The notes beneath the pieces are model-generated. The model searched no databases, was not told the origin of the DNA, and saw only the letters and a list, made by a program, of their open reading frames with translations. Source: a virus. Taken from it: 64,000 bases of DNA. The position numbers were made by a program, and so were the translations under genes. Shown in pieces: positions 1-64,000 of the stretch (positions are counted from its first letter, which is position 1; each line of letters begins with the position of its first letter). The stretch lies in the IMG/VR virus record IMGVR_UViG_3300013094_000036, positions 8,149 through 72,148 of that record, one strand, 5' to 3'.

Positions 1-2
1 AT

Positions 3-239
3 AAAACAATTACAGTTACCAAGCCATTATTAATGGTATTGGGGCAAGATCCTAACACAGGTCGGCCAGGAATTTCTATGGCTCCATTTTGGATGCTTGG
101 TGCAGACCCAACGAGTAACTATACTATAAATCATAGCCAAATTATCTGTACTTTAAAATCAAATTCTGACGCATCCAAGGGTTACATTGCTCAAACAACT
201 GGACTTACCATACCTTCTGGTGGTGGGCTAATTACCTAA
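3..239 (+). CDS. hypothetical protein, 5'-partial (runs off the window edge)
   Basis: Frame is open from position 3 to TAA at 239 and is followed by a terminator hairpin. Confidence 0.6.
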   Translation, partial: KTITVTKPLLMVLGQDPNTGRPGISMAPFWMLGADPTSNYTINHSQIICTLKSNSDASKGYIAQTTGLTIPSGGGLIT

Positions 240-293
240 TTCATTTTACGCTCGCAGTGGATATCATCGTTATCAACTGCTTACAATTTAATC

Positions 294-322
294 ACCGCGT
301 GTTCTTTGGGCACGCGGTTTTT
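294..322 (+). terminator. intrinsic terminator
   Basis: ACCGCGTG...CACGCGGT stem followed by a T run. Confidence 0.75.
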
Positions 323-436
323 CAGTAAAAAATATAAAAAAACCATAATTTTACCTTAATTAAACCTAGTAAAAAACAAAATTCTACTGCTTAATAATAT
401 CTGAAGGAGATCATTCCTTCATTATAGGAGAGACAA

Positions 437-688
437 ATGAAAAAGTTAATGTTGGCATTTTTTGGACTATCGTTTGCAACTGGCGTGGCAGGATTTGCAA
501 CTGCCAGCATGGCACAGGACAAGTCAGTTGATAAGAAACCCACAGTTACATCACCTGCAAAGACACCAGTTGTAAAGCCAGTAGATCATGCTGCTGTTAA
601 ACCTGCCGGTGTCACTACCACAAAGACTGAGACAAAACCTGCTCCTCAACATGGCAGTCAAAAAGATCCTGCAGCAAAATCTAACTGA
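437..688 (+). CDS. small exported Lys/Pro/Thr/Ala-rich protein
   Basis: AGGAG SD; signal peptide MKKLMLAFFGLSFA...ASMA; low-complexity mature part. Confidence 0.75.
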   Translation: MKKLMLAFFGLSFATGVAGFATASMAQDKSVDKKPTVTSPAKTPVVKPVDHAAVKPAGVTTTKTETKPAPQHGSQKDPAAKSN

Positions 689-698
689 AATTCACGAC

Positions 699-728
699 AA
701 AATAGGGACTGAATAGTCCCTATTTTTT
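699..728 (+). terminator. intrinsic terminator (possibly bidirectional)
   Basis: AAAATAGGGACT-GAAT-AGTCCCTATTTTTT. Confidence 0.8.
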
Positions 729-791
729 ATTCTACATGCAAAAAATTTACCCTGAATACTATTAAATATAGTTTTAAATCACAGGGAAATT

Positions 792-1847
792 ATGGCACGA
801 ATACTTTTCATTCTAAAAAGACGCCCAGATTATAATCAAAAAATTCATAATCATGTTGGTATAAGCACTGGTCTGTTTAACAGTGTAAAATTCATGGACA
901 CTATGCTTCAGGAAGCAGGTGTAGAAAGCAAAATGTTTGTGGCTGTTGATAATAATTGTATTGACAGAGAAGTTCGCGCCTACAAACCAACACACGTAAT
1001 TATAGAAGCACTTTGGGTTGTACCCACTAAATTTGATGTTTTATCAAAACTGCACCCCACTGTAACTTGGATAATACGACTGCACAGTGAAATGCCTTTT
1101 ATTGCAAGTGAAGGTATAGCCATGGATTGGCTGGGTGATTATGCCAGATTTAAAAATATTATCATAGGAGTCAATGCACCACGAATGATGGAGGAAACAA
1201 AAACGTTTCTTCAAACAGTATATGATTGGACAGAGGATGAGTTAGACCGGCGTGTTATATACATGCCAAATTTTTATCCACAAGATTATAAAACTAAAAC
1301 ATTTAATCCAGATAACGAATATTTAAATATAAGTTGTTTTGGTGCAATACGACCACTTAAAAATCACCTATTACAAGCTATTTGTGCAGTAGAATTTGCC
1401 GAGTCACTGGGTAGAAAATGCAGATTTCACATAAACAGTGGACGCATTGAAATGAAAGGTGAGCCAATACTTAATAATCTGAAAGGAATGTTCCAGCACT
1501 TGGCAGACAAAGGACACCAATTGGTCAGTCATGAATGGACTCCTCGCGATAAGTTTTTAGAGATTTGTGCTGAAATGGATATTGGCATGCAGGCAAGTAT
1601 ATCTGAAACATTCAATATAGTTGCTGCTGATCATTTAAGTCAAGGAGTGCCTGTTGTTACCAGCCGAGAAATGCCCTGGGCTATTCGATGGTTCTGTGCA
1701 AATCCAGTAGAAAGAACTGATATTATAAAAAAACTAAAAAGAGTCTGGCGGTTCCCAGAATTAAATGTGATGACAAATCAATATAGTTTGACTGCCTACA
1801 CAAACCAAACACGAAAAATTTGGTTGAATTATTTTCAGGATAAATAA
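792..1847 (+). CDS. glycosyltransferase, GT-B/GT4-like
   Basis: FGAIRPLKN and SETFNIVAADHLSQGVPVVTS motifs typical of the GT4 C-terminal domain; TAAATA upstream. Confidence 0.75.
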   Translation: MARILFILKRRPDYNQKIHNHVGISTGLFNSVKFMDTMLQEAGVESKMFVAVDNNCIDREVRAYKPTHVIIEALWVVPTKFDVLSKLHPTVTWIIRLHSEMPFIASEGIAMDWLGDYARFKNIIIGVNAPRMMEETKTFLQTVYDWTEDELDRRVIYMPNFYPQDYKTKTFNPDNEYLNISCFGAIRPLKNHLLQAICAVEFAESLGRKCRFHINSGRIEMKGEPILNNLKGMFQHLADKGHQLVSHEWTPRDKFLEICAEMDIGMQASISETFNIVAADHLSQGVPVVTSREMPWAIRWFCANPVERTDIIKKLKRVWRFPELNVMTNQYSLTAYTNQTRKIWLNYFQDK

Positions 1848-1867
1848 CAGCGGTTGGGAGAAATTAA

Positions 1868-2065
1868 ATGTCAGATGATTTTCACAGAGTACGAACACAT
1901 CATTGGGTAAATGGAGTTCTGAAATACTTTGACCATGTGTTTTCTACATTTGAGGCTTCTCTAGAGTTTGCACAAAATTACGAATGCGATAATTTTAAAA
2001 TTTTTGACAGCGATGATAGTCTAAAACACAGTAGCCATGGCAAGCCAGCAGAAACCTACGCTTGA
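1868..2065 (+). CDS. hypothetical protein
   Basis: GGGAG SD, TAAATA upstream, 65 aa ORF. Confidence 0.65.
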   Translation: MSDDFHRVRTHHWVNGVLKYFDHVFSTFEASLEFAQNYECDNFKIFDSDDSLKHSSHGKPAETYA

Positions 2066-2199
2066 CTTTTGTTTAAAATACCTTTATAAATATAAATGTT
2101 GCTGTTGAATGTCAGCAGCGTCAGCTGGGGTAAGATGGAAAAAGGTTGACACAAGCTGCAGCCGTGTTATAGTGCAGATGTTGAAACGGAGCAAGCAAC

Positions 2200-2445
2200 A
2201 TGGGTGCTACTAGTAATAGCGAAAAGCTGGCAGCAGCTGAGCAGATACTGCCTTGTTACAACGCATGGCATCGCAGCTGCATGGAACAATGTGGCGTGCC
2301 GCTGCCCCGGCTCGAGCAAGATCTACTGACTGTCGCTGCCCGTTACAAGCACCTCAAAGTGCCACAGAAGATGGGTGCAGCGGTGGGCAGATGGGCTGCC
2401 AAGCAGTTGGGACTCAAGTGGACAGCATTCAACGGCATACAATAA
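2200..2445 (+). CDS. early hypothetical protein
   Basis: Own promoter and GGAG SD. Confidence 0.7.
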   Translation: MGATSNSEKLAAAEQILPCYNAWHRSCMEQCGVPLPRLEQDLLTVAARYKHLKVPQKMGAAVGRWAAKQLGLKWTAFNGIQ

Positions 2446-2503
2446 CTGGTTGACATCGAGCCAAGACCTGTTATTATGTGTCTGCAAGCAAGGAGCAAGC
2501 AAC

Positions 2504-2683
2504 ATGGAAAACAACTATTTCATTGACGCTGATGCTGCATACGAAGCACGCTGGGAGCGTGATGAAACCTTCGATGACTTCGACAGTGCTGTCACCTGCG
2601 AGGAATACTACAACGAGCAAGAGTGGGACGAGCCGGATGTGGGCGAGGCCCAGGAGTGGGAATCCTTCGATCCCGACTGCTGA
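2504..2683 (+). CDS. early acidic small protein (MENNYF...EWESFDPDC)
   Basis: Own promoter and AAGGAG SD; start moved from 2375 to ATG 2504. Confidence 0.75.
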   Translation: MENNYFIDADAAYEARWERDETFDDFDSAVTCEEYYNEQEWDEPDVGEAQEWESFDPDC

Positions 2684-2743
2684 TTTTCGGTTGACACTGC
2701 AGGTGCTGGTGCTATTATGCACCAGCCAGCAAGGAGCAAGACA

Positions 2744-3094
2744 ATGATCAACGTTAATACTGTGTTATACACCTGCGGTGACGGCTACTGGAGCCGTGCG
2801 GCACGTGCTGTCACTGTCAAAGGACTGTTTGTCAGCTATGAATCTGACAACGCTGAGTTTGGCGAGCTGCGAGTATACTTTGACACTGCCAGCTGGAATG
2901 TCAACAAGCTGGGACTGATCTACACTGACAGCCAGTTCGAAACTGAACTGTGCGAGTTCCTCACCAGCATAGGGCTGGACGGCAGCGATGTTGGCTACAG
3001 CGAACACGGCATGCAGGGCAGCAAATATGTCAGCTTGGACGTGGGCAAAGATTTCCTCAGCAGCTGGCATGCCAAGTTTGCTGTGGCTGTGTGA
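2744..3094 (+). CDS. early hypothetical protein
   Basis: Own promoter and AAGGAG SD before ATG 2744. Confidence 0.75.
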   Translation: MINVNTVLYTCGDGYWSRAARAVTVKGLFVSYESDNAEFGELRVYFDTASWNVNKLGLIYTDSQFETELCEFLTSIGLDGSDVGYSEHGMQGSKYVSLDVGKDFLSSWHAKFAVAV

Positions 3095-3152
3095 TTTTGG
3101 TTGACACTGCAGGTGTTGGTGCTATTATGCACTTGCAAACAAGGAGCAAAAC

Positions 3153-3371
3153 ATGAAATATATTGTTTATGGCGATTATGGCTATGTCAACGAGCAAGAG
3201 CTTTACAGCTGCAACAGCCGCGATCAATCTGTTGCGTGGGCAAAGAAATACTGCCGTCGCGACACAGGTGGCTACAACGTCATCGAAGTTGCTTACTTTG
3301 CCAATGACGGTGAATATGTGCCAGTGTGGCAGTTTGAAGCTGAAGAAGAATTGCTCTACGACGAGTTGTAA
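3153..3371 (+). CDS. early hypothetical protein
   Basis: Own promoter and AAGGAG SD. Confidence 0.75.
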   Translation: MKYIVYGDYGYVNEQELYSCNSRDQSVAWAKKYCRRDTGGYNVIEVAYFANDGEYVPVWQFEAEEELLYDEL

Positions 3372-3429
3372 AAACCATTGACCATTTCAAACATCGTGCT
3401 ATAATGATTCTGCAAGCAAGGAGCTATCA

Positions 3430-3930
3430 ATGAGTGATCGTACCTACACCGTTGCGGGGACCAGTGTGCAAAATGGCAAAAAGACTCTGCGTCTTGCCAA
3501 CGGCACTGCTGCTGCTCGCAGCAAGATTTTAATCAAAGCAGGCTGCACAGAAGTGAAGTTGTTTGACTTGCCCCAGCCCATGTCTGCACCTGCTGCTCAA
3601 GCATGGCTGTTGTCGCAGGGCGATTCAGTGCCTGCCAGCGTGCCCAGCAGCAACACTGCCAAACAGCGTAAAACTGCAGATCTAGCAGCTGCTAGTGCCA
3701 GCACAGAGCCTGTGGAAATTGCACACGAAGAGCTGGGGTTTGCTGCATCGGGTATGACGCGCGAATACTGGGACAATCAAAGTGTCATTGTGCGGCAAGA
3801 GATGTCTCGCAATGCTGCATGGGCTGCAGGCATCGAATGTGCTCGCGGTACTTATCCAGAGCTGGACATGTGGCTGGAAATGGAAGGCATTTTCACACAC
3901 AACGATGGCACTTTGCAGGAGGCTGCCTAA
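3430..3930 (+). CDS. early hypothetical protein
   Basis: Own promoter and AAGGAG SD; 166 aa. Confidence 0.75.
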   Translation: MSDRTYTVAGTSVQNGKKTLRLANGTAAARSKILIKAGCTEVKLFDLPQPMSAPAAQAWLLSQGDSVPASVPSSNTAKQRKTADLAAASASTEPVEIAHEELGFAASGMTREYWDNQSVIVRQEMSRNAAWAAGIECARGTYPELDMWLEMEGIFTHNDGTLQEAA

Positions 3931-4078
3931 CGACGATCTCAATGCTGCCCGCGGCATAGCCATGGCTGTTGTGCTGTCGGGCATGATCTACATGCTGGTA
4001 ATCAGCTTGCACTATGTTTTCGGTTGACAACAGCGCAAATTCAACTAATATACACAGACAACAACGGAGCACACTGCA

Positions 4079-4246
4079 ATGACTATGACTGAAGATCAAA
4101 TTGAACAGGTTGTTGAGCGTCACATGAACAGCTTGGATAGCCAGCTGCTCAAGGGTGCAATCACTGATGAAGAATACAATCAGGAAATCCGAGAACTGGA
4201 CAAGTGGGCTCGTCAACAGTATCTAGCGCAAAATATTGCTGGTTGA
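4079..4246 (+). CDS. early hypothetical protein, 55 aa (not in the ORF track)
   Basis: Promoter at 4024, GGAG SD, MTMTEDQIEQVVERHMNSLD...QNIAG. Confidence 0.7.
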   Translation: MTMTEDQIEQVVERHMNSLDSQLLKGAITDEEYNQEIRELDKWARQQYLAQNIAG

Positions 4247-4371
4247 CAACTGTAAAATATCTGCTAATATTAGCACGCAACAACGGAGCACGATACCATG
4301 CAAACTGACATGGAAATGGTAGAAGAACAACTGTGCGAAATTGACAAACGTATCAAGCACACATTTGCCGT

Positions 4372-4965
4372 GCTGGTGTTGAAAGCAAAATGTTTGTTGC
4401 CATTGACAACAACTGCATTGATAGAGAAGTACGTGCATACCAACCTACACATGTGGTCATTGAAGCACTTTGGGTGGTACCTAGTAAATTTGAAATCTTA
4501 TCAAAACTGCATCCAAACGTAACTTGGATTATACGTCTGCACAGCGAAATGCCTTTTATTGCCAGTGAAGGTATTGCCATGGATTGGATTGGCGATTATG
4601 CACGATTTCCCAATATCATAATAGGTGTTAATGCACCCCGCATGATGGATGAGACACGGTTTTATCTACAACAAGTATATGGGTGGTCTAATGCAGAAAC
4701 AGCCCAACGTATCATTTACATGCCCAACTTTTATCCGCAGGAATACAAATATAAAAAGTTCAATCCCAGCAATGAATATATTAATATATCATGTTTTGGA
4801 GCCATACGCCCCCTTAAAAATCATTTACTTCAAGCAATTTGTGCTGTCCAATTTGCAGATTCCATTGGAAGAAAGTTGAAATTTCATATTAATGCAGGAC
4901 GCATTGAAATGAAAGGTGAGCCCATATTACACAATCTCAAAGGCATGTTTCAGCATCTGGCGGAT
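4372..4965 (+). pseudogene. internal fragment (residues 42-239) of a diverged second copy of the 792-1847 glycosyltransferase
   Basis: Colinear with 915-1508 over 594 nt with mostly synonymous differences; abrupt junctions at both ends. Confidence 0.85.
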
Positions 4966-5020
4966 CCCGTTCATGCTTTTTGGATTCCGTCAATGATTAA
5001 TCCATTTTTGGAGATTTATT

Positions 5021-5341
5021 ATGAAAAAGTTATTGTTATCATTTTTATTAATTGGTGCTGGAATGGGTGCTTGTACTGTACAGGCACATGAAGGATTTAG
5101 AGGATATCGTGGAGGATGCTACGGATGTAATTGGGTAGCACCAGCATTGATTGGCGGAGTAATTGGATACGAGTTAAGTCGTCCGCACTATTACGAACCA
5201 TCCCCAGTCATTGTTCAACAACCACCTGTAATCTATACACAGCCACAGCCATATGTTCAGGCTCCTCCAGCGGGATACCATTGGCAACAAATGATTGATC
5301 CACAGACTAATACAACCAAAATCGTACTAGTTCCAAATTAA
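5021..5341 (+). CDS. small exported Gly/Pro/Tyr-rich protein, paralog of 46420-46704
   Basis: Signal peptide; WVAPALIGGVIG motif shared with WVAPFVTGAVIG. Confidence 0.75.
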   Translation: MKKLLLSFLLIGAGMGACTVQAHEGFRGYRGGCYGCNWVAPALIGGVIGYELSRPHYYEPSPVIVQQPPVIYTQPQPYVQAPPAGYHWQQMIDPQTNTTKIVLVPN

Positions 5342-5443
5342 AGTTGACATTGTACGGTAAATATTGTACAATTGAAGTTATTGCTGTATGAAGCAGAGAA
5401 AAAAGTGTTCTGGACGCAAGGGTAGAACACCGCAAAGACCACT

Positions 5444-5674
5444 ATGAACGAACAGAAGATAAAACAACTTACCGAACAGGCTAACTTATCTGCTGATAAG
5501 ATATATCAATTTGATCCCAAAGATGGATTCAAAATTCAAGAATGGGATAAGATCCGTTTAGAAAAATTCGCAGAACTAATCATCAATGAATGTTTAGATG
5601 TTGCTAACGACACACGATATGATGGTAAGGTAGTTGCCAACCGTATCAAGTTTGTGTTTGGAGTCGAAGAATGA
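5444..5674 (+). CDS. hypothetical phage protein
   Basis: MNEQKIKQL...LEKFAELIINEC pattern; ATGA overlap with the next gene. Confidence 0.65.
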   Translation: MNEQKIKQLTEQANLSADKIYQFDPKDGFKIQEWDKIRLEKFAELIINECLDVANDTRYDGKVVANRIKFVFGVEE

Positions 5675-5982
5675 TTGATTATTACCAAGCACTTAGAGAA
5701 ATGCACCAGGGCAATGTAGTCAAGTATGCGGGCACGGTCAATGGTAATGTGATGAGCGATAATGGTGCCAGTTTTTGTATGTGTCGTGGTTGTATCTTTC
5801 TATTTGACAACGGAGTAATCAAATGGAACAAACTGGGATATATGGTTTACGATCCAGACTTTCGTTATGAACTAACTGGTGAAACTGTCGATCCACGGGC
5901 GTGGAAACCAGAGAAGAATCGGGACCGTAAAGAGATTAAATCCAAGTTGGGTTATAGTAGAGTTGGATTAGGAAATGTTTAA
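5671..5982 (+). CDS. hypothetical protein
   Basis: 103 aa ORF, translationally coupled. Confidence 0.6.
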   Translation: MIDYYQALREMHQGNVVKYAGTVNGNVMSDNGASFCMCRGCIFLFDNGVIKWNKLGYMVYDPDFRYELTGETVDPRAWKPEKNRDRKEIKSKLGYSRVGLGNV

Positions 5983-6012
5983 CTAATCCTGGACTTTGGT
6001 TCGACAAAGGTA

Positions 6013-6765
6013 TTACAATCTTCCTTTGACCAGCCCCAACTGCTGAATTTTAGGATCACCTATTTTTAACAAATAACTTTTAGACCCGTTGTTATACCAG
6101 TGGGTCTTTTTCTTTGATTCAAAATAATCTACAGAACTTACCCATCCGTTGGGAATAACATCTTTGGGTCCGAATCGCTTCTTTTCTTTTGTTGTTAGGT
6201 TGTAGTAGAACTTTGTTCCATAAGAACCATTGTTGCTACCAGAAACTTTTTTAGATAAGTTTTCGGATCTTTCTTTTCTTTGATCTTCCGTTAGATTTTC
6301 CCAAGTATTAGGATTTAACAATCCCATTTCTACTAATTTAGACCAACCTGTTTGCCTAACTTTATTGTAAGTTTCTTCGGTCCAATTTTGAGTTCCGCCT
6401 ACTACAATCTCACCTGAATCAACTTTTTGACGATATGCCTTAATATTTGGTCTATCTTCTTTTGGTATAGAATTTATGTGTTCAAACCCACCTATACCAC
6501 CTGACCGCATATTATAACAATATGATTTACCCAGGTGCGGTGCTACTGTTTCTTCTTCTTTGAGCAAACATTCAGATTCATTTTCAAACACAAACAAAGT
6601 TTCCCTAACGAAATTATCTTTGCCATACTTTTTTACAGCATTGATTATCTGGGAACCGGATCCATAATAACCGTCAAATTGATACGGATCAATAGTTTGG
6701 CGATGTTTGCCAATATAAAATTTATTGTTGACAAGATTGATTGTTTTGTATATAATATAAAACAT
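6013..6765 (-). CDS. free-standing GIY-YIG homing endonuclease (Seg-like)
   Basis: YIIYKTINLVNNKFYIGKH...YYGSG...YN motif set; located beside the tmRNA gene. Confidence 0.9.
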   Translation of the reverse strand: MFYIIYKTINLVNNKFYIGKHRQTIDPYQFDGYYGSGSQIINAVKKYGKDNFVRETLFVFENESECLLKEEETVAPHLGKSYCYNMRSGGIGGFEHINSIPKEDRPNIKAYRQKVDSGEIVVGGTQNWTEETYNKVRQTGWSKLVEMGLLNPNTWENLTEDQRKERSENLSKKVSGSNNGSYGTKFYYNLTTKEKKRFGPKDVIPNGWVSSVDYFESKKKTHWYNNGSKSYLLKIGDPKIQQLGLVKGRL

Positions 6766-6857
6766 AGTGTGTAACCCTTATAAATACAGTAGAGGACAGT
6801 CCCGAGTAACCCCGGGGTTGGTGTTAGTTACCGCTAACACCTTACTCTACTATTTAT

Positions 6858-7180
6858 GATTGTATGAAGGAAAAAGAACAATTGACTGGACGCGGGGGGC
6901 AGTGCCCCGCCCGCTCCACCATAAGAGCATAAATTTACTTTGGTATTCCGTGTAAATTTACTTTGGTATTCCGTGTAAATTTACTTTGGTATTGTGTGCT
7001 TATGATGGGGGTGACTAGGTTCGATCAGCTGTGGTAAGGGTTGAGGTAGGCAATGAGTAAGATACGACTCACAATCAGTTCAAAAACTATAAATGCCAAC
7101 GATAATGTTGCATTTGAGGAAACTGCCCTAGCGGCATAACCTCATTGGGTATGGGTTCCACCTAGAAACAGAACGGACTC
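6858..7180 (+). ncRNA. ssrA: two-piece (circularly permuted) tmRNA; tag ANDNVAFEETALAA
   Basis: Acceptor piece ends CCGCTCCACCA at 6921; intervening segment; coding piece starts GGGGTGA at 7008 (G3-U70); tag reading frame 7095-7139. Outer ends are approximate. Confidence 0.92.
6930..6998. repeat. 23-bp tandem repeat x3 inside the tmRNA intervening segment
   Basis: TAAATTTACTTTGGTATTCCGTG twice plus TAAATTTACTTTGGTATTGTGTG. Confidence 0.95.
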
Positions 7181-7281
7181 AATTTCACCTGTATATTTTG
7201 ACTTTTTCAAATCTATATATTATCTTTTAAATGTGGCACATAATTTGCCACAACACACACAAACACAGAAAGGAAAATATC

Positions 7282-7530
7282 ATGGATAATAGTCCATTTC
7301 AACTACGCTTTGATTTACTTGCAATGGCCAAAGAGCTCCTCATGGAGGAGTGGTATGCCAAACGTCAAACACAAGAAAGGCAATTTGAAGAAAATGTTCG
7401 CTATTATAGCGAACGTGTTGCTGGTTCTGGTGGACCATTGCAGTATCCAGAATTACCAGATGCACCCACTGATGAAAAAATTATGAAACTTGCTGCAGAA
7501 CTCAATAGTTTTGTAAGCCGTAAATTTTAA
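7282..7530 (+). CDS. conserved phage hypothetical protein
   Basis: AAGGA SD; SPFQLRFDLLAMAKELL...IMKLAAELNSFVS. Confidence 0.7.
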   Translation: MDNSPFQLRFDLLAMAKELLMEEWYAKRQTQERQFEENVRYYSERVAGSGGPLQYPELPDAPTDEKIMKLAAELNSFVSRKF

Positions 7531-7823
7531 TAAATAGGTATGAGCACCACCTTAAAGGGCTCTATATTATTTCACTTAATCAAGACTATATTGTAAAAAA
7601 CTAAATAAAATTGTTGATTGTTAATTTTCTATAATAATGGCGTCAGAGTCAACGCCATCTGTGCGTTAGAACTTCTGATAAAAATAAAATTCTATATATC
7701 TAATAAGTAAAACGTAAAATTATAAAAATAGAGGGTAATGCACCCTCTATTTTTTTACAACCTTGACAATAATGCTTAAAATTTACCATAGTAGTACATT
7801 AAACAACCCTACAGATAAAGCAA

Positions 7824-9710
7824 ATGACCAAAAAATCCACTGAAGAAATTGTAAAACTCACTGATTTTCAACACCACCGACTACGAACAGAGATGTATCT
7901 AGGCAGCAGAAATATTCACACGCAGACTGTGATAAACTGGGATGGTAAAAAATTAGCAGCACAAGAAGTTTCTTGGACTCCTGCAGCTTATTGTGCATTT
8001 AGAGAAATTTTTGATAACAGTCTTGATGAAGTCGTTGGGCACGGACACGGAACAAAAATTGATATCTCATATGATCCAGATACTCTTACTTTTGGTGTTG
8101 CTGATGATGGTAGAGGCATTCCCATTGACTGGGACGAAAATGAACGTATGCACAAGGCAACAATTGCGCTAACACAAAGCAGGGCAGGTAGAAACTTTGG
8201 CAAGCGTGAAGAAGTTCGTGGAACAAATGGTATTGGCAGCAGTGTTGTTGTTTCCTGTTCTAAAGAATTCTCAGTGGATATTAGGCGAGATGGTAAAAGA
8301 TTTCAACAGACATTTAGAGAAGGTTCAGATTTACTCCCAGAATTAGACATCAGTGAACCTCATATCGTCAAAAGTTCTGCTAAATCTGGAACTGAAACAA
8401 AATTCACTTTAAGTTCTGTTGTATTTCCACGCGCCAGTATTCCAATCGAATTTGTCCGTGCCAGAATATTTGAAGTGGCAGCAAATCATCCAAAAATTCG
8501 ATTTACTTTCAATGGCGAAAAAATCACAATTGGCAAGAGCGTAGATAAGACACTGTTCCCAAATCAAACCCCTGTGATAATTTCTATTAGTCAGGATAAT
8601 TTTTCAAGTACATACTATCTACTTCCTGATTTTGCTACAGAAGGTGAGTTTTTACATAGCACTGTTAATGACATACCAGCCTTCAACGGTGGACAACATA
8701 TTGATACATTTAAACGATTGTTTTTCAGTGGCATGTTAAAAGCCCTGGAACGTGAGAGTAAGCGCAGAGGTTTGATGCCCAACAGAAGTGACATTGCTGA
8801 GGGTATGCTAATATACAATACCACTACCATGCATGCTCCCAACTTTGACAGTCAATCCAAGACTAGATTGATAAATGATGAAGTGGACAAATACATCCGA
8901 GCAAGTATGGATGATGAAAACACATTCAAAAATATAATCCGCAACAATAAATCTTGGATTGAAAATATCTATGCTCGCTGTGCTGCCCGTACTCAAAAGA
9001 AAGATGACGCAGATATTGCCAAAAAGAATAGAAAACTGTTGCGAACTAAAATTCCCAAACTTCTAGATGCAAATGCTAGAAATCGCAGCAATTGTATTCT
9101 GTTGATTTGTGAGGGGGACAGTGCTAAAAGCATGGTAGCAGCAGTGCGAGATCCAGAAATTCATGGGGCTTTACCTCTTCGGGGAAAGATACTTAATGTT
9201 CGCGGTGAATCACCAAAAACCGTTATTGAAAATCAAATTATAGCAGATATCATGACTGCTGTTGGTGTTGGTCTTGGACAACCAGCAGATAGAAAAGAAA
9301 TGCGATATGGAAAAATCTATCTGGCTGCTGACCAAGATCCAGATGGTGCAAATATCACGGCATTATTAGTGAATTTCTTTTATCTACATTGGCCAGAATT
9401 GTTTGATCCAAAATTACCAGCAGTTTTTTACGTGTTTCAAACTCCTTTTATAATTCAGGAAAAAGGCAAAAAAAGATACTATTGGTATGCTGATGATTAT
9501 CAAAATTATAATCCAGAAGATTGGCGAGGTGCTCCGAAACCTACTAGAGCCAAAGGTTTGGGAAGTTTAGAGGAAATAGACTGGGTACACAGTTTGACAA
9601 ATCCTCGCTTGATTCCATTGACAGATGATGGCAATCTTGCAGAAGCATTGGATTTGATTTTTAATGAATCACGAGCAGATGATAGAAAACATTGGGTAGG
9701 ATTGGATTAA
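7824..9710 (+). CDS. DNA topoisomerase II, ATPase/TOPRIM subunit (T4 gp39+60 / GyrB-like)
   Basis: EIFDNSLDE, DDGRGIP, GTNGIG, EGDSA, PLRGKILN, DQDPDG and KGLG motifs. Confidence 0.95.
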   Translation: MTKKSTEEIVKLTDFQHHRLRTEMYLGSRNIHTQTVINWDGKKLAAQEVSWTPAAYCAFREIFDNSLDEVVGHGHGTKIDISYDPDTLTFGVADDGRGIPIDWDENERMHKATIALTQSRAGRNFGKREEVRGTNGIGSSVVVSCSKEFSVDIRRDGKRFQQTFREGSDLLPELDISEPHIVKSSAKSGTETKFTLSSVVFPRASIPIEFVRARIFEVAANHPKIRFTFNGEKITIGKSVDKTLFPNQTPVIISISQDNFSSTYYLLPDFATEGEFLHSTVNDIPAFNGGQHIDTFKRLFFSGMLKALERESKRRGLMPNRSDIAEGMLIYNTTTMHAPNFDSQSKTRLINDEVDKYIRASMDDENTFKNIIRNNKSWIENIYARCAARTQKKDDADIAKKNRKLLRTKIPKLLDANARNRSNCILLICEGDSAKSMVAAVRDPEIHGALPLRGKILNVRGESPKTVIENQIIADIMTAVGVGLGQPADRKEMRYGKIYLAADQDPDGANITALLVNFFYLHWPELFDPKLPAVFYVFQTPFIIQEKGKKRYYWYADDYQNYNPEDWRGAPKPTRAKGLGSLEEIDWVHSLTNPRLIPLTDDGNLAEALDLIFNESRADDRKHWVGLD

Positions 9711-9712
9711 TC

Positions 9713-10006
9713 ATGGGTAAATTTGTATATTGTACATCACTTGACCATACAAAGTGGCTGGCACCAGACATATCTGCAGGCATTAACCTGTCTGCTGAAA
9801 CGTTGGACAACATCAATCGGTATAAACTTCGGCAATGGATAGAACAACATTGCGAAGATACTGTGTGGATGTGGAACGGTTGCCAAATGCCTGATATGGG
9901 ACAAGAGCCTTGGGGGCATTTGGTGTCGCCAAGTGGAGTAGGGATATTTTTCTTTGAAAAAGAACATGATAAGAGTCTGTTTTACATGACTTGGGTAGTT
10001 TTATGA
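9713..10006 (+). CDS. small protein of the W-rich 'F..E.DA..F.LTW' paralog family
   Basis: C-terminal FFFEKEHDKSLFYMTW. Confidence 0.65.
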   Translation: MGKFVYCTSLDHTKWLAPDISAGINLSAETLDNINRYKLRQWIEQHCEDTVWMWNGCQMPDMGQEPWGHLVSPSGVGIFFFEKEHDKSLFYMTWVVL

Positions 10007-10070
10007 GATTAAATTTCATGGCATGATAAATTAACATCTGAATGAAAACAACAACAACGAGTTATATACA

Positions 10071-11423
10071 ATGAACAATACAACCAACTTTATAAAAGAC
10101 AGCAGCAGAGAGTACTCCATTTATGTTTGCCAAAAGCGAGGGATACCCAGTGCCAGCGATGGACTAAAAGACTCGCAACGCAAAGTATTGTTTGTGATGA
10201 AAACACAAAACGAAAAAATCAAAACTATTTCTCTGGCTGGTCGCATGATATCAGAAAATATTTACGTACATGGCGATGCGGCAGCATGTGATACAATATC
10301 CCTGATGGCTGCTCCATATTGTAATAATGTTCCTTTGTTATCAGGTGTGGGAGCATTTGGAACTCGTGTTGGACCAGATGACTGGGGTGCTCCTCGTTAT
10401 ACCTATGTAAAGAAAAACTCTTATACAGACGCATTGGTCTATCAAGATTACGACATTGTACCACTGAAAGAAAATTATGATGGAAGCGTGTTGGAACCAA
10501 AGCATTTTTTACCACTTATACCTATAGTTTTACTAAATGGTGTCAGTGGTATTGCTGTTGGTTGGAGCACAGAAATTCTACCACATAGTCTAACAAGTTT
10601 AATTGATGCCACACTGGCTGCAATTGACAACAAGAAAACTCTGCCTGATTTGCTGCCCTGTTATGAATACTTGGGCTGTTCTGTGAGAGGAATTGGTGAT
10701 AATGCCTATGAATTTAAAGGCAAAGCAACAATAGATGGCAGTAGTATTATTGTAACAGAACTACCACCAGATATAAGTTTGGAAAAATTTAAAGCAAAAC
10801 TGAATAAACTAGAAGATGAAGAAAAAATCCAAACATATGTTGATCGCAGCACCAAAGATATACATGTAGAAGTAAGATTTAAACGAGGTTCCATCACTGG
10901 CTGGACAGAGGCCAAAGCATTGGAATTTCTAAAACTAAACAGTAAAACTACACAGCGTTTGGTTGTGTTAGACTGGGATGGCAACAACGTCAGGCAATAT
11001 GATTCTACAGAATCTCTTATCAGAGACTTTGTTGAATGGCGAGTTGGATTTTACACAGTAAGATATCAAAAATTAATCCGTGATGCCACTTATCAACTTA
11101 ACTGGAATCTAGCACTAAAACAGTGTTATGATAAGGGATTGCCAGCATGGCTTCCTCGTGCACAAACGGCTGCAGAAGTTGTAGAAAAAATTCGATCAAT
11201 ATGTGCCAAAATTGACGTAGATCATGATCAAATTGACAGGATTTCAGCACTACCAAGTTATCGGTGGGCGAGAGATTCATATGATAAGACACTGAAGAAC
11301 ATTGACGATTTGACTACAACTATTGCAGACTACAACATCATTCTAAATGATCCGCAAAAAATTCGTGCTATCTATCGTCAAGAAGTTGCAGCACTGAAAA
11401 AACTGCCAAAAATAGAGCGATAA
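10071..11423 (+). CDS. DNA topoisomerase II, breakage-reunion subunit (T4 gp52 / GyrA-like)
   Basis: DGLKDSQRK, YVHGD, catalytic APRY and NGVSGIAVGW motifs. Confidence 0.95.
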   Translation: MNNTTNFIKDSSREYSIYVCQKRGIPSASDGLKDSQRKVLFVMKTQNEKIKTISLAGRMISENIYVHGDAAACDTISLMAAPYCNNVPLLSGVGAFGTRVGPDDWGAPRYTYVKKNSYTDALVYQDYDIVPLKENYDGSVLEPKHFLPLIPIVLLNGVSGIAVGWSTEILPHSLTSLIDATLAAIDNKKTLPDLLPCYEYLGCSVRGIGDNAYEFKGKATIDGSSIIVTELPPDISLEKFKAKLNKLEDEEKIQTYVDRSTKDIHVEVRFKRGSITGWTEAKALEFLKLNSKTTQRLVVLDWDGNNVRQYDSTESLIRDFVEWRVGFYTVRYQKLIRDATYQLNWNLALKQCYDKGLPAWLPRAQTAAEVVEKIRSICAKIDVDHDQIDRISALPSYRWARDSYDKTLKNIDDLTTTIADYNIILNDPQKIRAIYRQEVAALKKLPKIER

Positions 11424-11431
11424 ATATTGCA

Positions 11432-11896
11432 ATGAAAGCCCAAGACTTGAAAATACGAACAAAACAAGGAGCAGGATGTTTGATATTCTGCAGGTCAACA
11501 GATAGATTTCTGTTGATTTTACGCAGTGAACTTGTTCCTGTTGCCCTTACTTGGAGTTTACCCGGAGGCTCTGTTGATCCTGGTGAAACTCCAGAACAGG
11601 CTGCACGCAGAGAAGTACAGGAAGAAATTGGATTTGTGTTAGAAGATAACCCACTACAACTGATATACACAAATGAAACACATGCCCCAAGATTTAAATT
11701 CTACACCTATGCTGCCACAGTTGACAAAGAATTTAAGCCAACTCTTAACTGGGAAAGTGCAGAGTACACCTGGTGTGATTTGGATAATTTACCATCACCG
11801 CTACATTGGGGTATGAGCCAACTGCTGGCATTTGATCGTGCAGCAGAAAGACTAAAAAAATTTGTAGATGCTGAAAAAGACAAGCACAGTTATTGA
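11432..11896 (+). CDS. NUDIX hydrolase
   Basis: Nudix box GGSVDPGETPEQAARREVQEEIG. Confidence 0.92.
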   Translation: MKAQDLKIRTKQGAGCLIFCRSTDRFLLILRSELVPVALTWSLPGGSVDPGETPEQAARREVQEEIGFVLEDNPLQLIYTNETHAPRFKFYTYAATVDKEFKPTLNWESAEYTWCDLDNLPSPLHWGMSQLLAFDRAAERLKKFVDAEKDKHSY

Positions 11897-11948
11897 ATTT
11901 GATTGACAAGATTTATAAAAACCTTTAAATTACAAGCAGGAGATTTAC

Positions 11949-12914
11949 ATGGAACTGCTTGATCTTGTTGAAATTAAAAATCTGTTGAAATTCAGTAATA
12001 AATGTGTTATTGGTGTAAGTGGAGGCATTGACAGCATCTGTCTTCTTCACTGGTTTGCAGAAAATAAATCACATTTTTCCTGTGATATTCAAGCCATTCA
12101 TATTGATCATGGCATTCATTCAGACAGTCATCACTGGAGGGAATTTGTTCATGCAGAGTGTGAAAAAGTGGGTATTGCTATTCGCTCACACAAAGTAGAT
12201 CTCACGGGTTTGGGAAATAATCTTGAATATGCTGCTCGCAAAGCCCGATATCAGGTATTTTGTACATCAGGAGCAGATACAATTATTCTTGCCCATCATG
12301 CAAACGATCAATGTGAAACATTTCTCCTAAAACTTTTCCGTGGTAGTGGCATTCGAGGTCTTAAAAGTATGCAACAAACCAGTGCATGTTGGTATGATAG
12401 TAAAATTAAAATTGTCAGACCCATGCTCAAAATTACAAAAACAACTATTGAAATGTGGGCAGAAGAAAAGAATATTACTGGAATTTTGGACCCCAGTAAT
12501 CTTGACCTACGGTATGACAGAAACTTTCTTCGTAATAAAATCTGGCCTGATATTTTAGAAAGATTTGGAGTGGCAGATGTTAATACTATCCGCAGTATTC
12601 AACATATTGAAGAAGCATGGGATCTGACTTCACAGTTGGCTGACATGGATATTGAATCAGTTCGACTATCAGATAATTCTCTTGACTGGCTAAAAATCAA
12701 AGAATTGAGTTATCTTCGTGTGAAGAATCTTGTTTTGCGTCTGCTGGGTCAAGAAGAAGTTTACACATTCAGTATTGGTCAGGTAGAACAGTTTGCAAAT
12801 GGTTTGCTATCTGCAACCATGGACAACAGAAATCAATTAATCACTAAAAATATTATTCTTACAAAGGTGGGAAAACGAATTATAGTTGAACGAATAGTTC
12901 AACAGGCTGCTTGA
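11949..12914 (+). CDS. tilS: tRNA(Ile)-lysidine synthetase
   Basis: SGGIDS PP-loop, HIDHG, EYAARKARY, AHHANDQCET, RP, DPSN and RNFLR motifs. Confidence 0.92.
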   Translation: MELLDLVEIKNLLKFSNKCVIGVSGGIDSICLLHWFAENKSHFSCDIQAIHIDHGIHSDSHHWREFVHAECEKVGIAIRSHKVDLTGLGNNLEYAARKARYQVFCTSGADTIILAHHANDQCETFLLKLFRGSGIRGLKSMQQTSACWYDSKIKIVRPMLKITKTTIEMWAEEKNITGILDPSNLDLRYDRNFLRNKIWPDILERFGVADVNTIRSIQHIEEAWDLTSQLADMDIESVRLSDNSLDWLKIKELSYLRVKNLVLRLLGQEEVYTFSIGQVEQFANGLLSATMDNRNQLITKNIILTKVGKRIIVERIVQQAA

Positions 12915-12945
12915 CATAATTGAGATAAAATTTATAAAATTATCA

Positions 12946-13662
12946 ATGTCAGATAGTTCCGCATTAATTGTAATTCCCACAACTGGGGCAGATTTTTTAG
13001 CAGACGCTGTAGCAAGCGCTGTAACACAAACACATAAAAACACACAATGTTTGGTGATTATCGATGGTCCTGAATATGAAGAAAAATCTAAGAAAATTTT
13101 ACGCCATTTTCCCAGTGTAAAACCCATGACATTACCCTGGAATACAGGTGCAAATGGTTGGTATGGACACAGGATTTATTTTCTTTCAGCACCTCTTGTT
13201 GAGCAGGACTATTGGTTTGCTCTTGACCAAGATAACTGGTTTGAACCAACCCATGTTGAAAGCCAAATTGCAACTTGTGAAAGAAATAATTATCGATGGT
13301 GTCATAGTTTAAGAAAAATTTATGATAACACTGGAAAATACATCTGTGATGATGACTGTGAAAGTCTAGGTAGATATCCTATATATTTCAATGATCAACA
13401 TCATCTGGTAGATACAAGTACATACTGTATAAAACGAGATGTTATAGTAGCCATGGCATCAGCATGGTACAGTGGCTGGGGCGGAGATAGACGATTTTAC
13501 AGTGTAATCTCTCATCATGTTCCAGAGTTTGGCTGTAGTGGACAATCAACTGTTTGTTATAGGCTAGATGGAAATCCCAACTCAGTTACTGCCGATTTTT
13601 TCCTGCAAGGCAATCAAATACAAAAACAACGATATCCTAGAGGATTTCCCTGGAGAATCTAG
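12946..13662 (+). CDS. glycosyltransferase family 2
   Basis: IVIPT, IIDG and LDQD (DxD) motifs. Confidence 0.85.
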   Translation: MSDSSALIVIPTTGADFLADAVASAVTQTHKNTQCLVIIDGPEYEEKSKKILRHFPSVKPMTLPWNTGANGWYGHRIYFLSAPLVEQDYWFALDQDNWFEPTHVESQIATCERNNYRWCHSLRKIYDNTGKYICDDDCESLGRYPIYFNDQHHLVDTSTYCIKRDVIVAMASAWYSGWGGDRRFYSVISHHVPEFGCSGQSTVCYRLDGNPNSVTADFFLQGNQIQKQRYPRGFPWRI

Positions 13663-13666
13663 CCTG

Positions 13667-13921
13667 TCAGTAGATAGCCCCAGCAACTTGAATGGCAGCG
13701 TTTAAACACTGTTCCAACAGAATTTTGTTATTGAGATCATCGGCTGCTTCTGCTACTTTTACCATGGCAGAGAGATCTTGCATAAGGTCAAGATATTCTG
13801 CTTGAGATATCTGACCAGAATCCAATGCCTGTTGATATTGCAGTGCTTGTGCAGCATTATATGCCACCATCTGGCTGGCACTGGCCGCGAGAAAATTCAA
13901 ATTATTGATAACTTGACTCAT
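13667..13921 (-). CDS. hypothetical protein
   Basis: 84 aa, ATGA-coupled to the upstream lipoprotein gene. Confidence 0.65.
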   Translation of the reverse strand: MSQVINNLNFLAASASQMVAYNAAQALQYQQALDSGQISQAEYLDLMQDLSAMVKVAEAADDLNNKILLEQCLNAAIQVAGAIY

Positions 13922-14295
13922 AGTAATTTCAACTTATTCCCTTCAGATTTTGCGATTAATCTAGCAGTATTATAGATGTTGTTGACTTTTTGTTTGCAGT
14001 AAATCTGACTAACAGTTCCTTTTGACATCATGGATTTGAATCTGTTAATTTCATCAAATTGTTCAGTGAGCATTTTAACAAGGTCATTGTCACTTCTGCC
14101 TGCCGCATCTTCTAGTGCATACACAGTATCGTTGTAAATTCTGATAAAATTTGCTTGCATGGAATCAGTTGTGGCACAAACAGCATCACTATTCCCAGTT
14201 ATTGCCGCAACATCTACCATACGATCATAGTTTGTTTGATTGAATTTTGCTGTACAACCCGCCAAAACCAAACTCATGACTACAATATATTTCAT
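13918..14295 (-). CDS. putative lipoprotein
   Basis: MKYIVVMSLVLAGC lipobox. Confidence 0.7.
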   Translation of the reverse strand: MKYIVVMSLVLAGCTAKFNQTNYDRMVDVAAITGNSDAVCATTDSMQANFIRIYNDTVYALEDAAGRSDNDLVKMLTEQFDEINRFKSMMSKGTVSQIYCKQKVNNIYNTARLIAKSEGNKLKLL

Positions 14296-14353
14296 GAAAC
14301 TATTTATATCTGGCATAATTATCTATATAATGGTCTAAAAGCGAGCCAACATA

Positions 14354-15001
14354 ATGCGAGTAATTTTTTGTCTTCCTGGCAAACAGTTTAGTAATAACTA
14401 TTTTAATTCTTGGAATGCCACCATATCTGCTCTCAATGAGCAAGGCATTTCCTTTGCGTATTCGATGACATACGATCCTGTTGTGTATTATACAAGAAAT
14501 AGAATACTGGGAGGTCAAAATACTCTTGGAAAAATTCAAAAACCCTGGCAAGGAAGTATAGTTTATGACAAAATGTTTTGGATAGACAGTGACATTGTCT
14601 GGAAACCAGAAGATGTGCTGGCTCTGTTGGCAAGTGATAAACCTATTATTTCTGGAACCTATCTTATGAGTAATGCAACACATTTTCCCATTGTAGAAAA
14701 CTTAGACTTCAGTGTGTTAGCAAGCGTTGGCACATTTCAATTTATGACACAGCCCGATGTTTCTGCTAAAACTACGCCTTTTAAAGTGAGTTATACTGGG
14801 TTTGGTTTTATTTGCATTAAACAAGGAATACTGGAAACCATGGAATATCCATGGTTTCAACCAAGATGGATATCAAATCAAAACTTTCATGATTTTTGTG
14901 CAGAAGATGTTGGCTTCTGTTGGACAGCGCAGGAACTGGGTCATGATATATGGGTCGATCCCTCAATCAAGGTTGGTCATGAAAAAATAATTTTACTTTA
15001 A
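14354..15001 (+). CDS. GT2-like glycosyltransferase (T4-like phage type)
   Basis: WIDSD, GFGFICIK, EDVGFC and VGHEK motifs. Confidence 0.8.
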   Translation: MRVIFCLPGKQFSNNYFNSWNATISALNEQGISFAYSMTYDPVVYYTRNRILGGQNTLGKIQKPWQGSIVYDKMFWIDSDIVWKPEDVLALLASDKPIISGTYLMSNATHFPIVENLDFSVLASVGTFQFMTQPDVSAKTTPFKVSYTGFGFICIKQGILETMEYPWFQPRWISNQNFHDFCAEDVGFCWTAQELGHDIWVDPSIKVGHEKIILL

Positions 15002-15284
15002 TTTTTTCTGACATTTTATAATAAATATACTGTATGGTCGCATAAACAACACAATAAATTGAATTATTGAGCAAAAAATCTTTTCACCTGTTTCTTTAAT
15101 AACTCATATACCAAGAAACCAACGAGTCGAAACACACATTGCACCTATTATCGTAATTAAAAAAACTGTAATACAGTAAAGTAATAAGTTAAGCAGAAAA
15201 TTAAACTTTCAAAATAGATTGATATAGTGTAAAATTTTATTTAGAGTTTTGTATCTATATAAGGCTTGGGGGATATATACTTTT

Positions 15285-16040
15285 ATGACTTGGAATATTT
15301 TAGATATTGTAAAAGCTGGAAATTTTCTTCCTGATGTCAGGAAAATAACAACTCATTGGTGCTCCAGTGATTCACAAGAACTATTTGAAAAAAATCTTAG
15401 AATTCAACCAGATGATTGGATATGGAGAACGCGGCAAGTTAAATATACACTTAATTCTGTAAGATATCGTTGTCCAGAATGGCAGGACATAGATTGGAAA
15501 AATTCTATTCTGATGTTCGGCTGCTCACAGGTATTCGGCATAGGAGTTGATGACGCGGACACAATCCCAAATATTTTATCCACCCTTTTAGGAACTCCTG
15601 TTATAAATCTTGGTATATCCGGTTCTAGTATGCTTTTTTCTTTTCACAATGCGTTGCAATACCATGCTGGCAATCGGCCAACCCCATTGGGTGTAATAAA
15701 TCTATGGACCTCGTGTTGTAGAACGACTACATATAAAAAAGATTGGATTGAATATCACGGTCCATGGAATATAAAGCAAGAGGATATATTTGATTTATAC
15801 AATATAGACGCTATAAACCCAAAAATTAATGCATTGCAAATAGAACGGTCTAGTCGCATAATATGGAAAGATACAAAATATTTCAGTGCATCATTCTTTG
15901 ATGATACGGTTGATGCCTTGGGATGTGTTAATCTAACTCATACTTGTAAAACACTCAATGATTCCAGAGATGGCATCCACACAGGACCTGATAGTAATAA
16001 AAGAGTAGCAGAGTATCTAGCCAATAAAATAAATTATTAA
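15285..16040 (+). CDS. SGNH hydrolase-like protein
   Basis: FGCSQVFG, NLGISGSS and DGIHTG motifs. Confidence 0.6.
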   Translation: MTWNILDIVKAGNFLPDVRKITTHWCSSDSQELFEKNLRIQPDDWIWRTRQVKYTLNSVRYRCPEWQDIDWKNSILMFGCSQVFGIGVDDADTIPNILSTLLGTPVINLGISGSSMLFSFHNALQYHAGNRPTPLGVINLWTSCCRTTTYKKDWIEYHGPWNIKQEDIFDLYNIDAINPKINALQIERSSRIIWKDTKYFSASFFDDTVDALGCVNLTHTCKTLNDSRDGIHTGPDSNKRVAEYLANKINY

Positions 16041-16106
16041 CAATTTTGCAGATATCTAGAAAAAAACCTTGACATTTAAAATAGAATACCCTATATTAAT
16101 ACTCAA

Positions 16107-16742
16107 GGGAAGCATACAGCAAACCAACAAATTGCTTTCGGTGCAAAACAAAGTCTTCCCGCCACTATGTTCTTTGAATTTTCTTATTGGGATTGTTACA
16201 GCAATACTATCAAATGCAAACAGGAGCACAACCTGTATAAATAAGGGCAAAAACAATCCAGTTTTATATCAACGAAGACTGCAGCAAAATAAAATTTGCG
16301 ATTGTTCTTCTATAACTAAGTGTTTTACACAATATCATATATTGTAAAAAAACTGACCATGCTATGATTTGGTGCTAAAGTAGAGTAACTGGACTTTTAA
16401 CCCAGCGCTGCTCGATTTAGCATCATTTTTTTTTAAATTTCATCACAATATTTTTTTCAAAAATTACATTGACAGCAGCCAAAAAATCAATTATTATCAA
16501 GTTAATGAAAAAATATATATCATATCGTGGAACGTTGCAATACCCCATTGGGTCAGGCAATATTCTTAAAATTTTATCTAGGTGACTTTCAAGGTTGGGT
16601 TCAGCAAACTTTTCGGATGAAACGACACCCCAAAAGGGTGTTGTGAGGATGGTTCAAACCCACCAACGGATTCTGAAATACAAAAAGAAGATTGAGTTCC
16701 GCAACACAAAATTGTTTTCATATAACAACCAAGTTCAATCTG
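16107..16742 (+). ncRNA. array of putative small structured RNAs sharing a CAGCAA motif (units 16107-16164, 16190-16261, 16274-16310, 16593-16668, 16689-16742)
   Basis: Each unit is a closing stem + (A/G/T)CAGCAA or CCGCAA + internal hairpin; sigma70 promoters at 16069 and 16469. Confidence 0.7.
16370..16425 (+). ncRNA. long hairpin capped by a tRNA-Lys(UUU)-like anticodon arm, followed by a T run
   Basis: TGGTGCTAAA/TTTAGCATCA and GAGTA/TGCTC stems; CTGGA-CTTTTAA-CCCAG. Confidence 0.55.
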
Positions 16743-16758
16743 TAAACAAACGGCGACA

Positions 16759-17718
16759 TTACTGTCGCCGTTTTCTTGTCTGTCCTCTTCTCCAAAGTGT
16801 TTGATCAAATGTGATGAAATCTTCAGGATTGATACGCTTGTTATCGATACCGTTTGTTATGAATATTTGTCCTGCTAATTTTGGAATAGGCGCAGTAGTC
16901 TTACCTCTATACCAAACAGTCAAATCATAGTTTTCAAGATCTTTCGGCCAAATCCTCTTATTTTCAACTCCATTTGTTATGAATATTTGTCCGGTCAATC
17001 CTGCACTAACATTTTTTCGATGTTCGTCTGTTGCAGGTTTTCCTTTATTCCAAGTCGGCTTGCCTTTTTGTGCGTTGCTAATGTTTTGTCGATGTTCATC
17101 AGATAATTGCTTTCCTGCATTCAGTTCTCGCAAATGTTGTTTTGTTTCATCGCTATGAGTTTTTCCATAAAAACCGTTTTTCTCACCAACCAATTTTCCT
17201 CGCATTGCAATAGACTGTTTCAGTTTTTGCTCGTCTGATATAGTTCCACCTTTATTCCAATTTGGGACACTTTTTGGTTTTCGCATATTTACTGTGGTTG
17301 TTCTTGGTTTGCGCATTTTCTGTTTAGCTTCTTCAGTTTTTGGCAATCCTTTGGTGAATTTGGATAGTTGTTTTCGTAGAAATTCATATTGTTGGGCACA
17401 AATTTTGTATCGATCCCTGCCATTACTCCTCATCGTCATTTGCCAATTTGCATATGCTAACTTTGATTTCATTTGATTGTCACCGACCATCTTGACCAAT
17501 AGCATATGACAGATAAAATGTTCTTTTGCAGTGAGATCAACGAGGTTCTCGAGATCATGGTCGCCTCCTAATCGAAAGCATTTTGGGAGAATATGATGTG
17601 TTTCCGAATATCCGATTATTTCTTGTCTATTGATTGCATTCTCGATAATCTTTACATACCAGTTAGTGTATTTGTTTTGTAGACATAGAGAATGAATTTG
17701 TTGTATATAAATATTCAT
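16759..17718 (-). CDS. free-standing HNH homing endonuclease with NUMOD3 repeats
   Basis: ETHHILPKC...NLVDLTAKEHFICHMLL; repeated GKTHSDETK / SDEHRQNIS motifs. Confidence 0.9.
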   Translation of the reverse strand: MNIYIQQIHSLCLQNKYTNWYVKIIENAINRQEIIGYSETHHILPKCFRLGGDHDLENLVDLTAKEHFICHMLLVKMVGDNQMKSKLAYANWQMTMRSNGRDRYKICAQQYEFLRKQLSKFTKGLPKTEEAKQKMRKPRTTTVNMRKPKSVPNWNKGGTISDEQKLKQSIAMRGKLVGEKNGFYGKTHSDETKQHLRELNAGKQLSDEHRQNISNAQKGKPTWNKGKPATDEHRKNVSAGLTGQIFITNGVENKRIWPKDLENYDLTVWYRGKTTAPIPKLAGQIFITNGIDNKRINPEDFITFDQTLWRRGQTRKRRQ

Positions 17719-17872
17719 GCTGTTGCCCTCCTACGGCAATAGAGCGGTTGGGGACTTCCGATCCCGTGAATCGCAATCGATATATTTGTTCTAAATTATG
17801 TGTTGACAATCACCTGCACATAATCTATTATTAAGAATATAGAACAGCAATTCAATCGCAAAGAGGTAAAAA

Positions 17873-19291
17873 ATGTCACTCACTTTCGCCCAAGCGGCGC
17901 AGGCTACTCCTAATCTATCAACGACTGCAAATGGAATGGTAACATTGGACCATAGTGGTGATCCCTCCACTACTCTGTTCTTTGCCGTTGGTTCTAGCCG
18001 AGGTAAGGATTTAACTGGTGCATTTGCCCGCGCATTCGCAGCAGAGCCAGATGTTGCCATGAAGATTCTCTTCTGGGCACGAGATGCTCGTGAGGGTGCT
18101 GGAGAGCGTGAGATTTTCCGCCAGATTATTCGTAATCTAGAAGTCACGGCTCCTGATAGTCTAGCACGCAACATGTCACTGATTCCGCTGTATGGAAGAT
18201 GGGATGACCTGCTGGTATTCAACTCACCAGCATTTAAAATTTCTGCATATAATTTGATTACTCGTGCTTTACGCGCTGGTAATGGATTGGCAGCCAAATG
18301 GTGCCCACGAAAAGGACCTGTTGCAAATGAGATTCGTAAATATTTAAACTATACTCCTAAACAGTATCGTAAGATGTTGGTGGAACTTACCAGCGTTGTA
18401 GAAACCAAAATGTGTGCCAAGGAGTGGGATGAAATAAATTATAATCATGTGCCAAGTGTAGCAGCAAATCGCTATCAGAAAGCATTTAACAAGCACGATA
18501 GTGCTCGCTATAGCATGTGGAAAGAGGGCTTAAAGACTGGTGCCAGTAAAGTAAATGCCAGTGTGCTTTATCCATATGATGTAGTAAAGGCTGTAGAGTT
18601 TGGTGATCGTGATGTTGCTCTAGCACAATGGGAAGCTTTGCCAGACTATCTTGGTGATGATGCCATCTTACCCATGGTTGATATTAGTGGCAGCATGGGT
18701 TGCCCTGTTGGCGGACAAAAGGGTGTAGGGCTAACCTGCATGGATGTGGCTATCAGCCTTGGACTTTATATCGCTGACAAGCAACAGGGTGCCTTCAAGG
18801 ATATGTGGCTAACCTTCAGCAGGGACAGTCATATTGATGTTTTAAAAGGCAATCTTCTACAGAAAATCAATCAGATTCGCAATAACGGTGGTTTGGACAC
18901 CAACCTAGAAAGTGCTTTCCGAAGCATTCTAAAGGTCGCGGTTGATAATAATGTTGCATCTGAGGATATGCCAAAATATCTGATAGTATTTTCTGATATG
19001 GAGTTCAATCCAGCCTATATGGGTGGCAATTCTGTTGGTGCATTTGAGATGGCACGGCAAATGTTTGCAGCAGCAAATTACTCATGTCCCAAAATTATCT
19101 GGTGGAACCTTAATGCCAGACCAGATGCAACTGGAAATGTGCCGGTTAGATTTGACCAAAATGGCACTGCACTTGTCTCTGGATTCTCTCCATCAATCAT
19201 GAAGAGTATTCTTTCTGGCACTCAATTTACCCCCAGAGGTATTATGCTGGGAACAGTTGGGTCAGAGAGATATAAGGCAATCACTGCTTGA
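17873..19291 (+). CDS. DUF2828-family TROVE/Ro60-like helical + vWA domain protein
   Basis: N-terminal TTANG, ARDAREGAGER, YGRWDDL, AAKWCPR; vWA MIDAS DISGSM and FSDMEF, IIWWNL, LVSGFS. Confidence 0.8.
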   Translation: MSLTFAQAAQATPNLSTTANGMVTLDHSGDPSTTLFFAVGSSRGKDLTGAFARAFAAEPDVAMKILFWARDAREGAGEREIFRQIIRNLEVTAPDSLARNMSLIPLYGRWDDLLVFNSPAFKISAYNLITRALRAGNGLAAKWCPRKGPVANEIRKYLNYTPKQYRKMLVELTSVVETKMCAKEWDEINYNHVPSVAANRYQKAFNKHDSARYSMWKEGLKTGASKVNASVLYPYDVVKAVEFGDRDVALAQWEALPDYLGDDAILPMVDISGSMGCPVGGQKGVGLTCMDVAISLGLYIADKQQGAFKDMWLTFSRDSHIDVLKGNLLQKINQIRNNGGLDTNLESAFRSILKVAVDNNVASEDMPKYLIVFSDMEFNPAYMGGNSVGAFEMARQMFAAANYSCPKIIWWNLNARPDATGNVPVRFDQNGTALVSGFSPSIMKSILSGTQFTPRGIMLGTVGSERYKAITA

Positions 19292-19302
19292 TCGATTTTA
19301 TC

Positions 19303-19332
19303 CACAAGGATGGTGTATTAGCCATCCTTGTC
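19303..19332 (+). terminator. hairpin downstream of the DUF2828 gene
   Basis: ACAAGGATGG...CCATCCTTGT inverted repeat. Confidence 0.55.
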
Positions 19333-19503
19333 AAAATTAAATAAGATATTCAGTGATTTTAGTAGATAAAAAGAATTTATAAAAAATCACTGAATATCAT
19401 ATCGCAGATGCTGTATTCAACACTTGATCAATGAATCATGATAATGTTAGACAATTACTGATTGACCCTGTCGGTGTTCCAGTAATAGGAATAAATACCC
19501 TTT

Positions 19504-19938
19504 ATGGATATGCGTGCAATCATAAACCTTTTAGAGAGTTATAAAAAGGGCGATAAAATTGGTCGCTGGGCTTTTATCTATCTAGAACCAAAGAAAACAA
19601 CTGGTGAAACCTATAACCAATTTGCACAATGTAGCACATGTGACCTGTTTCTCCCTGGAAAAAAACGCTGTGGTATTTTTGGCAAAAATGATGTAGTTGT
19701 TGCCAATGCCAGTTGTGGACTGTATATTCAAGGACAACCACATGACGATCAGCCTATTCAAGATGTTGTAACACCAGATGAGGCCGGTTATGTTATAGGT
19801 CAAGTACGGTGCGAAAATTGCAGTTGGTATAAAAAAGGCAAATGTGAACTTTTTGCAATGTTAGATGATAAAATGTCTGACACATTTAAACTTGGTGCAG
19901 ATGTTGACCCCAAAGGATGCTGCAACGCATGGAGTTGA
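19504..19938 (+). CDS. Cys-rich protein with two HiPIP-like repeats
   Basis: CSTCDLF..C..F..V...SCGLY and CENCSWY..CELF..V..GCCNAW. Confidence 0.55.
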   Translation: MDMRAIINLLESYKKGDKIGRWAFIYLEPKKTTGETYNQFAQCSTCDLFLPGKKRCGIFGKNDVVVANASCGLYIQGQPHDDQPIQDVVTPDEAGYVIGQVRCENCSWYKKGKCELFAMLDDKMSDTFKLGADVDPKGCCNAWS

Positions 19939-19969
19939 ACTGGGTAAGTTTCCCTACCCAGTTTTACTA

Positions 19970-20161
19970 TCACTTCTTAGAAAAAGTGGAAACAAAAAGA
20001 TCAGAGAAATTTTTTGCTGGTGAAATCTCATACAATTTCTTGTTCAAGGCTACGAAATCCTTGAGCAGGGCTGTTTGTAACTCATATGTCTTTTTAGTAG
20101 CTGTTGTTGCATAGTCCAAAACAGCGTCGTTAATTTCTTTAATTCCAGTATTATCAAACAT
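19970..20161 (-). CDS. small helical protein (phasin-like?)
   Basis: GGAG SD; amphipathic 63 aa; downstream of the DUF3563-like gene. Confidence 0.5.
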   Translation of the reverse strand: MFDNTGIKEINDAVLDYATTATKKTYELQTALLKDFVALNKKLYEISPAKNFSDLFVSTFSKK

Positions 20162-20175
20162 TTAGATGCTCCGTG

Positions 20176-20334
20176 TTAATTTGAAAAAAAATTATGCTTT
20201 GGTGAATTGAGAGCATGTAATTTATGCTCCAGTTCAATGATATCTGCACTGTCAGCAAGCCACCGTTCTTCGGGACTCATACTCCAGTTTTTCCACAATT
20301 TCTGCAATTTTTGTATAATAACTTGCAATAACAT
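20176..20334 (-). CDS. DUF3563-like small protein
   Basis: ERWLADSADIIELEHKL motif; GGAG SD before ATG 20334. Confidence 0.6.
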   Translation of the reverse strand: MLLQVIIQKLQKLWKNWSMSPEERWLADSADIIELEHKLHALNSPKHNFFSN

Positions 20335-20372
20335 TTTTTGGTCTCCATTCATATATACATTATTTACGAATT

Positions 20373-20393
20373 TTATGTTGCAGTGCAACATAA
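20373..20393. promoter_or_regulatory. perfect palindrome, PhaR/AniA-like operator
   Basis: TTATGTTGCA-G-TGCAACATAA with a TGC-N3-GCA core. Confidence 0.5.
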
Positions 20394-20425
20394 CTTAATG
20401 CATATCTGATATGCAATCTGCTTAA

Positions 20426-20818
20426 CTATCTTTTACTATATAGATATACCATATAGGCACCCGCACTGCCACGACTATCTACAATAGGTTCAATCTTTCT
20501 AACACATGGTATATTCTCTACCCAAAATGGCAGTTCTTCCGCTATTTTACCGCTTTTGCCACTGATAATGACAAAACTTTTACTGCCATTAATACGATGT
20601 TCGTCAACAAACAATTTGGTAGCATTAAATGCCTGTTGAACAGTCATTCCATGTAAGTCCAGAGAAAACTTTAGAGAATAATCTTGACCTTTTTTTGATT
20701 GAAATCTAGTTTCTGGTTTGCTCCAGACATCTTGTATATAACTATTCCATACTCTGATGTCATCATCACTTAATTGTTCATCTTGTGTTACATGCATGGG
20801 GTTGTTACAGTTATTCAT
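20426..20818 (-). CDS. Smr/MutS2 C-terminal domain protein
   Basis: LDLHGMTVQQA, IISGKSG and GSAGAYMVYL motifs. Confidence 0.85.
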   Translation of the reverse strand: MNNCNNPMHVTQDEQLSDDDIRVWNSYIQDVWSKPETRFQSKKGQDYSLKFSLDLHGMTVQQAFNATKLFVDEHRINGSKSFVIISGKSGKIAEELPFWVENIPCVRKIEPIVDSRGSAGAYMVYLYSKR

Positions 20819-21143
20819 GGTAAATTCTCTTATATCAAAGTGTAGACTCACTATAGATAATACTCTATTTCTCAAAAACGGACAAGTTTTTCTTGACTTT
20901 TATAAAAATATAGATTATCTTTTATAAGTAATATCCAAGGGCATATTAAAAGGAGAAGCCTAGCCCACTTTTAGGTTAAGAGCACACTTAAAAATTTTAA
21001 GTGCTTTGTAAATAACCGTCTACGCCAACCTCATAAATTGTGGCGTTTTGGTAGATAAAATGGTTTATCTATCAATAACTTAGAAATATAGTTTGACAAT
21101 ACTGCTTCTAAGTTCTATAAACAATGAAGGAGAAAACGACGTA

Positions 21144-21773
21144 ATGTATATCAATTTAAAAAAACTGTGCGCTTTTTGGTTGGGATGCACGATACTTGCA
21201 GGATGCAATCCAGTGCAAGCATCGCCGACATCAGATGCTGCACAGTTTAAAGAATCCTATACATTAGTTACTGACCCAGAGACTGGTGTTCGGGACGACT
21301 ATCGCAGCATTCCAGAATTACAACGTTTGCTACCTTTGGATATCAAGGAGGCAAGCGATATGTTATATGAAGACCGACGCGAAATCGAATGTCTGGCGTG
21401 GAATCTATATTTTGAAATCAGAGGTGGCAAGCCCAATGAGCAGATTGCTATTGCTTATGTTCCAATAAATCGTATCGGCAAAAGCGAGTTTGCTTCTTCA
21501 GTGTGTGCCAATGTGTTCCAATATCACATGGTTAACGGCAAAATCAAACACCAGTTCAGTTGGGTTGGGCGAAAATTCGGCAAATCTTTCAAGATAGAAC
21601 CAGATTCCTGGCAAAAAATGCAGCAACTGGCTATCCAGGTTTGGAATAAAAAATTAAAAGATACTGGCAGAGGTTCAACATATTTTCACAGTGTCAATGT
21701 TGGTCCTCAATGGGCTAATAACACAATAAAGTTCACTCTTGGTTCTCATATATTTTGGAAAGAAGTTAAGTAG
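21144..21773 (+). CDS. SleB/CwlJ-like cell wall hydrolase (Hydrolase_2)
   Basis: CLAWNLYFEIRG, INR, QFSW, TYFH and GSHIFW motifs; LAGC lipobox. Confidence 0.85.
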   Translation: MYINLKKLCAFWLGCTILAGCNPVQASPTSDAAQFKESYTLVTDPETGVRDDYRSIPELQRLLPLDIKEASDMLYEDRREIECLAWNLYFEIRGGKPNEQIAIAYVPINRIGKSEFASSVCANVFQYHMVNGKIKHQFSWVGRKFGKSFKIEPDSWQKMQQLAIQVWNKKLKDTGRGSTYFHSVNVGPQWANNTIKFTLGSHIFWKEVK

Positions 21774-21843
21774 AGTCTAATATTTTTTAGGTTTTTCTGC
21801 CTGCAACATAAATAATCAACATATTGCAGGCAGAGGAATACCT

Positions 21844-22998
21844 ATGACTTATTCGTTTAATACAACTTATTTTCAAATCACCTATAACAACACAACACCA
21901 AATGATTATTCAGCATTAACTGGTAACCAGGCAGGTGGACTCGACAGCCAAACTGCATGGAACATACAGAGCATTGTAAAAACAACTGGTGGCAGCAGTG
22001 TCAGTGGAACACCATTTGATAATGGTAGTACTATCCTAATTAATGGTTATACCGTGACATTCAGCAATGGCGACAATCTTGCAAGTGCAATAGACAAAAT
22101 AAATCTTTTGACTAAATTTACAGGTGTGTATGCTGATCAAAGTGTGGCATCTGGGTATATTACCCTACAAAATGCACCAGGATTTGAAGGGCAACCATTT
22201 TATCTAAAGGAGGGTAATGGCACTGCTCTGGCAACACTGGGCCTTGATAACCCAGGTTATTACCCAACTGGGCAATATCAAAACACACCAAGTGTAATAG
22301 GGAATTCTTTTTCAAATGTGACCAAAGATTCATATGTTAACATAAACAATGTCAAAATAATATTTACTGCTGGCAATCTTCAAAGTGCAGCTTCTCAGAT
22401 TAATGCCTACACCCCTGAGACTGGCGTAACTGCTGAAGTTGCCGGACCATATCTACAGTTAGAGTCGAATGGTTTTTCTCAACCTATATCAATAAACAAC
22501 GGCAATGCAACTTCCAATCTTGGGTTTCCTGTTGGAGTATATACAGGACCTATCAGTAATATAACTCTCAGTGAAGACAAAGAACGCGCAAATATGCGTT
22601 GGTTCCAAGTTGTTAGCCAGTTAGAATCAACTGCGACACCAAGTTTCTTTGGCAACATAAATCGGGTTGGTGCTGTTGGCAATGCTGCTCTGAACAGCAT
22701 TACATGGACTGTTGGTTATGAATGTTATTCAGCGTTATCTACAGCGGCATTGGTATGTGAACCAGATTATGGAACTACATTTACTGGCACTGAAGCAATT
22801 CAGCGTTTTGTCGCCAGAGGACTGGTTAACACATGGAACAGCAACAGAAAACTGTTTGCCCCATGCGTAAGTCAAGCAAGTGGCACTGCCTGGTTTAGCA
22901 ATCCCGGTAGAATTACAAATATCACGGCACAAGGCATTGATAGCAACGTTCAGGTTATCAGCAATAATATAGTCATCACCCAGATTCCTGGAGTATAG
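21844..22998 (+). CDS. putative virion structural protein (beta-rich)
   Basis: Late TAAATA promoter; N/T/G/S-rich with two internal repeats. Confidence 0.6.
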   Translation: MTYSFNTTYFQITYNNTTPNDYSALTGNQAGGLDSQTAWNIQSIVKTTGGSSVSGTPFDNGSTILINGYTVTFSNGDNLASAIDKINLLTKFTGVYADQSVASGYITLQNAPGFEGQPFYLKEGNGTALATLGLDNPGYYPTGQYQNTPSVIGNSFSNVTKDSYVNINNVKIIFTAGNLQSAASQINAYTPETGVTAEVAGPYLQLESNGFSQPISINNGNATSNLGFPVGVYTGPISNITLSEDKERANMRWFQVVSQLESTATPSFFGNINRVGAVGNAALNSITWTVGYECYSALSTAALVCEPDYGTTFTGTEAIQRFVARGLVNTWNSNRKLFAPCVSQASGTAWFSNPGRITNITAQGIDSNVQVISNNIVITQIPGV

Positions 22999-23039
22999 TA
23001 AATTAGTTATTCATTTAATAGTTGTAAAAAGACAGAAAA

Positions 23040-24272
23040 ATGAATTATTCTCGTTTTATGATATTTGTGGCGTTAACGATATCTGTTGTAGCAGAATATT
23101 TTAGTATTGTCGGATTAATGGCAATTTTTTCTGCTGCAGCATTGCCCGTCGCAGTTATGGGAATATCTCTGGCACTCGGCAAACTAACTATATCTGTTTG
23201 GCTAAAGACAAACTGGAAACGATGCCCGATAATCTATAAATTTTATTTAATTCCGGCTATAATATTTCTAATGTTACTAACTTCTATCGGTTGTATTGGA
23301 TACCTTTCCAAGGCCCATAATGACCATTATTTGGTAAGCAGCGGTGTGCAAAGTAAACTCGCCATTTATGATGAAAAAATCCGTGTAGCAAGAGAAAACA
23401 TTGATTCTGACCGCAAGCAACTCAAACAAATGGATGATGCAGTGGAACAAATATTGGTCCGTAGTTCCACAGAAGCAGGTGCAACAAGAGCCACTGCGTT
23501 GCGTAAATCTCAACAACAGGATCACACTGCCTTAACTAAAGATATTGAAACGCAACAAAGTATCATTCAACATCTTAATGAGGAGGCGGCACCAATTCGC
23601 GATGAAAATCGTAAAGTGGAAGCAGAAGTTGGTCCCATCAAGTATATTGCTGAATTTTTCGCCGATGGCCAAACAATTGATATAGATAAATCTGTTCGCT
23701 GGATGATTATTATGATTGTATTGGTATTTGACCCATTGGCTATTCTCATGCTTATAGCAGCAAATATAAGTTATGCTAAAGAACAAACAACGTTGTCTTC
23801 TACACAGGAAAACAACTTTACAACACCAGGATTAAACCAATCCATGCCAATAGTTGGACAAACAATCTATAACCCAGAAAGCAATTCAACTGTGTGGTGG
23901 ACAGGAAAAGAATGGGCTGCCATGCCAACACCTGTCAAAGAAATCACAGATATACAGGATAAAATTATAATAAAACCCGAGATAAAGGTTTATCCACCAA
24001 GTATTGACACAGATATTATCAAATCCGTGGTAACTTCATCGATGGACAATTGGCTAGATACTGCCAGTTACCCTGCAACTGCCGCAGACAATGACCCACC
24101 AGAATCTGCATTATCAGATATCGATTCTGAACCTGTTGTAGAAATTAAAAGTGAAGAATCTGTTAAAAAACCAGTGGACGAATCTTTGCAGAGCAGTTAT
24201 ACTAGTGTTGATGAGACATATCATCCTCCAGAACACTTTAAACCAACCCATATAACTTACGGTAGGCGTTAA
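23040..24272 (+). CDS. membrane protein with coiled coil (conserved in T4-like phages)
   Basis: N-terminal TM helices; GYLSKAH, EVGPIKYIAE and VFDPLAI motifs. Confidence 0.7.
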   Translation: MNYSRFMIFVALTISVVAEYFSIVGLMAIFSAAALPVAVMGISLALGKLTISVWLKTNWKRCPIIYKFYLIPAIIFLMLLTSIGCIGYLSKAHNDHYLVSSGVQSKLAIYDEKIRVARENIDSDRKQLKQMDDAVEQILVRSSTEAGATRATALRKSQQQDHTALTKDIETQQSIIQHLNEEAAPIRDENRKVEAEVGPIKYIAEFFADGQTIDIDKSVRWMIIMIVLVFDPLAILMLIAANISYAKEQTTLSSTQENNFTTPGLNQSMPIVGQTIYNPESNSTVWWTGKEWAAMPTPVKEITDIQDKIIIKPEIKVYPPSIDTDIIKSVVTSSMDNWLDTASYPATAADNDPPESALSDIDSEPVVEIKSEESVKKPVDESLQSSYTSVDETYHPPEHFKPTHITYGRR

Positions 24273-24274
24273 TA

Positions 24275-25519
24275 ATGACTGCAACAAAAGAATATCATCG
24301 CTGTAGTTTCTGTGAAAAGAATCAACAGCAAGTTAAAAAGCTTATAGCAGGAAATGATGTTTACATTTGTGATGAATGTGTAACTTTATGCTTTAGTATT
24401 TTAAAAAAGGAAGTTCCCAAAAATCTACCAGATGACTCTATCACACCTGCAAAAGTAAAAGAACGTTTAGACGAGCACGTTGTGGGACAAGATATTGCCA
24501 AAAGAACTTTGGCAGTTGCAATTTACAACCATATCAAGCGGATTAATAATCCAGAAATTGATGGTGTTACTATAGATAAAAGCAACATGCTTTTTATTGG
24601 TGGCTCTGGAACTGGCAAAACCTATACCATTCAGAATGTTGCGAAAATTCTTGATGTGCCATTCAGTATTGTTGATGCAACAAGCTTAACAGAAAGTGGT
24701 TATGTTGGTCTTGATGTTGAAGATGCTATTGCCAAATTATATCATGCAGCAGACCAAGATGTAGCAAAAACTGAACGTGGTATTGTTTATATTGATGAGA
24801 TTGATAAAAAAGGCCGCAAAGGCGAAAATGTCTCAATTACTAGAGATGTAAGCGGCGAAGGTGTTCAACAGGCTTTGCTTAAAATGATTGAGGGCTGTGA
24901 AGTAAAAATTCCACCACAAGGTGGTCGAAAAAATCCAAATGGAGACTTTGTAACAATTAACACTAAAAATATTCTTTTTATTGTTGGTGGGTCGTTTGAA
25001 GGTCTTGACAAAATCATAGAAATCCGTCAAAATCACAATAATACAGGAATTGGATTTGGTTCAGTTGTTAAAGAACAAACAACAAAAATCAATAACTATG
25101 AACTTATCAAGCAGGTCAGAAGTGATGATCTTGTTAAGTTTGGAGTTATTCCTGAATTGATTGGTCGTCTTCCCATCGTTGTAACATTTGAAGACTTGAA
25201 TGAAGAATCTTTGGTAAAAATTCTGACTGAACCAAAAAATGCTATTATCAAGCAATTTCAAAAGATGTTTGAACTAGATAATATTATTTTGGAGTTCACA
25301 CCAGAAAGTTTAAAAGCAATTGCCTGTGAAGCAATTTTGCGGAAAACTGGTGCCAGAGGTCTTCGTAGTATTGTTGAACAAATTTTGCTTGGTGTTCAAT
25401 TTGAATTGCCAACGCTTTTTAAATCTGGTGTTAAAAAAATCTGTATAACAAAGGAAACAGTTGAAAATATGAATGAACCTTTACGTGTCTATGCAAACGA
25501 TCAGGATGTTGTATCTTGA
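24275..25519 (+). CDS. clpX: ATP-dependent Clp protease ATP-binding subunit ClpX
   Basis: CSFC...ICDEC zinc finger, GSGTGKT, GYVG, DEIDK, RDVSGEGVQQ, IGF loop and TGARGLR motifs. Confidence 0.97.
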   Translation: MTATKEYHRCSFCEKNQQQVKKLIAGNDVYICDECVTLCFSILKKEVPKNLPDDSITPAKVKERLDEHVVGQDIAKRTLAVAIYNHIKRINNPEIDGVTIDKSNMLFIGGSGTGKTYTIQNVAKILDVPFSIVDATSLTESGYVGLDVEDAIAKLYHAADQDVAKTERGIVYIDEIDKKGRKGENVSITRDVSGEGVQQALLKMIEGCEVKIPPQGGRKNPNGDFVTINTKNILFIVGGSFEGLDKIIEIRQNHNNTGIGFGSVVKEQTTKINNYELIKQVRSDDLVKFGVIPELIGRLPIVVTFEDLNEESLVKILTEPKNAIIKQFQKMFELDNIILEFTPESLKAIACEAILRKTGARGLRSIVEQILLGVQFELPTLFKSGVKKICITKETVENMNEPLRVYANDQDVVS

Positions 25520-26094
25520 GCGGAACTTTTCAAAATAATCGGTCAAATAACAGGCGTCCTGTTGATCCAATAAAATCAACTCTGGTTTACAATGATGCAA
25601 TTAGACACCCACAGGTGCGATTACTAGACATTGATGGCAACCAGGTTGGGCTTGTATCTAGCAGAGAGGCACTTACACAGGCTAGAAATGAAGGGTTGGA
25701 TTTAATTGAAATAAATCGTTCTGCTAACCCTCCCGTGGTACGCATTGTTGATCTTAACAAGTGGGTTTACAAGTTAAAGCAGGAACAAAAACTTAAAGAA
25801 AAGAAAGCCCGCGAAAATACTATTGTGATCAAAGAGATTCAACTTCGACCTGTTACTGATAAACACGATATCGCAGTCAAGCAGGAACATGCAAGAGAGT
25901 TTCTTGCCGACAACAACAAGGTAAAAGTTGTAATAAAATTTCGGGGTAGAGAAATGACATTCCGTGAGTTAGGGTTTGAAGTCATGGAAAAATTTATTAA
26001 AGGCTTAGACGCTTATAAAGTGGAAAAATCACCTGAAATGATAGGTAGAAGCATTTCTGCGATATTGGCACCTGCCAAAAAAATTGACCCGTAA
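25516..26094 (+). CDS. infC: translation initiation factor IF-3
   Basis: VRLLD..G, GLDLIEI, PPVVRIVD, KEIQLRP, KVKVVIKFRGRE; TTG start. Confidence 0.93.
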   Translation: MSGTFQNNRSNNRRPVDPIKSTLVYNDAIRHPQVRLLDIDGNQVGLVSSREALTQARNEGLDLIEINRSANPPVVRIVDLNKWVYKLKQEQKLKEKKARENTIVIKEIQLRPVTDKHDIAVKQEHAREFLADNNKVKVVIKFRGREMTFRELGFEVMEKFIKGLDAYKVEKSPEMIGRSISAILAPAKKIDP

Positions 26095-26143
26095 TCTAAT
26101 AAATGTTTATAATTATTTTGTCTATAGTAGAAGGAAAAATTTA

Positions 26144-26455
26144 ATGGACAGTGATGAATTCGTGCTTCGTAAAAAGGGCATGTCTGTCAAAGTTTACAAC
26201 AATAATATCGAAGGCGCTATTGTGCAACTAAAACGTCGTATGAATAGTGAAGGTATTAACAAAGAGTTGCGAAAGCGCAAACACTATGTACCACCAAGTA
26301 TTACTCGTCGTCAAAAACTTGCTGAAGCAAAACTTCGATGGAAGAAAAAACATGCTCAAATCATGGAACTTGAATTGCCCAAAAAGAAAAAGACAAAAAA
26401 AGAGTTGAAAACTGTAAATCGTTCTCCAATCAATAATGTTGAAAATCAGTCTTGA
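26144..26455 (+). CDS. rpsU: ribosomal protein bS21 homolog
   Basis: VKVYNNNIEGAIVQLKRRM...ELRKRKHYVPPS; AAGGA SD before ATG 26144. Confidence 0.85.
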   Translation: MDSDEFVLRKKGMSVKVYNNNIEGAIVQLKRRMNSEGINKELRKRKHYVPPSITRRQKLAEAKLRWKKKHAQIMELELPKKKKTKKELKTVNRSPINNVENQS

Positions 26456-26486
26456 CATATGCAGAAATTCGCATTATAAATACTAT

Positions 26487-26549
26487 TGAAGATGCCTAAT
26501 AAGGGTCTTCAGTCTAAAACAAACTTTGCTTTTAAAGGAGGTAAAAATG
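26487..26549 (+). promoter_or_regulatory. ROSE-like RNA thermometer leader of hsp20
   Basis: GAAGA/TCTTC hairpin, then CTTTGCT-TTTAA-AGGAGG pairing over the SD. Confidence 0.6.
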
Positions 26550-27038
26550 AGAAACATTACACTTACATCACCATTTGACGAACTTTTTCGCGATTTCAAC
26601 CGTTTCGCAGTTGGATTCGAACCCACCTTTCGTATGTTAGATCAGGTTCGGACCACCCAAAATAGTGGATATCCTCCATATGATCTGGAGTCATGCGGCG
26701 AAAATACCTACAAGCTGAGTATGGCTGTGGCAGGTTTTACTGCTGATGATCTAGACATTACTCTACAAGATGGAGTTTTGACTATCGAGGGTCGCGTAAA
26801 TCAGGATGAAACTCGCACTTTCCTGCACAAAGGGATTGCCGGTCGTAGTTTCCGTCGTACTTTTTATCTAAATGCCTGGGTTCAGGTTACGGGTAGCAAT
26901 CTTACCGATGGAATTCTGACTGTTGATTTTGTACAGGAAATTCCAGAAAGCCTTAAACCTCGTAAAATTTCAATTGGCAATAGCCAAGAAGAGGTAAAAG
27001 TGCTTGACGCCAAGACTTCTAAGAAGTCAGCCGCTTGA
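26547..27038 (+). CDS. small heat shock protein (Hsp20/IbpA family)
   Basis: YPPYD, AVAGF, LHKGIAGRSF, DGIL and PESLKPRKISI motifs. Confidence 0.95.
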   Translation: MRNITLTSPFDELFRDFNRFAVGFEPTFRMLDQVRTTQNSGYPPYDLESCGENTYKLSMAVAGFTADDLDITLQDGVLTIEGRVNQDETRTFLHKGIAGRSFRRTFYLNAWVQVTGSNLTDGILTVDFVQEIPESLKPRKISIGNSQEEVKVLDAKTSKKSAA

Positions 27039-27083
27039 CATATTACATAGAATTATGTAATATATAAAAAAGGAAAGAATCGC

Positions 27084-27392
27084 ATGACCAATGTAGAGAC
27101 AGTTGAGGATGTTGAGACCGTCACTAAAATGGTCATGCGTCCTCCTAAACAATTTAATGTTGTTTTATACAATGATGATACTACAACTGTAGAATTTGTA
27201 GTTCTTGTTCTTATGACTATCTTTCACAAGAACTTCAATGAGGCTAATGCACTTACTATTGCTATTCACGAAAATGGCAAGGGTATTGCTGGAACATATA
27301 GTTTAGAAGTTGCAAATCAGAAACACGATGACACAATCAGTGCTGCAAGATTAAATGGGTTCCCACTGCGATGCAGTGTACAAGAATGTTAA
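27084..27392 (+). CDS. clpS: ClpS N-end-rule adaptor
   Basis: VVLYNDDTTTVEFVV, IHENGKG and GFPL motifs. Confidence 0.93.
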   Translation: MTNVETVEDVETVTKMVMRPPKQFNVVLYNDDTTTVEFVVLVLMTIFHKNFNEANALTIAIHENGKGIAGTYSLEVANQKHDDTISAARLNGFPLRCSVQEC

Positions 27393-28231
27393 TTTTGAAT
27401 ATGCAAGGGTCTTTGACTTAAAATTTCAAAGAAACATTTGTCATCGGCATTGTTGAGTTTGTCATAGGAAAAATTTATCCCACTCCATACAGGACGATAA
27501 TACAGAGTGTTTTGACTGGGAACTAACGCCAACTGTCCAGTGGTTTTCATATAGCCTTCTCTATCGTCAATCCTACAGGGATTTAACTGCGGATTAGGAT
27601 CACTATGGTCAAGAATACATTCCATGCATTCATCCAGTGTAGTTGCGGTACTTAATCCCAATTCTGATTTAATTTTTCTAACTTCAGAACTTACACGTTT
27701 TCTACTGTGTCCTGGATCATCAGCAACACGTTGATATCCAGCCCATGGCAACAATATACCGTGATTTGTTCTGACACATGTGTTTGGAGATATTATTTCT
27801 TCAATTTTATAGACAAAATCACCGTTTCTATGACTACTCTCCAACATATAGCATTTATCACTGTTAAAAACTAATGTATGTCCAGTCAATTCATTTTTAA
27901 CAAGACTTTCGAGTGCAGATTGACAGCTCTGTTCTAACAATGCAGTTCGGATTTTTTTACCATCCGGACTTAAGTAATCACTTCTTGTACCTTCATGTGT
28001 TGTCTCCTGACCTTTTTCATCAGAGATGGTAGCCATACTGGCACTTATTATACTGACACCATTGGCATTTAGACCTTCAGTGTATCCAGTATTTTCATCC
28101 CAGATATAGATTCTTTCAATTCCATTTCTATGACTCTTACGAATGTTTATAGTGGGATAATATCCTCTATCGCGATTTTTTACACCTACCCAGCCTAATT
28201 TGGGCAGAAATTTTGCCATGATAACGCACAT
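27389..28231 (-). CDS. Ntn-hydrolase / C45-like peptidase
   Basis: N-terminal nucleophile Cys (MCV), KNRDR, EGLN and RTNHG motifs. Confidence 0.65.
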   Translation of the reverse strand: MCVIMAKFLPKLGWVGVKNRDRGYYPTINIRKSHRNGIERIYIWDENTGYTEGLNANGVSIISASMATISDEKGQETTHEGTRSDYLSPDGKKIRTALLEQSCQSALESLVKNELTGHTLVFNSDKCYMLESSHRNGDFVYKIEEIISPNTCVRTNHGILLPWAGYQRVADDPGHSRKRVSSEVRKIKSELGLSTATTLDECMECILDHSDPNPQLNPCRIDDREGYMKTTGQLALVPSQNTLYYRPVWSGINFSYDKLNNADDKCFFEILSQRPLHIQN

Positions 28232-28267
28232 GTTGATATTTAGTAGATTTTAGTTATATAATACATT

Positions 28268-28504
28268 ATGATAAATCGTCATTTATATCCAGATGATCCA
28301 AATTATCCAGCTAGCAAAAGACTATGGGTCAAAGATCCTGTTGATGGCGGAAAGGTTTTGAAAAACAGCAGCCGTGATATACTATTTGAATGGTGTGATA
28401 AAAACTGTTCAGGCCGTTATTGGGTGGGTATGGGTTTTATTGATTTCGAATTGGTGTCAGATTACACACTTGCAATTTTATCACTTAGCACGGTAGATGT
28501 TTGA
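28268..28504 (+). CDS. small W-rich paralog family protein
   Basis: EWCDKNC..RYW...FELVSD. Confidence 0.6.
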   Translation: MINRHLYPDDPNYPASKRLWVKDPVDGGKVLKNSSRDILFEWCDKNCSGRYWVGMGFIDFELVSDYTLAILSLSTVDV

Positions 28505-28717
28505 ATGGAAAATAAATGGTGCACCTTGAACAAAATTTCTTCTACAGGGTGTTATTATGTGCTGATTATAGATTGCGATTGGTACGACGCAGAATTTAAA
28601 AATATAATTTCTTGGTTTCGAGAAAATTCACCCCACTCAGTGCCAGTAAAAACCCAATATTTGATCAAATTTCCAAATCGGCAAGAATGGACCAATTGGC
28701 TACTAACATGGAGTTGA
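28505..28717 (+). CDS. small W-rich paralog family protein
   Basis: SWFREN...FPNRQEWTNWLLTWS. Confidence 0.6.
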   Translation: MENKWCTLNKISSTGCYYVLIIDCDWYDAEFKNIISWFRENSPHSVPVKTQYLIKFPNRQEWTNWLLTWS

Positions 28718-28792
28718 TGATTCGATATTAAGGTCTGTTATTTTCTGTTAATGACGGTATTTAAATAATACCTAGATTATGAGAAAATAACC

Positions 28793-29257
28793 ATGTTAAA
28801 GTATTTTACTTTCTTTATGTTGATACCAATAGTTGTAGTTGCTGCACCGCTGCCTGATTTTACATTTAAAAATCCTGCATTTAATGGCAACAATTATGGC
28901 ACATTTGAACTGCAGATTGAAAATACAGAATATACACGCCAACAGGCGGTAGAACAGGCTTTACAGGCTGCTAAACAGCAAGCAATAACTGCGGCCCAAA
29001 ACACACCCCTCAATCAATTTTTATCCAATCTTCAAAGTAGAATTTATGCAGAAATAAGTCAGAATTTGGCAACATCTATGTTTCAAGCTGGTACTGCCAC
29101 TTCTGGTAATTTTACCTTTCAGGGCAATACAATATTCTGGCAAAATCTAGGCAGTAGTATAAATTTAGTTGTCACTGACAATTTAGGTAATAGCACAACA
29201 ATAAATGTACCACTAGGTTCATTTACCTTCACACAGACAGTTCCAGGATCGCAATGA
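28793..29257 (+). CDS. csgF: curli assembly protein CsgF-like
   Basis: Signal peptide then FTFKNPAFNG; C-terminal TTINVP. Confidence 0.8.
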   Translation: MLKYFTFFMLIPIVVVAAPLPDFTFKNPAFNGNNYGTFELQIENTEYTRQQAVEQALQAAKQQAITAAQNTPLNQFLSNLQSRIYAEISQNLATSMFQAGTATSGNFTFQGNTIFWQNLGSSINLVVTDNLGNSTTINVPLGSFTFTQTVPGSQ

Positions 29258-30081
29258 TGACAAGACTTATATTTTTATCATTGGGTATCGTATCAATCTT
29301 GATTTTACCCAGCTGTGCTGTACTCCAAAAAACTGGACAGGAAATTGGAGTAGAATATAAACCAAAACTTGAACATATTTCTTTACAAAAAGAATTTGAT
29401 TCAATTCCGCCCCCTGCTAATGGAAAAATTACTGTTGCTGTGTATAACTTTAGAGATTTAACAGGACAACGAAAACCATCTGCAACATATGCAAGTTTCA
29501 GTACAGCAGTTACACAAGGGGCGGAACTATTTCTTATAAAAGCCCTGCAGGAAGTTGGACATGGAACTTGGTTTGATGTGGTTGAACGCACATCAGTGGA
29601 TGATTTAATAAAAGAACGAACAATAATAAAGCAGATGCGTGAAGCATATGAAGGTAAAAATTCACAACAATTGCCACCTATGCAATTTGCAGGAATTATT
29701 ATGGAAGGTGGCATTATTGGTTATGACAGTAGCATTGAATCAGGCGGTGCTGGCTATCAGTGGTTGGGAATAGGTCCCCAAACACAATACAGCAAAGATG
29801 TAGTTACTGTAAGTCTCCGAGCAGTATCAGTTGCAACTGGTAAAGTTCTAGTAAGTGTTTCTGTTACAAAAATTATCTACAGTACCGCTGACAACATAGC
29901 TGTGTTGAAAAGTTGGCAGCAAGGAACTCAGATTTTTATGGCAGAAACAGGGTTAACAATCAATGAACCTGTTTCACTTGCTGTGAAAACAACAATTGAA
30001 GCAGCAGTTGTTGAATTGATAAATGAAGGTAAACATAAAGGCGTCTGGTCATTTGCAACACCAGTGCAACAAGAAGAATAA
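29254..30081 (+). CDS. csgG: curli secretion channel CsgG-like lipoprotein
   Basis: Lipobox; VAVYNFRDLTGQRK, STAVTQG, WFDVVER and EGGIIGYD motifs. Confidence 0.92.
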   Translation: MMTRLIFLSLGIVSILILPSCAVLQKTGQEIGVEYKPKLEHISLQKEFDSIPPPANGKITVAVYNFRDLTGQRKPSATYASFSTAVTQGAELFLIKALQEVGHGTWFDVVERTSVDDLIKERTIIKQMREAYEGKNSQQLPPMQFAGIIMEGGIIGYDSSIESGGAGYQWLGIGPQTQYSKDVVTVSLRAVSVATGKVLVSVSVTKIIYSTADNIAVLKSWQQGTQIFMAETGLTINEPVSLAVKTTIEAAVVELINEGKHKGVWSFATPVQQEE

Positions 30082-30146
30082 CTGTTGTTATTATTGATAT
30101 CATGGATAGTATTAATAAATTTAAAATAATTGCCAAGGAAAAGCAC

Positions 30147-31025
30147 ATGAAATATCTATCAGTGAAGAATTTAGGTAAGATTTTAATGGCTTTCTGTGCC
30201 ATATATGCATCTGTAATTACCCTGGGACAGGCAGATGACAATAGTATATATATTCAACAGAGTGGCAACAACACTGTTGTCTCCATGGACCAAGAAGGCA
30301 CCGGCAACATTGTTCGCGGAATACAAGGCATAGGCAGCGATAACACAACACCTGCTAAGATTACAGGTGATTCCAACACAGTATCAGTAACGCAAATTGG
30401 TACAGGCAATACTTTAAATTTTGGTATCTCAACATTAATAGCAAATGGTGGTGTTTTTGGTGGCAATTTCAGTTACTCAGTGACAGGCAATAATGCCACC
30501 GCCACAATAGATTCAAATAAAGATGGGAATAATACAAGTCAAAGCAACAATGTGGTAATAGATCAATCAGGAAATTTTGCAAATGCCAATGTAAATGTCC
30601 TGGGAAGCCTTAACAGTGTAACTGCTACAACAAGTGGTGGTAATTACAACTCATATACAGGAACTGTCAATGGAAATAATAATACACAAAATGTTTCAGT
30701 ATCTCAGGGGGGAAACAACACTGTGGAAATTAATCAAGGTGTTGGAGGTTCAGCGGTTAATAACACGGTGTTAAATCTTGGTACAGTTGGAACAACTACA
30801 TACAACTATGGTGGTACTGCCAGTGTGACCATACAAGGTGACAGCAATTCTGCCAGTGTTCAACAATCAGGTGTAAATGGATTTACCAATACAACGGTTC
30901 TGAATCTAAATGGCAGTAGCAATACAGCAAATGTGGTTCAAAGTGCTGTGGGTGGTAATACCACTGTTAATATATCAAGTTATGGAAGCAGTAATATATT
31001 CACAGTAACAAGCAAAAATTATTGA
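30147..31025 (+). CDS. curlin-repeat protein (CsgA/CsgB-like)
   Basis: Signal peptide; repeated Q-x-G-x-x-N units. Confidence 0.75.
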   Translation: MKYLSVKNLGKILMAFCAIYASVITLGQADDNSIYIQQSGNNTVVSMDQEGTGNIVRGIQGIGSDNTTPAKITGDSNTVSVTQIGTGNTLNFGISTLIANGGVFGGNFSYSVTGNNATATIDSNKDGNNTSQSNNVVIDQSGNFANANVNVLGSLNSVTATTSGGNYNSYTGTVNGNNNTQNVSVSQGGNNTVEINQGVGGSAVNNTVLNLGTVGTTTYNYGGTASVTIQGDSNSASVQQSGVNGFTNTTVLNLNGSSNTANVVQSAVGGNTTVNISSYGSSNIFTVTSKNY

Positions 31026-32104
31026 TCAAGGAAAAGGCGTTGGAAAAAATCTTTACTGTATTTTTTCTCACAGCCATTGTCTGTTGTTTCACTCAAGCCA
31101 GAGCAGAAATTGGAATTATTTCTTCTCATGAAAATAATCCGGCACAAATCACACGCAGTGATAAAAAAATTGCAGGTGTTAAAGGTGTGACTGTTGAAAT
31201 GGCTGATATTGTGGAAACCACAGACGGAAAAGCGAATATTAAATTTAAAGATGATACCGTGGTGGAAGTAAATGATCACAGCAAACTGGAAATAGATGAG
31301 TTTGTCTATGATTCAAAAACACCGGCTGCGTCAAAACTTTCCATGAATTTTGCTGCAGGAACTTTGAGATATGCCAGTGGAGCCATTGCCCATAACAACC
31401 CAAGTCAAGTCGATATTCACACACCGAGTGCAACCATTGCAGTGCGAGGAACTGATTTTGCAGCCACCACCGATGAAACAGGTGCAAGCACTATTATACT
31501 GTTACCTAGCTGTCCAACACACTGGCAAGATATAAACAATGACTGCAAAACTGGAATAATTGATGTGTATAACAGTGAAGGTTCGGTTACACTTACAAAA
31601 CCATTTGAAGGCACCAAAATACAAAACAGCAGCATTTCTCCAAGCAAACCGGTTACTTTAAATCTTTCTTTTGGAGCAATTAACAATTTATTAATTGTTA
31701 GTCCACCTGCTGGATTGAATAATTCTACTGCTAAAAGCGGAAAGTCTAAAAATGATCTGAATATGAATTTTTTAGAAGATAGTGCAGACTTATTGGATAA
31801 CATTTTTGTGGCAATAAAAGAAAATACAGATAATAGTCTGCAAACAAGTAGTTATTCAATCAATAACAATGAAGATGCAGCAATACTGCGGGTTTTCCCA
31901 GAATATAAAAAATCCTCTGGTGTTCAACCCAAAATTGACTCAACTGAAGAGCAACTTTGCCGACAAGATGGGGTACATAATACACAGTGCATAGGTATTC
32001 CTGCTGGACAAAATACTGCAATTACACAAACACAGAAAAATATCACTGTGATAAACAGAGCATATAGTGGCGGAAATTCAACTATTATATTGAAGCAGAA
32101 TTAA
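31022..32104 (+). CDS. FecR-domain protein
   Basis: IKFKDDTVVEVNDHSKLEIDEFVYD and TPSATIAVRGTDF motifs. Confidence 0.85.
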   Translation: MIKEKALEKIFTVFFLTAIVCCFTQARAEIGIISSHENNPAQITRSDKKIAGVKGVTVEMADIVETTDGKANIKFKDDTVVEVNDHSKLEIDEFVYDSKTPAASKLSMNFAAGTLRYASGAIAHNNPSQVDIHTPSATIAVRGTDFAATTDETGASTIILLPSCPTHWQDINNDCKTGIIDVYNSEGSVTLTKPFEGTKIQNSSISPSKPVTLNLSFGAINNLLIVSPPAGLNNSTAKSGKSKNDLNMNFLEDSADLLDNIFVAIKENTDNSLQTSSYSINNNEDAAILRVFPEYKKSSGVQPKIDSTEEQLCRQDGVHNTQCIGIPAGQNTAITQTQKNITVINRAYSGGNSTIILKQN

Positions 32105-32105
32105 T

Positions 32106-32909
32106 ATGAGAAACTTTTTTTGCTGGTTTATTATTTTTATTTCGTTTTTGCCAAGTATTGCGTGGTCACAAACAGCAAGTGAACTGGAACAGATAAAATA
32201 TAACTCAGCCCAAATTGCTCGTTTAGGAATTGTAGATAACACAATAATTTTAAACAACATTGGAAATGCAAATCAAATTTACATTGAACAAGTTGGTAAT
32301 AATCAATCGGTATCAGGAATAGGACAACTATCAGTGCCAATTACTGGCAATAACAACACCATTACATTGCATCAAGGTGATACTATTTCTCATCAACCGC
32401 AAAATCTGGTTGCAATGAGTGTAAATGGCAACTTTAATTCATTAAACTTAAATCAAGGTCCCGATTTAACAGGAACCAGCACAGGCACAGATCAAGGTTC
32501 GCATTATCAACTTATTGCTGTGAATGGTGACTCGAACACGATTTCAACTGCACAAACTGGATTCAATCATTATGCAGAGGTCAATATTACTGGCAGTTAC
32601 AATTCCCAAACACTACTGCAAACAGGCAGTAATCATCAGGCATACACTGCAATTAACGGCAACAACAATAATTTAATTACTACACAGACAGGTTCAGGTG
32701 GTCATGTTGTTGATGTAAGTCTTGCTGGCAACAATAGCGGTGTGAATGTCACACAAACTGGAGAATTACAAAATCGTGCCACTGTATCTATTACAAATAC
32801 TGGAGGTCCTACAGGATTGAATTTAACCCAATCAGGTGGAGCATCATTTTATATGCAACAGACCTGTATTTCCACTGCTGGCTGTGGAATAACCACTGTA
32901 AAACAATAA
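32106..32909 (+). CDS. curlin-repeat protein
   Basis: Signal peptide; GNxN...QTG repeats. Confidence 0.75.
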   Translation: MRNFFCWFIIFISFLPSIAWSQTASELEQIKYNSAQIARLGIVDNTIILNNIGNANQIYIEQVGNNQSVSGIGQLSVPITGNNNTITLHQGDTISHQPQNLVAMSVNGNFNSLNLNQGPDLTGTSTGTDQGSHYQLIAVNGDSNTISTAQTGFNHYAEVNITGSYNSQTLLQTGSNHQAYTAINGNNNNLITTQTGSGGHVVDVSLAGNNSGVNVTQTGELQNRATVSITNTGGPTGLNLTQSGGASFYMQQTCISTAGCGITTVKQ

Positions 32910-32931
32910 TCGTTATTCCATAAATAATTTT

Positions 32932-34986
32932 ATGTTTAAGAAAATCGCAATATCCCCATGGATGGCCTGTGTTACTTTGGTGTTGCTACTTGTGGTTCGG
33001 GCAATGGATCCTAGTTTTGTACAAAGTGTGCGACTGCGTTATTTTGACACACTGATCACCTCTCAGCCCAGACAAGAAAACAATATAGTGGTGGCAGACA
33101 TAGATGAAAAAACACTAGACAAACTGGGTCAATGGCCATTCAAGCGTGATGAATACGCCAAAATCATTGATGAGTTATATTCACATGGTGCTGGCCTGGT
33201 GGTCTGGGATGTATTGATGCCAGAACATGATAGACTGGGAGGCGATGATGTATTAGCAGAAACACTAAAACACCACAAGGTAGTTCTAGTAAATGTGCCT
33301 GCTGCACAACAAAAGAATTTACCTCGCAAACCAGGCTCTACTATAATCAACAGTCAGTTTAGTGATGTGATAATGCAATATCCTGGTATTATTGCCAACA
33401 TTCCCGAACTGGAATCTACCGCTGCTGGTATCGGTACAACACATACCCTGCCTGAAATTGATGGAGTAAATCGTCGCTTGCCATTGGTGGTTGCCAGTCA
33501 AGGACAATTATTTCCCAGTCTTGCCATGGAAGTGCTGCGTCTAGCAGCAGGTGACAAAGGTTTTCAATTGAAACTCAGTGAAATTGGTGTTGATAAACTT
33601 CGTATTCCTAAATTTGGTCCAATCTCAACAGACCCGCTCGGTAGAATATGGATTGACTGGAGCCAGGGCTATAAAACTATTTCTGTCAGTGCAATACCTG
33701 AGAATTTGCAAGGTGCAATAGTAATAGTTGGTGCCAGTGCAGCAGGCATAGCAAATCCTGTTGCCACTGCGAAGGGAGCAGTATTTCCTCAAGATTTACA
33801 AGCCACTGTGATAGGTACGCTGGCCAACAAGGTCAATATAACCAGACCAGACTATGCAGACGGTGCTGAGATTTTAACCATTTTTGCCATTGGATTGTTG
33901 ATAATAGTAATATCCACATGGACATGGGCGTTTGTTCCCATCATAGTATTGCTGATAGCAAGCCATTTTGCTGCCGCATATGTATATGAAAAATATAGAA
34001 TTTTAATAGATATTACTGGTTTTTTATTTTCAATAGCAATAGTGTATATGCATGCTTACACTGTCAAGTTTGTTAGAGAATATCTACAGAAACAGCAGAT
34101 CAAAAAACAATTTGAGCATTATTTGGCACCGACTATGGTAAAAAAATTACAGCAAAATCCTGCTTTGTTAAAATTAGGCGGAGATACCAGAGAACTAACA
34201 ATACTATTTTGTGATATTAGAGGTTTTACTCCGATTAGTGAGCAATACAAAACAAATCCACAAGGTCTTACAAGATTAGTTAATAGGTTCCTAACTCCCA
34301 TGACAGACATTATCATGCGTAATGAAGGAACTATAGACAAATATATGGGGGATTGTATTATGGCATTTTGGAATGCACCTATAGCAGTTCCGCAGCAACA
34401 AGAGCAGGCTGTGAAAAGTGCCACGGAAATGTTGAAACATTTGACCTTGTTAAATGCTGAATTAACCCAAGAAGGTCTATTACCCATCAACATAGGTATA
34501 GGAATCAACACTGGTGAAGTTGTTGTGGGAAACATGGGCAGTAATCAAAGATTTGATTACAGTTGTCTGGGAGATGCTGTAAATCTTGCCAGCAGACTAG
34601 AAGGTCAGAGTAAAGAATATGGTGTCAAAATCATACTTGGTCATGACACTGTGCAAGCACTTGGTGGTAATTGGGTTCCTGTGGAATTGGATAACATTGC
34701 TGTCAAGGGCAAAATAGAAGGTGTGAAAATATTTACAATTATCAGTCATCACAGCAAGAGTCGCCCACAAAATATAACCATTGCCATGAGTCAGCATGAA
34801 AAGTTTTTATCTGCATACAGAACACAACGCTGGGATAGAGCACTGATATTGGGCAAAAGCCTCACTTCTGCATGGAATAGTGAATTAAAAGATTATTACA
34901 AAATGATGATAAACCGTATTGAGCAACTGAAACAAGATCCACCTGGTGCTGACTGGGACACAATTTATCGTTCAAAAACCAAGTGA
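32932..34986 (+). CDS. CHASE2-domain class III adenylate/guanylate cyclase
   Basis: GQWPFKR CHASE2, TM helices, FCDIRGFT, IDKYMGDCIMAFWNAP and GDAVNLASRLEG motifs. Confidence 0.93.
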   Translation: MFKKIAISPWMACVTLVLLLVVRAMDPSFVQSVRLRYFDTLITSQPRQENNIVVADIDEKTLDKLGQWPFKRDEYAKIIDELYSHGAGLVVWDVLMPEHDRLGGDDVLAETLKHHKVVLVNVPAAQQKNLPRKPGSTIINSQFSDVIMQYPGIIANIPELESTAAGIGTTHTLPEIDGVNRRLPLVVASQGQLFPSLAMEVLRLAAGDKGFQLKLSEIGVDKLRIPKFGPISTDPLGRIWIDWSQGYKTISVSAIPENLQGAIVIVGASAAGIANPVATAKGAVFPQDLQATVIGTLANKVNITRPDYADGAEILTIFAIGLLIIVISTWTWAFVPIIVLLIASHFAAAYVYEKYRILIDITGFLFSIAIVYMHAYTVKFVREYLQKQQIKKQFEHYLAPTMVKKLQQNPALLKLGGDTRELTILFCDIRGFTPISEQYKTNPQGLTRLVNRFLTPMTDIIMRNEGTIDKYMGDCIMAFWNAPIAVPQQQEQAVKSATEMLKHLTLLNAELTQEGLLPINIGIGINTGEVVVGNMGSNQRFDYSCLGDAVNLASRLEGQSKEYGVKIILGHDTVQALGGNWVPVELDNIAVKGKIEGVKIFTIISHHSKSRPQNITIAMSQHEKFLSAYRTQRWDRALILGKSLTSAWNSELKDYYKMMINRIEQLKQDPPGADWDTIYRSKTK

Positions 34987-34987
34987 A

Positions 34988-35323
34988 CTAGCCATTCCCA
35001 GCAGATGCTTCATTTTCTTCATCAGATTTCTTTTTTTCGTGTGCTCGTTGATTGATAATTTTTTCAGCCTCGACACGCTCATGTTCGATGGTTTTGCCAC
35101 GAAGATACAACACCGTATTGACCTTTTGATTGAGCCTTATAAGATCATTGTCTAATACTCTGATGCGATCAATCAATGCAATCAACACACCGTTTGCATC
35201 ACTTAATACAGGTTTTACTTCTTGTGTACACCATTCCCACACACGATGTATTATAAATCCCATGCCAACTGCCATCACAACAGGGAATCCATATTTGGTT
35301 ATTATGTCTGCTATTTCGTTCAT
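34988..35323 (-). CDS. small membrane protein
   Basis: KYGFPVV TM; LIDRIRVLDNDLIRL; paralog of the neighbouring gene. Confidence 0.75.
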   Translation of the reverse strand: MNEIADIITKYGFPVVMAVGMGFIIHRVWEWCTQEVKPVLSDANGVLIALIDRIRVLDNDLIRLNQKVNTVLYLRGKTIEHERVEAEKIINQRAHEKKKSDEENEASAGNG

Positions 35324-35341
35324 AAATTGTAATTCCTTGTT

Positions 35342-35623
35342 TCAGTCTCTTCTAGCATCTGTTTTGCCATCAGCACGGCCAATTCTATCTAAATCTGGCC
35401 GGATACCCAATGCACTTGAAACCAAAGTATCAATGCGTATAACATCTGCATTCATGGTTTTAACCCGATTATCCAGTGCTGTGATAATACCTGCCATGCC
35501 TTTTATGCTGCTGAGCACGCCACCCAACAGCAATTTGATAGTGAGATAAACAAAGTATCCTCCTGCAATGGCAGCCACTACTGGAAATCCCAAATCACCA
35601 ATAAGTTTAAAAATTTCTGTCAT
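35342..35623 (-). CDS. small membrane protein
   Basis: DLGFPVV TM; LDNRVKTMNADVIRID. Confidence 0.75.
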   Translation of the reverse strand: MTEIFKLIGDLGFPVVAAIAGGYFVYLTIKLLLGGVLSSIKGMAGIITALDNRVKTMNADVIRIDTLVSSALGIRPDLDRIGRADGKTDARRD

Positions 35624-35749
35624 AAAAACTTTCCTTTTTCAAAAATTATTTAAATTATCAATAAGATAGTTATCCGCGTATTTTATTGTCATAGAGCATC
35701 AGAGTGTGTTATTGTATAGTTATTATACTTAAAAAATCTGGAGAACTTG

Positions 35750-36682
35750 ATGAAAATTGTTTGCGGTAATTCAAATATACCATTTGGTGAATCTATATCC
35801 ACTGTATTGAAGACACCATTAACAAAATCAACAATTAAGCGATTTGCAGACAAGGAAATTAGTGTAGAGATAACCGAAAATATCCGAGGTTCTGATGTTT
35901 TTGTAATTCAAAGCACAAGTTATCCAGCCAATGATAATCTCATGGAACTGTTATTAATACTTGATGCTCTCCGTAGAAGTTCGGCAAAGAGAGTTACCGC
36001 TGTTATCCCATATTTTGGTTATGCAAGACAAGATAGAAAAAGTGGACCAAGAACACCAATTTCAGCAAAATTAGTAGCCAATCTTATTACACAGGCAGGT
36101 GCTGACAGAATTCTCACTCTTGATTTACATGCTGGGCAAATTCAAGGTTTTTTTGATATTCCAGTTGATAATTTATATGCTGCACCTCTATTTGCAAAGG
36201 ATATCAATCAGCGATATCAGCAGCAATTACCACTGGTGATTTCACCAGATGTCGGCGGAGTTACTCGTGCCCGTCAACTGGCAACTCGAATAAACAGTGA
36301 TTTGGCAATAATTGACAAGCGTAGAGAAAGAGCAGGTGTATCAGAAGTGATGAATGTTATTGGCGATGTTTCTGACAGAGATTGTATTTTGATAGATGAC
36401 ATTGTTGACAGTGGAGGAACTTTGATAAATGCTGCAAAAGCACTGATTCAACGAGGTGCCAAATCGGTTGAAGTTTATGTTACACATGGTGTTCTAAGTG
36501 GTGATGCAGTTAAAAGAATTAACGACAGCGATATAAGACAAGTCTCTATCACAGATAGTATCTTTGCCACACAACCTGTAAATGTTTCACAGAAAATTCG
36601 TCATTTAACAGTTGCACCATTATTTGCAGATGCCATGGCAAGAATTCATGATGAGCGTAGTGTCAGTTCTCTGTTTGATTAA
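35750..36682 (+). CDS. prs: ribose-phosphate pyrophosphokinase
   Basis: [28 protein letters not shown] and DDIVDSGGT motifs. Confidence 0.97.
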
Positions 36683-37358
36683 GGGTGTGTAGTGGTGTAT
36701 ATGGTCTAACTGTGGATTCTATCACAGGCTCCCACCAATGCACTTTGTTGACTATATGAGGAACTCCATGGGGTGAATGAACATGTGCTGATTTTTTGGA
36801 ACCATGCTCAACATAATAGAGTTTGTTCTTTTTATGGTCATATTTAAACTTGCGAATTTCAACTGTAATATGACTATCAGCCATCCAAAAATCTAACTTA
36901 TGTCTTGGATTAAATTCGCTCCATAATTCCCAACCAAAACTGAGAAAAGGTTTTTTATCCAAAGAGCGTATCTCATCAATAGAAGTAAGAGCAAGTTGAT
37001 GTTTAATATGCCACCATGTATTGCCCAACAACTTGCACAATAACAGAGAAATTTTCTTGAAAAAAGGCAATTCTGCTTTTAATTTTGTTTCAACTGTTGT
37101 CAAATCTATGTGTTCTACTCGTGCAAATTTAGATTTTAATAACCTTGCGAGAGCAAGTGGGGAAGTGACAACCATATGTAGAAATTTTACCAAGGTAATA
37201 AAAAATTTGTGAATTATGTTTTTGATAAAATTTCCAATCTTACTTAATATTTTGCATAAAATCTTCAACAAAGATCCTATAAAAACATGGTACATAATAA
37301 CAAGAAGAGAAGGTTGTTTATTTCTAACTGCCATGAACTTATTTATTACAAACAACAA
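36663..37358 (-). CDS. hypothetical protein
   Basis: 231 aa ORF; start uncertain. Confidence 0.55.
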
Positions 37359-37409
37359 ACATGATATAAAAAAATATAAATATGCTCAATATAGAAAATT
37401 GAGGTCATC

Positions 37410-38033
37410 ATGGACAATTATACTGAAATTAAAAAATTTAAAACGATTCTGGAATCAGTTGAAGCACAATCAATGACATTTCATGACCAAGATATGGAAG
37501 AAGGAAACGAATTTTCTGGTGCTAGAGCAGCAGCAATAAAAGCAGGCAAAGACACATTTACAGTTGACGGTAAAACATATCATGTAACTGGTGATAAAAA
37601 AATAGATGAATCTGCTTATACATATAAAGACGATGAAATAAGTGATTTACATAAAGATGTTTATGGCTACCGTCCAAAAGAACATTTCTGGAACGAATGG
37701 CATAATGCCACACCCGATGAAAAACAAGATATTTGGAATGGATTAGTGAAAAATATAGATTCAAATGATGAGGAAATGGACACAGATTCAGAGCCACTAT
37801 CATTTATGAGTCACAGTGATGATTTCGATTCACCATACTATGACGATGACATGAAGGTTGAATCATCAGAGGATATTGCAGATTGGGACACTCTTGCTTT
37901 GGAAGCAAGGCATGATATTAATTCACAATGGAAACAAACATTTGAAAAAACTGATATCACAGTGAAAAATGTGGAAACAACATCAGACCAAAATATTCAA
38001 AGATTACAAGAATTAAGTGGAATCAACAAATAA
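37410..38033 (+). CDS. acidic putative virion/internal protein
   Basis: TATAAATA upstream; EEGNEFSGAR motif; C-terminal RLQELSGI. Confidence 0.65.
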   Translation: MDNYTEIKKFKTILESVEAQSMTFHDQDMEEGNEFSGARAAAIKAGKDTFTVDGKTYHVTGDKKIDESAYTYKDDEISDLHKDVYGYRPKEHFWNEWHNATPDEKQDIWNGLVKNIDSNDEEMDTDSEPLSFMSHSDDFDSPYYDDDMKVESSEDIADWDTLALEARHDINSQWKQTFEKTDITVKNVETTSDQNIQRLQELSGINK

Positions 38034-38050
38034 CAAACAAGGTTGGTCCT

Positions 38051-38665
38051 ATGAAAAAGAAAAATATGTCAACTATGGACGAAGGAAGAATAGGCTCAGC
38101 AGTACGACTGGATGAATTGCCACCACAGTATAGAAAATATCCAGTTCTTGGTCGAGGTGCAACCACAATAGCACTTGCCAAAGATGATAAAACTGCTTTG
38201 CTTTTTACCAGAGATTACATGAAGGTTGATTGGCTAAGACATGGAATCCACATGGTATCTCATTCTGAAGTAATAAATCCTGTGCGGTCTCATCACATAA
38301 GAGGTATGCAAGAGTTAGACATTTATATGCTTGTGGTACCACGATTGCAAAAATTATCTGGAAAAAATATCCGTATAGTGAGCAGAGAGATAGCGGATTA
38401 TACAAAAATACTTCGCAAGCATCAAAAAGAAATAGGTTATGGATTCAATAAAAAACACCAAGTTATAATTGCAATAGCAGCAGAATATGAAGAACAACAT
38501 CCAAATAGTTTATTGGCACCGTTATTTTCTTGGATAATGGACTATGATCCCAACCAGTATCACCTTGATTTAGGTCGAAGACAATTTTTGCAAACTGCAG
38601 ATGGCAAAATAGTTCTTGTTGATCCTATTGTAAGTGCAGAGTTAATGGATTTGTTTTACAACTGA
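38051..38665 (+). CDS. hypothetical protein (kinase-like fold possible)
   Basis: LGRGATT...HLDL...IVLVDP. Confidence 0.55.
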   Translation: MKKKNMSTMDEGRIGSAVRLDELPPQYRKYPVLGRGATTIALAKDDKTALLFTRDYMKVDWLRHGIHMVSHSEVINPVRSHHIRGMQELDIYMLVVPRLQKLSGKNIRIVSREIADYTKILRKHQKEIGYGFNKKHQVIIAIAAEYEEQHPNSLLAPLFSWIMDYDPNQYHLDLGRRQFLQTADGKIVLVDPIVSAELMDLFYN

Positions 38666-38730
38666 CCTGGTTTATTTAAAACCTTGACAACGGATATTTT
38701 CATGCTATTATGCCCTAAAAGGAGCATATC

Positions 38731-38931
38731 ATGACAAGTACTTTCGACATAACAGCAGTGATTCAACGGATGAACAAGTTTTCTGAGGTAAGTAAATCTC
38801 ATGAAGTCAGCAACACAGTTGCAAGAATTGCCAACAAACTTCTACGCATAAACGACAGCAATGCAGAGGGCTTTACAAAACAAGAGCAAAATATTATTCG
38901 CCTGTTCCTCACTAAAAAGATAGCTGCATAA
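38731..38931 (+). CDS. hypothetical protein
   Basis: TTGACA-16-TATTAT promoter and AAGGAG SD. Confidence 0.7.
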   Translation: MTSTFDITAVIQRMNKFSEVSKSHEVSNTVARIANKLLRINDSNAEGFTKQEQNIIRLFLTKKIAA

Positions 38932-38986
38932 AATTCTTGACATCGTCAACAATTGATATTATCGTTATTCATATTGGATTGCATAA

Positions 38987-39433
38987 ATGAAAATTCTAAC
39001 AGAATCAACTTTTCTGACCGACAAGGGTATTGAAATTATTGAAACAAAGATGAATGCAAAGTATGTCTTTGAAAGTTGCTTGAAAAATATAGATGGCGGA
39101 TGGGCTAATATGCCTGTGGCTGTTTTTTATACTGACAGTGCTCATCCACAAGGCAGCAACTATTTTGGTATATATACCAATGATGCAGGTGTAACCATGA
39201 TCACTGATGCTATTGCTGCTACAGAAAAATTTCAAGGTCTGTCGATTGATGATGAAGTAATCTATAGTCGATATCGTCATGATTTTCGCGAACACCATGG
39301 TGTTTTCATAGATGGTGGCAGAGACTATACTCGGTGTGGCGGCGATAGAATTTCAGAAGCCAAAGTTGTCAATATCTGTGTTGTCCGCGATCATTTGGAA
39401 ATTATTGAGAACAACGATGTTTCGACATCTTAA
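38987..39433 (+). CDS. conserved phage hypothetical protein
   Basis: YSRYRHDF...IDGGRDY. Confidence 0.7.
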   Translation: MKILTESTFLTDKGIEIIETKMNAKYVFESCLKNIDGGWANMPVAVFYTDSAHPQGSNYFGIYTNDAGVTMITDAIAATEKFQGLSIDDEVIYSRYRHDFREHHGVFIDGGRDYTRCGGDRISEAKVVNICVVRDHLEIIENNDVSTS

Positions 39434-39623
39434 TCAACAAGACCACCAAATTATTTTAAAAAATGCCAAACAAGCGTGGGCAGATTGGTATCGCAAGGGT
39501 GTAAGACCAGATAACATAATAATGCAAGATACTCTGGAATTTTGGACTGTATTGGAAACAGAAAAATTTATACGAAAACTAATTCAAACAACAGAATCCA
39601 ATGGCAACGATAGGACCCAATGA
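39417..39623 (+). CDS. hypothetical protein
   Basis: Overlap-coupled ORF, start set at ATG 39417. Confidence 0.5.
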   Translation: MFRHLNQQDHQIILKNAKQAWADWYRKGVRPDNIIMQDTLEFWTVLETEKFIRKLIQTTESNGNDRTQ

Positions 39624-39822
39624 TTGTAAAAACACAATAGTACCACTATCATGGTTGGTACATGTTGGACGGTTAAAACACAAAGTCAATAGAGAAGATA
39701 TGGCAGCATGGTGTAAAGAATTGCCCAACAGATATAACACTGATTGGGATTATGACAAGGGTGGGTCCTGGTATTTTCGCTACAAAGAAGATGCTGTGGC
39801 ATTTTTTATGGTGTGGGGATAA
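39601..39822 (+). CDS. small W-rich paralog family protein
   Basis: AAWCKE...WYFRYKEDAVAFFMVWG. Confidence 0.65.
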   Translation: MATIGPNDCKNTIVPLSWLVHVGRLKHKVNREDMAAWCKELPNRYNTDWDYDKGGSWYFRYKEDAVAFFMVWG

Positions 39823-39867
39823 AACAAAAACTGCTAAATACAGATATTCTAGAGTGAAATATCTGTC

Positions 39868-42800
39868 ATGGCACTTAACTTTCCTTATCCAGCAACACAA
39901 GATCAAATTTATCTAGCTCCTAATGGAGTGACATATGTATATGATGGTCATAAATGGGTTGTACAACCCACTTCACCCACTGGCAATCTAATACTGTCAA
40001 ACAATGTTATCACCAGCAATAATTTAGGTAATATCTATATTGACAGTAATAATTTTACCTGGACATTTGATAACACTGGTGGATTGGTATTTCCAGACAA
40101 TACTGTGCAAACTACAGCAGGTGGTGGCGGTAACATCAATACTGGCAATATACGATTCAGGGGTGACGCCATTTATGATTTCAACGGCATCATTGTTGAG
40201 AACGCAGATTTATTACATGGTGCCACTGCGGCATTAATTTTACCTGCCAATGGTGATACTTCGGATATATTTCTGAATAGACTATATGGTGGCGTTACCA
40301 TAGGAACCGGTCCTGCCAATGCTATAACCAATCAGTGGGAGTTTGGTTCTGATGGTACATTAAACTTGCCTGCTGCCAGCAATGGCAATGCTGTCATACA
40401 AAGTTTATCTCCGATAGAACTAAATTCCCAAAATAATATTTGGATATTTAAAACAGATGGTAATTTAGAATTGCCTATAATTTTTGGGCAAGACACATCA
40501 ATAGGCACCACATTTAATACCAATCCACCAGGCCATACATTGACATTAAAATATAATGGTGGGGTCAATGATGGAAGTGGTGGAGAACTGCAGTTTAATT
40601 ATGGAACAGCTGAGATTAATGTTGTCAAAGATGCAGGTATAACTAGAACTTGGACCTTTGGTTCAGATGGAGTATTAACCCTGCCAGATGGTGGTTATCT
40701 TGACGATAATGGTGGAATTACTCGTCTTGGTGCAGCCGGTAACATGGGTGTACAAATAGGCAGCAGTGATCAGCAAAATTATGTTACTGCCAGCGATATA
40801 GGCGTAACAATACAGACTCTTGCAGATACAGTCAACAGCCTATGGGTTTTTGACATCAACGGTGCGATAACCATGCCTCTACATACTAGGCTGAACAGCG
40901 GTGGTATTGGCAACACAAATAGTGCAGAGTTTGGTACGGTAGTCAACACCTATACTGACAATGGCATAGTACAGAACAGCCAGATATACATGAGCGCTGG
41001 CACTGGCGAAGCTCGCATACTAGTTAACATGGAAGGCCAAACTCTGGTCTATTACGGCACTGAAGAAGTATATAACCCCAACTTCACTGGCATGGTCAGC
41101 ATGGATCCAAATGTACGCAGTCAGTATGCCATGAGCGCGGACGACAACGGTAACATACTGATTGGAGGCGCACAGATCGGTGGCACGCTGGTCAGCAGCG
41201 ACTATATTGCTGGTATTGGTTCATTGAACAGCGACTATAACATGAACGGGCTTTATGCTGACACCAAGTCCACCTTGGTCAGCGGACTTGGCAATGTGCG
41301 TGTACAAAGCGGCGGCGGCCTGATCTGGCAGTTTAATTCAGATGGAACACTTACATTACCCAACTCTTATAATTCTTTATATCAGACTGATAACGCATTA
41401 ATAAAATCTATTGCAAATATACAAATAAGTGCAGGAGAAAGTTCCCTAATATTTGCCACTGATGGCAATTTAACAGTGCCCAATATTCTTAATGTTGGTG
41501 TTACAACTTATATTGGCAGTAACAGTATTGGCAATGTGCCAGCAGCAGCCCTGAATCTAAACAATTCAGGAGCACCTGGTCAACTGCTAACACAGTTGAC
41601 CCTGATCAACACTGCAGGCAACGGTGGTACTGGCAGTGCCATTGATTTCTACACATATACCAATCAGGGCAATGGAATTCCTGGTGCTCGATTACAATCT
41701 ATAGATGATGACAATTATAGTGGTATTTTCAGCATAGCCTTAAAAGGACCAGGTAGTGGCGGCAACAACGATTTGACTACTTTTTGGACATTTGGTCCTG
41801 ATGGCAGTTTGACATTTCCAGATGGCAGCAAACAAACTTCTGCTTATCAGGTTCCAGATATAGTAATAACTGGGTCCTGGGCGTATGAGTTTATGTTTGA
41901 CATTACAAACACTTGGTCATCAAACTATTCTCAACCTGTTATTAAAGTTGATAGATTAGTATATAATGAAAATGGTCATGGCAATACATTGACTAGTTTT
42001 ACATTCAACAATGTTGTTTATATACAAAACGACTTTGATTTTGAAAACGATACAATATTGACTTCAATAAGCATGCCAAAACTAATTTATGTGGGCGGAA
42101 ATTTCAATATATCATATGATGACGCTTTAACAAATTTAGATATTTCTTTGTTAACAACAGTCGATGGCAACTTTTATCCCAATAACAATAATGCACTGAC
42201 AGTAATTTCGGTACCTGCATTGACCACAGTAGGCGGAAACTTTTATCCCAATTACAATCATGCTCTTGAATCAATGAATTTGACATTTTTGTCTTCAGTG
42301 GGTGGTGATTTTGATCCCAATAACAATACCTTATTGACAGAAATTAATGTTCCTGTATTAACCGCAGTCGGTGGTGGATTCTATCCCAATTACAATCCTG
42401 CTATGATATCCATGGATTTGACATCGCTGTCCTCAGTAGGTGGTGATTTTGATCCCAACAGCAATAATTCACTCACGACAATTTCCGTGCCTGCACTGAC
42501 CACAGTCGGTGGTTCTTTCTATCCCAATTACAATCCTGCTATGGTATCCATGGATTTGACATCGCTGTCCTCAGTAGGTGGTGATTTTGATCCCAATAAC
42601 AATACCAGTCTTACAACAATTTCGGTACCTGCATTGACCACAGTCGGTGGTGAATTCTATCCCAATTACAATCCTGCTATGGTATCAATGGACTTGATAT
42701 TATTGTCTTCAGTGGGTGGTGATTTTGATCCCAATAACAATACCAGTCTTACAACAATTTCGGTACCTGAATTGACCACAGTCAGTGGTGCTTTCTATCC

Positions 42801-44037
42801 CAATAGCAACAATTCACTCACTGAAATTTCTGTACCTGCATTAACCACAATTGGTGGTGTCTTTTCTCCCAATTACAATTCTGTTCTGGTATCCATGGAT
42901 TTGTCACAATTGGCTTCAGTAGGTGGTGGATTTGGTCCAAATCATAATCCACTACTAACAGCAATTTCAGCACCTGCATTAACATCGGTTGGGGGCGGTG
43001 ACTTCAACCCTTATAACAACGATTCACTCACTGAAATTTCAGTTCCTGTATTGGCTACAATTGGCGGCGGTCTTGGTATACAATTTAATTATTCACTTAC
43101 AGAAATTTCAATGCCTGCGTTGACCACAATTGGTGGTCGGTTTTATCCCAATAATAATTTATTAACAGCAATTTCAACACCTGTATTGACCACAATTGGC
43201 GGTGATTTTGTTCCAAATGAAAATACTGATCTGCTATCTATGGATTTGACATTGTTGTCATCAGTGGGTGGCAATTTTAGACCTTTTAATAACGATTCAT
43301 TGCCAGCGATTAATGTACCTGCATTGACCGCAATTCATGGTGATTTTTATCCCAATTACAATCCTGCACTGGTATCAATGGATTTGACATTATTGTCTTC
43401 AGTTGGGGGCGGGTTTTATCCCAATACCAATACTTCTCTTACAGCCATTTCAGTACCTGCATTGACAACAGTGGGCCATGACTTTAATCCCAATGCCAAT
43501 CCTGCTCTGATATCCATGGATTTGACATCGTTGGTATCGGTTGGCGGTAGTTTTTATCCCTATAACAATAATTCACTTACCGCAATTAGTGTACCTGCAT
43601 TGACCACTATTGGTGGTGATTTTTATCCCTACGGCAACAATTCACTTACTGAAATTTCTGCCCCTGTATTGACCACAATTGGCGGTAGTTTTCATCCTAA
43701 TACAAACAGTTCACTTGTCACTGTGAATATTCCTGCAATAGAGTCAATTTCTGGAGTAATTGTAGATAATGCGACTACACAACCCTGGGCCACATTCAAC
43801 ATTGGCAATTCACTGAAACATCTTGGTGGAGATGTGGCATTGACTGGCATGGCATTTGATCAGACATCAGTGGATAATTTGCTTGTTGCACTGGCAGCAC
43901 TTGATGGAACAAACGGTACCACACTGTATGAAAATCACACAGTGATCATTACGGGCACCAGTTCTGCACCCAGTGCAACAGGGCTAGCCGCCATTGCAAC
44001 TTTACAAGCACGCGGTTGTACAGTGACAACAAATTAA
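39868..44037 (+). CDS. large tail fibre / receptor-binding-like protein with 23-aa solenoid repeats
   Basis: MALNFP...YVYDG N-terminus, W.F..DG.L.LP repeats and >20 LTTVGGDFxPNxN repeats; late promoter. Confidence 0.75.
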   Translation: MALNFPYPATQDQIYLAPNGVTYVYDGHKWVVQPTSPTGNLILSNNVITSNNLGNIYIDSNNFTWTFDNTGGLVFPDNTVQTTAGGGGNINTGNIRFRGDAIYDFNGIIVENADLLHGATAALILPANGDTSDIFLNRLYGGVTIGTGPANAITNQWEFGSDGTLNLPAASNGNAVIQSLSPIELNSQNNIWIFKTDGNLELPIIFGQDTSIGTTFNTNPPGHTLTLKYNGGVNDGSGGELQFNYGTAEINVVKDAGITRTWTFGSDGVLTLPDGGYLDDNGGITRLGAAGNMGVQIGSSDQQNYVTASDIGVTIQTLADTVNSLWVFDINGAITMPLHTRLNSGGIGNTNSAEFGTVVNTYTDNGIVQNSQIYMSAGTGEARILVNMEGQTLVYYGTEEVYNPNFTGMVSMDPNVRSQYAMSADDNGNILIGGAQIGGTLVSSDYIAGIGSLNSDYNMNGLYADTKSTLVSGLGNVRVQSGGGLIWQFNSDGTLTLPNSYNSLYQTDNALIKSIANIQISAGESSLIFATDGNLTVPNILNVGVTTYIGSNSIGNVPAAALNLNNSGAPGQLLTQLTLINTAGNGGTGSAIDFYTYTNQGNGIPGARLQSIDDDNYSGIFSIALKGPGSGGNNDLTTFWTFGPDGSLTFPDGSKQTSAYQVPDIVITGSWAYEFMFDITNTWSSNYSQPVIKVDRLVYNENGHGNTLTSFTFNNVVYIQNDFDFENDTILTSISMPKLIYVGGNFNISYDDALTNLDISLLTTVDGNFYPNNNNALTVISVPALTTVGGNFYPNYNHALESMNLTFLSSVGGDFDPNNNTLLTEINVPVLTAVGGGFYPNYNPAMISMDLTSLSSVGGDFDPNSNNSLTTISVPALTTVGGSFYPNYNPAMVSMDLTSLSSVGGDFDPNNNTSLTTISVPALTTVGGEFYPNYNPAMVSMDLILLSSVGGDFDPNNNTSLTTISVPELTTVSGAFYPNSNNSLTEISVPALTTIGGVFSPNYNSVLVSMDLSQLASVGGGFGPNHNPLLTAISAPALTSVGGGDFNPYNNDSLTEISVPVLATIGGGLGIQFNYSLTEISMPALTTIGGRFYPNNNLLTAISTPVLTTIGGDFVPNENTDLLSMDLTLLSSVGGNFRPFNNDSLPAINVPALTAIHGDFYPNYNPALVSMDLTLLSSVGGGFYPNTNTSLTAISVPALTTVGHDFNPNANPALISMDLTSLVSVGGSFYPYNNNSLTAISVPALTTIGGDFYPYGNNSLTEISAPVLTTIGGSFHPNTNSSLVTVNIPAIESISGVIVDNATTQPWATFNIGNSLKHLGGDVALTGMAFDQTSVDNLLVALAALDGTNGTTLYENHTVIITGTSSAPSATGLAAIATLQARGCTVTTN
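42150..43720 (+). repeat. intragenic 69-bp (23-aa) tandem repeats, alternating A/B types
   Basis: Near-identical blocks, e.g. 42380-42460 vs 42518-42598. Confidence 0.85.
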
Positions 44038-44050
44038 AAGGAAATACACA

Positions 44051-44509
44051 ATGACAACAGTTGTACTACCACAATATGCCAGACAAATAAATGTACCTTA
44101 TGCTTGGTTACTCAAGGGAGCAATTGATAAAACTTTGGCAGCCACATTGACACCAAAGGTAGGCTGGACAGCAGACGACGCTGCTGTAACTACCTGGTTG
44201 GCAGCACATCCTGTGCCACAGGGATTGACCATGAATGCAACCACGCAGGATCTAAACACCTTGCTGGGAATAAAAATACCAGGAACTGACACAGTTGTTC
44301 CTGTGTCCAGAATCATGAATCTGCTCACCACTGAAAACAAAACATCGCTGGCACAAAATCCACAATCTGCTGCATTCTGGATCAATCTTGTGGGAGAGAC
44401 CACAATAAATGTCAGTGACCCTGTATTTGTAGCAGAAATCAACAACATGGTTACTGCTAATACCATAACACAGCAACAAGCCACTGCCATTTTGGCATTG
44501 CGAGTTTAG
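44051..44509 (+). CDS. fibre-associated protein (putative chaperone), paralog of 61763-62242
   Basis: AAVTTWLAAHPV vs AAATQWLANNPV; ITQQQAT vs ITQDRAT. Confidence 0.65.
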   Translation: MTTVVLPQYARQINVPYAWLLKGAIDKTLAATLTPKVGWTADDAAVTTWLAAHPVPQGLTMNATTQDLNTLLGIKIPGTDTVVPVSRIMNLLTTENKTSLAQNPQSAAFWINLVGETTINVSDPVFVAEINNMVTANTITQQQATAILALRV

Positions 44510-44672
44510 TATATATTTGTAGAAAATACAATATTTGTATATCAAGACATGGGTTATGGTCTATAAAACCTTACCTTGAATGTAAATCTGCAAAACATTA
44601 CTATTCTCTTATTCAAACTGTTTGACATTCACACAAAAAGTGCTATAAACTATTAACTTATAGGAGTTAGAA

Positions 44673-45892
44673 ATGCACAGTGATGATCTTGGCGACAGAA
44701 TGAAGAGTTATGAGAGTCAGGAATGTGACAGAAAATTTCTTCCAGGTCTTCCTGTTTATGCAAGAATAGATGGACGCAATTTTTCTAGATTTACCAAAAA
44801 CATGACACGACCCTACGACGAACGCATGAGCCGTGCCATGGTGGCAACCGCCAGCGCCCTGGTGGAGAAAACGCATGCTACTCTTCGCATATTAATTCAA
44901 TAAATATCATATTAATTTAGCATACCAACCGGCATATATTAGTATGTTACGCCTGGTTGCGTATGATCTAGCTCGTTTTGTATCATATGATAGTGGTTTA
45001 TCATTATACATTGTATCTCGTAGATTAGAAAATGGTAAGTTGTTGTCAATACAATATTGTTTAAAATTTCCAATGCAAGTGTGAATTAATTGTCCTTCTG
45101 CATTATATATTGCTATTTGTTTAGCATTTGGATTGTCTGCACCAGATACTTTGTTTTTATTAACCCCTACTAGATTGGTATTGTTATTGAATTCTTCTCG
45201 TGTGACACTAATGGTTGAATTAGTTTCTGTATCAAATGCAGATACTAGATTTTTTGAAACATGCACCCATGTTCCATTCTTTATGTTTGGATGGTCTTTA
45301 TCTGCAAGGAATCTATTTCCGTAGTTATCAATAACCGGTGATTTACCTGTATTTGGGCAAGATCATAAAGATGACCTCCGTGCTGGCTGGACTGGCAACG
45401 GCTGCATTCATCCAGGCAATATCACGGGAATTTGGATCGGTACAAGGGTCCACCTTGATGGAAAAACTTCCACATTTTGATGCACGGGTCATCCAACTAC
45501 CAAGTGAAATGGAAGCAGCGAACATGCTGTTGTGGCGTAATCTGGATGCCACCAAGAATTCTGTTAGCATGGCAGCACACCACTATTACAGTCACCGAGA
45601 ATTACATGGTAAAACAGGAGCAGAAAAGCAGGAAATGCTTTTTCAAAAAGGAATAAATTTTAACGATTACCCAGAATATTTCAAAAGGGGTGTGTTTGCA
45701 AGGAGATCTGTTATACAGCGACAATTTACTGCAGATGAACTCGCTGATATTCCTGAAAAATTTAGACCTGACCCCACCACTTTAATAAACAGAACAAAAA
45801 TACAGGAATTTGATTTACCACCTCTGAACAAAATTGCAAATTTAACAGATGTGCTTTTTCACTCTGCAGAGGTTCAATTAAAGACAACCTAG
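44673..45892 (+). pseudogene. tRNA(His) guanylyltransferase Thg1-like protein, split by an insertion
   Basis: N part RMKSYE...ARIDGRNFSRFT..RPYD; C part FDARV, WRNLDATKNS, FKRG. The expected SDE segment is absent. Confidence 0.85.
44907..45350 (-). mobile_element. 5'-truncated C-terminal fragment of a homing endonuclease inserted in the thg1-like gene
   Basis: ISVTREEF...LVGV and GADNPNAK DNA-binding-type repeats; frame is open to the junction with no catalytic domain. Confidence 0.6.
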
Positions 45893-46243
<351 letters not shown>

Positions 46244-46419
46244 CTACATAGGTTTTATCTGGATTTTATATAATAACTTTCCCAGTTATATTTATTTTAA
46301 CCTGTCTAAGAAAAAATAATTTTACTGCAAAAACGCCATATTTTGAACAAAAATTACCTGTAAATAGTTTTGACATAGAACAAGTTATATCACAAAATTA
46401 ATAGCAAAGGAATGATAAC

Positions 46420-46704
46420 ATGAAAAAAATTGCCGTCAGTTTATTTTTCTCAAGTGCAGTTTGTATTCTTGGGATGACACCAGCACACGCTGATGGATAT
46501 TATCGTGGTGGTGGTGGCAACTACTGGGTTGCACCGTTTGTAACGGGTGCTGTTATTGGTGGCGTGATTGGTTCAGTTTTGACTCCACCACCTCCGGTAG
46601 TTTATGTTGCTCCGCCACAGGTTTATTCTCCAGCACAATGCTGGCAAGAAATTGCCTACTATGATGCATGGAATCGTCCTGTATATCGTACTGTATGTCA
46701 GTGA
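46420..46704 (+). CDS. small exported Gly/Pro-rich protein
   Basis: Signal peptide; paralog of 5021-5341. Confidence 0.75.
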   Translation: MKKIAVSLFFSSAVCILGMTPAHADGYYRGGGGNYWVAPFVTGAVIGGVIGSVLTPPPPVVYVAPPQVYSPAQCWQEIAYYDAWNRPVYRTVCQ

Positions 46705-46791
46705 ACCATCTCGGCACAAGAGTTATAAAAATCTCTTGACAAAGTTGTATGAGTTATATTATATTCAGATTCTGAAAAGGGATAAAACACA

Positions 46792-46974
46792 ATGTTTTAC
46801 ATTTTGGTTGACACTGAAACTGAGAGTCGCTGCATGACTTTTGATTCATTCAGCAAGGTTCAAGATGCTTATTATCGTCAATGGCGAGCAGCAGATGGGT
46901 CAATACCTTGGAAAATAATCTGCGGTGAATATCTTATAGACCCTGCTGACGGCAATATCCTGCAGAAGTTCTAG
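46792..46974 (+). CDS. hypothetical protein
   Basis: TTGACA promoter upstream; 60 aa. Confidence 0.55.
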   Translation: MFYILVDTETESRCMTFDSFSKVQDAYYRQWRAADGSIPWKIICGEYLIDPADGNILQKF

Positions 46975-46979
46975 TATCA

Positions 46980-47408
46980 ATGCGTTCACATAAAGACTGG
47001 ATCCACATCTTAAAAAAGATGTTGGAGGATATGCCTACCACTGAACTCAGCCATCGCAGTAGGTTGGCTAGTGCTGTGGTATATCGTGGAGATTTGGTGA
47101 GTTTTGGATTTAACAGTTTAAAAACTCACCCTCTACAGGCAAAATATAGCAAGAACCCATGGAGTATTCATCTTCACAGTGAGATTGATGCAATCAAGAA
47201 TGCGCTTCGTCATATTTCACAGCGTGAACTAAGCAAGAGCACCTTGTATGTTGCTCGTGTCAAGAAGGAACATTTAACCATGAAAAATATTCAGGGATTG
47301 GCAATGCCATGTCCAGGATGTGCCAGAGCAATTGCTACTTTTGATATTCCTCAGGTTATCTGGACTCTTGATAGGTCTGGCTTGAGTTGTGATGAAAATA
47401 TGGCTTGA
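46980..47408 (+). CDS. cytidine/deoxycytidylate deaminase family protein
   Basis: HSE and PCPGC zinc-binding motifs. Confidence 0.85.
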   Translation: MRSHKDWIHILKKMLEDMPTTELSHRSRLASAVVYRGDLVSFGFNSLKTHPLQAKYSKNPWSIHLHSEIDAIKNALRHISQRELSKSTLYVARVKKEHLTMKNIQGLAMPCPGCARAIATFDIPQVIWTLDRSGLSCDENMA

Positions 47409-47411
47409 ACA

Positions 47412-48443
47412 ATGCCTGGTAAATTATACAAAATAGAATACAAAGACAAGGTTTTAGAGACCAATCATTTTGCTGATATTTCCGATCAAAAATGTGAAGA
47501 AATTCGTCAAGCATATTATAGAAAACCCAGTATAGAAGCGGTTCATAAAAATCTGGCTAGTATCAGGCGTGGTGGCACACAAGTTTCCGCCATTACTGAT
47601 TTTTATGTAAAAGACCTGATGAGTATGACTAAACTGTATAGCCCACGATGGACTATTTCAGAAGTTTTTGAATGCAATGATTTAATTCGTTATTTCTATT
47701 CGCGAATTTTATCCAGTGAAAAAGTTTATCCAAGTTCAAAAAGTGAAATAGAAAATATTGAGACTGCCTTGAGAATTTCAGGTGGAGGAGTTGCCATGAA
47801 ACCCAGCAACTTTCCCATGCACACTGTTGATGCGATTCTTGGAAAATATAATTTAAACAATCGCTATTATGATTTTAGTTGTGGTTGGGGTGTGAGGTTA
47901 CTTTCTGCACTCAAGAACAAGATAGCCTATTTTGGCACTGACCCCAATTATGAATTGGTAAAACGATTGTCTGCAATTCACAAAGATTATGATTTGGTAA
48001 ATTCAACACAATCTTCAGTTGATATCCGAGCAACAGGCAGTGAAGTTTTTCATTCTGACTGGTGTAACTCTATGGGAGTGGCTTTTAGTTCGCCACCATA
48101 TTTTGATTTAGAAGATTATCGAATTGGCAAACAATCAATTCAAGGTCGTGATTATCAAAAATGGTTGGCACAATATATGCAACCTACAATAGAAAATACA
48201 AAAAATTACCTAATATCAGGAGGACATATAATCATCAATATTAAAAATTATGGTGATTATAAACTCTATGATGATACTTTTTCCCTGTGTCAACAGAGTG
48301 GTTTAACCTATATTGAAACCCTGACACTTGATAATATCACAAGACCCAGTGCCAAACCGAACATAAACACTGATGAAAAAATAATGGTATTTCGTCACGG
48401 TGAAACGGAAAAATCCTCTCCCATGGATATGTTTGTTTTTTAA
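47412..48443 (+). CDS. amino-(N4C/N6A) DNA methyltransferase-like protein
   Basis: DFSCGWG SAM-binding motif and SPPY catalytic motif. Confidence 0.8.
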   Translation: MPGKLYKIEYKDKVLETNHFADISDQKCEEIRQAYYRKPSIEAVHKNLASIRRGGTQVSAITDFYVKDLMSMTKLYSPRWTISEVFECNDLIRYFYSRILSSEKVYPSSKSEIENIETALRISGGGVAMKPSNFPMHTVDAILGKYNLNNRYYDFSCGWGVRLLSALKNKIAYFGTDPNYELVKRLSAIHKDYDLVNSTQSSVDIRATGSEVFHSDWCNSMGVAFSSPPYFDLEDYRIGKQSIQGRDYQKWLAQYMQPTIENTKNYLISGGHIIINIKNYGDYKLYDDTFSLCQQSGLTYIETLTLDNITRPSAKPNINTDEKIMVFRHGETEKSSPMDMFVF

Positions 48444-48500
48444 CAGGCTTGACAATATCTTTTATCTTTGATAGATTATCAACAAACCGAAGGAATTAAC

Positions 48501-49136
48501 ATGAGTGCTGCTATCTGCCTAAAGACTGTTCGTGATGAACAATTGGCACAGAATAACTCTAGCCGAAATGTTCATGATCATTTAAAGCATCTTGATGTTC
48601 CAGAATTACAAAAAATTTCTGAGCAGGATAGGAAACCCTGGTACACAGTTTGTCTTAATTGTACAGGTGATTTAAATGTTGGAGTAATGATAAGAACCAG
48701 TCATTGTTTGGGTGCAACTGGTGTGATTATCCATGGGCGGCAGAAAATTGACAATCGCAGTTTGGTTGGTGCTGCCAATTATATTCGTGTGATCAAGACA
48801 GCAACCGATTACGAACTAACTGATCCACATGCATTTGTCAAAATTCTAGATGAAAATAATCTTACACCGGTTATTGTTGAGCAAAATGGCTTAAATCTTA
48901 ACCAGATTTGCTGGCAGACAAGAATTCAGGCCATGAATAACAGAGGAAGAATTCCAGCACTTATTATGGGAAATGAAACTGGTGGTGTTCCACAGAGTTT
49001 TATTGATGTTTGTCTGCAAATGCCAAATAGCCTTGTCGTTTCTATTCCCATGCTGGGTGTAATTCGCAGCCTAAATGTAGCAGTTGCTCATGGAATAGTT
49101 GCCGGAAATATGTGCCAGAATATGAACTGGATTTGA
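48501..49136 (+). CDS. SpoU/TrmH-family RNA 2'-O-methyltransferase
   Basis: NVGVMIRT, MGNETGG and IPMLGVIRSLNVAVA motifs. Confidence 0.9.
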   Translation: MSAAICLKTVRDEQLAQNNSSRNVHDHLKHLDVPELQKISEQDRKPWYTVCLNCTGDLNVGVMIRTSHCLGATGVIIHGRQKIDNRSLVGAANYIRVIKTATDYELTDPHAFVKILDENNLTPVIVEQNGLNLNQICWQTRIQAMNNRGRIPALIMGNETGGVPQSFIDVCLQMPNSLVVSIPMLGVIRSLNVAVAHGIVAGNMCQNMNWI

Positions 49137-49216
49137 TGATAACAGTTAATTTAAACTATGATTGACTGTTTAAAGTTTTTCACTTATTCTTATAATAAAA
49201 TACACAAGGTTACATA

Positions 49217-49471
49217 ATGTCTATTTCTCTTGAAAATCTGATAAATTCTCTGCAACAGGGAGTTGTTGAAATTTGTTTCACCAAAGTTGATGGCAGTGAT
49301 AGAACCATGTTGTCTACTACTAGACCAGATTATATCAATTATGAATTTATGCAAAAAACGAAAATACCAAACAACACAGCCAGTTCTGCTGTGATAAAAG
49401 TCTGGGACACAGAAAAAGGTGCCTGGCGAAGTATTCGAATCGCCAATATAAAAACCTGGAAAGAATGTTAA
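49217..49471 (+). CDS. DUF2693/WYL-like SH3 barrel protein
   Basis: FTKVDGSDRTM...VWDTEKGAWRS. Confidence 0.75.
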   Translation: MSISLENLINSLQQGVVEICFTKVDGSDRTMLSTTRPDYINYEFMQKTKIPNNTASSAVIKVWDTEKGAWRSIRIANIKTWKEC

Positions 49472-49502
49472 AAATCATTTTAAGTTATCTGAAACCACTG
49501 TG

Positions 49503-49835
49503 ATGAGTGATACCGATAGGAAAATACCGTTGATATTCTTTATTAAAAATTATCTGCAGCAGTTAATTGGCTGGATATTTAATCGTGATGTTGTTTGGGT
49601 AAAATTCTGCCATGATGATAAGATTCATATTTGTTTCATTATTTCTGACTGGGATCCCTTTGTAGAAACCAAAACACAACATATTGTAGTTAAAAGACAG
49701 CGATATAAAATCGATAAAAATGGCAAAGTTTTAGGATACAACCATCCATATAAAGGGTTTTTTCAAGGACGATGGATTTACGCCGATTACGCCAAACGAG
49801 TCATGATGAACTTACGAGGCGAAGCTGATTTTTAA
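49503..49835 (+). CDS. hypothetical protein
   Basis: About 110 aa ORF. Confidence 0.55.
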   Translation: MSDTDRKIPLIFFIKNYLQQLIGWIFNRDVVWVKFCHDDKIHICFIISDWDPFVETKTQHIVVKRQRYKIDKNGKVLGYNHPYKGFFQGRWIYADYAKRVMMNLRGEADF

Positions 49836-49898
49836 AAAAAAACGCTTGACAAGACAGTCCAACTCGTATACTATCATCAAGATTAAGGAGCAAACATC

Positions 49899-50072
49899 AT
49901 GAGTAATGACAGCAATAAAGACAGTGGATTGATCGCAGGGACAGCATTTCTGCTTATTGCATTTATAGCATGGGGATTTACCAGCTGGACACGATTCTTT
50001 ATTGTTTTGGCAATTTTAGCATTAATCTGGTTGGCTCCTGGTTCACCAACTGCTGTTCATGTTAACTTCTAA
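49899..50072 (+). CDS. small two-TM membrane protein, 57 aa (not in the ORF track)
   Basis: Promoter and AAGGAG SD; MSNDSNKDSGLIAGTAFLLIAFIAWG... Confidence 0.65.
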   Translation: MSNDSNKDSGLIAGTAFLLIAFIAWGFTSWTRFFIVLAILALIWLAPGSPTAVHVNF

Positions 50073-50113
50073 CGGCCAGTTAGGTATCACCAAATTAAAA
50101 AGGAGAATATAAC

Positions 50114-50338
50114 ATGACAGAATCATTTGTGGTTAATGCTCTAAAAACACATATTGATATAGTGAGTTTCGATCCAGTAATTCAAACAGAACTGGTATGC
50201 CATCTGCCAGCAATTGAATTGATTGATATTGCAAAATCACCAGGTTCCGAAACCTATGATCAAGTTGCCACCAATCTTGGAAGAATAATTTTGTCTGCAC
50301 TGGCACAGGCATTCAATTCACAGGGAGTCTATCCCTGA
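50114..50338 (+). CDS. hypothetical protein
   Basis: AAGGAG SD. Confidence 0.65.
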   Translation: MTESFVVNALKTHIDIVSFDPVIQTELVCHLPAIELIDIAKSPGSETYDQVATNLGRIILSALAQAFNSQGVYP

Positions 50339-50697
50339 TGCCTATTTGGGAAATTCACAGAGTCACAAAAAGTGGCAAAACCGTAAAAACTGTGCTGGCA
50401 ACTGGTAACACAGAAAAAGAGGCTTGGAGAGTTTTTAACCACCATGAAACATGGCGATGTTACCCAGAGTCTGCAAGTTTTGCGGCTATTCTAAAAAATT
50501 GAGCCTACAAGGTGTGCAGTCGATGGGTGTAAACCTATGAAAGAATGGTTAATTATATCGATAGTTGTTATTATCTTGGCAAGTATTTTTAGCATACCTG
50601 TCTTAATTTGGATTGTCAAACCAAAAAAGAAGAATTGACAATCCAGAAAAAATTTATAAAATAAAAATAGAAATAGTTGGCCAAGAAGGATTGTAAA

Positions 50698-50970
50698 ATG
50701 AAAAATATCGTGACAGAAAAACCAATGATAACAGAAATTCAAAATCAAGATCAGATCGATGTTGACGTTGCCATGTTGAAAGCTAATCTGGAAACAGCCA
50801 AATCCAGCGGCGATAGTGCAAGAGCAACAAAACTTGAAAAACAAATTGCATTACTAGAAGATGCTGCTGTGATTTATCATCTACATTCTGAACGCAAGGT
50901 TTTTTATGTGGATGTTGGTGATATGCCACAAGAAGTTGTAGAAAAAATCAAAAAGGATTTAACAGAATGA
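50698..50970 (+). CDS. small protein carrying a T4 gp20 portal-like segment
   Basis: QIALLEDAAVIY...ERKVFYVDVGDMP. Confidence 0.6.
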   Translation: MKNIVTEKPMITEIQNQDQIDVDVAMLKANLETAKSSGDSARATKLEKQIALLEDAAVIYHLHSERKVFYVDVGDMPQEVVEKIKKDLTE

Positions 50971-51503
50971 CAAAACAAGTACCAAATGTAACGTTCAAAA
51001 CCCGAGTGCGAGATGAAAGCATTTCTGGTCCCAATCCCTATCGCTGGCAAGACATGACCAGTGCAGATTATTTTACTGGCAAGCGAGTGATAGTTTTCAG
51101 TTTGCCTGGTGCGTTCACACCAACTTGCAGCACATACCAATTGCCAGATTTTGAAAAACTCTATGAAGATTTCACAGCACAGGGCATTGATGAAATTTAC
51201 TGCATTTCAGTAAATGATTCTTTTGTCATGAATGCCTGGGGCCGTCAGCAGTGTGTGAATCGTGTCAAATTGATTCCAGATGGCAGTGGCAAGTTTACAC
51301 GCATGATGGGCATGCTGGTGGACAAAGACAATCTGGGGTTTGGCATGCGTAGCTGGCGATATGCCATGCTGGTCAATGATGGTGTTATTGAAGAGTTTTG
51401 GCCAGAACCTGGTTTTCAAGACAACGCTGAAACTGATCCCTACGGCGAAAGTTCGCCACAAACAATTCTAGAGCGTATCAGCGGTAAAAACCAACAAAAC
51501 TGA
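50967..51503 (+). CDS. peroxiredoxin (Prx5/redoxin family)
   Basis: SLPGAFTPTCS, SVNDSFVMNAW and RSWRY motifs. Confidence 0.95.
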   Translation: MTKQVPNVTFKTRVRDESISGPNPYRWQDMTSADYFTGKRVIVFSLPGAFTPTCSTYQLPDFEKLYEDFTAQGIDEIYCISVNDSFVMNAWGRQQCVNRVKLIPDGSGKFTRMMGMLVDKDNLGFGMRSWRYAMLVNDGVIEEFWPEPGFQDNAETDPYGESSPQTILERISGKNQQN

Positions 51504-51807
51504 AATAAACATGCACCAAGTTCACTTGTCCTGGTGCATGGACATTCTCAAAAGAATGAAAGATGTGGTAGAAGGTGATCTCAGTGATCATGACAAGGAA
51601 GAGTATGCTATGCTGGCAATGGCAGGATCTATGGCTGGTGGAGGCGCTGGAATGGACAACTGCCTACAAATATGTATGCTGGTGATCCTCTTCCGCTGCT
51701 TAACCTGCAAGGACCGGCTGCTCGTTAAAAAATCTAGCGTGTAATACAAATACACGCTAGACAAAAATGCATTTATCTAGTAGTATTAAATACTTAACAG
51801 GTTAATT

Positions 51808-51882
51808 GCACTGGTAGCTCAAAGGAGGAGCGTCCCGCTCATAACGGGAAGGTTGGGATGTCAGGATTCCCCCGGTGCACCA
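51808..51882 (+). tRNA. tRNA with CAT anticodon (Ile2-lysidine or elongator Met)
   Basis: GCACTGG/CCGGTGC acceptor, TCCCG-CTCATAA-CGGGA, CCA; non-canonical T loop. Confidence 0.85.
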
Positions 51883-52032
51883 TTTTTGAGGTAAGAAACC
51901 AAAATACATCTTTAGGATGTACGGAGTGGTTTCATTGCGCAGGCGGGCAGGGGGCCATGCGTAAAAAAACAATAATTGTATATTATCGGCCTGCTAAATA
52001 TCTCTAGCATATATGCCTAAGCGGAGTTAGCA

Positions 52033-52578
52033 ATGACCAAAAAATCAAGTGTCGAAAACATGCGAGAATTAATGACACTTATGGAAAACGCAGCTGGTTT
52101 TCAAGCAGCAGACCCAACAGATCGCAGAAATATATCTTGGACTAAACCCAATCTTAATTTTGAATGGTCAGAGATAGAGTTTCAATCAGACGTGCCAGAC
52201 GTGCCATCTGATGTGAGACAGTACCTCAAGCAGCACTATCCGGATAAGGCTACCTGGCTACGGGCAGCACAGCGGGGTCAGGCGGTGACCATACCGCCTA
52301 ATCATAGGCTTGACATAGAAAACTATCCAAGAAACAAGCGGTCATTAATTGCTGAGCTCAAGCCACAGCAAGACTCGGCTGGTCCTGATAAGGCAGCTAG
52401 AGCAGAACAAGCCTTTGACAAAGGATCTGTGGAGATGCCTATTATTCTCAACACAGGCAACAGGCTTTGGTTGATTGGTGGCAAGACACGACTGGGCTTT
52501 GCCAACTATATCTTTAAAATTCCAGCTAAGGTATGGATGATAGGGGGGCAGCTCAAAAAAGCCAACTATTACGGTTGA
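52033..52578 (+). CDS. hypothetical late protein
   Basis: TAAATA and GGAG SD; MRELMTLME motif. Confidence 0.65.
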   Translation: MTKKSSVENMRELMTLMENAAGFQAADPTDRRNISWTKPNLNFEWSEIEFQSDVPDVPSDVRQYLKQHYPDKATWLRAAQRGQAVTIPPNHRLDIENYPRNKRSLIAELKPQQDSAGPDKAARAEQAFDKGSVEMPIILNTGNRLWLIGGKTRLGFANYIFKIPAKVWMIGGQLKKANYYG

Positions 52579-52867
52579 AGAAATAGTAGCAATAAAACGG
52601 TATCTAACATCGGGTAAATATGATGAATAAAAATTTACTCTGTTAGATACTACAAAATCATTTAAAACCGAAAATTGTCTCCCTGACCAATTATGGTTGA
52701 CTAATCATGTGACTCTAGAACAATATTATCAAACAGGAAAATTTCACCTTTCATCCGACGACGAAAAAATTTAAAAAAAATATCATAACCGTGCATTTTT
52801 TCAGTTGACAGATAAGTAAATATGATATATAAATACACTCATAAAGAGGATTAAGAGTTCAAAAACA

Positions 52868-52945
52868 ATGATGCAAAAAACAACAATTTTATGTAATGTA
52901 ATTAACCGCGAGGCCTATAAGCCCGTGCTGAGGTTTGCTGCCTAG
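52868..52945 (+). CDS. putative leader peptide MMQKTTILCNVINREAYKPVLRFAA
   Basis: 25 codons between the promoter (TTGACA 52805 / TATAAATA 52828) and a terminator; 3' end complementary to the terminator 5' arm; SD weak. Confidence 0.6.
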   Translation: MMQKTTILCNVINREAYKPVLRFAA

Positions 52946-52973
52946 AGGATTCGTATAGATCATCAAGGTAAGC

Positions 52974-53008
52974 AAACCCCAGAAACAAAAATTCTGGGGT
53001 TTTTTGTT
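52974..53008 (+). terminator. intrinsic terminator / attenuator upstream of the tRNA cluster
   Basis: AAACCCCAGAA-ACAAAAA-TTCTGGGGTTT followed by TTTGTT. Confidence 0.85.
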
Positions 53009-53011
53009 ACA

Positions 53012-53236
53012 CAGGGTTTGAGAACTGACGACGATTTTGGTCACCTATGGCCAGTGTTTAGCGTATGAAACACAAAGGATAGGGACTCGCGGAGGGCAAC
53101 AAGGTAGATATGTCTACTGGATACCAATGCGAGGCTGGGTTAGATAGAGATCACCCAGTAGGAGTTGCCATATAGGCGACTCTGTTCGTGATTGTTTTGT
53201 GGGACGATGATGAGGGAAAGTCATCGTCCCAGAAAG
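53012..53236 (+). ncRNA. unknown multi-hairpin RNA
   Basis: At least six hairpins inside an AGGGTTT/AAACCTT closing stem; no ORF. Confidence 0.55.
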
Positions 53237-53295
53237 TGAAACCTTTTGCAGAATGTATTTTTTGAAATGATTGTGCTAAGGGTTTTTAAGAATTT

Positions 53296-53381
53296 GAGGG
53301 GGCGCCAGAGTTGGAGAGCTGGAGCAGACTGTAAATCTGCCGCTTATTGCTGAGTGTGTTCGAATCACACCCCCCTCACCA
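53296..53381 (+). tRNA. tRNA-Tyr(GTA)
   Basis: GAGGGGG/CCCCCTC, GCAGA-CTGTAAA-TCTGC, long variable arm, TTCGAAT, CCA. Confidence 0.92.
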
Positions 53382-53392
53382 ACATAAGATAA

Positions 53393-53467
53393 CAGGGCGT
53401 AGCTCAGAAGGAGAGTGCTAGTTTTGGAAACTAGAGGCCGGGATTGCAAAACTCCCCGCCCTGACCA
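53393..53467 (+). tRNA. tRNA-Pro(TGG)
   Basis: CAGGGCG/CGCCCTG, CTAGT-TTTGGAA-ACTAG, CCA. Confidence 0.88.
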
Positions 53468-53482
53468 GATAAAATAATATAT

Positions 53483-53557
53483 GGGTCTAAAGTGTTGTTG
53501 GGGGCACGCGGGATTTGCATTCCCGAAGGCGGGATTCAAGCTCCCGTAGATCCACCA
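53483..53557 (+). tRNA. tRNA-Ala(TGC)
   Basis: GGGTCTA/TAGATCC with G3-U70, CGGGA-TTTGCAT-TCCCG, CCA. Confidence 0.88.
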
Positions 53558-53640
53558 CTATTTTGGGTAATTTTCAATGCGTTGTAGTAATTCTTCCAGT
53601 GTCATTCTTGAAGTTTTTCTTGCAAAATTTTCTTCCCAAC
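53558..53640 (-). pseudogene. C-terminal remnant of an HNH endonuclease
   Basis: Reads WEENFARKTSRMTLEELLQRIENYPK*, resembling SSITLEELMKRI of the 54750 HNH. Confidence 0.5.
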
Positions 53641-53651
53641 TAATCAATTAT

Positions 53652-53725
53652 GCCTCGTTCGTCCAATGGCAGGGCCGCATCTTTACACGGTGCAGACGGC
53701 AGTTCGATTCTGTCACGAGGTACCA
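53652..53725 (+). tRNA. tRNA-Val(TAC)
   Basis: GCCTCGT/ACGAGGT, GCATC-TTTACAC-GGTGC, TTCGATT, CCA. Confidence 0.9.
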
Positions 53726-53751
53726 ACGATTATTTTGGTATAAATAACTGC

Positions 53752-54312
53752 ATGAAAATTGCTATAACAGGTCATACTAGTGGTATCGGTATTGCAACAT
53801 ATAATCTACTGCAAGAACACAATCATATCGTACAAGGGTTCAGTAGATCTAATGGGTTTGATCTAACTAATCAAGCAGAACGAACCAGTATGTATCAAAT
53901 TCTTAAAAATGAACAATTTGACTGTTTGATAAACAATGCATATCCTTATCAATCCGCACATGGCACCAACGGGTTTATGCAAACAGCAATATTAAATGAT
54001 GTTTGGAAAATCTGGCGTTCTGATCCTGGAAAAACTATAATAACCATTGGTAGTTTAGGAGCAGACCATGTAAAAAACCAGTATATGCCATATGCTATTC
54101 ATAAAAAATCAATTGACGATACTGCAAAACAATTGAGATTGGCTTGCCAATATCCACAAGTCACTGTTATCAAACCTAGCTGGGTAGACACACCTGCTGT
54201 CAAGCAGTTCGATGGCAATAAATGCACAGCCCAACAGGTGGCAGAGATAATTCTTTGGATTTTAAACTGCCAAGTTAGAATTTTAGATATAACTTTTGAA
54301 AAGCGTGTTTAA
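53752..54312 (+). CDS. short-chain dehydrogenase/reductase
   Basis: TGHTSGIG, NNA and YAIHK motifs; TATAAATA at 53739; start corrected from 53650. Confidence 0.85.
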   Translation: MKIAITGHTSGIGIATYNLLQEHNHIVQGFSRSNGFDLTNQAERTSMYQILKNEQFDCLINNAYPYQSAHGTNGFMQTAILNDVWKIWRSDPGKTIITIGSLGADHVKNQYMPYAIHKKSIDDTAKQLRLACQYPQVTVIKPSWVDTPAVKQFDGNKCTAQQVAEIILWILNCQVRILDITFEKRV

Positions 54313-54371
54313 ATCAATGATATGAACCAGTTGTTGTTTATGTAGATAGACGGCAACGACATCAAATAATT

Positions 54372-54405
54372 GCTCTTGTGGCCTAACTGGATAGAGCGAT
54401 AGATT
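54372..54405 (+). pseudogene. 5' fragment of a tRNA (Arg-like D arm)
   Basis: GCTCTTGTGGCCTAACTGGATAGAGC, then truncated. Confidence 0.55.
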
Positions 54406-54412
54406 AACAAAT

Positions 54413-54491
54413 GCACCTGTATCCCTCTCCGCTACGAACGGAGCGAAAGGTAATTGGAATCATACAGGTTCAACTCCTGTCAGGTGCTCCA
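54413..54491 (+). tRNA. atypical tRNA-Arg(ACG) lacking a conventional D arm
   Basis: GCACCTG/CAGGTGC, CTCCG-CTACGAA-CGGAG, ACAGG-TTCAACT-CCTGT, CCA. Confidence 0.75.
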
Positions 54492-54522
54492 ATTTTTTGA
54501 TTATGGTGATCAAATCGCCATT

Positions 54523-54596
54523 GCTCCTATAGTATAAAAGCAGAACAAGGCTTTGGTAAAGCCTGGACGCAGGGGCGATACCTGCTAGGAGCACCA
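54523..54596 (+). tRNA. tRNA-Thr(GGT)
   Basis: GCTCCTA/TAGGAGC, AGGCT-TTGGTAA-AGCCT, CCA; T loop GGCGATA. Confidence 0.88.
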
Positions 54597-54604
54597 TAAT
54601 TTAA

Positions 54605-54682
54605 TGCGGAGTAGACTGGAGGTGGCCCCAGCATGGTCTCATACGCCATTGACGCACGTTCAACTCGTGCCTCTCGCAACCA
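54605..54682 (+). tRNA. tRNA-Met(CAT), initiator-like body
   Basis: TGCGGAG/CTC(T)CGCA with a 1-nt bulge, ATGGT-CTCATAC-GCCAT, CCA. Confidence 0.75.
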
Positions 54683-54749
54683 AAAAATAACAACGATTAC
54701 TGCGATTGAAACCAAAATAACTGTGATATGTTCCGTTGCCAGAGATAGT

Positions 54750-55588
54750 TCAATGGTATATCTGCTCAAACATAGTAATCCGTTTCATTAACTCTTCTAA
54801 TGTTATAGAAGATTTTGAATGTTTGTTTTGATTTGTTCGATGCGGAATGATTCGGCAATTTGCTGGATGTGCAAGTATTTTTGGATCAACACCATTTTTA
54901 AATCCATCAGAAACAGAATATAAGTGATCGCGAGAACAACCTTCTAAATTTTTTTTCTGTTAGCTGCTGAATACCAACCATATTGTTTGATAAGTGCAGA
55001 TGCATCCATAAACCAGTCTGCATAATCTGTTATACAGAAAGTGAACCTTGTTTGGTATCTATATAAACTTTTGTTATCTATAGTATCTGGATGTATAGTT
55101 TTAATAGTTTTTGAATACCATATTTTTCCGGTTATTTTGCACTTGCATAGATATACTCGAGTGTATGGGCCAACTATTTGTGATTTGAAAAGTTTTTTGG
55201 CAATATATTTTGGATTTTTACTCTCGTGAGTTGGCCTAGTAGCACGCCCTTTCAAAGTTTCAGATCGTTTCTTTTTTGAAATTTCTGATTGAGGACCACG
55301 TTGTTTGTTATTAAACTTTGCTGCACATGACTGCGTACAAAATTTGTTTTTGTTTTCATGTTGTTCATATGAAAGTGCCGATTTGCAGTTCAAACACAAA
55401 TTTGGATTTTCTAAGTATTTGGAGATTATTTTTTGTTTTTCCTTTAAGAGTTTTTCGGAAAGGGCTTTTCCTCGTCCTAAACCAGAACACCTAAAGTTAC
55501 AAAATTTTGGATTAATTGTTGGCTTGCCACATGCAGCACATGGTTTTTCTTTTAGAGTAGATGATTTTTTATAAATATCATTAGACAT
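54750..55588 (-). pseudogene. HNH homing endonuclease with zinc-finger repeats, frameshifted at an A8 run (about 54950)
   Basis: CAACG..FCNFRC and CLNC..FCTQSC; the -1 frame continues SRDHLYSVSDGF..HPANC..N..K to TGA at 54750. Confidence 0.8.
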
Positions 55589-55672
55589 TGTCTTTTCCTT
55601 ATAGTATAATAAGACTGTGTTTAGAGATACAAGATGCGTCAACATCTTGTATCTCGTTTATTTAGTTAATTT

Positions 55673-55757
55673 GATCCAGTGACCAGAGATAGTAATGGCC
55701 CCGGCTGCAACCCGGAAAATCGGATTAACGAGTATGCAAGCGACCCACGGAACTCCA
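55673..55757 (+). pseudogene. chimeric/degenerate tRNA-Cys(GCA)
   Basis: CCGG-CTGCAAC-CCGG arm and TCCA end; the 3' acceptor ACGGAAC pairs with GTTCCGT at 54730, not with its own 5' end. Confidence 0.6.
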
Positions 55758-55763
55758 AAAAAT

Positions 55764-55836
55764 GGACTGTTAGCTCAGTGGCCAGAGCAGGGAGCTTTTA
55801 ACTCTCGGGTCCTCGGTTCAAATCCGAGACAGTCCT
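55764..55836 (+). tRNA. tRNA-Lys(TTT), no encoded CCA
   Basis: GGACTGT/ACAGTCC, GGGAG-CTTTTAA-CTCTC, TTCAAAT. Confidence 0.9.
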
Positions 55837-55850
55837 TGAAGATAAATTCA

Positions 55851-55930
55851 GGGCCACATCGGTCATGCTGCTGGTAAGACCCACAGTGGAGCCTTGCAGT
55901 ATCTGGGATCATGCCCCAGGTGGTCCACCA
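55851..55930 (+). ncRNA. tRNA-like RNA with an Ala acceptor (G3-U70, ACCA) and no anticodon arm
   Basis: GGGCCAC/GTGGTCC, GGTC/GACC and CTGGG-ATCATGC-CCCAG. Confidence 0.65.
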
Positions 55931-55945
55931 ATAAATAAAATCGAT

Positions 55946-56018
55946 GCAGATGTTGCATAGCGGCTATTGCTCCTCCTTGCCAAGGAGGTTTTCGTGGGTT
56001 CGAGTCCCATCATCTGCT
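55946..56018 (+). tRNA. tRNA-Gly(GCC), no encoded CCA
   Basis: GCAGATG/CATCTGC, CCTCC-TTGCCAA-GGAGG, TTCGAGT. Confidence 0.9.
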
Positions 56019-56116
56019 TTTATAAAAAACCCCTTGACTTTCTCTGAATATACGGTATTATACATATATAAAGCAAGTGGTTCTTTGATAGTTTAATATG
56101 TAATTAGAAATTTTAT

Positions 56117-56261
56117 TCCTGGGTAGCTCAATTGGTAGAGCACCTGACTGGGGTCAAGCGTAGAATGCGAACAGGTAGGAAATACTTGTTATTGCCGTGC
56201 AATACGGCTAGACCAAATTTTAATCAGGTGGTTGGGGGATCGTTGCCCTCCCCAGGAGCCA
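56117..56261 (+). tRNA. tRNA-Asn(GTT)-type gene with a 69-nt structured insert in the anticodon
   Basis: TCCTGGG/CCCAGGA-GCCA, canonical D arm, CCTGA-CTG[insert]TTAA-TCAGG. Confidence 0.8.
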
Positions 56262-56411
56262 AAAATCATAGTCGCAGTATATCCCAGCATGCGTGCTGGT
56301 TTTTACTGTGACTTGGTAAGATGCTGTATCACGCTAGAATAAATCGAATGTGGCAGGCTGCATCAGATACACGGCGGGTTAGGGGGCCAGTGTATAGAGT
56401 TTTTAAATTTG

Positions 56412-56537
56412 GGGATAGCAACAGCCAATGGGGCTGAGCACCAATATAAGGATGTGTCGAGATCAGGAAAAACGCCGTGGGCGTCTGATATCAGCATCTG
56501 GGTGTCGAGGGCGGTTCGATCCCGCTGCATCCCGCCA
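56412..56537 (+). ncRNA. tRNA-like RNA with a long branched arm replacing the anticodon arm
   Basis: GGGAT(A)GC/GCATCCC-GCCA, CAGCC/GGCTG and GGCGG-TTCGATC-CCGCT. Confidence 0.65.
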
Positions 56538-56544
56538 AAATTTT

Positions 56545-56701
56545 GAGAAGGTGGCGAAACTAGTAAACGCACAGGTGCAAAGCCGGAGATGATGTGAGTG
56601 AGGTAAGATATTGTCTACCGTATCGCGCGAAAGGCTTTAGAACAGAACGTCGCTGAAAGCAGCATCACAAATTGCAGGTGCAAATCCTGCCTTTCTCACC
56701 A
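56545..56701 (+). ncRNA. tRNA-Leu-like body with a structured interior of about 100 nt
   Basis: GAGAAGG/CTTTCTC-ACCA, Leu-type D arm GGCGAAACTAGTAAACGC and GCAGG-TGCAAAT-CCTGC. Confidence 0.65.
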
Positions 56702-56716
56702 GATAAAAGATTTTAT

Positions 56717-56793
56717 GTCCCCATAGTTTAAGTGGTTGCGAATACTGGATTTTCACTCCGGAGATGCGAGTTCGATCCTCGCTGGGGATACCA
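56717..56793 (+). tRNA. tRNA-Glu(TTC)
   Basis: GTCCCCA/TGGGGAT, CTGGA-TTTTCAC-TCCGG, TTCGATC, CCA. Confidence 0.9.
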
Positions 56794-56886
56794 TGAAACT
56801 TAAAGTCCTGACAGGACCATTGCATTGCAGTGGGATTGTCAGGCACCAATACTAAATATTAGTAATCTTTTTGAATTGGATCAGTA

Positions 56887-57138
56887 ATGGAATTAACTGA
56901 CGGTGAAAAAATCAATGAGGAAGAGGCATCTTGGTTTATTGGATTTCCCTATCAGGTTGAAATCGATTCTGATTTGGCAGATCAGGCACGTGACTGGTTA
57001 AAAAAAATCTTCCTGACACTGGTGATGCTGATAAAGCCGGTTGGCTCTGGACATGTGGTATCAAATATCATGATATTCAAAAATTTGGATTTGTTCATGA
57101 ACAAGATGCTGCATTGTTTGGTCTGACTTGGTCTTGAC
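56887..57138 (+). pseudogene. W-rich paralog family gene frameshifted at an A8 run (57000-57007)
   Basis: The -1 frame gives NLPDTG...FGFVHEQDAALFGLTWS*. Confidence 0.7.
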
Positions 57139-57288
57139 TGATAAAAATAATTGCACTATAACTGAGATGTGGTAAGGAAAGCCAAACAGTTGACGAACAG
57201 TTTGGGAGGTTTTGATCAGACCTCAAACGGAGCATGGGCAACCCGTTCGGGCAGATACCGCACCGGCCACAACATGATCAAAAGTTTA

Positions 57289-57364
57289 GCACATGTAGCT
57301 CAATTGGGGGAGCACCGGATTGTCAATTCGGAGGCAGCGGGATCGAAACCCGTCGTGTGCGCCA
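57289..57364 (+). tRNA. tRNA-Asp(GTC)
   Basis: GCACATG/CGTGTGC-GCCA and CCGGA-TTGTCAA-TTCGG. Confidence 0.88.
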
Positions 57365-57538
57365 GAGAAACGAGGTGAGGTACACCTAGGGTACCAAGCA
57401 CCCTCGGGCAGGTACCAAGCGGCGGCAGGTGTCATGAGCTTGCTGTGGAAACTGGCGAAGTCCGCCTGCTACCAATATGATTCATGCTTAGATAGTCATT
57501 TTCACAATAAATATCTAATTATCACAAGAGAATCATGC

Positions 57539-58099
57539 ATGAGAAAATTTATAGACATTATTTCAAACGGAGTTTCTTCAACTCATAATAGAATTGAAAT
57601 GATTTTTTCCAAATCTTCGTTATTTCTGTTAGAGAGTTTTTCAAACCCCTCTGCAGAATTAAAAATTGCATATCGTGTAATTTATGAAGATCATAACGAA
57701 GGCAAAGTTTATATAGAAGCAATTGTATCAGAAACCAAAAATAATGAACCTGTAATAAAAATAGATTACACTTTAGGAGATAAAAATCTTGTTATTTCTA
57801 ATATAATATCATTTAGAGATGACAAAAGTATGTTTACCAGCAGTGGTCCACAATCTGGAGCCGCAGATATGGGTTATACCGCAATAAGCTGGTTATTCAA
57901 AAATATTCTTACCGATGCAAAAAACAGAGGTTTTGAAAATGTTAAAATATCATCGTCAACACGATACAGTGGTGCAAGAGCAAAAAACGGTCAACAAACA
58001 GCCATACATGATATTCCAATAAATTACAATGCTGGACAAAAAATAACAGAAAGATTCGTATATACTTTAGAAGATGGTATGATATTTTTAGAAAACTAA
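57539..58099 (+). CDS. hypothetical late protein
   Basis: ATAAATA upstream; MRKFIDII N-terminus; start corrected from 57320. Confidence 0.7.
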   Translation: MRKFIDIISNGVSSTHNRIEMIFSKSSLFLLESFSNPSAELKIAYRVIYEDHNEGKVYIEAIVSETKNNEPVIKIDYTLGDKNLVISNIISFRDDKSMFTSSGPQSGAADMGYTAISWLFKNILTDAKNRGFENVKISSSTRYSGARAKNGQQTAIHDIPINYNAGQKITERFVYTLEDGMIFLEN

Positions 58100-58123
58100 A
58101 CAAAGTCTAATATAACATATACA

Positions 58124-58213
58124 ACCTGTTACCATTATGGTTCATGCCCTAAGCCGTAGCCACAAAATCTTCCGACTTCGGTCATGCCGGTTCAAATCCG
58201 GCAGCGGGCACCA
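58124..58213 (+). pseudogene. degenerate tRNA-Leu-like sequence
   Basis: Intact GAC-TTCG-GTC variable arm, GCCGG-TTCAAAT-CCGGC and AGCGGGCACCA; no recognisable anticodon arm. Confidence 0.55.
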
Positions 58214-58314
58214 ATAATACCAGTTCTAGAATACCGTTGGTAAAAAAAATATAATGTCATATATTTACATATATGTTATAGATAACTATTGTCGCATGAA
58301 TATAAATATCTTTT

Positions 58315-59712
58315 ATGAGAGCCAGAGAAATTATCACAGAAACAACACTGAGTAAAGTAAGTCTAAGTAGTTGGCCAGGTTATTTGCGATATCTGATGCA
58401 TTCTGCTGATATAGCCTTGGGAGCAAATGGAGAACAAGAACAGGGTTTAGAATTAGATGCATCCAGCAAAAATAAACTGGCAAAGTTAAAGCAGAAAATT
58501 GAAGCCAGCCCAAATGACACAGTGCTGGCAAAAACTATCGCTGCAACACCTGTTAAATTTACCACAGGCAGCACTGCAACTATAAGTCAAATTTACAAAA
58601 GTCCGCAGATGAAAGGCCAAACCTTTGAGGTGAGAAGCCGTGGTTTGATTGCCGAAGCTCTTTTGGGCATTGCCATGTATGCAAAACTAATCAATCGTTC
58701 AGGAGACTTTGTACAACCAATTTCGCCATCAGATATATGGCGAATCGTTGATAACATCAAACCAACTGGTGATGATACCATCCAAGATTCTGTGCATGAT
58801 ATCAACAATCGAGTCAGCGACCATATAAATTTGGATGTTTTTCTACCTGTAGATGTGCAACAGACTCTCACTGATCACACTGTCAGATCACAACTTGCTG
58901 GCGAAGTTCTGGCTGTGGTGTCATATGTAAATGATAAACTGGCACAGCGTTATGCTGATGTTCTTTATCATAACAATCGTCCAGACAGCATTCATGTTCT
59001 GCTAAGTGGTCGGGAAGGCGGCAAGGTAGATGTGGCTATCAATGTGCTAAATGACAAAGGCGAAGCCACCAGAAAATTAGAACAGGTAAAGTTAAGTGTA
59101 AAACTAAGCAGCAGTTTGATTGGTCAAAAAGCCAGAGGAAAGAATGCTCAGCAGGTTTATGATAATCTACAAGATCTGTTTGAACCACTGGGTGTGAACT
59201 TATCCAGCAAGAAAGCAGATATCATCGCACTCTCAGAGGAAAGTGGTGTGGAAAATCAATTTGCTGATGCTGTTACACTGGCTTATCAAACTGCTTATGT
59301 TCAACTGAAAGAATTGACCACAACCCCTGAAGATGATATATCACTGGTACAAAAACTGGGTAAATTTCTGGACTATCATGCTACACAACACGATCCTGAA
59401 ATTCAAGTGATAGAACTATCCCGCGAAGGCACTTATAAAATATTAAGTTATCGCAACCTAGAAAAAGTCATACAAGATGACAAAATCAACATTGCAGTGA
59501 GAATGAATCTGGGCTCCAGTGATAAATTTCCAGGATATAGCTTTCCCAATATCACTTTTTATGACAGTAATTTGCAAGGCAAAAATAGCATCCTCATGGA
59601 AATACGCTATAGAACTCGTGGCAACTATGCCAATCATATTATTCAACCAGGACCTGTTATCAAAGAATTGGCTACATACAAGCGATATCGTAAACCCCAG
59701 GAAAAATCTTGA
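58315..59712 (+). CDS. putative virion-associated protein
   Basis: TATAAATA upstream; MRAREIITE N-terminus. Confidence 0.7.
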   Translation: MRAREIITETTLSKVSLSSWPGYLRYLMHSADIALGANGEQEQGLELDASSKNKLAKLKQKIEASPNDTVLAKTIAATPVKFTTGSTATISQIYKSPQMKGQTFEVRSRGLIAEALLGIAMYAKLINRSGDFVQPISPSDIWRIVDNIKPTGDDTIQDSVHDINNRVSDHINLDVFLPVDVQQTLTDHTVRSQLAGEVLAVVSYVNDKLAQRYADVLYHNNRPDSIHVLLSGREGGKVDVAINVLNDKGEATRKLEQVKLSVKLSSSLIGQKARGKNAQQVYDNLQDLFEPLGVNLSSKKADIIALSEESGVENQFADAVTLAYQTAYVQLKELTTTPEDDISLVQKLGKFLDYHATQHDPEIQVIELSREGTYKILSYRNLEKVIQDDKINIAVRMNLGSSDKFPGYSFPNITFYDSNLQGKNSILMEIRYRTRGNYANHIIQPGPVIKELATYKRYRKPQEKS

Positions 59713-59798
59713 TTTTCCGGGTGGATATCCCTCACATAAAAGTCTAAAAATCCAGCGAAATTTTCTGAAACCCACTGATTTATATTATAAATATCATC

Positions 59799-60260
59799 AT
59801 GTCTCCAGTAACTCTGCTAGATTATCCACTGGATCGTGATAGATTATTGGCAAGTGCCTCCTTGGCCAGAATCTCTGCAACTGCATACTCAGATTTTCGC
59901 ACTGACAAGCCCATGACTAACTGGTTAATTGCACCATACACTGATCACTATATAAAGCAAATACAAAAAGATTTGCAGGTGCAGGGAAAACCACGGTTTT
60001 ATTTTGCTGCAGCAAATTATATTGTTCCTAGACATATTGACAATGGCACTTTATGTGCAATAAATTTTATTCTCAGTGATACTGCAGCACCTGTCACTTA
60101 TGATGGCGAAAACTATCACTATACACAGGCAGTTCTTGATACTAGCCGAGCACACAGTGTAGTGAACGGTGCTGTAGAACGAATTCTTTTTAAAATTTCT
60201 CTCTTGAATGAATCTTATGAAAGTTTGGTAAATCGTATACCCTACAAAAAAATCGTCTAA
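59799..60260 (+). CDS. cupin / 2OG-Fe(II) oxygenase-like protein
   Basis: PRHID...INF...HSVVN..ER. Confidence 0.6.
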   Translation: MSPVTLLDYPLDRDRLLASASLARISATAYSDFRTDKPMTNWLIAPYTDHYIKQIQKDLQVQGKPRFYFAAANYIVPRHIDNGTLCAINFILSDTAAPVTYDGENYHYTQAVLDTSRAHSVVNGAVERILFKISLLNESYESLVNRIPYKKIV

Positions 60261-60311
60261 ATACAGCACAGTATTTGTGTGATAAACAGAAATGATCACA
60301 CAATTCTTAGA

Positions 60312-60388
60312 GCAGAAGCCATAACTCAGTGGAAGAGTGCTCCCGTCCAAGGAGAAGCGTGTGTTCGATTCACACTGGTGTTCTGCCA
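60312..60388 (+). tRNA. atypical tRNA-Gly(TCC) or pseudo-tRNA
   Basis: CTCC-CGTCCAA-GGAG (G33), GTGTG-TTCGATT-CACAC and an irregular extended acceptor stem. Confidence 0.55.
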
Positions 60389-60417
60389 AGATTTAAATTA
60401 AAAATAAATTGTATACT

Positions 60418-60492
60418 GGGTCTTTGGCTTAGAAGTAGAGCACTTGCTTGACATGCAAGAGGTGGCAGGAGCGTTACCTGCAAGACCCACCA
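60418..60492 (+). tRNA. tRNA-Val(GAC)
   Basis: GGGTCTT/AAGACCC, CTTGC-TTGACAT-GCAAG, CCA. Confidence 0.88.
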
Positions 60493-60496
60493 CCAT

Positions 60497-60675
60497 GCCC
60501 ATATGTTACAGCATATAGAGGCACAACGATTTTTTATCGTTGGGGGCTTTCTGGGACCATATGCCAGGATATCGGCTGCATGATAGCATATGCAGCAGTG
60601 AGGGTTACACTAAAGCAGCATAAATTGCTGCAGACTGACTATCACAGGGGCAGGAAAATATCCATAAGACCCATG
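60497..60675 (+). ncRNA. unknown multi-stem RNA downstream of tRNA-Val
   Basis: Several perfect stems plus a possible TGATAG/CTATCA pseudoknot. Confidence 0.5.
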
Positions 60676-60854
60676 AATTTTGTGTTTCTAAAAAGAAACA
60701 CCTTTTTATAAACTGAGAAATATAATTTTTTCCAGAAATCCTATGTATTAACTAGATATCTGAGAAATGTTGGTATCATGACAGTATTTACAATCTATAT
60801 TTTTGTTGACAATGACATCAAGAGATGATAAAAAACATCACAAGGAGATTTACA

Positions 60855-61211
60855 ATGACAGTAATCAGCGATCTTTCTCAACATGATGCCACAGACCTAC
60901 AGAAAAATCTGATCAAAATTCGCGATCTTGCAGACAGCCTTGCATCACAGGGCATTGCTGTCTCACACGAAATTTACAAACTCAGCAGAGATTCATTGGA
61001 AATTCTCACCTGGGACCAGATATCACGCGATACTTTTACAAAATTACTGGGCAATCGTGAATTTCAAGGCGTTGATATCAGTGACACAGTTGACTCATAT
61101 ATCAAAAACAATCAGATTATTATGGCTATTCGCGAACTACGACGCGATTGTGATTTAACACTAAAACAAGCCAAAGATTTGGTTGAGGCTTATCGGGATT
61201 CATTGAACTGA
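60855..61211 (+). CDS. protein with a ribosomal L7/L12 C-terminal-like motif
   Basis: IMAIRELRRDCDLTLKQAKDLVE; AAGGAG SD. Confidence 0.65.
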   Translation: MTVISDLSQHDATDLQKNLIKIRDLADSLASQGIAVSHEIYKLSRDSLEILTWDQISRDTFTKLLGNREFQGVDISDTVDSYIKNNQIIMAIRELRRDCDLTLKQAKDLVEAYRDSLN

Positions 61212-61273
61212 AAAACATAATTTTGACTGAGTAAAAAAATAAGGTTATAATCGTGTTTTAAGGGACAAAGAAT

Positions 61274-61504
61274 ATGACTGGACAATTGCGAACAACCATG
61301 CCTGTTGAGGCAGCAGATTTTCATGTTACCGGCATGACTCTGCAAGAGATTGTGGTATTTGTACAGGAATTGATAGAAACCTGGGGACCCCAGGCAACAG
61401 TCATGGAACGCTGGCATCCATTTGAAGAGGAAAGATATCTCTCTGTTATGACTAGCCAACTGGCAACTGAGCGTGAATCACAGATTACAAACCACAGTGT
61501 TTAA
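61274..61504 (+). CDS. hypothetical protein
   Basis: 76 aa ORF with SD. Confidence 0.6.
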   Translation: MTGQLRTTMPVEAADFHVTGMTLQEIVVFVQELIETWGPQATVMERWHPFEEERYLSVMTSQLATERESQITNHSV

Positions 61505-61543
61505 TCAGATAAAACTTCACTGCTTTTTAGAAATTAACTTTTC

Positions 61544-61711
61544 ATGATTCACAGTGTGTGTTTGAATTATATTCCCTGGGATTGTTCTGTGCAACAATGG
61601 TGCAGAGAAAATATTGGAGAATGGGGAGATAGTTGGCTGTATCATGGAGCAGGAGAATTTGTTTTTTTACATGCAGAAGATGCTGTGTTGTTTCAGTTGA
61701 CATGGGCATAA
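61544..61711 (+). CDS. small W-rich paralog family protein, 55 aa (not in the ORF track)
   Basis: QWCRENIG...FVFLHAEDAVLFQLTWA. Confidence 0.7.
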   Translation: MIHSVCLNYIPWDCSVQQWCRENIGEWGDSWLYHGAGEFVFLHAEDAVLFQLTWA

Positions 61712-61762
61712 AAAGTGTTGGACTGTGAGAAAGTTTCTCACAGCCAACGATATTGATATTAA

Positions 61763-62242
61763 TTACAAGGCAGGATTTCTGGGTCTTGGTGGGCGAGCAG
61801 AACCACTAAAGGTGGCAGGATAAAACACCACTGTGGCTCGATCTTGTGTGATTGCTGACTTGGCTACCAGTGTTTCCACAAAAGTTTTGTAGTCGCTGTC
61901 TGTAACGGTCACTGAACCTGCTGTTATCTTGTCCAATCGAAATTCCAAACTGGCATCTCCTGCTGCCAGAGCAGTTTGTGCTGTGGTTTTGATTGCAGTA
62001 TATTCTGCCAGTGTCAGGGCATTGATAATATCTGTGCCAGATTTTGTAACTGGGTTGTTGGCTAGCCATTGTGTGGCTGCTGCAGTATCTACCTGCCAGC
62101 CAGAACCTGCAACCAGTTGTGCTGGAAATGCTGATCTGTTATTTACAGTTCTGGGTTGTGTTGCCAGTGACAGCAAATAATTAAATGGTATTTCTGTGTT
62201 CTTGGCAAAATCTGCCAGTGATTGAGTTGTTGTAGTTGACAT
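61763..62242 (-). CDS. fibre-associated protein, paralog of 44051-44509
   Basis: Shared motifs and the same position after a fibre gene; AGGAG SD. Confidence 0.7.
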   Translation of the reverse strand: MSTTTTQSLADFAKNTEIPFNYLLSLATQPRTVNNRSAFPAQLVAGSGWQVDTAAATQWLANNPVTKSGTDIINALTLAEYTAIKTTAQTALAAGDASLEFRLDKITAGSVTVTDSDYKTFVETLVAKSAITQDRATVVFYPATFSGSARPPRPRNPAL

Positions 62243-62258
62243 ATTTTTACTCCTGTTG

Positions 62259-63569
62259 TTAATTGGTTGTTACTGTGCAGCCTCTGTTTTGCAGTGTTGT
62301 CTTGGCTGCTAGTCCTGTGGCACTGGGTGCATAACTTGTACCTGTGATTGTCACTGTGTGATTTTCATACAGTGTTGTGCCGTTTGTGCCATCTAGTGCT
62401 GCCAGTGCAACCAGTAAATTATCCACTGATGTCTGATCAAATGCCACGCCAGTCAATGCCACATCTCCACCAAGATGTTTCAGTGAATTGCCAATGTTGA
62501 ATGTGGCCCAGGGTTGACTAATTCCATAATCTGAAATTACACCACCAATGGATTCTATTGCAGGAATATTTACTGTGACCTGTGCATTATCATTGGGTCC
62601 AAAATCGCCACCAACAGTGGTCAATGCAGGCAGATTAATTGTTGTCAGTGCATTGTTGGCAAAGGGGATAAACGTGCCACCAATTGTAGTCAATTCAGGC
62701 ATTGAAATTTCTGTAAGTGAATTGTTTTGAAAAATAATTACAGTCCCGCCAATTGTGGTTAATTTAGGAACATTTATGGTTGTAAGTGAGGTATTGTTGG
62801 CTGGCTTAAATTCACCACCTATTGTAATCAATTCAGGTAAATCAATTTCTGTAAGTTCAGGATTGCCACCAATACCATAACCAATATAACTTCCACCAAT
62901 AGATCTCAATACAGGCGTTGAAATTGTTGTAAGTGAATTGTTGTTATTTGGTCCGAAGTCACCACCAACAGTTGTCAGTGCAGGTGCAGAAATTGTCGTG
63001 AGTGAATTATTGCCGTTGGGATCAAAATCACCACCTACTGAGGTCAATGCAGGTAATGAAATTGCTGTTAGTAAGGAGTTATGGTTTGGATATAAACTTC
63101 CACTAACTGATATCAATCTTGATAAGTCCATGGATACCAGAGCAGGACTGTTATTTGGCGTGAAATTACCAGAAATCAATAATACCTCTGGAAAATTTAA
63201 AGTTTCTATCGCTATACCAGATGTATTGACACTGGTAACAATCAAAGTTAGATCTGGAAAACCAATTGCTGTAACAGAGTCAGGTATGTTGCTGGGAAAA
63301 TAGTCAAGTGCCCACTGTGCACTTTGATTGTTTAATGTAATTAATTGAAACTGAAAATGAAATGAACTAGGGCTGGTACCTGAGATAATAACCTGAGGTG
63401 CTGGCGGAGATGAGGTATTACTACCCAGGGGTATAACAGTACCAGGGTTAGCACTAACCAACCAAAGCGAAAGGTCTTGTTCATCTACTAACAAAGTTCC
63501 TGCGGGCTTTTCCTGTGCTAAACTGGCAACTGTTGCAGCAATATATTTTGCATCTAATTCATAACTCAT
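62259..63569 (-). CDS. 23-aa solenoid-repeat fibre-like protein
   Basis: Same repeats as 39868-44037 and a nearly identical C-terminal cap (...RGCTVTTN). Confidence 0.8.
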   Translation of the reverse strand: MSYELDAKYIAATVASLAQEKPAGTLLVDEQDLSLWLVSANPGTVIPLGSNTSSPPAPQVIISGTSPSSFHFQFQLITLNNQSAQWALDYFPSNIPDSVTAIGFPDLTLIVTSVNTSGIAIETLNFPEVLLISGNFTPNNSPALVSMDLSRLISVSGSLYPNHNSLLTAISLPALTSVGGDFDPNGNNSLTTISAPALTTVGGDFGPNNNNSLTTISTPVLRSIGGSYIGYGIGGNPELTEIDLPELITIGGEFKPANNTSLTTINVPKLTTIGGTVIIFQNNSLTEISMPELTTIGGTFIPFANNALTTINLPALTTVGGDFGPNDNAQVTVNIPAIESIGGVISDYGISQPWATFNIGNSLKHLGGDVALTGVAFDQTSVDNLLVALAALDGTNGTTLYENHTVTITGTSYAPSATGLAAKTTLQNRGCTVTTN

Positions 63570-63579
63570 TTTGTGTTCC

Positions 63580-64000
63580 TCAATTTGTTGTTACTGTGCA
63601 GCCTCTGTTTTGCAGTGTTGTCTTGGCTGCTAGTCCTGTTGCACTGGGTGCGGCAGCGGGACCTGTAATGGTAACTGTGTGATTTTCATAGAGTGTCGTT
63701 CCTCCTGTTCCATCTAGATTGGCCAGTGCTATCAGCAAGTTATCCACTGATGTTTGATTCAGTGCACTTAAGGTAAATGACACATCTCCTCCCACCTGTA
63801 ATAAATTTGTTCCCAGGTTTAATGTATGGAAATTGTTGGCATTGCCAAGTCCTTCGTCGTAATCATATATGCCACCAGTGACAGTTTGTAAAGCAGGAAA
63901 AAGGGCCAGTTCCAAGGCAGGACAGCCATCATTGATATACATGTCATTTCCAACTGTGGTTAATGCAGGAAAATTCATGGTTGTAAGGCTAGGCATATCA
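63580..64000 (-). CDS. third solenoid-repeat fibre-like protein, 5'-partial
   Basis: Same C-terminal cap; frame is open to the window edge. Confidence 0.8.
   Translation of the reverse strand, partial: DMPSLTTMNFPALTTVGNDMYINDGCPALELALFPALQTVTGGIYDYDEGLGNANNFHTLNLGTNLLQVGGDVSFTLSALNQTSVDNLLIALANLDGTGGTTLYENHTVTITGPAAAPSATGLAAKTTLQNRGCTVTTN

Follow-up and report, generated by a model that had tools for sequence, protein, structure and literature searches.

A structured leader RNA with a putatively leaky terminator upstream of tRNA genes in a phage detected in lake water

In the phage DNA described here, a promoter, a leader containing a short open reading frame (ORF), an intrinsic terminator and a structured spacer stand in that order upstream of tRNA genes that begin at position 53296, an arrangement that had been recognized in a first-pass annotation and that was recovered in the present analysis. 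The interpretation that we tentatively prefer is that these elements form the leader of a stable-RNA/tRNA operon, in which the intrinsic terminator is leaky and its efficiency is trimmed by an overlapping hairpin. According to this proposal the strong promoter, TTGACA-17-TATAAATA, would start an RNA near 52841, the first ~165 nt of which would fold into hairpins, ending in a canonical intrinsic terminator. Some transcripts would stop at this leaky terminator and yield a small RNA of ~165 nt, and others would continue via a folded spacer of 290 nt into tRNA-Tyr, tRNA-Pro(TGG), tRNA-Ala and tRNA-Val. The overlapping hairpin, at 52928-52982, would form first, engage the base of the terminator and lower the efficiency of termination somewhat. 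Once the tRNAs had been cut out, the leader would persist as a stable RNA of ~380 nt (52858 to ~53237).

The window, meaning the whole stretch of 64 000 nucleotides that was analysed, comprises bases 8149-72148 of a 72-kb IMG/VR virus record of a jumbo phage, which was detected in lake-water runs and the completeness of which is rated at ~20%. Phage genes in the window include those for T4-type topoisomerase II subunits and for a ClpX-like ATPase; the topoisomerase II subunits and the TATAAATA motif are features that we take to be T4-like. The window also encodes a permuted tmRNA, which matches the Rfam alphaproteobacterial tmRNA family and for that reason suggests an alphaproteobacterial setting. 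The tag of this tmRNA is ANDNVAFEETALAA, which ends in ALAA and is presumably of an alphaproteobacterial kind. A dispersed tRNA region runs from 53296 onward.

Transcription signals and the extent of the controlled unit

The promoter proposed previously is present on the + strand at 52805-52835, with TTGACA at 52805-52810 and TATAAATA at 52828-52835 separated by a 17-nt spacer, and is of the sigma-70 type, TTGACA-17-TATAAA(TA). The pattern TTGACA-N16-18-TATAAAT was matched twice in the 64-kb window against an expectation of 0.03, and two or more matches were obtained in 0 of 100 shuffles. Transcription from this site would be predicted to begin near 52841. A/T tracts are located upstream of the promoter, at 52764-52801. 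The sequence ATAAATA (or CTAAATA) stands 5-6 nt 5' of the ATG in at least nine real ORFs, and a motif of this type is also found upstream of the tmRNA and 8 nt before a tRNA-Gly at 55946. Five nucleotides past the motif of the leader promoter the sequence begins ATA, not ATG, and an RNA begun at the putative start (~52841) would not open with a leaderless ORF.

The intrinsic terminator occupies 52974-53010 on the + strand, the stem spanning 52974-53002 and the T-run extending to 53010. The stem has the 11 bp originally assigned to it, five of them G-C pairs, with a loop of 7 nt and a folding energy of -15.2 kcal/mol. It is made up of an 8-bp G+C core (CCCCAGAA/TTCTGGGG) and three A:T pairs, after which TTTTTTGTT follows. 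The structure is that of an intrinsic terminator, a G+C-rich stem-loop directly before a T-run, and it is crossed by the RNA contigs described below.

The tRNA genes downstream of the leader are tRNA-Tyr(GTA) at 53296-53381, tRNA-Pro at 53393-53464 (anticodon TGG, read by eye), tRNA-Ala(TGC) at 53483-53557 and tRNA-Val(TAC) at 53652-53725, all on the + strand. Promoter and motif scans of the + strand detected no promoter-like site in 52827-53739, and these first four tRNAs would therefore depend on read-through from the leader. A short-chain-dehydrogenase-like gene follows at 53740-54312 (+ strand), with ATAAATA at 53740-53746, 5 nt before its ATG, and control by the leader would probably extend no further than this motif. 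A further ATAAATA motif is located at 55931, and a minus-strand gene (54944-55645) splits the tRNA array. Because of these two motifs and the intervening gene, the rest of the tRNA region would not be under the leader. The suggestion that the leader gates the tRNA cluster is thus withdrawn for the cluster as a whole, in which 53740 and 55931 are putative internal promoters.

RNA-library evidence

The deepest RNA-library contigs of this region cover 52858-53237 and comprise X9 (52858-53237, depth 12.3) and X10 (52858-53194, depth 5.2), both with 0 differences from the window. The two contigs originate from two metatranscriptome runs belonging to different studies, and each is the deepest contig of its run in a 5-kb stretch. 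Both begin exactly at 52858 and extend across the terminator. RNA reading through the terminator is present, presumably as a transcript of the + strand. Across 52503-52836 there was zero contig cover in either run, stretches of this sort not counting as silent, and other covered parts were at a depth of 2-3.

With caution, the contigs fit a start downstream of the predicted promoter and a stable product ending near a hairpin at 53201-53230, the contig end shared by the two runs being a weak hint only. The contigs reveal neither the strand, nor the ends, nor the relative levels of the RNA, and this counts against the leaky-leader reading, as does possible carry-over of DNA in the RNA libraries.

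Folding of the spacer and of the whole leader

Between the terminator and tRNA-Tyr lies a structured spacer RNA (53006-53295, + strand), the 'ncRNA' of the earlier annotation, which belongs to no known family and contains no ORF of note. The spacer folded at -99.5 kcal/mol (z -6.1), with 0 of 200 shuffles as good, and includes a four-hairpin multiloop at 53021-53195 as well as the hairpin at 53201-53230, which has 12 bp. Structure was not confined to the spacer: five consecutive 200-nt windows across 52800-53399 gave z values of -3.1 to -5.4, and the fold of 52858-53240 reached -132.6 kcal/mol (z -6.9; 0 of 100 shuffles as good).

A search with Rfam families, including T-box, ROOL, YrlA and GOLLD (RF02032), returned none at gathering score in the window or in the 72-kb record. 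The identification of the spacer as GOLLD was rejected, as the model that finds no match here scores 202.6 and 234.1 bits in two relatives, G013 and G027 respectively, the tRNA regions of which carry GOLLD with an embedded tRNA. A tRNA-like or pseudo-tRNA reading of 52700-53295 was also rejected, ARAGORN at 85% thresholds finding tRNA-Tyr only.

The degree of folding raises the alternative that the entire region gives rise to one processed non-coding RNA of ~380-450 nt (52841 or 52858 to ~53237-53295), in which the 'terminator' would be an internal helix and the ORF would be fortuitous. Such an RNA would be an orphan counterpart of GOLLD/ROOL, kept by phages near tRNAs. Individual RNA contigs do span 52858-53237, the whole stretch folds far better than its shuffles, the full-length fold joins an A-run at 52873-52881 to the T-run that follows the terminator, and GOLLD occupies a comparable location in relatives. 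Nevertheless, a G+C stem of 8 bp with nine T's after it has the form of a textbook terminator, at which much of the host polymerase should stop, and the search found no Rfam family match, no homologue in 26 related records (blastn) or 17 (covariance model) and no covariation. We consider a single non-coding RNA of this kind unlikely.

Relatives and conservation of the leader

Relatives of the gene upstream of the leader were identified in five viral contigs (69-70% identity) and in eight metagenome loci (three at 87%), and no tRNA was present in the flanks of any of these. DNA homology with the closest loci, L007-L009 (92% over 699 nt), stops at 52638, just past the stop codon. The ORF annotated for this upstream gene is shortened in the window, which has one extra G in a run near 52543-52547 when compared with X3, X7 and L008. 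The dehydrogenase-like protein and a 465-aa protein had no relatives in viral_contigs, exact DNA patterns of the leader and of tRNA-Tyr gave 0 matches in the same collection, and blastn against GenBank phages produced matches to tRNA-Tyr only, in two records.

A topoisomerase II search led to 33 related viral loci. When 52640-53300 was compared by blastn with 26 related records, the best match had an E value of 0.02 over 19 nt and the module was found in 0 of 26. A single-sequence covariance model of 53021-53200 recovered its own record only among the 18 searched, and 0 of 17 relatives. No homologue was found and therefore no covariation supports any of the folds, which is a further point against the leaky-leader reading.

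Two strain variants carry the same leader. X7 has 0 differences in 414 positions across the leader and 33 in ~460 in the upstream gene; X3 has 1 difference in 971, the leader being identical. This identity was rejected as a sign of constraint, as a cassette that the variants share through recent exchange would account for the sharp boundary.

G027 is a complete relative of 518 kb, in which 56 tRNAs are dispersed among genes and TTGACA promoters are numerous; one of these promoters ends 9 nt before a tRNA. It contains a look-alike module, consisting of TTGACA-17-TATAAATA, a 47-codon ORF, a terminator, a 240-nt spacer and tRNA-Leu. This module was rejected as a homologue, since shuffled sequences scored as high in local alignment in 27 of 500 and 5 of 500 cases, the peptides are unrelated and BLASTP finds nothing. 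The competing pairing in the G027 module was not significant (p 0.165), a promoter-like site is present downstream of its terminator and upstream of its tRNA, and its spacer had a z of only -1.8.

The 25-codon ORF and its possible translation

The candidate leader ORF (ATGATG...TAG) is present at 52868-52945 on the + strand and translates to MMQKTTILCNVINREAYKPVLRFAA. By count from the sequence it employs 21 distinct codons and 15 amino acids, as had been reported, and a run of codons for one amino acid is absent. The length of the ORF is unremarkable: a complete ATG ORF of at least 25 codons was obtained in 418 of 5000 dinucleotide shuffles of 52841-52973 (8%) and is found in 208 of 2556 133-nt windows of the 64 kb.

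Two SD-like runs precede the ATG, AAGAGG 18 nt upstream and AAGAG 10 nt upstream, and the 20 nt 5' of the ORF pair with the anti-SD at -3.1 kcal/mol. The caveat attached to the ORF at the outset, that its SD is weak, was justified in that no SD is well placed. Among 52 long phage ORFs, 26 pair no better with the anti-SD and 21 reach -5 kcal/mol or lower, and the former figure means that in this phage an ORF need not be dismissed for having a weak SD. The RNA-library contigs begin 10 nt before the ATG; if 52858 were the true 5' end, both SD-like runs would be missing from that RNA. The region of the ORF start is A-rich and is little paired in the fold of 52858-53240.

Codons 16-20 of the ORF specify Ala-Tyr-Lys-Pro-Val, which are the amino acids of the four adjoining downstream tRNAs and Lys, the tRNA for which is encoded further on. 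A, Y, P and V fell inside five residues in 1002 of 100 000 random 25-mers and in 4025 of 100 000 permutations of the peptide, frequencies that relate to a post hoc observation. In standard pairing, the anticodons UGC and UGG would not read the leader codons GCC and CCC. As one post hoc point, noticed after looking, the Ala-Tyr-Lys-Pro-Val codons favour a coding role.

If the ORF is translated, the leader could alternatively be an independent small gene with a promoter, a 25-residue protein and its own terminator, the tRNAs being reached by incidental read-through. Promoter, ORF and terminator do constitute a complete gene layout, and the G027 module has the same layout with its 47-codon ORF. 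The peptide ends in ...RFAA, an end that might tie the protein to the ClpX or tmRNA functions of the phage, which possesses the ClpX-like ATPase and a tmRNA with an ALAA-ending tag. A small gene would, on the other hand, have a weak or misplaced SD, an ORF of non-significant length and a peptide unlike that of G027, and would leave the four tRNAs without a promoter-like site. This explanation appears very unlikely.

A hairpin that competes with the terminator

The hairpin that had been put forward as an antiterminator (52928-52982, + strand, -24.8 kcal/mol) is formed from a 5' arm at 52928-52943 and a 3' arm at 52966-52982, and both complementary stretches were located as described. The 5' arm (CTGAGGTTTGCTGCCT) holds the last codons of the ORF and the T of the stop codon. 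The 3' arm is AGGTAAGCAAACCCCAG, and its pairs to 52974-52982 compete with the terminator. The minimum free energy fold of 52840-53015 picks this alternative pairing (-44.3 kcal/mol, z -3.5), a result equalled by 0 of 200 shuffles.

A duplex between the upstream 120 nt and 52964-52984 had an energy of -21.6 kcal/mol, compared with -9.3 ± 2.2 in shuffles, and 1 of 2000 shuffles was as good; a repeat of the test gave p 0.001 (1000 shuffles). Most of this signal comes from the 10 nt just 5' of the terminator, and the 11-nt terminator arm alone gave a marginal result (-8.6 versus -5.4 ± 1.8 in shuffles, p 0.056). The test for competing pairing, when applied to ten other strong terminators from the window and one relative, yielded p values from 0.021 to 0.967. 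The hairpin is non-random.

The overlap of this hairpin with the terminator, the stop codon inside the 5' arm and the Ala-Tyr-Lys-Pro-Val codons are predictions of ribosome sensing and in that respect speak against the leaky-leader reading. In a ribosome-mediated leader-peptide attenuator, translation to the stop would mask the 5' arm, the terminator would form and the tRNAs would be off; a stall before about codon 17 would leave the arm free to hold the terminator base, and the tRNAs would be on. A narrower, codon-specific variant would sense the decoding of the Ala, Tyr, Lys, Pro and Val codons, which correspond to the amino acids of the controlled tRNAs. We regard attenuation of this kind, the variant included, as unlikely.

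The decision point was modelled by folding RNA 52841-53002, with the U-tract still in the polymerase hybrid. In free RNA the upper seven pairs of the terminator had probabilities (P) of 0.81-0.96, the three basal pairs of 0.20-0.67 and the competing outer pairs of 0.04-0.30. With a ribosome on the stop codon, all terminator pairs but the first and the last had P 0.92-1.00, while P was 0 for the competing outer pairs. A ribosome at the stop had been supposed to mask the antiterminator strand, and in agreement with this the modelled ribosome frees the terminator completely. With the A site at codon 5 or at codon 15, the upper terminator pairs (P 0.76-0.98 and 0.70-0.91 respectively) and the competing pairs remained near their free-RNA values, the competing outer pairs having P of only 0.02-0.54 in free RNA or with the ribosome at these two codons. 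With the A site at codons 18-22 the terminator was favoured and the competing arm was masked. The arm was left free only by stalls at codons 16-17 or earlier, and the supposition that stalling at almost any codon before the stop would free the antiterminator fails at codons 18-22.

In the models the terminator prevails even when the RNA is free of ribosomes. With the U-tract held, the truncated hairpin plus terminator (-27.8 kcal/mol) is 3 kcal/mol more stable than the full competing fold (-24.8 kcal/mol), and the barrier between the two folds, calculated with findpath, is 7.0 kcal/mol. An 'antiterminator' optimum of -29.0 kcal/mol needed pairing of the U-tract, which is not free at the decision point. 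Neither an anti-antiterminator nor a 1:2-type element was detected, the folds containing no upstream partner for the 5' arm and just one minor local hairpin, at 52906-52926. As the upstream hairpin is the first to form, the models suggest that it can shift termination somewhat, and that it tunes termination rather than providing a clean either/or switch.

Several of these observations agree with an attenuator. The layout is correct, with the stop codon inside the 5' arm of a non-random hairpin; a modelled ribosome on the stop brings the terminator to P 0.92-1.00 and the competing pairs to 0; a separate promoter-like site is lacking for the four tRNAs; codons 16-20 name the amino acids of the downstream tRNAs (Tyr, Pro, Ala and Val, and Lys in a more distal position); and the ORF has an A-rich, little paired start region and an SD that is not bettered in 26 of the 52 long phage ORFs. 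Set against these are an ORF both of whose SD-like runs lie outside the contigs from 52858 and whose length is expected by chance in 8% of shuffles. The upper pairs of the terminator persist in free RNA or with the ribosome at codons 5 and 15, the barrier is only ~7 kcal/mol, there is no anti-antiterminator, and stalls at codons 18-22 favour termination, which is the opposite of what a feedback loop would need. The Ala-Tyr-Lys-Pro-Val match is post hoc and includes GCC and CCC, codons outside the standard cognates of the corresponding anticodons. Finally, the sole analogue found, the G027 module, has a competing pairing with p 0.165, an intervening promoter-like site and an unrelated peptide. 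A leaky leader whose terminator is trimmed by the overlapping hairpin is, tentatively, the reading that we retain.

Discussion

The leaders trpL, hisL and pheL are leader-peptide transcription attenuators of amino-acid operons. The phage leader resembles them in its promoter-proximal short ORF, in an intrinsic terminator before the genes that would be controlled, in an upstream hairpin having some bases in common with the terminator and in a stop codon sited such that a terminating ribosome would cover the upstream arm. It differs from them in that tRNA genes, not biosynthetic enzymes, are located downstream, and in the lack of a regulatory codon run, a 1:2 pause or an anti-antiterminator. In the phage leader, moreover, the overlap is confined to the base of the terminator, which at the decision point has the greater stability of the two folds; translation of the phage ORF is putative, and no relative with the module was found in the records searched.

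In the tRNA region of phage T4, small stable RNAs are co-transcribed with the tRNAs. The arrangement proposed here, in a phage that we take to be T4-like, would be similar, with tRNAs and other stable RNAs made from one precursor. We know of no ORF-plus-terminator leader at the tRNA region of T4.

GOLLD and ROOL are, according to the available portions of the literature, large structured phage RNAs that are often found near tRNA islands. The RNA described here is likewise a highly structured non-coding RNA adjoining phage tRNAs, in a lake sample; it differs in being shorter (~290-450 nt) and in having no known homologues. As far as those portions extend, large structured RNAs near phage tRNA islands are a known theme, and this fits the leaky-leader reading.

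The attenuator-derived small RNA rnTrpL and the peptide peTrpL are described from Sinorhizobium meliloti in the accessible parts of two reports (PMC6614838, PMC7968998). By analogy with rnTrpL, the terminated phage leader might have a function of its own as a small RNA, likewise in an alphaproteobacterial setting. Unlike in rnTrpL, there is no sequence relation and there are no Trp codons, and any function in trans would be purely conjectural.

Phage tRNAs are now regarded, in such sections of the literature as were available, as counter-measures to the tRNA-cleaving defences of the host. The timing and dosing of phage tRNA expression have to our knowledge been little studied, and we know of no attenuator before phage tRNA genes. 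Within the accessible sections of the literature found on phage tRNAs and leader peptides, none was described. It is improbable that the leader peptide is real, that stalled ribosomes restrain the terminator and that the leader represents the first known attenuator controlling tRNA genes. Were this true, cleavage or depletion of host tRNAs would stall ribosomes most strongly at the Ala-Tyr(-Lys-Pro-Val) codons immediately preceding the 5' arm, and expression of the phage tRNAs for Tyr, Pro, Ala and Val would be turned on in response, the phage in effect using this leader to sense a tRNA-targeting defence or a collapse of translation.

Since the four tRNAs lack separate promoter-like sites and the terminator is crossed by natural transcripts, read-through that is either regulated or held at a set point is likely. 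If this read-through depended on the ribosome, the leader would constitute a new kind of sensor; otherwise the stable-RNA operon would simply contain a leaky terminator of the ordinary kind. Strongly folded and without a family, the RNA of the leader and spacer adds to the structured RNAs that lie beside phage tRNA islands.

Boundary and upstream gene of the tRNA leader

Comparison with strain variants and metagenome loci locates a mosaic boundary at 52584-52640 in the window. Homology to the three metagenome loci closest to the upstream gene (L007-L009) stops at 52638, and a strain variant of the phage (X7) diverges from the window by ∼7% in the upstream gene and is identical to it over 52584-52997. 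In these comparisons the block that holds the tRNA leader acts as a cassette that has been exchanged. The upstream gene carries one additional G in a G-run at 52543-52547 relative to X7, a second strain variant (X3) and L008, owing to which its ORF appears to end at 52578 in the window. In the relatives the frame continues to a TAA near 52629-52631. The additional G may be either an assembly slip or a genuine frameshift.

Codons 16-20 of the short leader ORF (52913-52927) encode Ala-Tyr-Lys-Pro-Val. Four of these residues correspond to the four tRNAs that follow immediately, and the fifth, Lys, to one located further on; the same codons also make a small hairpin, GGCC-UAUAA-GCC(C).

Content of the tRNA region

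ARAGORN with relaxed thresholds called an intron-containing tRNA-Lys (TTT; 56117-56261, 69-nt intron) and a tRNA-His (56449-56537). The segments 56115-56150 and 56229-56264 match the two halves of a tRNA-Asn from G027, a complete 518-kb relative. A contig of X3 lacks 944 nt of the stretch 54738-55683, and with it a minus-strand ORF (54944-55645) encoding a Cys-rich protein of 233 aa, the start of which is overlapped by a 13-bp hairpin (55624-55655). This segment looks like a mobile insertion within the tRNA region.

GOLLD RNAs, each with one embedded tRNA, were found within the tRNA regions of G027 (153462-153918, locus L061; 234.1 bits) and of a further relative, G013 (15619-16087, equivalent to 1620-2088 on the minus strand of locus L060; 202.6 bits), where a TTGACA-17-TATATT promoter precedes the RNA. 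No GOLLD was found in the 72-kb record of the window phage.

A putative promoter motif and other phage genes

ATAAATA or CTAAATA lies 5-6 nt 5' of the ATG of many real ORFs in the window (plus strand: 11420, 19491, 32920, 53740, 58302 and 59787; minus strand: 37346, 28243 and 14307), leaving no space for an SD; the motif is also present at 6780 and 55931, upstream of the tmRNA and of tRNA-Gly. It resembles a T4-late-type promoter, from which mRNAs would be leaderless or near-leaderless.

The window also encodes a DUF2828/DUF7788 protein (17873-19288; labelled RNA-binding protein in PHROGs), a 684 aa CHASE2-adenylate/guanylate cyclase protein (32932-34983), a permuted, two-piece tmRNA (6824-7230), whose tag is ANDNVAFEETALAA, and a ClpX-like ATPase (24275-25516) in which the ClpX zinc finger is present. 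The last two together amount to a tagging and unfolding pair borne by the phage.
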